A stretch of DNA of 26,768 bases from a virus (lineage: Duplodnaviria > Caudoviricetes), in the IMG/VR virus record IMGVR_UViG_3300011444_000021, positions 1-26,768 of that record, one strand, 5' to 3'. The notes under the pieces are model-generated. The model had not been told where the DNA came from and made no database searches. It saw nothing but the letters and a program-made list of their open reading frames with translations. This document shows, one piece after another, positions 1 through 26,768 of this stretch. Both the position numbers and the translations under genes were made by a program. Within the stretch, counting starts at the first letter, position 1, and each line of letters opens with the position of its first letter.

Positions 1-453
1 ATAGGACAGCATTTCTTCCCACTTTCCATCTGTGACCATGTCGGAAGCGTGCTTTCCATTCGCGTAATCACGAACTTCCTTCGACAGGATGCGACCTTGG
101 AGATGTGAAACGGCATCCGCCAAGGACCTTCGATTGCAGAGATACGACGACATATTCGCCGTGCAATACCACTCGGCGGGTTGGACTCGGGGAATCAGCC
201 CGCGCTCTTCCGCTGCCGCCGTCACCATTGCGTCAAAGCGCTTGTTATGGCTGACTAGAGTTTGCCCTTCAATCGCGGCGAAGTTGAAATCACGCGGCGC
301 ACCGGCCCACGAATCTTCACCATCGCTCACCGCCAGCAGATAGGGGTCGAACCGGTCATCATGGAGGTAGCGCCATATACCAAGTTCCTTGATGCCGTAG
401 CCCTGCTTGGTGGCGTAGAAAGTTTCCCAATCATATCCGATTACTCGTTTCAT
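1..453 (-). CDS. Family A DNA polymerase, N-terminal 3'-5' exonuclease domain (runs off the window)
   Basis: Hand-translated and absent from the ORF track: MKRVIGYDWETFY...VSHNKRFDAM...EEMLSY, with ExoI DxET and ExoII HNxxFD motifs. The ATG at 453 overlaps the TGA of the upstream Mom-like gene (ATGA). Confidence 0.85.
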   Translation of the reverse strand, partial: MKRVIGYDWETFYATKQGYGIKELGIWRYLHDDRFDPYLLAVSDGEDSWAGAPRDFNFAAIEGQTLVSHNKRFDAMVTAAAEERGLIPRVQPAEWYCTANMSSYLCNRRSLADAVSHLQGRILSKEVRDYANGKHASDMVTDGKWEEMLSY

Positions 454-1109
454 AGATAATAGACAAAGCAATGTTTCGGGGGAAGCGGAACTTTTTCAAG
501 GAGACCTAACGCCAATTTTGCTCGGAGTTTTTTGACGAAGGGCTTAAAGTCTCCCTTATACTTCACCCTCAAGCTTCGAGAGTGATATACTTTCCCGGTT
601 TCTGTATCCCGATACCCCGAGTCAGGAGAGGAAACTCCCAAATACTTAAAATTCGACGCTTTGTAAATGGTTCCACAATGCCCGAATCGGGGGTCGGCAT
701 AGCTCACTACTATCTCGGTCAAGGGCAAAAGTTTTCTAATCTGACGAAGGGTGTATCCGATTACTTTGGATTCCGAATTTTTCGGAACGCGGTCAAGCAA
801 AACCAACCGGCGAAGTTCAATAACTTTTTCCTCGGAGCTACCAAATTTTCTCCACGCGGTAGTCGCCATTGGACCAAAAATCACTGCCCCCACTAGCTCG
901 TTATCCATCTCCACCTTGAAACATTGTCGTGTCGTAACTCCGTTGACCGAACGACTGTAATGATTTGTTTCTACAAACTCGCGTATCTCCAAGAGCGAGC
1001 ATGGCGAAATTTGGAGCGCGCGGGTCGGAGTTGCACCGCCATCTAATGTCTGGTTGACATTCATTTTCGTTAAACTACGCGCGCAGAAAAAAGTTACTTT
1101 AGGGTGCAA
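450..1109 (-). CDS. Mom-like GNAT-fold DNA adenine modification protein (start uncertain: TTG 1109 or ATG 1064)
   Basis: Mom-family motifs NHYS, GAVIFG, IELRRL, KNSESKVI and VVSYADPRFGHCGTIYKASNFKYLG. Confidence 0.85.
   Translation of the reverse strand: MHPKVTFFCARSLTKMNVNQTLDGGATPTRALQISPCSLLEIREFVETNHYSRSVNGVTTRQCFKVEMDNELVGAVIFGPMATTAWRKFGSSEEKVIELRRLVLLDRVPKNSESKVIGYTLRQIRKLLPLTEIVVSYADPRFGHCGTIYKASNFKYLGVSSPDSGYRDTETGKVYHSRSLRVKYKGDFKPFVKKLRAKLALGLLEKVPLPPKHCFVYYL
1012..1084 (-). tRNA. Atypical tRNA-Gly-like RNA (anticodon ACC) overlapping the 5' end of Mom-like gene 1
   Basis: GCGCGCG TA GTTT-AACGA-AAAT G AATGT-CA ACC AG-ACATT AGAT GGCGG-TGCAACT-CCGACC CGCGCGC T CCA: a 73-nt cloverleaf with U73 and encoded CCA. 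Confidence 0.8.
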
Positions 1110-1420
1110 CCAATCGTCGGATGACGCATGACCTTCCGATGAATGATGACGCGAGCGAGCATGTTCAACCGCTCCTCAGTTTTCTTGACTGCTTGACCCG
1201 TGATGAACCACGCCCCGTCGGAATAGGCCATATCGGACGTATCCGCGATGGCGAGTTGTCGAATAGAAGAGTCCAAGTCGGCTTCGATTTGCGTGAGGAA
1301 CTCTTCACTGACCCGGGTGAACTTCCCCGCGCGCTTTTCCGCGGAGACCTTGAGAGCATATCTCTTGACCGCGCTGCGGTTGATGATGCCCTGTGTTTTT
1401 GTTACGAGTTCAGTTTCCAT
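1094..1420 (-). CDS. Hypothetical protein, possible prokaryotic or phage histone-fold
   Basis: IINRSAVKRYAL...TRVSEEFLTQIEADL...RHPTIGCTLK resembles the alpha1, L1-RVS, alpha2 and L2-KTL pattern of minimal histone folds (by eye). Confidence 0.5.
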   Translation of the reverse strand: METELVTKTQGIINRSAVKRYALKVSAEKRAGKFTRVSEEFLTQIEADLDSSIRQLAIADTSDMAYSDGAWFITGQAVKKTEERLNMLARVIIHRKVMRHPTIGCTLK

Positions 1421-1644
1421 TGAAGCGCGCCTCGTTTTGTTCGGGAGTTGTGCCGCCTTGAGTCTCCCAAATTGGATATTGAATCTCCTCCGGCGCAGTG
1501 CCCGGAACCGTTACTGTATTTTCTGTCGTTTCGTTTTGCATAGAAAAGGTCAGGGCCGGAGGAGTTGAACCCCCGGACTCACCGGTCTGCCGGTGGTGAA
1601 AGACGGGTCCCCGCGCGTGGGGCTCTTTCTCCCTCATAAATTAT

Positions 1645-2097
1645 TTAACCGCGAGTCTCTCCCCCGAGCATAAAGCTCCAGTGGTGCCAACGACTCTTCC
1701 GGCGTATCCGAACCGAGACACAAAACGGTTGGTCGTTCCACCACCAGTCCGAGTTTGGAACCATCTGATATGCTCTCACACGAAGCGGCCATCTCGGGAT
1801 AAGTCTTTCCCCCGCCGGACAATCCGCGAAGTAAAGGTCGCATTCGTCCGCACCAAAGTAGAACACCCGTCGGTAAAGGAAATTTTTTCGGACCTCCGTT
1901 TTCTCCCGGATTATCTGACCGAGATACGCCGACATATCGTGTTGTCGATGGTCGAATTTACAACATTCGGGAAGTCGGTCGATTCCTAGAAAACTCATTA
2001 CACAATCCGTCTTGCCTTCGCGATTTAGAACCCGCGCGTCTCGTAACGTCACGAGTGACCGATTCCGCAGCACCGCGAGAATTTCCTCGTGGGTCAT
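1645..2097 (-). CDS. Hypothetical phage protein
   Basis: The ATG at 2097 overlaps the SprT-like stop (ATGA), so the ORF-track call was trimmed. Confidence 0.6.
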   Translation of the reverse strand: MTHEEILAVLRNRSLVTLRDARVLNREGKTDCVMSFLGIDRLPECCKFDHRQHDMSAYLGQIIREKTEVRKNFLYRRVFYFGADECDLYFADCPAGERLIPRWPLRVRAYQMVPNSDWWWNDQPFCVSVRIRRKSRWHHWSFMLGGETRG

Positions 2098-2693
2098 TCG
2101 CCCTCCATTTCCTCGGGAATGTCCATCGTCAGCGGTTTCTTGTCCGTCGGACAAATCGGCGGTCCGAAGTCCGCCCACTTCTTCGCGAGGCGAACCGTGT
2201 AACCGCAGCAATCGCACTCGGCTTTGTGCATCCGCGTCGTCTGGACCTTGCGCTCCTTGATGACCATCAGTTCGCTGTGTGGGTAAGGCCCAAGTTCAAT
2301 CAGCATACGCCCGAGACGCTCAACCATCGCGGCGTCCGCCGTCGTCGCCGTGGGCTTGCCTTCCAGACCGACCAGCTTCATCGCCCGCTTGAACTTGGGG
2401 CCGTGTTTCGCTTTGCAGCCGATGGACGCGTGGACCATCTCGTGGATGAGTGTAGCGAGCACGCCTTGCGTCGTCGCGGCGTCGCAGAGCATTGGTGAGA
2501 TGAAAAGCTGCGGCTTGCCATCAGCAGCGCAGAGACCGTCCCAGCACTCGCCAATGACTTTTTTCTTGGTGGCGAGCCCGCCCTTGGACGGGAACCCGCA
2601 TGACACCCGGAGTTCCGGGACAGCAAGACCAGCACCTCGGAAAAGAGGCGTGAGCTTTGCAACCGCATCGGTCAACCATTGTTCTCGGTTCAT
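2094..2693 (-). CDS. SprT-like zinc metalloprotease with C-terminal Zn ribbon
   Basis: TLIHEMVHA...HGPKF (HExxH plus a third His), and CDCCGY...CPTD. ATGA-coupled start at 2693 (MNREQW). Confidence 0.8.
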   Translation of the reverse strand: MNREQWLTDAVAKLTPLFRGAGLAVPELRVSCGFPSKGGLATKKKVIGECWDGLCAADGKPQLFISPMLCDAATTQGVLATLIHEMVHASIGCKAKHGPKFKRAMKLVGLEGKPTATTADAAMVERLGRMLIELGPYPHSELMVIKERKVQTTRMHKAECDCCGYTVRLAKKWADFGPPICPTDKKPLTMDIPEEMEGE

Positions 2694-3100
2694 ACGACCC
2701 CCCATTTATTCTCGGCAATCAATTGCACGCGCTTTTCGTTGGCAATTTTGATGGCTTGCGTCAGGTCGGTTCCATATTCGTGAAAATAGTAGCACCCCTG
2801 CTCATCGCGGTTTCCCATCGGGTAAGGGCGAACCATCTCGGGTTGCTTGTGCAGGCCAAAGTGAGTATCAGTCTGTGACCGGCGGACGTTCCCCGCGCGG
2901 TCCATGACGATGAAAAAATAGTTGTAGTGCCCCGGGGCACCTGATTGATTGTCCAATATCCATTCTTCAACGTAGCACGGATTGTCATCCGCGAATGTGA
3001 CCGCCGCGTCGGCTTTTTCCCGAGTCGTAAAGACCCCAATGTTTCGACGGTCAGAGTATTCACCCTGCGTCACAACGTAAACTTTCGTAGGTTCGTTCAT
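2690..3100 (-). CDS. Hypothetical phage protein
   Basis: The N-terminus KVYVVTQGEYSD...IGVFTTREKA is a common phage small-protein pattern. The ATG at 3100 lies just below a promoter. Confidence 0.65.
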   Translation of the reverse strand: MNEPTKVYVVTQGEYSDRRNIGVFTTREKADAAVTFADDNPCYVEEWILDNQSGAPGHYNYFFIVMDRAGNVRRSQTDTHFGLHKQPEMVRPYPMGNRDEQGCYYFHEYGTDLTQAIKIANEKRVQLIAENKWGVV

Positions 3101-3106
3101 ACAATC

Positions 3107-3134
3107 AATATAGCACAAGGGTTTCAAATGTCAA
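3107..3134 (-). promoter_or_regulatory. Sigma70-like promoter, probably giving a leaderless mRNA
   Basis: TTGACA-N16-TATATT with TGn extension, 6 nt above the ATG at 3100. Confidence 0.6.
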
Positions 3135-3316
3135 ATCAGCGAAAAAGCCGAAATCGGTTTACCCGGAGCGTCCAACGAAAAAATTTGACTTCTAGCGTAT
3201 CCCACAAGCAGAGCCCCGTGTCGAGGGGGGTGATATACTCCATGCCGAACGCTGCGCCGCTGGTGGCTTTGGTGACGTGCGTCTGCCATCGCACTTCGGC
3301 AAATTTGGGCATCATA

Positions 3317-3350
3317 GAAAAGAGGGGCGGAGGTTGTTAAGCTCCGCCCC
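3317..3350 (-). terminator. Rho-independent terminator
   Basis: GGGGCGGAG-loop-CTCCGCCCC followed by TCTTTTC, just after the 3365 stop. Confidence 0.75.
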
Positions 3351-3364
3351 GTGTAAACAGTCGG

Positions 3365-4264
3365 TTACTTCAGGCCGATGACTTCGTAAACGAACGCCTG
3401 AAACGCGGCGCTGTTCTTCAGTCCGGGGCGAACCACCGGGACGGCGGCAAAGTTCTCACCGAACTTCTCCATCTTCGAGGTGAGACCCCAGCTTTGCTTT
3501 GCGTAGCCGGAGCGCAGGTGCCCAATCTTGCGGGCGGTGAACATCGCCTTCGCAGCGTGCGTGTAGGCGGTGCCCTTCATGCTCCACAGCACGAGCGCGT
3601 AGAACTTGCCTTCGCACTCATACGGGAACTCGATGTGGTCTTCGTCGGCGAGCTTCGCGGGCTTCTCCACGAGACACAGGGCGGTAGCAAGGCGTTGAAA
3701 ATACCTTAATGCCTTGCCCGTTCCCGCTTTCGCGGCCTTCTCACTGGCGTCCCACTCTTTGTAATCGAGCGTGCCGCCATGCTTGACGACTTCCTGTTCA
3801 GTGTGGGCGAGGATACCCATCACGCCGCCGACAACCTTCTCGGCGAACTGGGTTTTCTTGAACCCGAGGACCGTGATGTTCAGCGGCGGGTCGCCAGCCA
3901 CACCAGCTTTCGCTGGAGTGTGAATGACGAGTGCCTGCTTCAACACGATTTCGCCCGGGTTGAAGATTTCGGACAAATCGCCGACCTTCTGGACGATGTT
4001 GATACGCGGGAGGATGATGTCCTCGAATCCGATGTTCTGGTCATCGAACGCAATGGGCGAGTCCACGACAGCGGGGACTTCCGGGGCGTTGACTACCACA
4101 TTCTGCGGCGTCGCCGGAATCGCAATTGCCGGGACTGGAACGTCCACGTCAATCACGACGGCGTTGGCAACCGCCGGGGCGACGGTCGTATGGCTTTCCA
4201 CCGTGACGCCGTCCACGGGCGTCGGAGTTTCACTGACAGTTTTTTCAAACGACAACTTACTCAT
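3365..4264 (-). CDS. Phage replication protein, putative ssDNA-binding or annealing protein
   Basis: DIILPRINIVQ...PGEIVL motif after a low-complexity P/V/A N-terminus. Lies next to the DUF2800-like nuclease and is followed by a terminator. Confidence 0.5.
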   Translation of the reverse strand: MSKLSFEKTVSETPTPVDGVTVESHTTVAPAVANAVVIDVDVPVPAIAIPATPQNVVVNAPEVPAVVDSPIAFDDQNIGFEDIILPRINIVQKVGDLSEIFNPGEIVLKQALVIHTPAKAGVAGDPPLNITVLGFKKTQFAEKVVGGVMGILAHTEQEVVKHGGTLDYKEWDASEKAAKAGTGKALRYFQRLATALCLVEKPAKLADEDHIEFPYECEGKFYALVLWSMKGTAYTHAAKAMFTARKIGHLRSGYAKQSWGLTSKMEKFGENFAAVPVVRPGLKNSAAFQAFVYEVIGLK

Positions 4265-4291
4265 GTTTTTTCTTTCTGTTTTGGGTTTTGT

Positions 4292-5554
4292 TTACTTAGG
4301 GGCGATTTTGCCCTTGTCTTGCTTCTTGCTTTGGCGCAGGAACGCAAAAGGATTACCGAGTTCGACGATATTTGCATCCTGCAATCGTTGTCCGAACTCT
4401 TCGACGGTGCGCTCCTTCTGACCACGCGGAGCGACGGCGGAAATCAAATCTTCAATAGGCCCGAGCGGGATATCGAACAGCTTTTCGACTTCCTCGTGCA
4501 TCCCGGGCGGAAGAAACTCCTTCGCCATGTCCGCAAACTTGCGCGCGTCGAGAAGCTTCCGCTTCTGCATCGTAACGAGCGTGTAGCCCTCGGGGATGAA
4601 CTCCATGTTTTCGATGGTCTTCTCCGTCGCCTGCCGACGAAACGCTTCGGCCCAGACCTTGACCACGTCCGCGAGCCGAAGACCCATGTCCACGTCAACG
4701 GGGTTACTCAAGGTCGTTGGATTCACATTTTCCGGGATGGCGAGGGGCTTGTATTTCTGCCCCACCTTGAGTGCGAGCGCGGCGACTGCCGGACACTTTC
4801 CAACCAGCGCGCAGAAAAGACAGGTGCCGACGTTCGGACGAGCGGACGAGAAGTCATTCGAGTTAGCTGCGGCGGCAATTGAGCGTCCCACTACAACGCG
4901 AATACGGAGATAAAATTCCGAACAGTCCGTCAGGTCAAACGTATGCTCCGACATCTCGTCGATATGCGGTTGGATGAAGGATACTTGGCACTTGCGAAGC
5001 CCCGGGAACATCTTCTTCAGGCCCAGCATGTAGGCGATGCCTTGAAGATTGTCCTCAGCAGAAGTCACCGCGTTTCGTCCAAATTTGTAATCGACGATGT
5101 CCGCCTCGGTTTCATCCGCGGAGATAACCGCGAAGTCAAGGAAGCCCGCCGTGGTGCCCTCGAATACTCTGTGCTCAGTCTTTCCTTGACGGAATCCGGG
5201 AGAAATTTGTCCATCCTCGGTGACGATGTCGAATCGTTCAATGCTCTTTACTGTGATAACGAGGACTTCTTCATCAATCGGGAGATAGACTTCCGTGAGA
5301 ATTTTTCCTCCGGGATAGCTGGAGGCGCGCTCTTCACAGAAAATCATGCAGTTCGCCACCGCGGCGGCACGGTCATCAGAGAGCCGGTTGTCGTCCGCTC
5401 CGCGCTCGACCGCGTCGTGCTGGATGCTACCGAAGACCGCGGCTTCGTTTGTGGAATTGCGATTCTGAAACTTGGGGCAGGCTTCGCGAGATTGGAGTGA
5501 AGATGGAGAAAATGGGTGATGCACCCGCTCAGTGTTAGGCACTTCGTTATTCAT
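4292..5554 (-). CDS. DUF2800/Cas4-like PD-(D/E)XK exonuclease
   Basis: HHPFSPSS...CP, GFLDF...IVDYKFG, NLQGIAY and CLFC...CP motifs. Confidence 0.8.
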   Translation of the reverse strand: MNNEVPNTERVHHPFSPSSLQSREACPKFQNRNSTNEAAVFGSIQHDAVERGADDNRLSDDRAAAVANCMIFCEERASSYPGGKILTEVYLPIDEEVLVITVKSIERFDIVTEDGQISPGFRQGKTEHRVFEGTTAGFLDFAVISADETEADIVDYKFGRNAVTSAEDNLQGIAYMLGLKKMFPGLRKCQVSFIQPHIDEMSEHTFDLTDCSEFYLRIRVVVGRSIAAAANSNDFSSARPNVGTCLFCALVGKCPAVAALALKVGQKYKPLAIPENVNPTTLSNPVDVDMGLRLADVVKVWAEAFRRQATEKTIENMEFIPEGYTLVTMQKRKLLDARKFADMAKEFLPPGMHEEVEKLFDIPLGPIEDLISAVAPRGQKERTVEEFGQRLQDANIVELGNPFAFLRQSKKQDKGKIAPK

Positions 5555-5564
5555 AATCGTGAAG

Positions 5565-5594
5565 AAGAAATGCGAGGAGAGTTGTTTTTGTCAA
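5565..5594 (-). promoter_or_regulatory. Repeated phage promoter motif, copy 1
   Basis: TTGACA-N16-CATTTCTT, 10 nt above ATG 5554. Overlapped by a perfect 13-bp inverted repeat (5572-5584/5592-5604). Confidence 0.6.
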
Positions 5595-5610
5595 CTCTCC
5601 TCGCCTGCAA

Positions 5611-5883
5611 TCAATTCTCCTCGGCGTTCTTACGATGAATGGCACGCGCCTCCGCCCACTTGTTTGACGTGCGGGGAGACTCCACGAGACGGGAAGAGGT
5701 CTCCGACTCGGGCACATAAGTCTTGGTCACGCGAAGTGCCACAACCCCGCGCTTGCTTTCGGCGAGCGACTGAGCGCGTTCCGCGCATAGGTCCGCCCAT
5801 TGGTTCGTTTCGGGACGACCCCGCGACCCCCAGAGAGCCGCCATGATTTCCCGACCGCCGCATCCGACTTTTCCGCGCTTCAT
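5611..5883 (-). CDS. Hypothetical protein
   Basis: ATG 1 nt after the upstream stop, in operon orientation. Confidence 0.45.
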   Translation of the reverse strand: MKRGKVGCGGREIMAALWGSRGRPETNQWADLCAERAQSLAESKRGVVALRVTKTYVPESETSSRLVESPRTSNKWAEARAIHRKNAEEN

Positions 5884-5884
5884 A

Positions 5885-6064
5885 TTAGTAGTTTCCTTTC
5901 ACTCGCTTCATCATTTTCTTTCCAGTGGGGTGCCACCCGTGGTGCACGGCACGCAACAGTCGGGCTTGGCTCTCCGCCTTCGCCTTCGTGGTGTGCTTCG
6001 CCTTCACGCCGCCCGGCGTGGAGACTCGGTATCCACCCTTCACTTTGGTTATTTTCTCAGGCAT
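5885..6064 (-). CDS. Small basic hypothetical protein (59 aa)
   Basis: Hand-translated MPEKITKVKGGYRVSTPGGVKAKHTTKAKAESQARLLRAV..., with a GGAGGTGA Shine-Dalgarno at 6071-6078. Confidence 0.7.
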   Translation of the reverse strand: MPEKITKVKGGYRVSTPGGVKAKHTTKAKAESQARLLRAVHHGWHPTGKKMMKRVKGNY

Positions 6065-6070
6065 AGTATC

Positions 6071-6700
6071 TCACCTCCCTTCGTCTGTCAAATCGAACTG
6101 AAAAACATGTTTCGGAGGGCAGACAATAATCTCAATTTCCTTCTCCGGAAATATTTTCTTTAGTCCGCTCCCCGAACATCCGTAAGCATCAAAAACACTT
6201 TTCGGATGAAATTCTTTTCCATCGATAACGATGCGGCGTGTCCCGTGACCAACCTCCATTCCCAAATATCGGAAATTGCTGGCCCGATAAATCCCGCCGC
6301 GATGCCCGAATCTCGGGTCGGAAAAACTTACGACTCTGTGATGTCCAGTTTGTTTCTTCAACCATCTCAGCGCCCATCCGATGAACTTGGATTCTGAGTT
6401 CTTTGAGCACTCATCGAGCATCGCGAGCCGGACTAACTCAAGGTCTGCCCCATACGCTTTTTCAACTTTCGGGAGCGACGGTTTGCGGAACACCAGCGCC
6501 CCAACCACTCGGGACTTCGACTCCGCGACAAAGTAGAATTTTCCCGGAGGACAACTCTGAGAGTAGTGAACTCGGGAAATAAATTTCCTCGGCTCTATCG
6601 AATCCGAGGGACGAAAGTGGAGCGCGGAGGTCGGAATTGCACCGCCATCAGAGGGCTGGATGCCCCCGGTTTTCGTTAAACTATCCGCGCAAAGATTCAT
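6071..6700 (-). CDS. Second Mom-like GNAT-fold DNA adenine modification protein
   Basis: VHYS, GALVF, LELVRL, KNSESKFIG and VVSFSDPRFGHRGGIYRASNFRYLG. The ATG overlaps the helicase TGA. Confidence 0.85.
   Translation of the reverse strand: MNLCADSLTKTGGIQPSDGGAIPTSALHFRPSDSIEPRKFISRVHYSQSCPPGKFYFVAESKSRVVGALVFRKPSLPKVEKAYGADLELVRLAMLDECSKNSESKFIGWALRWLKKQTGHHRVVSFSDPRFGHRGGIYRASNFRYLGMEVGHGTRRIVIDGKEFHPKSVFDAYGCSGSGLKKIFPEKEIEIIVCPPKHVFQFDLTDEGR
6618..6690 (-). tRNA. Atypical tRNA-Gly-like RNA (anticodon TCC) inside Mom-like gene 2
   Basis: GCGCGGA TA GTTT-AACGA-AAAC C GGGGG-CA TCC AG-CCCTC TGAT GGCGG-TGCAATT-CCGACC TCCGCGC T CCA: 73 nt, with stems that covary with the 1012-1084 copy. Confidence 0.82.
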
Positions 6701-8229
6701 TGGTTTTCTTCGACTTCAGTAATCGCATCGAGTGAGCGAGAAGTCAAGGGCAGGTTCGCCGCCCACAAGTCGCCATCATTCAGCGCGTCGATTTGATTGA
6801 GCTTCGCAGAAAGTTGCTTGTGCGCCTTCACCTCTACGGTATTCGCCGCGAGGATGACCCGGTAAATGGATTTGCTCTTGCCGCCCGCGCGGGGAAATCG
6901 TCCGCAGACCTGACGAAAAGCGGACGCACTCGACGGCAAGGATACTGCGCCCCCGCGCGGAAACTTCCCGGTGATGTCGTGGAGCGAGATGGAAACTCCC
7001 CCGGCGAGATTGTTAAGCAGGATTCCCCGCTCGCGGTCCTCTTGGATGTCGTCGATAAAACCCTGCCGCTCCCGCTGCCCCTTTGCCCCGCGCTGGGTTC
7101 CGTCGATACGGCATTTCCACTTGAGCCGCTTTTGCAGCGCGTCGAGAGTCGCGGTGAAGTTGACAAAAATTCCCACGGTGCGCCCGGCTTCCTGCATGGA
7201 GATAGCGACTTCCTCGAATATGGGAACCTTCAGCAATTCGATTTCCTGCTTGGCGTGAAGGATACGAGTCAGGGGAAGCTCCAAGGACCGGTCTCCCAAC
7301 TTGCGCTCATTAAGTTCGCGGATAGCGTCATCCATTTCCGCGTAGAGTTCGTCGATGCGCCCGCTCTCTTTGAGGTCGTAGAGTTCCGCGGTGATATGGC
7401 AGGCAGGAAACGCATCTCCGAGGTCCGCAATCCGTATCCGCGTGCCTCGCGACGGGAAAATTTCCGAGTGTAGCTGCGCCATTTTTTGACGCCGAGACTC
7501 TTCACTCCCCGTGAATTGCAATCCGCCAAAAGGTGATTTGCGACAACCGAGTCGGTTAGCCCAGCGGTAGAACCCGGGCGCATCCGAGTCCTTTCGGTCA
7601 ACCAGATAGTGCAACCCCAAGACATAGCCCAACGCCCGGAAATTGAGCGGAGAGTCTGCCACCGTCGCAGAAAGCGCCAGCACTGGAATGCCCGCAATTT
7701 TCGCACCGACGAGCATGTCCGAATTAAGCGAATCGATTGCTCCGCAACGGTGAATCTCATCCTGAATGAGTAGCCGTATGTTTCGGTTCCAAAAGAATTT
7801 TCCATAGTTGTGAAGTTTGGTTTTAATGACGGCGCAGTGAATTCCCGCGGGATGGTGCGGACACGGGAACGGTTTCACCAAGTCAATCTTCAACTGGCAC
7901 TCGCTGCATTCGAGAAACTCGTCGCGAGGTCCGTCGGGAGGCATGTGCTCCCACGTCCCGAACGGAGTCCGGCCCGTGCGAATCATTTCGTAATTTAGCG
8001 CGTCAAACTCCGTGCCCATAATTTCTCCGACGCGCTTCCACGCGGAAATCGAAATTTGAGGACACACAACCAAAGTAGGGACGTTTAGTTCACGAGCGAC
8101 CGCCACTGCCACAAAAGTTTTTCCAGTGCCCATATCAGACCCATCAATCGCCGAGCGACCCGACTGTAAAATCTTCAGGAGATGCTCCGCCGCCGGTTTT
8201 TGGTATTCCAGAAGTCCCGCGGTGTTCAT
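6697..8229 (-). CDS. Superfamily II (SNF2-like) helicase with Cys/His insert
   Basis: Walker A DMGTGKT, QDEIH and LSAT motifs, a C-terminal QVCGRFPR motif VI variant, and a CSEC...CPHH...HC insert. Confidence 0.88.
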   Translation of the reverse strand: MNTAGLLEYQKPAAEHLLKILQSGRSAIDGSDMGTGKTFVAVAVARELNVPTLVVCPQISISAWKRVGEIMGTEFDALNYEMIRTGRTPFGTWEHMPPDGPRDEFLECSECQLKIDLVKPFPCPHHPAGIHCAVIKTKLHNYGKFFWNRNIRLLIQDEIHRCGAIDSLNSDMLVGAKIAGIPVLALSATVADSPLNFRALGYVLGLHYLVDRKDSDAPGFYRWANRLGCRKSPFGGLQFTGSEESRRQKMAQLHSEIFPSRGTRIRIADLGDAFPACHITAELYDLKESGRIDELYAEMDDAIRELNERKLGDRSLELPLTRILHAKQEIELLKVPIFEEVAISMQEAGRTVGIFVNFTATLDALQKRLKWKCRIDGTQRGAKGQRERQGFIDDIQEDRERGILLNNLAGGVSISLHDITGKFPRGGAVSLPSSASAFRQVCGRFPRAGGKSKSIYRVILAANTVEVKAHKQLSAKLNQIDALNDGDLWAANLPLTSRSLDAITEVEENQ

Positions 8230-8705
8230 GGGAAATTCAAAGCTTCCCGCTCGAAGCCTCGGGCCAACGCTTCCGCATCGTATATTCTCGCGGCGGTTTC
8301 TTCAGAAGAGTGGTATCCGAGGAAAAGTTTTTTACTGCCCGGGAGACCAATTCTCGCTGCCCACTTACCGCGAAACCACGAGACCCCGCGATATTGGCTA
8401 GACGTGCCCGACCGTTTTCGCTGGAAAGCCCGGGCGTTCCCCCGCTGGTCCCGGACTCTCAAATTCTCTCGACGATTGTCTAACCCGTTTCCGTTTTTGT
8501 GGTCTCCGCGTGAGCCCGCAGGCGCATCTAAAACTTCTCTATGAAGACGTTTTCGGTTATTTCCTCGTCCGCGTTCGGCATACCACCGGCCCCGGTAATT
8601 GGCGGCGCTCCATTTAACCCGACCGACCTTTTCCATGTCGTCGAAGTCGATGATTACGACCTTCCCTTGCGAGAGCGGCAAAAATACAATCGCGTCAGTC
8701 CTCAT
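8226..8705 (-). CDS. HNH-AP2 homing endonuclease
   Basis: RLHREVL...DHKNGNGLDNRRENLR (HNH) plus SQYRGVSW...KWAARI...EETAARIYD...NFP (AP2). Start trimmed to ATG 8705. Confidence 0.88.
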   Translation of the reverse strand: MRTDAIVFLPLSQGKVVIIDFDDMEKVGRVKWSAANYRGRWYAERGRGNNRKRLHREVLDAPAGSRGDHKNGNGLDNRRENLRVRDQRGNARAFQRKRSGTSSQYRGVSWFRGKWAARIGLPGSKKLFLGYHSSEETAARIYDAEALARGFEREALNFP

Positions 8706-8913
8706 GAGCTGCCCATCGCTTGTCCGGGCCGAGACCTTCGCCCAACAGACGTTCAACTGCCTCGCGGCAATCCGCCGAGTTGTGGAGGATGATTGGACCG
8801 TGCGGAAATACAAATCCCAAATCGGGGTCCACGTAATCGACACGCGGACCGCACCAACAATTGGCGCTATGCCGATGCGGGGCTTCGTCATTGAGTGGGA
8901 CGACGTTGACCAT
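8695..8913 (-). CDS. Small His/Cys hypothetical phage protein
   Basis: MVNVVPLNDEAPH...CWCGP...ILHNSADCRE. Confidence 0.6.
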   Translation of the reverse strand: MVNVVPLNDEAPHRHSANCWCGPRVDYVDPDLGFVFPHGPIILHNSADCREAVERLLGEGLGPDKRWAAHED

Positions 8914-8914
8914 C

Positions 8915-9205
8915 TCAATTCCCCGGAGCGTCGTTGCAGTTCGCGATATGCGGACTGGTGATGTCACCCTCGCACGCCGGGCAACGAAAAACTTCTTCCC
9001 TCTTCCACCATATCGGGTCGAACACCGAATCAGGAACCGTCTGCGCGATTCGCGGCATCGCGTATCCTTTCCACTTCCGGCGCATCCATCGCATCCGTCG
9101 CTTGCGACTCCACCCTTTGACCGCCGATGGAATCGGAAGCCCATTGAGAAAGTGGACCGAGTAAGTCGCATTTACCCACGCGGGATTGATTTCAGGCTTT
9201 CTCAT
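8915..9205 (-). CDS. Hypothetical protein with CxxC
   Basis: ATGA-coupled start at 9205 and a CPAC motif. Confidence 0.5.
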   Translation of the reverse strand: MRKPEINPAWVNATYSVHFLNGLPIPSAVKGWSRKRRMRWMRRKWKGYAMPRIAQTVPDSVFDPIWWKREEVFRCPACEGDITSPHIANCNDAPGN

Positions 9206-9471
9206 GCAAAGAAAAATCCTTCTTCCACGGAGCATGACCGTATCACGAGTATGCCCCGGTAATAGAAATGAGCGACTCGCTTCCGTTGAAACTCAAGGGA
9301 CACCTGAGACTGTTCGCACGACATGAAGTCCGCAATACTCGTGGTAACTTCCGCGAAGAGTTGGTCATAGTCATGTGCGCCCACCATCACGACCCCCGGG
9401 GAACTTACCGGGAATCCATTGGTCGTGGCGACATTGAGCCAGTAGTGGTTGAACTTCTCCTTGGCGTTCAT
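9202..9471 (-). CDS. Hypothetical protein
   Basis: Tightly packed operon ORF. Confidence 0.55.
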   Translation of the reverse strand: MNAKEKFNHYWLNVATTNGFPVSSPGVVMVGAHDYDQLFAEVTTSIADFMSCEQSQVSLEFQRKRVAHFYYRGILVIRSCSVEEGFFFA

Positions 9472-10133
9472 CAGAAGTAAATCAGGTGAACCGTGATGCT
9501 ACCCTCAAAGATTGGCCCGGTCAGTTCGCAGAACTGATGCGTCAACGGTTCCAATAATAGCCAATGTCCTCCCTTAAGCCTCATCACAACCATCGCGTGA
9601 TATACCGGGAAGTCCTCGGGACGCAGCCCGCCCATACGCAGCCCGTCTATCGGCCCGTCAATCCGAACGCCGATGAAACCAATGGCCAGCGCGGCGGGAT
9701 ACTCGCGGTATTCGACCAACGCCTCTTTACGAAGTAATACCATCAGTTCCTGCGCGTTGTCGTCGCAGTCGTAGGCTTCGGGCACGTAAACATTCTCCAG
9801 CTTGCGGAACGCGCGCTTGAGCATCAGCTTCGCGGTCTGTTCGGTGGGCGAGATGTAGAGCATGTCCACCGTGAACGCAGGCGTCCAAAGCTGAGGACAG
9901 ATAGGACCCAGTTCGGTAGCAAAGCTAATTTCATCCGCGAGGTCTGCCGATTCGGTTTGTCCGTCGGGCTTCAGAGTGCGGCCAACATTGATAGTCGTCG
10001 CCGGGCGGTTGAATACCGCCGCCGGTTTGTCACCGAAAAATTTCGTCGGTGCGTCACTGAGAAAAAACGATTCGACGGCAATGAGGAACGAGAGAACCGC
10101 CACGATGGCGATTTGTAATTTTGGACTACGCAT
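9471..10133 (-). CDS. Exported or anchored papain/transglutaminase-like cysteine hydrolase
   Basis: N-terminal hydrophobic helix, and YDCDDNA...HAMVV...LLEP as a candidate Cys-His-Glu triad. Confidence 0.6.
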   Translation of the reverse strand: MRSPKLQIAIVAVLSFLIAVESFFLSDAPTKFFGDKPAAVFNRPATTINVGRTLKPDGQTESADLADEISFATELGPICPQLWTPAFTVDMLYISPTEQTAKLMLKRAFRKLENVYVPEAYDCDDNAQELMVLLRKEALVEYREYPAALAIGFIGVRIDGPIDGLRMGGLRPEDFPVYHAMVVMRLKGGHWLLLEPLTHQFCELTGPIFEGSITVHLIYF

Positions 10134-10135
10134 GA

Positions 10136-10504
10136 CTATCTGACTCTTTCTATGGTTACGGGGATGAGCCCTAGTTTTGTATCGGCTAACGCTGCAAACG
10201 ATGCTTCAGATAGGTCGATGGCCCGATGTAATCGTCTGGCAGGTCCTCGGTCATTGACGCGGACGAGGACGGATTTACCTCGAACGGTGGACACCCGAAG
10301 TATGGACTGAAACGGATAGTCCCAACTTGCACAGGTAAATCCTTCAGGCGAAAAACTTTCACCCGACGCGGTTCGCTTACCGCGACACTCTTCGCCATAC
10401 CAGCTTGCGATTCCCCGAGTTGGTGGTTTTGCATATGTGGTCAGAACGGAAAGATACAGGAGCGCCGCCGCAACGCAAGCAATTTTTGAATTTCGTCCAG
10501 CCAT
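10136..10504 (-). CDS. RlpA-like double-psi beta-barrel lytic transglycosylase
   Basis: Signal-like N-terminus, then GIASWYG, TASGE, VRVNDRGP and IDLS. Confidence 0.85.
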   Translation of the reverse strand: MAGRNSKIACVAAALLYLSVLTTYAKPPTRGIASWYGEECRGKRTASGESFSPEGFTCASWDYPFQSILRVSTVRGKSVLVRVNDRGPARRLHRAIDLSEASFAALADTKLGLIPVTIERVR

Positions 10505-11022
10505 AAAATCTTCAACCGATACCAACGATACCAATCAGCGTAGGAAAAACTGTCTGGTATTTGGCCCGCCGCGTTGGCGCGAAACTCGTAAATCTCGCCG
10601 CTGAGATGCCCCCGCAACAGGTAGAACCAAGCGGGGTCGAAGAAGCAGCAATACTTGTCGGCCCAACAAAGTGCGCTGGGCAACCGCTCATGCGCCTTGG
10701 AATACTCCCGGCTGTGGTAGAGGGAAAGCAGGTAGGCATCTCCGGCATCGAACATCTGATGAAGCTCGGTATCGCCCGTCCACCGGGCAACTTTAGCCGC
10801 CAGATAGTAAGCCATCAAGGCTCCGCGCTCGGGATGTCTTCGGCCTTCGGGTCCGTCCATGTTCGGACAGCCCCAGTAGCCGAGGTCGTGGCAGACAATG
10901 GCGCACCATTCTTTACGACGCGGCCACCGTCCGTAGAGCCGACTCCACGCCATTGCGACGGTGAACGGATGCCACCAGAAGGCGTGGACTCCGAACAAAA
11001 CGCTTTTGGTGCCGACGTTCAT
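10441..11022 (-). CDS. HD-domain phosphohydrolase-like protein
   Basis: H...CHDLGY...HPERGA...YHS...ADK pattern. Confidence 0.6.
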   Translation of the reverse strand: MNVGTKSVLFGVHAFWWHPFTVAMAWSRLYGRWPRRKEWCAIVCHDLGYWGCPNMDGPEGRRHPERGALMAYYLAAKVARWTGDTELHQMFDAGDAYLLSLYHSREYSKAHERLPSALCWADKYCCFFDPAWFYLLRGHLSGEIYEFRANAAGQIPDSFSYADWYRWYRLKILWLDEIQKLLALRRRSCIFPF

Positions 11023-11160
11023 CGAAGTATCAGCCAGAGAGCAAATGCGAGATACGCAAGCCCCGCAATTGTTTCCAAAAATTCTTGGGTGTTCTTATTC
11101 ATGGTCGATAATGAGCGACCTTAAACGCGCGTGTGAATGCGAAGCCGAGGCAGTATGAGG

Positions 11161-11640
11161 TCATATCAACTCCAAATCACGAGCCATCGCCCGAAGTGTT
11201 GAGTGATAAACTTCCAGCGATTCGATGTTGTAGAGCGTCGAGTCAATCGCGGGATGAAAAGCGTCAAAGGTCACCGTGGGGTCAACCGGCACCTGCGGAC
11301 GGTTAACCCAAACTATTCGGTTAAAAAGACCGGCGGCTTTGACGGCTTCGAGTTCCACTTTGTCGCGAATCCCTGCCGCGATGTCCCCTTGTGCAAGAAC
11401 CATGCGCGCGAGGATTGTTGGGTCGGTCTTCCTCAAATCGTTGCAGTAGTCATACCACTGCTTGCGGTGCTGATGCCGCGTCTCCCATGCGACCTGCGGG
11501 TGTAACCCGAGACGGGCTGCGACATACGGGAGTGCGGCCCATGAGAAGCTCCCCGCGTAGCGAAGGCCCGTGATTTTTGCGAGGTATGCGGCGGCTTCAT
11601 CCTTACCGGCTCGGCCATAACCACAAAACAGAATCTTCAT
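11161..11640 (-). CDS. Deoxynucleoside monophosphate kinase-like P-loop protein
   Basis: ILFCGYGRAGKDEAA, GIRDKVE and IVWVNR. Confidence 0.7.
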   Translation of the reverse strand: MKILFCGYGRAGKDEAAAYLAKITGLRYAGSFSWAALPYVAARLGLHPQVAWETRHQHRKQWYDYCNDLRKTDPTILARMVLAQGDIAAGIRDKVELEAVKAAGLFNRIVWVNRPQVPVDPTVTFDAFHPAIDSTLYNIESLEVYHSTLRAMARDLELI

Positions 11641-11921
11641 AGATTGGATACTTGAACCAATCGGTGAATTGGAATTTCATTTGTTACCGAAAAGGCAATG
11701 ACCTCTTCCCGAGTTTCCGCTATCACAATAATCACTCCTCGCTTGGCTTCGGCAAGGTCACGAAAGCCCACCTCATCGGAGGGCCGGTAGCCATCAAAAA
11801 TGGTCACATTCGCTTGACCGAGGGCGCGGGCAATTCCAGCAGCCATCAGAGTTTTACCTGACGCTGTTGGGCCATAGATTCCAACATTTACTGGCGTCTT
11901 AGCAAGTTCTTTGTTATTCAT
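11637..11921 (-). CDS. Short P-loop-containing protein
   Basis: Walker A GPTASGKT and IFDG, but only 94 aa. Confidence 0.55.
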   Translation of the reverse strand: MNNKELAKTPVNVGIYGPTASGKTLMAAGIARALGQANVTIFDGYRPSDEVGFRDLAEAKRGVIIVIAETREEVIAFSVTNEIPIHRLVQVSNL

Positions 11922-12070
11922 TCGTCAGAGTTGTTTTTGTTGTATGCGATGTAGAGCACAGTAACACCGAGAACCAGAAACACAACTACGAAAATTTCAG
12001 GAGTCGTTATCGAGAGGGAGAAGACGGAATACTTCGCGGAGACGTAAAGGTAGGGAACCATAGCAATCAT
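11918..12070 (-). CDS. Small membrane protein
   Basis: Hydrophobic stretch IFVVVFLVLGVTVLYIAY, with the stop overlapping the next ATG. Confidence 0.4.
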   Translation of the reverse strand: MIAMVPYLYVSAKYSVFSLSITTPEIFVVVFLVLGVTVLYIAYNKNNSDE

Positions 12071-12282
12071 TGTTCGTAGGGGTTCTCGCGGTTGCGGGCT
12101 ATCCATTCCCACTGAAGAAACCAGACAGCTTCGTGCCACGGTTGATAACCCGCGGACGGCCAGCTTCCTTTGGGACATGAGGTATCCACCGGTATCCCGG
12201 GGCAAGAATCGTTTCTTTTGTCTTTCGGCATGAGTCTCCCGCTTCATATTCCAACAATGTAAAATAGGCTTGCCGGAATGAA

Positions 12283-12684
12283 TTAGCTCGCGGGTCCATT
12301 GCGTTCATGAGTTGGGACTTGGTCCGGGGTGTGGTCTTGCACCATCGGGTCACGCAGCGGCTTCTCCCGGCAGAAGACCGGGTTGTCGGGAGTATAGGGT
12401 TCACCCGTGGGCTCTGTGGTTTCCTGCGGACCATACTTGTTCAATTCGCGATGAGCATTCGCCGATTGGACATTGTGATTTTCGACGAGACGCCCAGTCG
12501 TTGTGACGGGGATGAGCGTGCGGACTTTGCGCCACGGCGCAATTATCTTAGCTGGCCCACCCTTTCCCGGCTCCCGATAAGCGAATGGCGCAACCTTAGC
12601 GGCAATCTTGCCCCGTCGAATGAAGAAAGCCTGACCGATGAATAGCGAGAAAAAGCGTTTGTAGAGATGCTTTGTGCGTGTCAT
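12283..12684 (-). CDS. Hypothetical basic protein
   Basis: ATGA-coupled start at 12684. Confidence 0.5.
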   Translation of the reverse strand: MTRTKHLYKRFFSLFIGQAFFIRRGKIAAKVAPFAYREPGKGGPAKIIAPWRKVRTLIPVTTTGRLVENHNVQSANAHRELNKYGPQETTEPTGEPYTPDNPVFCREKPLRDPMVQDHTPDQVPTHERNGPAS

Positions 12685-13133
12685 TTTGCTGGTGCGGTTC
12701 GGACGTTGTATTCGGCCTGCGCCTGCTTCATCACTCCGAGATGATACGTCTGCGCCGTGGCAAGATTCTTTTGAATCTGTGAATCGGGCGTGCATTTCTC
12801 CGCGAGATGCTTACAGGTCGAAGCGTGACGGGCCGAATGCTTGATGAGGCGAATCAACCGCACGAGAGACACCCGTTGCAAATCCACGGTGAGCTTGACA
12901 GCGGGGTCCTTGGGCTGAATGCGCGGGACGGAGATGCTTGTCGAGAGCGCCCGACGGATACGCTTGCGCTTGGCCGCAGTGGATTTGTTCTTGCAGTTGG
13001 CAAGCACGTTCACGGCTGCGACACGCGGGAACTGCGAGAGGGGGATGCGCTCGAAATTATCCCACGCGGCATCTTCGGCACTGCGGGCGGCTTTACGGAG
13101 CTTCTTGTTTTGGAGTTTGTTCTTCGCAGACAT
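12681..13133 (-). CDS. Lys/Arg-rich hypothetical protein
   Basis: ORF in operon orientation with GAGG upstream. Confidence 0.55.
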   Translation of the reverse strand: MSAKNKLQNKKLRKAARSAEDAAWDNFERIPLSQFPRVAAVNVLANCKNKSTAAKRKRIRRALSTSISVPRIQPKDPAVKLTVDLQRVSLVRLIRLIKHSARHASTCKHLAEKCTPDSQIQKNLATAQTYHLGVMKQAQAEYNVRTAPAK

Positions 13134-13155
13134 TTGATTTTTGAGGTTGAGTTTT

Positions 13156-13374
13156 TTATTTACCGAAAGTTATTGCGAGAACATTAGCACAGTTCTCGCA
13201 GAAGTAAAAGTCTTTTGGTGGTCCGCCGGGGGCTTGCTGGACGACGTGTAAACGCTTGACCAATTTTTCTTTGTTGTCGTCGTTGCGGTCGATGAAGCGC
13301 AGTTCATTCGTGGCCGGGGTCACGATGTTGAACTGGCACCGCGTATTTTCACAGAACGGCGTCATGAGATTCAA
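13156..13374 (-). CDS. Small Zn-ribbon-like protein
   Basis: CENTRC...CENC. Confidence 0.55.
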   Translation of the reverse strand: MNLMTPFCENTRCQFNIVTPATNELRFIDRNDDNKEKLVKRLHVVQQAPGGPPKDFYFCENCANVLAITFGK

Positions 13375-13873
13375 CGAGCCAAAGTTGGAGGTTGCGTCCG
13401 TCCTGACCGACGATACCCTTCACAAGGTCCGCCAAATCAGACGCCAACCGCATCCCGGGGATGTTGTCGGAGAAACGAATCGCGGACTTGCTGACGCGCT
13501 CGGTGAGCGTGACACCCGCCGCGTTCTTCGCACGAATGAAGCGCAACACGATGTCGCACTCCTGCCCGCTGAAGTCCACGCGACCTATGAGCCGAGAGCA
13601 AGCATCGTCGCCTGTGCCCAGATTCAAAAACATTTGCTGGATTGTCGCGCCCGGGGCGAACCGCACTTCGTTGCCCTTCGAGAGCCGAGTCTCAATGGTG
13701 CTGCCGGTGCGAACGATGTCTTCTTTCTTGGCGTTCGGGAACTTGGCGCGAACGAGAGTCCAGAGAGTCTGGTAATCGCCCATGCCGAAACCGGTGAGGG
13801 GAGTTTCGATGGTGACTTTGCCGTGTCCTTCGACGTGGAAAAAGCCGATGAGATAGTTTTTGTCGGTGGTCAT
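13349..13873 (-). CDS. Hypothetical protein
   Basis: 174-aa ORF in operon orientation. Confidence 0.6.
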   Translation of the reverse strand: MTTDKNYLIGFFHVEGHGKVTIETPLTGFGMGDYQTLWTLVRAKFPNAKKEDIVRTGSTIETRLSKGNEVRFAPGATIQQMFLNLGTGDDACSRLIGRVDFSGQECDIVLRFIRAKNAAGVTLTERVSKSAIRFSDNIPGMRLASDLADLVKGIVGQDGRNLQLWLVESHDAVL

Positions 13874-13876
13874 AAG

Positions 13877-14125
13877 TTATCGGTTCAGGTGCATTGCAAT
13901 TTCCGCTTCCTCTTGGGTAAGGATGATGTCGGAGCCGCAATCGAGGTAAGCATGTTTGCCAGTAGAGGGTTGCCAGCAGTAGAGCAATCGTTTGCCAGAG
14001 CGAGAAGTGAAGGGGCGCTCGGTTCCTCCGCAGGCTGGGACCCAAGGACCGTTTTCCTGTTTGGCGATATGCTGTTCGATGCTTTCAATCATACGGAAAG
14101 GTGCCATGAGTGCGGCATTTGTCAA
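13877..14125 (-). CDS. Hypothetical phage protein
   Basis: WVPACGGTERPF...LLYCWQPSTGKHAYLD. Confidence 0.6.
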   Translation of the reverse strand: MTNAALMAPFRMIESIEQHIAKQENGPWVPACGGTERPFTSRSGKRLLYCWQPSTGKHAYLDCGSDIILTQEEAEIAMHLNR

Positions 14126-14135
14126 GGGACGAAGT

Positions 14136-14342
14136 TTAGCGCAGCGAGGCGTCGGTCAAAAAGCACGTCACAATCGGACCCCCGACGGACTTGCCGAATT
14201 GGTTCACTGATTCGAGCGCAATGGAGGGCGTTGTGTGAGCACCGTCCGTAAGCCAGACGGCCACTATGACGTATGGACGATTGGTCGTGTCGGCGGTGAG
14301 CGTGACGATTCTCCCGAGAAGTGCGGTGTGGAGGGTTTTCAT
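14136..14342 (-). CDS. Hypothetical protein
   Basis: ATG after an AT-rich leader, in operon orientation. Confidence 0.5.
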   Translation of the reverse strand: MKTLHTALLGRIVTLTADTTNRPYVIVAVWLTDGAHTTPSIALESVNQFGKSVGGPIVTCFLTDASLR

Positions 14343-14367
14343 GGTTTGATTCTTTCATATCGGGGAA

Positions 14368-14712
14368 TTACCTAGTGCGAGCTTCCACTTGCGGCCACGT
14401 TCGGGCTTTGAAATCGCCCTCGAATTTGTCGAACTCGAAAACGGTTGCTTGGGCTCCGTCGCGCTCGAAAAAATAGTGTAGTAAGCCCGAGGCGTTCTGG
14501 CTGATAGAGTGGTTCTCCTCGGCGACGAATACCGCGCCGCAGACGGAGGGAGTGATGCCGGAACAAAGACGTATCTCGTGATTCCAGATTTTTGCCTGAG
14601 CCGCAGCATTGACGAACTTGTCCCGAGAACCGACGAACAGCCACAGGTTCACATCGACCGCGCGAGCCGCGACCATCGTGATAGACTGGACCGCGTCGAT
14701 GTCCCCCTTCAC
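14368..14712 (-). CDS. Hypothetical protein
   Basis: GTGA overlap with the upstream gene. Confidence 0.5.
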   Translation of the reverse strand: MKGDIDAVQSITMVAARAVDVNLWLFVGSRDKFVNAAAQAKIWNHEIRLCSGITPSVCGAVFVAEENHSISQNASGLLHYFFERDGAQATVFEFDKFEGDFKARTWPQVEARTR

Positions 14713-15038
14713 TGAATCCTCTTTGCGGTTTCCTCGGCGCGTTCAATCGCCTTTTTCACATCCTCGACTGAGAGACCGCAGGCGTGGCGACAAGCGCCAA
14801 TGAGTTCGTTGCCCAAGGCGAGTCGGAACTTGCGCTGATAGTCGGCAACCATCTCGCCGACTCGGAGATGAAGGTGGTCCTGTTCGTTCTTGAGCGAGTT
14901 GTATTCTTCTGCGGTGAGGATGAAGTACCTAATCAGCGGGTGAGCGTTGAGTCCGGGACGACCGGCTTGAATTCTTTTGTTGCCGAACATGACCCAGCCG
15001 TTTTCCACGGCGAAGATTTCAATTTTGGTTTTGTTCAT
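14709..15038 (-). CDS. Hypothetical protein
   Basis: Trimmed to ATG 15038 (MNKTKIEIFAVENGW). Confidence 0.5.
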   Translation of the reverse strand: MNKTKIEIFAVENGWVMFGNKRIQAGRPGLNAHPLIRYFILTAEEYNSLKNEQDHLHLRVGEMVADYQRKFRLALGNELIGACRHACGLSVEDVKKAIERAEETAKRIQ

Positions 15039-15287
15039 ACTGGAAAAATGTAGAACCACTCTTCGCACGCCCCCACGAGCGACTCGCGCGCCTCTTTGAG
15101 TGCGTTGTGAAGATTGCCGCCGATGCCCGTGACGAACCCCAGTCAATGCGGTCATAGTTGTCGCGGAACTGCGACGAGAAGCAATTGCGCGGGGCGTCGC
15201 CTTTGCCGGGATTTCCATTGAGACCGATATCCCCACTGGGCATCGTCGGGCGGCGCTTGCCTTTGCGAGAAGAGAAAGAAGGACCGT

Positions 15288-15488
15288 TCATGCGTCAATG
15301 AATCCGTTGTGAGTGATTCCAGTGATGATGCTCTTCGGGTATTTGTCACGATTACGACGGAGCAAGCTGCTGGCTTTCTTGGCGACAAGCCCGATTTCAG
15401 TGCGACGAGGAGTAGTAATCCATAACGAAGCGCTCGTATGGCTTAAATCCACTCTCCAGAGATGAAGACCGGCAACATGTGATTTCAT
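15288..15488 (-). CDS. Hypothetical protein
   Basis: ATGA-coupled start at 15488. Confidence 0.45.
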   Translation of the reverse strand: MKSHVAGLHLWRVDLSHTSASLWITTPRRTEIGLVAKKASSLLRRNRDKYPKSIITGITHNGFIDA

Positions 15489-15751
15489 TTCGACTTGGGC
15501 AGAAGATTGAAGAGGGCGGAGACACACGCCGTCATCAGCCAGCATTGAAAAAACGTGAACGACGGCGCGTTAAAAAGTGGCACCGCGATTTCCTTCCACG
15601 CAAGAAAGAACAGCGCCGCCGGAATCAATCCGATAGCGATGCTGAGAATGAGTACGAGGAGGAGACCGAGTGCGATGCCGATGAATTTTTCCACAGGAGT
15701 TAGACTTGGTTTGTGATTGTGAAATGGCGGACGAGAAGACAGCGGTTTCAT
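15485..15751 (-). CDS. Small membrane protein (two hydrophobic segments)
   Basis: FIGIALGLLLVLILSIAIGLIPAALFFLAW, with the ATG at 15751 overlapping the upstream stop. Confidence 0.55.
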   Translation of the reverse strand: MKPLSSRPPFHNHKPSLTPVEKFIGIALGLLLVLILSIAIGLIPAALFFLAWKEIAVPLFNAPSFTFFQCWLMTACVSALFNLLPKSK

Positions 15752-16089
15752 CAATTCTGCGTCGAGGGTAAATCCTTTGTCGGCGCGATTAGACTGACGA
15801 GCGCAGCTTGTTCTTGCTGATGCCGGACCTGAGCCGCGAAAAGCATGTTGACGGAATCGCAGATTAGGTTGGCAATCGTCGCGTTCTTGGTAATGGCGAG
15901 TTGGTCGCCCACGACGTTGACGAGAATGTGCTGGTCGAATCCCAAAGGCGCGGTTCCGGTTCCCGCCCATTCGCGCTTTACCATTTTTAGGCAGGTGCCA
16001 TCAGGAAATGGATTGAGAACGAGGGTCTTTGGTTCGGGGGGTGTCGGCTTGATGCTACCGTCTGCGTTTGCTTGGATGATATTGCTCAT
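15751..16089 (-). CDS. Hypothetical protein
   Basis: ATGA-coupled ORF. Confidence 0.55.
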   Translation of the reverse strand: MSNIIQANADGSIKPTPPEPKTLVLNPFPDGTCLKMVKREWAGTGTAPLGFDQHILVNVVGDQLAITKNATIANLICDSVNMLFAAQVRHQQEQAALVSLIAPTKDLPSTQN

Positions 16090-16289
16090 AGAGGTTTCCA
16101 GTTTGTGATGAGGGAAGAACCTTTGGGAGCAATCGCGAGGGTGACACCGCCTTCATAGTTCTTGAGGATGATTTCCCCACTGTCCACGATGATGCGGTAG
16201 TAAGCGCACCCGGGAACGTCCACCCATTGCCCATTGGGAGTGAGGAATCGGAAGGAATCTCCGCGTTGCTTTTTAAGTTTCTTTTTCAT
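16086..16289 (-). CDS. Hypothetical protein
   Basis: First ORF downstream of promoter copy 2. Confidence 0.55.
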   Translation of the reverse strand: MKKKLKKQRGDSFRFLTPNGQWVDVPGCAYYRIIVDSGEIILKNYEGGVTLAIAPKGSSLITNWKPL

Positions 16290-16308
16290 CGGCTCGTAGT
16301 TTCGGATT

Positions 16309-16338
16309 GAAAGATGCCGTATGGAATGATTTTGTCAA
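16309..16338 (-). promoter_or_regulatory. Repeated phage promoter motif, copy 2
   Basis: TTGACA-N16-CATCTTTC. Confidence 0.6.
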
Positions 16339-16529
16339 CTGCGGATGCGGCCAATGTATCTATTGATTCGCTTGGTGAGAGTTTCGCGCTGAGACTCAGT
16401 GAGATTCTGGGTGGGTAGCAACTCGCGCATTGCAACCAAACCGGCAAGGTCTCGTCGCATGTTGTAGGAACTATTCATGAGATATTCCCAAAGCTGCGTT
16501 TGAATCGCATACTCGCGAGTGATGCTCAT
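16335..16529 (-). CDS. Hypothetical protein
   Basis: ATGA-coupled start at 16529. Confidence 0.45.
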   Translation of the reverse strand: MSITREYAIQTQLWEYLMNSSYNMRRDLAGLVAMRELLPTQNLTESQRETLTKRINRYIGRIRS

Positions 16530-17074
16530 AGCTGGGCGAGGCGTGAACACAACACCCCGAGTGCGTTGGTGATTGCATGGCGTTCCTTCGTGGACTTGGG
16601 AAGGAACAGTTTGTCGAATTCGTTCAGGATGTCTTTTTGACGCTGAACCAAGTTGTCCAGTTTGGCACGACGGATTTCATTCTTCTCGTCATTGAGTTTC
16701 TTGGTCGCTTCGTCGATGAGACGCTGCCGCTCAAGGTTGATTTCGGAGATGCGCTTTGCCTCTTCAAGTTGGAAGGCTTCATCCTCAGTGACCGGCTTGG
16801 ATGCGTTGATGTGAGTGCAAAGAAATTCAGCCAGAGACGGAGGAAGCACCGACCACGCGGATTCGTTCTCGGCAGCAAGACGCTCCGGGAAATTGTATGC
16901 AGAGAGTCTGCCGATGAGCCCCTGCGCGTTCAGGATGAACTTTGCTCGGTCTGCCTGCCATGCGGCCTCTTCGATTGTGGTGAAGCCACGCTGAGTGTAT
17001 CGGCCAACACGAGTGCAGACGAGTAGGAAGAACGACTTGTCGTCCATCGCAGGATAGGTATTATGATAGTTCAT
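16526..17074 (-). CDS. AP2-like DNA-binding protein with C-terminal coiled coil
   Basis: GFTTIEEAAWQADRAK...YNFP matches the AP2 helix pattern, followed by an E/K/R-rich heptad region. Confidence 0.55.
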   Translation of the reverse strand: MNYHNTYPAMDDKSFFLLVCTRVGRYTQRGFTTIEEAAWQADRAKFILNAQGLIGRLSAYNFPERLAAENESAWSVLPPSLAEFLCTHINASKPVTEDEAFQLEEAKRISEINLERQRLIDEATKKLNDEKNEIRRAKLDNLVQRQKDILNEFDKLFLPKSTKERHAITNALGVLCSRLAQL

Positions 17075-17082
17075 AGATGTTA

Positions 17083-17112
17083 AATAGATGTGAGTAGGAA
17101 TCAAGATGTCAA
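17083..17112 (-). promoter_or_regulatory. Repeated phage promoter motif, copy 3 (leftward arm)
   Basis: TTGACA-N16-CATCTATT, 8 nt above ATG 17074. Confidence 0.6.
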
Positions 17113-17181
17113 CTCCGGGAAAAGGATTTCATGTGCCGTCGAGGCACTTTTCAGGTTTGTGCTCAAAATATGAGAAATTCG

Positions 17182-17359
17182 GCGGCTCGCACCTTGGCGG
17201 ACCCCTTTTTCAAATGGTGGGGAGCTTATTATTGATAATACCTATTATGCGTGTGAGAGATAAATAATAGAAAAGAGGATATATAAGGAAGGACGGTCTG
17301 AACTATCCTCAATAACTTCCCCAGCGTTTGAAAAAGGGGTCCGCCAAGGTGCGAGCCGC
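17182..17359. repeat. Perfect 33-bp inverted repeat flanking an AT-rich spacer
   Basis: 17182-17214 GCGGCTCGCACCTTGGCGGACCCCTTTTTCAAA is the exact reverse complement of 17327-17359. Confidence 0.95.
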
Positions 17360-17389
17360 GTTATCGTTAATGTGAAAATTGTCGCTGAG

Positions 17390-17419
17390 TTGACGCGCGG
17401 GCAAACGCCCGCACCTTTT
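17390..17419 (+). promoter_or_regulatory. Repeated phage promoter motif, copy 4 (rightward arm)
   Basis: TTGACG-N16-CACCTTTT, 5 nt above ATG 17425. Confidence 0.5.
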
Positions 17420-17424
17420 TTCCG

Positions 17425-17568
17425 ATGCCTGACAAGTCCAAGAAAGATTGTAGCGACGAGCTTTTCAAGAACGCCCCCGAGCATGTGAAGAAACTTCACA
17501 AGCAGTCTAAGAAGCTGTGCCGCGAGGTGAAGCGCAAACTCTGGTGGGACCAGAACAAACCGAAATGA
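17425..17568 (+). CDS. Small basic protein (47 aa)
   Basis: Hand-translated MPDKSKKDCSDELFKNAPEHVKK...NKPK, with an ATGA overlap into the next gene. Confidence 0.55.
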   Translation: MPDKSKKDCSDELFKNAPEHVKKLHKQSKKLCREVKRKLWWDQNKPK

Positions 17569-18194
17569 AGATTGACAAGTCCAAGCTGGACGTTGCCCAG
17601 ATTTTTCTTACGTTCATGTCGCTCATTGGCGACGTAGATAAGACCGCGGCGGCACTCGACCTGAGTCCGCATATCGTTGCGGGACTGGCCGAGCAGGAAG
17701 GCTGGCTTGAGAAGGTGCGTCGCCTCTCCGTGATGTCGAAGAGTGGTAAGCAAGGTGACTATGAGCGCGCCCAGAACCGCGCGTTGAACTTTGTTCAGGC
17801 TCACCGTATGCGGATGACTGTTGATGCCCTGTTGCGTGCCTTCGACGGACTTAGCCCTGAAGAGATTGTTGAAAAGCTTTCCACTTGCGATAAGAACGGC
17901 CATTACCACATCAGCGCGCGGTTTCTTGCAGACCTTGCTGCTGCCTCAGAGAAGATTCAGGCGCTTTCGTATGCCGCCTTGGGAGACTCTGTCAAGGAGC
18001 GCGTGGAGCGCGCGGAAGCAGCAGATGGCGAGATGACACCCGACCAGTTGCACGCGGCAGTTATTGCCGCATTGAACGCTCCTCATGCACCCGCCGTTGC
18101 CTCGCAAGTGCTTGAGGCGGAAGTGAGACTTATTGTCGCACCGAGCGAAAATCTCCAGCCGCCCGCTGTCGAGCCCGGAGTGAGTAATGCGTGA
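17565..18194 (+). CDS. Probable terminase small subunit (N-terminal HTH, helical body)
   Basis: HTH-like GDVDKTAAALDLSPHIVAGLAEQEGW. First large gene of the arm leading to TerL, followed by a repeat-rich noncoding block. Confidence 0.5.
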   Translation: MKIDKSKLDVAQIFLTFMSLIGDVDKTAAALDLSPHIVAGLAEQEGWLEKVRRLSVMSKSGKQGDYERAQNRALNFVQAHRMRMTVDALLRAFDGLSPEEIVEKLSTCDKNGHYHISARFLADLAAASEKIQALSYAALGDSVKERVERAEAADGEMTPDQLHAAVIAALNAPHAPAVASQVLEAEVRLIVAPSENLQPPAVEPGVSNA

Positions 18195-18280
18195 AAATCA
18201 CGCGTTAACGTTAATGTAACTGCGTGAAAACCACGCATTGATGCGTGAAAATCACGCATTGATGCGTGAAAATCACGCAT
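18187..18280. repeat. Four palindromic GCGTGAAAA(T/C)CACGC units
   Basis: Copies start at about 18187, 18220, 18241 and 18262, and the last three have a 21-bp period. Confidence 0.92.
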
Positions 18281-18549
18281 AGTCTCGATGGCCTTGTGGC
18301 ATAGAGACTTAGGTGTAAATAATCTTACCTATCTCTTGACAGTCAAATGAGACACTCAGTCTGGACACTTGGACAGTGCGACATTTTGGCGCAGTGGGAT
18401 GAGAGACGGGGGACAATCGGGCGGTGCGCCCTCGCTCGGTGATTCGCCAGCAAAACTATTTTTTCTCATCGGAGACCCGGCAATGTTTACATAGCACATA
18501 TGCAAAAAGCCGATTTGACCGTTCCTAGAAATGCGATACCCTGACCACC

Positions 18550-18756
18550 ATGAAACGAATCATCCTACGCATCGTCCCCGGCCACCGCGTCTGGCGAGCC
18601 GACTCCACGCGCTATCGCCTCTCGGCCTACGGGCGCAGCATCACAGAAGCACGCTCCCGTCTTTTCCTCACGGTGCGCGTCCATCGCCGGAATTGCGACG
18701 CTGTCGTCATGGGTCAGCTTGGACTCCCGATTGACATACGCCCGCGGGTGCGCTAA
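18550..18756 (+). CDS. Small Arg-rich hypothetical protein
   Basis: ATG 7 nt after TTGACC-N16-TACCCT (18515-18542). Confidence 0.45.
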   Translation: MKRIILRIVPGHRVWRADSTRYRLSAYGRSITEARSRLFLTVRVHRRNCDAVVMGQLGLPIDIRPRVR

Positions 18757-18767
18757 CTTTGGTCTGC

Positions 18768-19148
18768 ATGACAATCGAAGAAGTAAAGCACCTCTTCCAC
18801 AAAGAACTCGGGCTTCCTCCTGAAGTGGACAAATTGGAGGGGCGGACTTTCAACCTACGGTATTCTCGTCACGCCCAGACCGCTTGCGTGAGCGACCGCT
18901 ACGGCATCATCAAGCCGCCGATGCTTCTCCCGGTTCGTCGTGACCAGATTGTCGAAGCAGAGCTTTTCAATGGATGGGTCCTCAAGGCGACGGTGCGGAT
19001 TCCCTACAACGCTGTTTACGATTTGGTTCTTGTCATCATGCCCGAGAGATACGGGGAAGCGTTCGTGAAAACGTGCTGGCTGAACCGCAAAGACGACACG
19101 CACCGCACCCTTGACAGGTCAAAGTATCAGACCTACAGTATTGCATGA
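18768..19148 (+). CDS. Hypothetical phage protein (possible RelE/BECR-like fold)
   Basis: YSRHA...LVLVI...FVKTCWLN, preceded by TTGACA-N17-TAACTT (18731-18759). Confidence 0.55.
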   Translation: MTIEEVKHLFHKELGLPPEVDKLEGRTFNLRYSRHAQTACVSDRYGIIKPPMLLPVRRDQIVEAELFNGWVLKATVRIPYNAVYDLVLVIMPERYGEAFVKTCWLNRKDDTHRTLDRSKYQTYSIA

Positions 19149-19450
19149 TAATTTTATGGTTTCTCGGTCTATGGTGGCTGATAGAATTCCTCGGCTGTAT
19201 CGGGCATTTAATCTCCTTGGGGTGGGAAAGTTACTGCCGGGACACGGTCCAGCCACCGCGAGTCCCCCGGGTAAAATCGACTACTCCGCATAAGCCCATC
19301 CGATGACAATTATTCTCGCAACGTGCCCAGTATGCGACGCAGACCAAGCAGCCGAGGTTATTGCGGAATGCGCTACTTGCTCACCTCCGCACGCGGACGT
19401 GAAGTGCATCTATTGCGGCAACCGATGGTATGAACCGAACCCAATGATTT

Positions 19451-19720
19451 ATGAAAGCGCCAAGCATGAGTCCTGAAGAATGGGCGGAGAAAGATTGCGC
19501 GTTGATTCGTGCGGCTTACGCGCGTCGAGATAATCCGTGGAAACTGGTCATCCCGCCGCTCATGCCGGAACCGGCGATAGACGGCCAGTCTCTATGCTGG
19601 GGAGAAAACATTTGTGGACTCTGGTCCTATCGGCGGTATCTTGCCATCAACGGTAAGTGGGCGGACATGGACCCGACGAAAATCAGTTACCGCCCACTCG
19701 GCGGAAAAATCTATGAGTGA
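19451..19720 (+). CDS. Hypothetical protein
   Basis: ORF overlapping the next start. Confidence 0.5.
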   Translation: MKAPSMSPEEWAEKDCALIRAAYARRDNPWKLVIPPLMPEPAIDGQSLCWGENICGLWSYRRYLAINGKWADMDPTKISYRPLGGKIYE

Positions 19721-20036
19721 CGCGAAACGCTGGAAGCGGGTCAAAAAAACCACGGAACGCTACGCCCGGGTCTTCGGGCTTCGCCTGAAAAAGGTGAAGC
19801 TTTTTCGCGCGGGCTATTACTCCGGCCTGTGCCATAGTGACGGAACCATCAAGGTTTCCATCCGCTACCGGAACGGGGATTTGCGGAAGTCCTACGAAGT
19901 GTTCGACACTATCGCGCACGAACTCGCGCACTTGGCCCACTTCAACCATCGCGAGGAATGGATTCGACTTTTCTCCAAGATACTCACCCGCATGGCCGAT
20001 GACAAAGTATTTGACAAGTTCCGACGCAAGTGGTAA
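19713..20036 (+). CDS. Minimal HExxH zinc metallopeptidase (WLM/YgjP-like)
   Basis: GLC...IKVSIR...DTIAHELAHLAHFNH. Confidence 0.75.
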   Translation: MSDAKRWKRVKKTTERYARVFGLRLKKVKLFRAGYYSGLCHSDGTIKVSIRYRNGDLRKSYEVFDTIAHELAHLAHFNHREEWIRLFSKILTRMADDKVFDKFRRKW

Positions 20037-20044
20037 CTTAATTT

Positions 20045-20704
20045 ATGAACGAAAAAATCGAAACGGTGGATACGAAGTTCCGCTCATTCAATAAGCTCGC
20101 GCGGTTGAATCGTGAGATTGTCATCACGGAGAAGCTTGACGGTAGCAACGCGCAGATTTTGATTGTGCCGGGGCAAGTCGGAGAAGTCATCACGGACCCG
20201 AACGTCATCGCGGTATCGTCTGACGGAAGCCAGATGTATGCGGGGTCCCGAAACAAGTGGATAACGCCCAAGGCGGATAACTACGGCTTTGCCGGATGGT
20301 GCGTGCGGAATTACGAAGAGCTTTTCAAGCTCGGCCCCGGGCGGCACTTCGGCGAGTGGTGGGGCAACGGGATTCAGCGGCGATATGGACTCGCGGAGAA
20401 ACGCTTTTCGCTTTTCAATGTCGCCCGGTGGGGATATGTGGATATAAACACCCGAGGACCCGTCGTGGATTTGAAAACCGCTCTGGTTGGTCCGATGTGT
20501 TGCCATGTCGTCCCGACGCTCTGGCGCGGTCCAATGCAAACGTATTCCATCACAACGATAGCCGATGAACTTCGGGAGGGGGGTAGCATCGCGGCTCCCG
20601 GATTCATGGACCCCGAGGGCATAGTGATTTACCACACGGCGGCGAACTTCTGTTTCAAGGTCACGCTCAAGAACGATGAAACCCCCAAGTCTCTAGTCAA
20701 ATGA
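20045..20704 (+). CDS. RNA ligase (Rnl2-like adenylyltransferase domain)
   Basis: Motif I TEKLDGSN, III FGEWWG, IIIa FSLF, IV EGIVI and V FK. Confidence 0.85.
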   Translation: MNEKIETVDTKFRSFNKLARLNREIVITEKLDGSNAQILIVPGQVGEVITDPNVIAVSSDGSQMYAGSRNKWITPKADNYGFAGWCVRNYEELFKLGPGRHFGEWWGNGIQRRYGLAEKRFSLFNVARWGYVDINTRGPVVDLKTALVGPMCCHVVPTLWRGPMQTYSITTIADELREGGSIAAPGFMDPEGIVIYHTAANFCFKVTLKNDETPKSLVK

Positions 20705-20943
20705 GAATCTACGTAACCAAAGACGACATCGCACACGGGATTCCCTGCAATTCGGGCAAGTGTCCAATTGCGCTTTCATTGATACGCCGATTTCCCAAAA
20801 GCTTTGTGACGGTGGGTTCGACCGGGGTTTGCATCGCAGAAAGTTATCATTTGCCCCTTCCTCCGGTGGCGGTGAGATTCATCCAGAACTTCGATAGCCG
20901 TCCGGGAAAGCAGAAACCGTTCAGTTTCACTCTCGAAGTATGA
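20701..20943 (+). CDS. Small hypothetical phage protein
   Basis: IYVTKDDIAHG...CPIALSL...F-D...PFSF, ATGA-coupled at both ends. Confidence 0.65.
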   Translation: MRIYVTKDDIAHGIPCNSGKCPIALSLIRRFPKSFVTVGSTGVCIAESYHLPLPPVAVRFIQNFDSRPGKQKPFSFTLEV

Positions 20944-21653
20944 AGCGCGTCCTTGCATATCTCCGGGTCTCCACAGCGTCGCAAACTGACGGCGACGGGT
21001 TTCCGCGTCAAGCTCTTGCCTGTCGCAATTTCGCAGAGTCAAAGGGCTGGCATGTGGCTCGCTACTTTGAGGAACAACAATCAGGCAGTGACCAACTCTT
21101 CGACCGCCCAAAGATGCAGGAATTACTTGCGCTGTGCGGCGAGCAGTATGACACCATCATCGTCGAGCGCGTGGACCGGATTGCACGTGACATCGTCGTC
21201 GCCGAACTTTTTTTCCGCGACTGCAAGGCCCGGGGAGTCTCGGTATATTCCGCCGATAGTGGAGAAGAATTGGTCAACGCCACGGGCGACCCGACGCGCA
21301 CGCTCATCCGTCAGATTCTCGGCGCGCTCGCGGAGTGGGACAAGGCGCAGATTTGCAAAAAGCTTCTTGCGGGACGGAAAAGAAAAAAGCTCGAAACTGG
21401 CAAACCGTGTGGCGGTCCGAAACCATATGGGCGGGATGAAGAAGAGAATCTGGTCATCGACAAAATCATTCGGATGGTCCGCGGCCAGAAGCATACTTTT
21501 CAGTCAATCGCGAATGCGTTGCAGCATCTAAAAATTCCCACACCCGGGGGCGTAAAACGGTGGTCGCGCGGAATCGTTTTCAACATTGCCCGGGCCAATC
21601 AAAACCGTTTGTTGGACGAGGATACTCGGAACATACAGGACATCGTCGAATGA
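20940..21653 (+). CDS. Serine recombinase (resolvase-type catalytic domain plus short recombinase domain)
   Basis: AYLRVST (catalytic Ser), SG...DRP, VERVDRIARD, GGPKPYG and IANAL...W. Confidence 0.9.
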   Translation: MKRVLAYLRVSTASQTDGDGFPRQALACRNFAESKGWHVARYFEEQQSGSDQLFDRPKMQELLALCGEQYDTIIVERVDRIARDIVVAELFFRDCKARGVSVYSADSGEELVNATGDPTRTLIRQILGALAEWDKAQICKKLLAGRKRKKLETGKPCGGPKPYGRDEEENLVIDKIIRMVRGQKHTFQSIANALQHLKIPTPGGVKRWSRGIVFNIARANQNRLLDEDTRNIQDIVE

Positions 21654-21901
21654 GTGCAACCGTGAAAGATTTGAGTGACCGTCTCGTGGAGATGGGACTC
21701 GTGCGAGCCAATTCGGGAAACGTGAAGCTATCGAGCCTTCCAGTGAATTTGGCTAAGGCCCTCCGTAAGTTCGCGCAAGGCGCGCTGATGATTGTCACCG
21801 AGGTTACGCTTCCCTTGACCGGGCTGAAAACTTTACGTATGGAAATCCGAGAAAAAAATAAAACTGAAGTAACCTATGTTCTCTCTTGCCTCAATCAGTA
21901 A
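21650..21901 (+). CDS. Hypothetical protein
   Basis: ATGA-coupled start MSATVKDL. Confidence 0.55.
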   Translation: MSATVKDLSDRLVEMGLVRANSGNVKLSSLPVNLAKALRKFAQGALMIVTEVTLPLTGLKTLRMEIREKNKTEVTYVLSCLNQ

Positions 21902-22020
21902 GATGAATACCCGCTTCGCGGTTGCGAAATCTCGCAGAGTCGCAAAGGCGCTTAATCGTTCTGGTGGACACGCCAAGTCCGCAGAAAAAGGTCACGTCAT
22001 TCCGAAAAAAATAGGCGGCG

Positions 22021-22050
22021 TTGACAACCGAAAGTTGCCACGCATCTCTT
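22021..22050 (+). promoter_or_regulatory. Repeated phage promoter motif, copy 5, ahead of the tRNA/ncRNA cluster
   Basis: TTGACA-N16-CATCTCTT. Confidence 0.6.
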
Positions 22051-22073
22051 CGGTAGCTCCTTGAAATTTTTAC

Positions 22074-22149
22074 GGCGGGATGGCGCAGTGTTCAGCGCGC
22101 TTGGCTCATAACCAAGAGGTCGGAGGTTAAAATCCTTCTCCCGCTCCCA
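22074..22149 (+). tRNA. tRNA with CAU anticodon (Met or Ile2), atypical
   Basis: GGCGGGA TG GCGC-AGTGTTCA-GCGC G CTTGG-CT CAT AA-CCAAG AGGTC GGAGG-TTAAAAT-CCTTC TCCCGCT C CCA, 76 nt. Confidence 0.92.
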
Positions 22150-22151
22150 AT

Positions 22152-22400
22152 TTTTTCTCGTCGGTGAGTAAGAGTCAGACTGGCTCTGAATCCAATGAGA
22201 AAAGCGATGGGGGATGCACCCCCAACTACGACCGCAAGAAGCTGCCTCGAAAGATGGCAATGGTCTAAACGGTCGAAAGGCGAACGTCAGCCATAAATTG
22301 CGGACACCCGGCAGGGTGAGAAAACCGCGGGACGTGACAGGTTGGAGAGACAGCCTTAAATTTCCCGGTCCGCGCCGGGAAAGACGGTAAACTTCTGCGG
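22152..22400 (+). ncRNA. Candidate structured ncRNA(s)
   Basis: Dense hairpins, GAAA tetraloops, a CCGCAA/TTGCGG closing stem and no credible ORF. Confidence 0.45.
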
Positions 22401-22415
22401 AACAAGGAAAACAAA

Positions 22416-22691
22416 ATGGGACTGCAAATTGACGTATTGTGGCCAGCCAATGCGGCGGGCAATCTGGTTCAGAACTACCAGATTTGGGAATCAAAAGACA
22501 ATGGCGCATTTAGCCTGAAAGCAACAGTGAATGCATTGACCTATCAAATCCTGAATCCTCTGTCGGGTTTCTACCGGTGGCAGGTTCGTGCGGTAAACTT
22601 TGTGGGCAATGGCCCCTTCAGCAATGTTGCGAACGGCGTGGACGTTCCCGACAAGGTGGGCGACGTGATGGTCGTTTACACGGTAAGCTGA
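22416..22691 (+). CDS. Stand-alone fibronectin type III domain protein
   Basis: W...YQIW...Y-WQVRAVN-VG-GPFS FN3 signature, with AAGGA upstream. Confidence 0.75.
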   Translation: MGLQIDVLWPANAAGNLVQNYQIWESKDNGAFSLKATVNALTYQILNPLSGFYRWQVRAVNFVGNGPFSNVANGVDVPDKVGDVMVVYTVS

Positions 22692-22700
22692 GTGACTAAT

Positions 22701-22762
22701 GGGGAAGGCCCGGGCTCGGAACCCGGCGGGTTAATTCCCGTGGTGTAGAGTAGCACACCCCC
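22701..22762 (+). ncRNA. Circularly permuted tRNA-like cloverleaf
   Basis: GGGG AAGGC CCGGG-CTCGGAA-CCCGG CGGG-TTAATT-CCCG TG GTGT-AGAGTA-GCAC A CCCC. Confidence 0.4.
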
Positions 22763-22771
22763 GACTTTTTA

Positions 22772-22919
22772 CTCGGTGCTCTGACATATCGCGGGACTCG
22801 CGGCAAATTACTGCCGCTACCGCGAGCGGGAGTCGAACAGGGCACCGAGAGACGCGGTGAATGGAGGATAACGCGGTCCGCGCCTCTAATGCCGAAAGGC
22901 ATCATCAATACTCCCGCTC
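22772..22919 (+). ncRNA. Candidate pseudoknotted ncRNA
   Basis: A 12-bp stem (22772-22783/22838-22849) crossed by a 10-bp pairing (22824-22833/22910-22919). Confidence 0.45.
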
Positions 22920-22926
22920 AATTTAC

Positions 22927-23081
22927 GATGCGAGTGGCTGAAAAAGCAAAGGTCAGTGATGGGTCTCAAGGGTCCTAAACCCTCCTGAGTCAAAGTCGCC
23001 CGACAGTATTAGGAACTGCGCGGGAATAACGAAGTTGAGACGAATGAGACCTGAGACGGGGAAACCCGACCCGCATCTCCA
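22927..23081 (+). ncRNA. 155-nt RNA with tRNA-like acceptor end (U-CCA) and internal kissing loops
   Basis: GATGCG/CGCATC-T-CCA, a GTCTCAA/TTGAGAC stem, and complementary loops TCCTAA and TTAGGA. Confidence 0.55.
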
Positions 23082-23087
23082 ATTTAT

Positions 23088-23137
23088 GCCGGGTGCGTGA
23101 GCGCACCGAGAGTTCTACTGTGAACCGCCCGGCACCA
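23088..23137 (+). ncRNA. 50-nt mini RNA ending in A-CCA
   Basis: GCCGGG/CCCGGC-A-CCA enclosing two hairpins, with AT-rich flanks like those of the true tRNA. Confidence 0.45.
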
Positions 23138-23141
23138 ATTT

Positions 23142-23927
23142 TTGAAAACGGCACTTCTCTGGAATACTTATCTCGGGGACCTTCACTGGTTCCGATTTAG
23201 CGCCGCGAGCTTTACCAAGTTCGCGCGCGGACGTTTCCACTCCGTTGCTTGTCTCGTTCCCACTCGGCACCGGGATAATTTTCGGGAGACCTGCGAGCAT
23301 CACGGCATCACCCTTCTCGACCGCCCGGACTGGCCGGACAAATCCTTCAACTGGCACCAGATGTGGCAGTGTCAGGCCGACATGCTTTTTCCTGACGCGG
23401 ACGCCATCTGGCACATGGACGCAGACACGGTGTTTACTGCGCCGTGTGGACCGGAGGACTGGATGTCGGATGGAAAACTTCTCTGCCCCTACGTGAATTT
23501 CGACTATCTTCTCGCGATGGAGGGCCGATTTGGAAACTGGATGTGGAAGTCCCGGGTTGATGATGCAATCGGTGGCGATGTGAAATGGGCGACCATGACG
23601 GGGCATCCGCATTGCCATTACCGCAACGTCTATGCGCGCACGCGCGAGGAAGTTGCCCGGCACACGCACTCATGGGAGAAATACATTCACCTTCAGCAAA
23701 ACTTGCACCCCCAAGGATTTTGTGAGTTTGAGACTCTCGGCGCGATTGCCCAGCGACACTATGCCAACGACTACGTCTGGCGTGATTTACAGAAGGAGGT
23801 CCATCCGTCCATCGGACGAGTGGCTCAATGCTATTCCCACGGTGGACTCGACGCCATTCATCCGTTCCCTCCTCCGCTCGGCGGAATTCAGACTCCTCGA
23901 CAACTTTTTCAACGGCTCGGTCTGTGA
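23142..23927 (+). CDS. GT-A fold glycosyltransferase-like protein (DUF6492-like), paralog 1
   Basis: QMWQCQAD...IWHMDADTVF (DxD), FCEFETLG and SHGGLD. Confidence 0.65.
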   Translation: MKTALLWNTYLGDLHWFRFSAASFTKFARGRFHSVACLVPTRHRDNFRETCEHHGITLLDRPDWPDKSFNWHQMWQCQADMLFPDADAIWHMDADTVFTAPCGPEDWMSDGKLLCPYVNFDYLLAMEGRFGNWMWKSRVDDAIGGDVKWATMTGHPHCHYRNVYARTREEVARHTHSWEKYIHLQQNLHPQGFCEFETLGAIAQRHYANDYVWRDLQKEVHPSIGRVAQCYSHGGLDAIHPFPPPLGGIQTPRQLFQRLGL

Positions 23928-24709
23928 AAACCGCACTTCTTTGGAACACGTTTGGAAAAGACCTTGAGTGGTTCCGCTACTCCGCGGCCAGCTACGCGAA
24001 GTTCGCGCGCGGGTGGAATGACGCGGTGTGTTTGGTCCCCACCAGTGACGCCATACCGTTCATTCCCGTCTGTGAGAAATACGGGATTCGTCTTATTTAC
24101 GCGCCTGCGTGGGTGGACAAGGGTTTCAACTGGCACCAGATGCAACAATGCTGCGCGGACATGCACCTCCCGAACGCGGACGCTATCTGGCACATGGACG
24201 CCGACTGTGTTTTCACCTCGTTCTGCACCCCCGAATGCTGGAAGGAAAACGGAAAATTGGTGTGCTCCTATTTTCAGTTTGAGGATTTGCTCGGTGTGAA
24301 CGAGTGGGGACCCGGAATGTGGAAATCTCGCGTGGACGTTGCAATCGGCGGCGACGTAAAGTGGTCCACGATGACGGGGCACCCGCACTGCCACTATCGG
24401 GAGGTCTATGAGGTAACACGCGCGCTCGTGGCCGACAAACACCCCGAGGGATTCGCGGATTACGTCTTCTCGTGCGAGAATTCCTATCCGCAGGGATTCT
24501 GTGAGTTCGAGACACTCGGCGCGACCGCGCAGATGCTATTCAAGTCCGACTACCACTGGAATCGTCTGGAAACCAAAGCCACGCATCCGTCTGCCGGACT
24601 TGTCGCGGAAGGGTGGAGCCACGGCGGGCTCGACCACGTTGTCAGCGATAAGCTCGACGGAGTCAGCACCGCCCGAGAATTTTTTCAGAAAGCCGGAATT
24701 ACCCTATGA
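23924..24709 (+). CDS. GT-A fold glycosyltransferase-like protein, paralog 2
   Basis: The GTG start overlaps the paralog 1 TGA. Collinear with paralog 1 (KTALLWNT, HMDADCVF, FCEFETLG, SHGGLD). Confidence 0.65.
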   Translation: MKTALLWNTFGKDLEWFRYSAASYAKFARGWNDAVCLVPTSDAIPFIPVCEKYGIRLIYAPAWVDKGFNWHQMQQCCADMHLPNADAIWHMDADCVFTSFCTPECWKENGKLVCSYFQFEDLLGVNEWGPGMWKSRVDVAIGGDVKWSTMTGHPHCHYREVYEVTRALVADKHPEGFADYVFSCENSYPQGFCEFETLGATAQMLFKSDYHWNRLETKATHPSAGLVAEGWSHGGLDHVVSDKLDGVSTAREFFQKAGITL

Positions 24710-25569
24710 ACCATCAAGTCCTAATCTCGTCCTACAAAAAAGATTTTATCTGGCTCGGCCCATGTCTGGCCAGCTTGCGAAAATTCTCGAAGGGATTTTT
24801 GCCCCCGGTCGTCTCCGTTGCGCCCGACGATTATCTCGGCGCGTGTGAAGTAACCCGAAAGTATTACCCCGAGGTGAATGTCGTGGTGGATTGTGATACG
24901 CGCGGGCTGTTAAAAGGAAATCTCCGCGCCCAGCTTTCGATGATGCATTCGGACGTTCTCTGTCCGAGGGCAGACTACATTTGGCTAGTCGGTAGCGATT
25001 GCATCGTCCACTCGGAGTTTTCCCCGGAGCCGTTTTTTCACGACGGAAAACCAGTGATGCTCACCAATAGCTACGAGCATCTTCTCAAGTATGTTCCGCG
25101 CGCGTGCATAATTCCGTGGCAGGATGGAGTCGAACAGGCGCTCGGATTTCGACCGACGCACGAATATATGCGCCGTCTTCCGCTCATGTATCACCGAAGG
25201 CTCTTCAAGGATACGCGCGAAGCCGTCGAAGCTCGTCATGCGTGCGCGTTCACCGATTACGTTTACGACATTCACCACACGGTTTACAACAGCGACCGGA
25301 CAGAGCGGACCGAGCGGTCGGATGCGTCGAACTTCTCCGAGAGCAATCTTCTCGGCGCGTATGCTGACCGATTCTTCCCCGGCGCATTTCATTGGGTATG
25401 CTTGGACTACCAGCCGAATACAATTCCGAATCCGATGATTCAGTTTTGGAGCCACGGAGGACTCGACATGGAATGTGATGTTCGCTTTGACTACTCGGGC
25501 GGGAACACGTTCGGCAAAACGCCGCGCGCGGTCATCACGGAAATTTTAGGAGCCAATGCTCTCGACTGA
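24706..25569 (+). CDS. GT-A-like protein, divergent paralog 3
   Basis: SYKKDFIWL, QLSMMHSD...IWLVGSDCIV (DxD replaced by GSD), FSESNLLG and WSHGGLD. Confidence 0.6.
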   Translation: MNHQVLISSYKKDFIWLGPCLASLRKFSKGFLPPVVSVAPDDYLGACEVTRKYYPEVNVVVDCDTRGLLKGNLRAQLSMMHSDVLCPRADYIWLVGSDCIVHSEFSPEPFFHDGKPVMLTNSYEHLLKYVPRACIIPWQDGVEQALGFRPTHEYMRRLPLMYHRRLFKDTREAVEARHACAFTDYVYDIHHTVYNSDRTERTERSDASNFSESNLLGAYADRFFPGAFHWVCLDYQPNTIPNPMIQFWSHGGLDMECDVRFDYSGGNTFGKTPRAVITEILGANALD

Positions 25570-26768
25570 TTGTCCACAAAAGCAACTTGCGGACAAAGTC
25601 ATTGACTTGATGGGTCAGGACAAGCCGTTTGATGCCGCCCGCGCAATTCTCGCGTTCTCCGGTCAGAAGCAGGAGGTGGACACCAAGGACAAGGCGCTGC
25701 TTCTCCTCAACAGCTTTCTTCACTGGTTGCTAAATAACAAAGGGCGCGAGGAAGCGGCGCTCATGCTCTGGGGTCCGACGCAGTTTGACCCGCGCCCGGA
25801 GTCCACACAACGAATCTGGAAGGCGCTCGATGAAGATACGACGATTCTCTTGATGGGCGCCGCGTCGATGTCGAAAAGTTTCTCCGCGGCGGTCTGGCAT
25901 TTTCTCGAATGGATTCGCGACCCGGAATACACCACGGTTAAGGTGACGGGTCCGTCAGAGCGGCATCTCGAAGACAATCTTTTTACACACTTGGTCCGGC
26001 TCCATAAGGAGAGTCGAATCCCCCTCCCCGGTCAGGTGGGTCGTCTGTTCATCGGGCTTGACCCGCGCGTCCGCAAGAGTTCAATCTCGGGCGTCGTCGT
26101 TCCACTTGGCAAAAAGGCGGCAGGGCGTCTGCAAGGCGTGAAGCGCGACCGGCGCAAGAAGGAGCACCCGATTTTTGGCAAGCAGTCCCGGCTCTTTATT
26201 TTTCTGGATGAAATCGCGAATATCCCGACGGGCATCTGGCGCGACATCGACAATCTTCTTTCTAACGCGAGCGGTAAGGATGGTCTGAGAATCACCGGAG
26301 CGTTTAACCCGACGGACCAGAACGACGAAGTTGGCGTTCGATGCGAACCCCCGTTTGGCTGGCCCAGCTTCGACCCTGACGTTCACTTCGGATGGATTTC
26401 AACCCGCGGGTGGCGTGTTGTTCGTTTGGATGCGGCGCAGTGCGAAAATGTCAAGGCCGGGAAGGTAATCTTTGAGGGGTTGCAGACCAAGGAAGGATTT
26501 GACCGAATCATAGAGAACTCCGGCGGCAACAATTCACCCGGATATTGGGCGATGGCGCGCGGTTGCTTCCCGACGACGGGAACGGTGATGTCCATCATTC
26601 CGCCGGGTCTTCTTGACCGATGGAAGGCGGAGATTATTTGGTATGATTCGGCAGAACCGTGCGGCGGGGTTGACCTTGCGCTCGAAGGCAATGACGCGGC
26701 GCGCTTCGCCAAGGGACTTTTCGGTCGTGCGTCCGGGGTGAAGTTCGCCCCGTCGCTCGCGCATCCGA
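25556..26768 (+). CDS. terL: Terminase large subunit (runs off the window)
   Basis: Hand-translated from ATG 25556 (AGGAG upstream): Walker A variant LLMGAASMSKS, Walker B LFIFLDE, coupling motif GAFNP and nuclease motif GVDLALEGND. Open to the window end. Confidence 0.88.
   Translation, partial: MLSTDCPQKQLADKVIDLMGQDKPFDAARAILAFSGQKQEVDTKDKALLLLNSFLHWLLNNKGREEAALMLWGPTQFDPRPESTQRIWKALDEDTTILLMGAASMSKSFSAAVWHFLEWIRDPEYTTVKVTGPSERHLEDNLFTHLVRLHKESRIPLPGQVGRLFIGLDPRVRKSSISGVVVPLGKKAAGRLQGVKRDRRKKEHPIFGKQSRLFIFLDEIANIPTGIWRDIDNLLSNASGKDGLRITGAFNPTDQNDEVGVRCEPPFGWPSFDPDVHFGWISTRGWRVVRLDAAQCENVKAGKVIFEGLQTKEGFDRIIENSGGNNSPGYWAMARGCFPTTGTVMSIIPPGLLDRWKAEIIWYDSAEPCGGVDLALEGNDAARFAKGLFGRASGVKFAPSLAHP

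Follow-up and report, generated by a model that had tools for sequence, protein, structure and literature searches.

What is a tRNA-Gly-like RNA doing inside the gene of an enzyme that modifies DNA? The question is raised by a 26,768-nt viral sequence (IMG/VR record IMGVR_UViG_3300011444_000021, here called the window), a phage contig with helicase, exonuclease, RNA ligase and resolvase genes, in which two such elements each lie in frame within the 5' end of a Mom-family ORF. Mom of phage Mu is reported to move glycine from Gly-tRNAGly to adenine N6 and to accept all three E. coli tRNAGly isoacceptors (PMC13219725, accessible portion). The best reading of the sequences analyzed here, to which we give a probability of roughly 65%, is that the elements are processed, glycylated and non-decoding RNAs that would donate glycine to Mom.

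Two tRNA-Gly-like elements within mom genes

Both elements are recognized by sequence, fold and covariance-model score. Element B (6618..6690, minus strand, 73 nt) forms a cloverleaf with a 7-bp acceptor stem, a 4-bp D-stem with a 5-nt loop, a 4-nt variable loop and a T-stem with a single bulged A (position 6631), followed by U73 and an encoded CCA. Its anticodon loop reads C32 A33 U34 C35 C36 A37 G38, with the UCC anticodon at 6658-6660. Element A (1012..1084, minus strand, 73 nt) is 78% identical and has an ACC anticodon (1052-1054), a bulged A (1025) and U73-CCA. Canonical elongator tRNAs carry U33, G18G19, U54-U55-C56 and a continuous 5-bp T-stem; the two elements depart from canonical tRNA-Gly in having A33, no GG, G55 and the bulge. 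Both nevertheless show the cloverleaf of RF00005 (four stems, 7-bp acceptor, CCA) and the bacterial glycine identity set recognized by GlyRS, namely U73, G1-C72, C2-G71, C35 and C36 (PMC9976931, accessible portion).

A covariance model built from 32 homologues, with the window excluded, scores element A at 70.3 bits and element B at 68.2 bits. When ARAGORN and Rfam were run on the window neither element was called, and the only hit was an unrelated tRNA-Met; an earlier note on this DNA had anticipated a low or pseudogene score from ARAGORN. By minimum energy, copy B folds precisely into the cloverleaf (-29.1 kcal/mol, z -1.8) and copy A into the same cloverleaf with the D-stem open (z -2.1), so that folding energy by itself is only modest evidence. 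More telling is the comparison of the copies, for which the earlier note had reported compensatory changes, and these are borne out: 12 of the 16 differences fall in stems and touch seven pairs, five with both bases altered and two with a single change that passes through G-U, and none of the 22 pairs is broken in either copy. Copy B has one G-U in the anticodon stem, and the D-stem of copy A begins with G10-U25. A 14-nt D-arm stretch common to both is most likely shared by descent, and the copies are therefore not independent witnesses.

The Mom-family ORFs themselves, a context that the earlier note does not mention, are 38% identical to each other. ORF B (6071..6700, minus strand) matches Pfam PF25680 (E 2e-26), PHROG 1384 and PDB 8bv8 (E 1e-6), and ORF A (450..1109, minus strand) matches PF25680 (E 2e-38) and 8bv8 (E 1e-16); the PF25680 scores of ORFs A and B are 132 and 93 bits against a cut-off of 27.1. 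The positions of Mu R111, S124, D149, R151 and Y159 are kept in both according to 8bv8 alignments read by eye, with Mu numbering deduced from the 8bv8 S124A chain and the accessible portion of PMC13219725. The ATG of mom B lies 9 nt upstream of element B, its frame spans the entire element, and no ATG, GTG or TTG occurs between the CCA and the HY motif. The frame of mom A is likewise open across element A; its start is uncertain, the candidates being a TTG at 1109, an ATG within the element and a TTG past it. The stop of the helicase gene (6697..8229, minus strand; from the ORF list, PHROG 62) overlaps the start of mom B as ATGA, which suggests putative translational coupling into element B. 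Scans for promoters and terminators over window positions 1-9500 gave counts at chance level.

Elsewhere in the window, a long inverted repeat with 56-nt arms that are 88% complementary lies near the minus-to-plus gene switch (17182-17359), where an Rfam match to MIR810 falls far under the gathering score. An intergenic stretch (18188-18283) contains four direct repeats, each of 21 nt and near-palindromic, which may be operator or origin sites. At 22074-22149 lies a tRNA-Met(CAU) whose T-loop is atypical and whose D-loop lacks GG. Three consecutive ORFs at 23142-25569, at least two of them clearly paralogous, had no match in Pfam, PHROG or NCBIfam.

A family of bulged elements tied to mom

We searched with RNA patterns defined without reference to protein, counting distinct sequences with relatives included. 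These patterns match about 600-800 viral contig stretches. For the pattern based on the T-arm and 3' end, an estimated 610 IMG/VR stretches match, and a Mom-like ORF adjoins the element in 75 of the 80 full-flank loci fetched: 30 elements form the in-frame N-terminus and 33 the in-frame C-terminus, while nine lie downstream, one upstream and two convergent. Four of the remaining five loci run into the contig end on the upstream side. Of 49 aligned domains, 48 were confirmed as Mom by Pfam. The exception, L057, is one of the convergent loci counted among the 75 and has a GNAT without a Pfam Mom match. A second, peptide-style pattern, in which third codon positions were left free, found 109 distinct matches, 83 of them mom-linked (67/77 full-flank loci beside mom), and a third with positions 73-76 free gave 70/76. 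By contrast, a control pattern minus the bulge retrieved ordinary phage tRNA-Gly, of which 2/51 lie beside mom, both being short D-arm forms. ARAGORN called 21 of 60 family loci, nine as tRNA-Gly; standard annotation overlooks most of the family.

Structural selection and the T-stem bulge

Sequences chosen from the pattern matches were sorted by eye into two gap-free 76-nt alignments, one of the class with a 7-nt anticodon loop (A2, n = 32) and one of the class with an 8-nt loop (A3, n = 33), the latter loop occurring in many family members. In A2, 95% of cells are paired and 15 of 23 pairs show double changes; the corresponding values for A3 are 93% and 16 of 22. None of 500 shuffles reached the observed values, and slid controls gave 34-52%. 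All four stems covary. Most T-stem pairs are fixed by the search patterns and hence uninformative, but pair 51:63 covaries where it was left free, which assigns the bulge to the 3' strand. Of the 63 Mom-linked genome matches in which the bulged position was free, 59 have A there, and the bulge is the sole near-invariant deviation in the family.

The idea that these are decayed tRNAs is rejected on the stem covariation of A2 and A3. This agrees with the earlier note, which had argued for structural selection rather than decay: four stems covary and the GlyRS determinants are kept, while decoding features are relaxed. A pair between positions 32 and 38, which it had also proposed, is real (30 of 32 A2 sequences, covarying) but is no family mark, as U32-A38 occurs in 24 of 51 ordinary phage tRNA-Gly as well.

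Glycine identity is kept and decoding features are relaxed

Among the matches to the third pattern, U73 is kept in 108/111 and, where they were free, C35-C36 in 93/104. CCA is encoded in 80/111 while U73 stays, and the combination of a kept U73 with an optional CCA fits a trimmed tRNA finished by CCA addition. To follow further single positions we pooled the 142 Mom-linked elements from the three patterns, each of which fixes part of the sequence. No clean preference for U was seen at position -1 (56/142), so cleavage by RNase P would have no sequence support other than the fold. Three elements (L473, L510 and L530) have A73 in place of U73, which might match hosts with another type of GlyRS.

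Positions that matter for decoding behave differently. Position 33 is U in 71, G in 32, A in 24 and C in 15 of the 142, compared with U33 in 45/51 controls; position 55 is G in 85 and U in 57, compared with 3/51 and 48/51. A34 is found in 48/142 family members vs. 6/51 controls, and G34 in none of the 142. Short forms (at most 70 nt, with a reduced D-arm) number 33/142, and 58 of the 106 longer forms still have GG in the D region. The deviations that the earlier note listed are thus present in both window copies as described, but most of them are not family traits: the 5-nt D-loop, A33 and G55 vary across the 142 elements and cannot be taken as selected. They represent released constraint, and A and B probably share them through descent.

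These counts also bear on whether the elements still decode, as a defense-resistant supplementary tRNA-Gly, or a toxin decoy, that refills the pool drained by Mom and evades host nucleases by its odd features. Near-canonical members exist, including those that ARAGORN called, and a toxin that targets tRNAGly, FaRel2, has been described (PMC11245113, accessible portion). We nonetheless regard such a role as quite improbable, given that half of the elements lack U33, a third have A34, none has G34, 33 are shortened and have a reduced D-arm, and ordinary phage tRNA-Gly is not tied to mom.

In the T-stem, the window pairs G49-C65, G50-C64 and C51-G63 sum to +0.1 kcal/mol (from the table in the accessible part of PMC3239215, which has no bulge term). 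The tight G49-U65/G51-C63 type is stronger by only about 1 kcal/mol; it is the T-stem of staphylococcal proteinogenic species (PMC12256121, accessible portion). G51-C63 occurs in 3 of the 142 Mom-linked elements. A likeness to the weak staphylococcal T-stem, suggested earlier, does not extend to the paired bases, which are not of that type. Judging from its position, the bulge may instead be what blocks EF-Tu.

One sequence, two constraints

Most of the Mom-linked elements (106/142) lie in frame within an ORF, and 36/142 are out of frame or non-coding. In the N-terminal class, the length is 3n+1 in 48/49, and the Mom frame contains a stop in 0/49, vs. 45 and 39 for the other two frames; elements on the 3' side and outside ORFs have a stop in the Mom frame in 14/30. 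Between the CCA and the HY motif, 11 of the 49 N-terminal elements have a common start codon and 33 have none, the other five being left out of this count because the motif search matched too early. Translation of the 5' class usually starts a few codons upstream of the element. The short D-loop in the window may therefore reflect the keeping of the frame rather than avoidance of the ribosome.

Could the resemblance to a tRNA arm be one of appearance alone, produced by a conserved peptide motif (GGxxPTxxLQ) at the termini of Mom? The N- and C-terminal classes do use the same reading frame. The motif, however, leaves unexplained why free third codon positions are fixed or covarying: among the 83 mom-linked matches to the peptide-style pattern, C35 is present in 83/83 although it is a free third codon position, and the other free positions give C as the third base of Thr in 83/83, C72 in 83/83 and C74 in 81/83. 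With synonymous sites fixed and 36 copies out of frame or non-coding, we rejected this explanation, whose probability we regard as close to nil.

An RNA that acts in cis deserves more weight. A tRNA mimic in the mom mRNA might be bound or cut by GlyRS, RNase P or Mom and so tune Mom synthesis to the glycyl-tRNA supply, with no free charged RNA. The large in-frame share, the open Mom frame of the 5' class with its starts just upstream, and the presence of a translational regulator of mom in Mu (Com, from the record annotation) all fit such a mimic, and for in-ORF copies the donor reading has the difficulty that release would destroy or truncate the mRNA. Yet elements also occur 3' of mom and outside ORFs; free-standing copies exist, as do tandem (L411, L214 and L107) and antisense (L131, L310 and L323) ones, and the kept U73 with optional CCA fits end maturation. 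We consider regulation in cis unlikely as the whole explanation; it can coexist with a donor role.

On a tree of 189 Mom domains, the 5', 3' or absent state of the element needs eight changes, whereas shuffles need at least 76, and presence or absence needs six. Nine of 39 pairs of elements at least 90% identical sit on Mom domains less than 40% identical. Element A and mom A form a module (443..1093, minus strand); one related contig with the same synteny lacks the whole block and has 300 different letters at the joint 442-1094. Among the 20 mom B homologues listed of 23 found, a peptide trace of the element remains in the two closest and is missing from the other 18. The near-identical elements on divergent domains and the missing module, together with the position of some mom-less copies near transposases, would suit a DNA recombination or attachment site that derives from a tRNA-Gly gene and shuffles mom domains among phages. 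A DNA site, on the other hand, needs neither a conserved NCC anticodon nor changes in the 5' half that compensate for those in the 3' half, and we think it very unlikely.

A putative glycyl carrier for Mom

The preferred reading remains that of a glycine donor. The free-standing, tandem and antisense copies fit a diffusible RNA, and together with the optional CCA they favor a free matured RNA over a purely cis-acting element, a decoder or decoy, or a DNA site. The element would be cut out of its transcript by RNase P and 3' trimming, and the released RNA charged by the host glycyl-tRNA synthetase. The charged element would then hand its glycine to Mom for adenine modification to 6-NcmdA, which would disguise the phage DNA, with the bulge weakening its use by EF-Tu or the ribosome so that it stays out of translation, and with Mom using it preferentially. 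The location of the RNA within the ORF would mean that one transcript yields either enzyme or carrier, balancing the two. In its fullest form, the proposal is of a private, non-decoding glycyl carrier lodged in the reading frame of its own enzyme in hundreds of phages, in which one transcript gives Mom or its co-substrate, processing sets the ratio, the bulge hides the carrier from EF-Tu, and enzyme and tRNA pass together from phage to phage as a self-contained module for DNA hypermodification. We offer this fuller version tentatively, at slightly less than even odds.

ORFs A and B belong to the same family as Mu Mom (PF25680, 8bv8) with the catalytic positions kept, and the donor in Mu is Gly-tRNAGly, as proposed here. 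Mu differs in using host isoacceptors with no such RNA near mom, whereas in the window the RNA is within mom. The main text of PMC13219725, as far as accessible, contains neither "tRNA-like" nor "phage-encoded tRNA" and reports no phage-encoded donor.

The nearest functional parallel may be the staphylococcal non-proteinogenic tRNAGly species (NP1, NP2 and NEW), which serve Fem transferases. According to the accessible portions of PMC12256121, PMC3239215 and PMC9976931, these keep glycine identity, as does our family, and are tied to a GNAT-fold enzyme that uses Gly-tRNA off the ribosome. Neither they nor elements A and B have G49-U65 and G51-C63, in the definition of PMC12256121; A and B have G49-C65 and C51-G63 instead. 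The staphylococcal species have a UCC anticodon, lie in a chromosomal tRNA cluster, are glycylated in vivo, bind EF-Tu weakly and supply Fem ligases for peptidoglycan. The present family, in contrast, is phage-borne, has UCC, ACC or CCC anticodons and a D-arm that can shrink, carries a bulge between positions 63 and 64 rather than merely weak pairs, and usually overlaps the ORF of its own enzyme, with DNA adenine as the proposed acceptor. By analogy, it would work like the staphylococcal group yet stand outside it.

Ordinary phage tRNA-Gly shares the acceptor identity set and the 4-nt variable loop with the family, but mostly has U33 and U55, lacks the bulge and is almost never found beside mom. 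The canonical D-arm of some members points to an origin from tRNA-Gly. Non-canonical cloverleaves that standard finders miss, some with a T-stem bulge, were also described by Mukai et al. (PMC5389517, accessible portion), among them allo-tRNA, a selC* tRNACys with an A51a bulge, and G-1 tRNA1, which is charged but untranslated and so a precedent for a charged tRNA outside translation. Those tRNAs have 8/4 or 9/3 branches, with the bulge in the 5' strand, and are not linked to a DNA-modifying enzyme. The family, elements A and B included, has a 7/5 branch with the bulge on the 3' strand and is not of the allo-tRNA or selC* type.

In the openly accessible literature we found no description of a mom-linked family of bulged tRNA-Gly-like RNAs, and none appears in the accessible portions of PMC10690425, PMC5389517, PMC7609411, PMC7824862 and PMC11231383. 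That the glycine of Mom comes from a charged tRNA is a recent finding, and the enzyme was taken to draw on host tRNAGly, for which it would compete with translation. If the proposal is right, a conserved phage-made carrier would be how phages escape that competition, structural work and assays on Mom would gain a natural substrate, and the T-stem bulge would be a second natural means of excluding a charged tRNA from the ribosome. It is in any case unusual for a tRNA-like RNA within an ORF of a bacterial virus to be constrained at once by its structure and by the protein it encodes.

Distribution of the element

In viruses the element predicts mom, and mom does not need the element. When mom loci were collected protein-first, no element was found within 3 kb in any of 53. 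At one of these loci, a weak tRNA-Gly of more canonical form lies at a distance of 1.1 kb. Loci of this kind, and Mu, indicate that the element is dispensable for many Moms. A protein-first search with mom B gave nothing in viral contigs, and in metagenomes only the window's own record (L415). Our estimate of how often mom genes have the RNA draws on the 53 close-word loci and eight cultured-phage regions, of which one was positive while Mu and six others had no element.

Mom genes in L029-L046, which lack the element, share another long hairpin with a conserved loop region about 30-150 nt upstream, possibly a regulatory element. Two other loci (L009 and L016) contain several clustered Mom-family ORFs.

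Among GTDB genomes, 30 of 80 full-flank matches are without mom; some of these are phage-like or truncated, and others apparently chromosomal (Acidobacteria, Rhodobacteraceae). The loci L293, L297, L328 (2467-2542 region), L298, L302, L306 and L308 have bulged tRNA-Gly-like genes whose D-arms are near-canonical and which have no mom close by. The mom-less copies of Acidobacteria are flanked by a Kelch-repeat gene and a SpoIIE phosphatase gene, and those of Rhodobacteraceae/Alphaproteobacteria lie near transposases and NYN genes; such copies may serve another Gly-tRNA-dependent enzyme. In a further locus without mom (L303, 1918-3003, minus strand) the element overlaps the end of a C5 cytosine methylase ORF.

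The positive cultured phage is Psychrobacter phage vB_PmaS_Y8A (OQ059336). Searches with blastn against cultured phages gave weak matches (E 0.6 or worse), of which this one proved real by covariance model. It has two unannotated copies with CCC anticodons, which begin 7 nt past the stop of a Mom-like ORF; the accessible portion of the paper describing the phage reports no tRNA genes (PMC10434257). With two copies in a cultured phage, the idea of a carrier for Mom is directly testable.

Follow-up and report, generated by a model that had tools for sequence, protein, structure and literature searches.

A tRNA-Gly-like element overlapping in frame the ends of phage mom genes: a candidate enzyme-plus-donor cassette

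Each of the two mom genes in the phage DNA analysed here is overlapped in frame, at its 5' end, by a tRNA-Gly-like element. Comparative sequence analysis of the family to which these elements belong establishes the in-frame overlap, a conserved cloverleaf under nucleotide constraint and a tight linkage to Mom. The reading favoured here, with a probability of about 0.6, is that of a compact cassette, in which some transcripts would yield Mom and others a tRNA-Gly that GlyRS can charge, that avoids EF-Tu and that feeds Mom. The whole stretch of DNA analysed (26.8 kb) is referred to as the window, and the features concerned are as follows.

450..1109, minus strand: mom copy 1, start uncertain; PF25680 at 2e-38 (Pfam)
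1012..1084, minus strand: tRNA-Gly-like element copy 1, 73 nt; anticodon ACC
6071..6700, minus strand: mom copy 2, 209 aa; PF25680 at 2e-26 (Pfam)
6618..6690, minus strand: tRNA-Gly-like element copy 2, 73 nt; overlaps mom codons 4-28
6697..8229, minus strand: SF2 helicase-like ORF; weak ResIII/DEAD/Helicase_C matches, below cut-off

A preliminary description of this DNA had joined ATG 6700 to the helicase stop and placed the cloverleaf 10 nt further on, and the coordinates, read again, agree. The ATG of mom copy 2 (6700-6698) shares bases with the TGA of the helicase-like ORF (6699-6697) as ATGA, an overlap through which the two are likely to be translationally coupled; G1 of the cloverleaf, at 6690, lies 10 nt past the ATG, and CCA occupies 6620-6618. 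The N-terminus of copy 2 reads MNL-CADSLTKTGGIQPSDGGAIPTSALH-F and runs into the Pfam Mom core (PF25680), codons L27-H28 being written by C72-U73-C74 and C75-A76. Copy 1 is open through its element in the same register, as had been claimed, and translates as CARSLTKMNVNQTLDGGATPTRALQ. The further claim that no in-frame ATG separates the CCA from the HYS motif in either gene is borne out by the reading frames; in copy 2, in-frame GTG and TTG are absent from this interval as well. Upstream of G1, copy 1 has only an in-frame TTG (1109) and no ATG, while an in-frame ATG (1064) lies inside the cloverleaf and a TTG (992) past the CCA. Initiation at TTG 1109 would read the whole element and at ATG 1064 its 3' two-thirds. 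A start at TTG 992 is unlikely, as it would remove the first strand, beta-1, so that in both genes the coding sequence very likely includes the 3' part of the cloverleaf, if not more. Local folding around copy 1 singled out no start candidate.

The Mom cores of the two copies are 37% identical, and both contain residues equivalent to the catalytic R111 and S124 of Mu Mom (R91 and S104 in copy 2). The AlphaFold model of copy 2 matches 8bv8 with Z 18.5 and rmsd 3.1 over 170 aligned residues (next row, Z 13.9); with a profile score above cut-off and a GNAT fold like that of 8bv8, copy 2 belongs to PF25680. Elsewhere in the window, an inverted repeat with 56-nt arms (17182-17359, 88% complementary) lies between the leftward and rightward gene blocks and may be an origin or have a regulatory function. 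At 18188-18283, just past the ORF at 17517-18194, are four near-palindromic repeats of 21 nt, spaced by 33, 21 and 21 nt, and three consecutive ORFs of 261-293 aa (23142-25569) have no Pfam match, the first two being clear paralogues. A tRNA with a CAU anticodon and the unusual T-loop UUAAAAU is located at 22074-22149.

The copy 2 element folds as a cloverleaf, with the pairs G1-C72, C2-G71 and G3-C70 and a short D-loop devoid of GG. Its anticodon loop, CAUCCAG, presents UCC (6660-6658) with an A replacing U33; the T-stem contains a bulged A (6631), the T-loop is UGCAAUU, and U73 is at 6621. In copy 1 the anticodon is ACC, and the A replacing U33, the bulged T-stem, U73 and CCA are as in copy 2. 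U33 is a mark of canonical, translation-competent tRNA, and it is missing from both copies along with the other canonical marks, namely a regular 5-bp T-stem, a UUC T-loop and a D-loop GG; canonical tRNA controls showed the UUC T-loop in 90/95 and the D-loop GG in 86/95. A UGC T-loop occurs in 78 of 147 family members. Counted at fixed positions, since the anticodon parser favoured CC, C35 was found in 88/95 of the family's elements, C36 in 90/95 and U33 in 46/95, base 34 being variable. Both window copies keep G1-C72, C2-G71, C35, C36, U73 and CCA, and the first five of these make up the bacterial GlyRS identity set (PMC9976931). An RNA that has kept glycine identity and lost the marks of translation fits a private glycyl donor, as far as its sequence can tell.

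Support for the cloverleaf beyond chance is comparative rather than derived from folding. Single-sequence folding of the two copies is weak (z -1.8 and -2.1), but the elements are 78% identical with compensatory stem changes, and pairing across 79 family members reaches 99.6% in the acceptor stem and 99.5% in the bulged T-stem, figures in which the terminal GCG/CGC and GG/CC pairs were preset by the search patterns or parser and acceptor pairs 4-7 were free. Both sides had changed in 16 of 21 pairs, and acceptor pairs 4-7 covary across the family. ARAGORN and Rfam scans of the window detected neither copy. Among 149 non-redundant elements, the two window elements (1012-1084 and 6618-6690) are each other's nearest match (78%) and the D-loop they have in common, AACGAAAA, is rare; their Mom cores, by contrast, fall in different tree branches. 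Mutually nearest elements beside distant cores suggest that the element was copied between the two mom genes inside this phage.

Linkage to Mom was assessed with a DNA pattern for T-loop, acceptor and U73-CCA that was lengthened by one base, the control being the canonical length. A Mom ORF was found in the flanks of 55 of 72 loci with a T-arm of bulged length, against 1 of 68 with the canonical length, counting loci with full flanks in sequence fetched up to 900 nt a side and leaving out short-flank loci. Pfam identified 78 of 79 sampled cores beside elements as Mom. A scan of a genome collection (GTDB) added 97 further loci from many phyla, 7 of 96 GTDB matches having been dropped because no acceptor stem could be paired, plus 1 truncated element. 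Clustering of near-duplicates at 88% identity reduced 226 elements to 149; one 5'-fused element with a longer linker (L506) was kept unclassified. Related sequences do not count as independent cases, but in a FastTree tree the 5'-fused state requires 11 changes, 5 of which are forced by starred branches. The protein search of viral contigs with the copy 2 core returned no relative, and the metagenome scan recovered only the window itself and no near-identical variant of copy 2.

Linkage is not absolute in either direction. Bulged elements had no Mom in the fetched flanks at the remaining 17 of 72 loci, plus 9 full-flank GTDB loci. Some of these have other neighbours: a glycosyltransferase gene precedes the element of L061/L482, that of L270 lies between PAPS-reductase and ParB genes, and that of L466 closes, in frame, an ORF that encodes a C5 DNA methylase domain. 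A match in a YuA-like phage was weak (22.9 bits), not beside a Mom, and was set aside. Conversely, none of 52 loci found with the copy 1 core has an element within 2 kb (one has canonical tRNAs), and mom has no element next to it in the cultured phages ICP1-like JSF4, Stickynote and RaK2. In Klebsiella phage RaK2, a tRNA-Gly(UCC) whose T-loop has 8 nt is encoded some 41 kb away from mom (L686:1501-1576), which is possibly another route to disabling a donor tRNA. The RNA element is optional for Mom, and many Moms have none, as follows from the 52 copy 1-core loci and from the acceptance of three host isoacceptors by Mu Mom.

The central claim, that the N-terminus of Mom is encoded by the same bases as the RNA, is backed by comparative sequence and the predicted fold. 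The Mom frame is open over the whole element in 65 of 67 non-redundant 5' elements (50/52 when RNA-pattern matches alone are counted), compared with 18 and 19 of the 65 for the two remaining frames. The corresponding figures for the three frames are 7, 5 and 5 of 24 in free elements and 46, 42 and 19 of 95 in canonical tRNAs. An in-frame ATG stands within 21 nt before G1 in 35/65 5' fusions, whereas the remaining frames have one in 8 and 6; in the 15 nt that follow the CCA, an ATG is found in 1/65 fusions but in both of the two unfused 5' cases. A GTG or TTG falls in that 15-nt interval in 12/65 fusions, where a downstream start is thus possible. Frame 0 is used by 63/65 5' fusions, in 60 of which the distance from G1 to the T-arm is 44, 47 or 50 nt, achieved by an 8-nt anticodon loop (17/26) or by lengthening or shortening of the D-loop; the canonical 18/7/4 geometry (46 nt) was seen in 0/26 viral 5' fusions.

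In the AlphaFold model of copy 2, residues 1-20 are predicted to be unstructured (pLDDT 56), beta-1 spans residues 28-32, starting at the CCA codon, and the alignment to Mu Mom extends from residue 22 on. The CCA lies about 17 aa before HYS, and seven of the nearest RNA-less proteins begin 24-29 aa before that motif. For one relative (L092), four RNA runs gave a single low-depth contig, three being without yield: its 162 nt (888-1045, depth 2.9) span G1 and stop 13 nt past the CCA, too sparse a signal to weigh either way. An open frame with an upstream or internal start is combined here with constraint on individual nucleotides, and with synonymous sites either frozen or covarying as base pairs, dual coding with an RNA imprint at mom 5' ends is well supported by these comparisons.

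That constraint was revealed by a scan with the back-translated peptide, third positions free, which yielded 54 distinct 5' elements. The suppression of synonymous variation anticipated in homologues is evident: Phe is TTC in 54/54 and Thr is ACC in 54/54, with same-gene backgrounds of 0.36 and 0.17, and Leu is CTC in 49/54 (background 0.10). The third positions of Gly and Pro covary as base pair 51-63, and Gln, at the unconstrained position 38, is free (CAA/CAG, 33/21). The codon at the anticodon specifies 12 different residues, with nearly all codons ending in C, and the Cys of 'CAD' stems from U at -1, present in 30/65 5' fusions. When not forced by the pattern, CCA was encoded in 49/54 and lacking in 5/54.

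A very improbable alternative holds that a decayed tRNA gene or integration site was captured as an N-terminal extension and is kept for its peptide. It would agree with the match of the last codons to the IxAxxLxF slot of RNA-less relatives, with the prevalence of frame 0 (63/65 5' and 55/58 3' fusions), and with the lowered activity of Mu Mom after removal of 20 N-terminal residues, reported in the accessible part of PMC13219725. However, it is largely refuted by the frozen or covarying synonymous sites, and the covariation of acceptor pairs 4-7 also speaks against it. Changes of G to S, D or A and of T to P, I or S are tolerated where the stem is kept, the +1-frame fusions L457, L467 and L512 encode a different peptide, and the nearest tree neighbours of Mom copy 2, except P0003, do not have the peptide. 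The earlier view that the motif is an imprint of RNA structure thus largely stands: frozen codons, covariation of pair 51-63, the variety of residues at the anticodon and the +1-frame fusions indicate a motif derived mainly from RNA. It does not cover everything, as the last seven or so element codons fill the slot before beta-1 and C-terminal fusions also have a frame bias. Of the latter, for example L055, L066, L110 and L067, 55/58 keep frame 0 at the T-arm although their element lengths (39-48 nt) fall in all three phases, and the other frames are open in 32 and 13 of 58. Descent and module swapping may suffice for this bias, or the peptide may matter somewhat.

The position of the element relative to mom bears on whether overlap is itself selected. 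Of 82 elements at mom 3' ends, the frame continues through 58, whereas in the other 24 mom terminates ahead of the element or within it; at 5' ends, 2/67 elements leave an ATG that belongs to mom alone. In Psychrobacter phage Y8A a free pair of elements in tandem, separated by 4 nt, directly follows the mom stop (L456:1401-1541), and Salinibacter phage B2_17 has one free element after mom. In addition, the Psychrobacter phage has a second mom without an element, and in the Salinibacter phage (L675:596-1276) two frames divide the mom match between them, and no CCA is encoded in the element. No ATG is close by except within the cloverleaf in 11/65 5' fusions, and there the start codon would survive RNase P cleavage at the 5' end. 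The proposal that excision destroys the mRNA agrees with the geometry of copy 2; as a general rule it fails, given the free and tandem forms, the Moms without an element and the internal ATGs. Free, tandem and 3' forms point to a separable RNA, and an enzyme-or-RNA control cannot be universal. For copy 2 such a control is plausible from the arrangement of the sequence.

The donor cassette could be taken one step further, with overlap selected as a switch by which each transcript yields either Mom or donor RNA. Competition between ribosome and RNase P, or binding of Mom to the cloverleaf, would then set the ratio of enzyme to donor and cap toxicity. This addition, tentative and rather doubtful at present, is encouraged by the dominance of overlap whichever end of mom is concerned (5', 65/67; 3', 58/82), by the proximity of the ATG before G1 in 35/65 fusions to the footprint of an initiating ribosome, and by the stop codon that cutting would remove from 3' fusions. 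An SD-like word in the 5' strand of the acceptor, which would be hidden by folding, occurs in 12/15 elements with an ATG at +14 against 14/50 without, and in 9/31 canonical tRNAs. Overexpressed Mom is reported, in the text available, to be lethal to E. coli (PMC7261163), which makes a dampening role of the overlap plausible. However, the switch has no place in the 24/82 3' elements with a stop before or inside them, the 2/67 5' elements with a separate mom ATG or the two free tandem copies of phage Y8A, and the overlap may have arisen passively. Canonical phage tRNA-Gly has an ATG at +14 in 31/95 cases, which hints at an origin for frame-0 fusions. A cassette of this kind, widespread in phages and mobile elements, in which the fold masks or cuts off the start (5') or takes away the stop (3') and the contest of ribosome and RNase P sets the ratio, is possible, with the odds against it.

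The separate positions also weigh on a reading in which the RNA has a role in cis and no other, mimicking tRNA as an operator or stabiliser of the mRNA that is bound by Mom or GlyRS and never released in charged form. The element almost always shares strand and transcript unit with mom, the 5' class overlaps the initiation region, the D-arm shrinks to 11-14 nt in some 3' elements, and 5/54 have no encoded CCA, all of which would suit such an operator. The occurrence of 5', 3', free and tandem positions would not be expected of one, and features of free ends are kept, so this reading is improbable. These features are a U at -1 in 16/24 free elements as well as in the fused elements already noted (30/65), A/T-rich trailers in all three classes, and the CCA of 49/54. 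Given the preferences of RNase P and RNase E, the U at -1 and the A/T-rich trailers fit pre-tRNA processing. A scan for promoters and terminators gave chance-level counts, with nothing at either element. A tmRNA-like mechanism was dropped, the CCA being upstream of the coding body.

In the favoured cassette, the same bases would be translated as the mostly unstructured N-terminal arm of Mom and its first strand, or be released from the transcript by host RNase P and 3' processing. The released RNA would be a ribosome-incompetent tRNA-Gly, likely Mom's own glycyl donor: host GlyRS would charge it, the T-stem bulge would keep it from EF-Tu, and Mom would pass the glycine on to adenine N6, the reaction that Mu Mom performs with host Gly-tRNA. 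The steps of processing, charging and donor use are proposed by analogy with Mu Mom and with the non-proteogenic tRNA-Gly of staphylococci. Processing would deprive a copy 2 transcript of its start codon and so set folding against translation. Such competition would be a consequence of the compact enzyme-plus-substrate cassette and may dampen Mom output; it is not taken here as the established cause of the overlap.

Embedding of a tRNA-Gly-like sequence in mom is already known. In 16 Dehalococcoides ssrA islands, a 76-bp tRNA-Gly-like locus falls within the initial 150 bp of a mom homologue, and the available text of that report proposes no function for it (McMurdie et al., 2011; PMC3146451). 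As in the window, the published pseudo-tRNA is tRNA-Gly-like, sits in the mom 5' end, has a variable first anticodon base (DCC) and is conserved at its 3' end. By description, the window copies fit it at 73 nt, codons 4-28 (copy 2) and anticodons UCC and ACC. Assemblies of Chloroflexota contributed 16 of the 35 GTDB 5' elements, and from these hits and a comparison by description rather than with the published alignment, the Dehalococcoides pseudo-tRNA very probably belongs to the same family as the window elements. A gene or domain for the ParB N-terminal domain lies directly upstream of mom or the element at L456, L675 and L472, like the Dehalococcoides module. In the accessible text of the 2011 paper there is no reading-frame test and no mention of a bulge in the T-stem, of elements that are 3'-fused, free or in tandem, or of a distribution among phages (PMC3146451). 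In the literature outside subscription journals and bioRxiv supplements, no paper was found that ties such an element to the substrate of Mom or tests its frame, nor was a description found of the T-stem bulge or of the 3', free and tandem forms.

Mu Mom has recently been found to take glycine from Gly-tRNA-Gly and is active with all three host tRNA-Gly isoacceptors, according to the available text (Silva et al., 2026; PMC13219725), in which a term search found no phage-encoded, overlapping or tRNA-like donor. The window Moms share with it the family (PF25680), the fold (8bv8) and the R111/S124 equivalents in both copies; unlike Mu Mom, whose donor is host tRNA-Gly, they are known here from sequence and model. 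The closest parallel for the RNA is found in Staphylococcus, where, in the text available, tRNA-Gly NP1-NP3 are EF-Tu-avoiding donors for FmhB, FemA and FemB and have a UGC T-loop (PMC7826273). Glycine identity, UGC in place of UUC, a T-stem altered at the EF-Tu contact pairs and a GNAT-family transferase are common to both systems, and both window copies have the UGC T-loop and an altered T-stem, in the form of a bulge and not of A-U pairs. However, NP1-NP3 as described are free-standing genes with weak A-U pairs in the T-stem, whereas here the T-stem has a bulged A, U33 and base 34 are variable, and the RNA overlaps the coding sequence of its enzyme. Low EF-Tu affinity was measured for NP1-NP3, according to the same text; for the mom elements we infer it.

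If phages do carry an EF-Tu-proof donor in mom, their DNA would be modified without competing for the tRNA pool of host translation, and dedicated donor tRNAs would extend beyond the staphylococcal cell wall. The Dehalococcoides curiosity of 2011 gains a testable function, and the cultured phages Psychrobacter Y8A and Salinibacter B2_17 offer free forms of the element. For annotation, these elements escape tRNA finders, and what many Mom annotations contain as a 'conserved GGxxPTxxLQ motif' is mainly RNA rather than protein. The overlap is a natural case in which a tRNA and a protein would be selected on the same strand and in the same bases.
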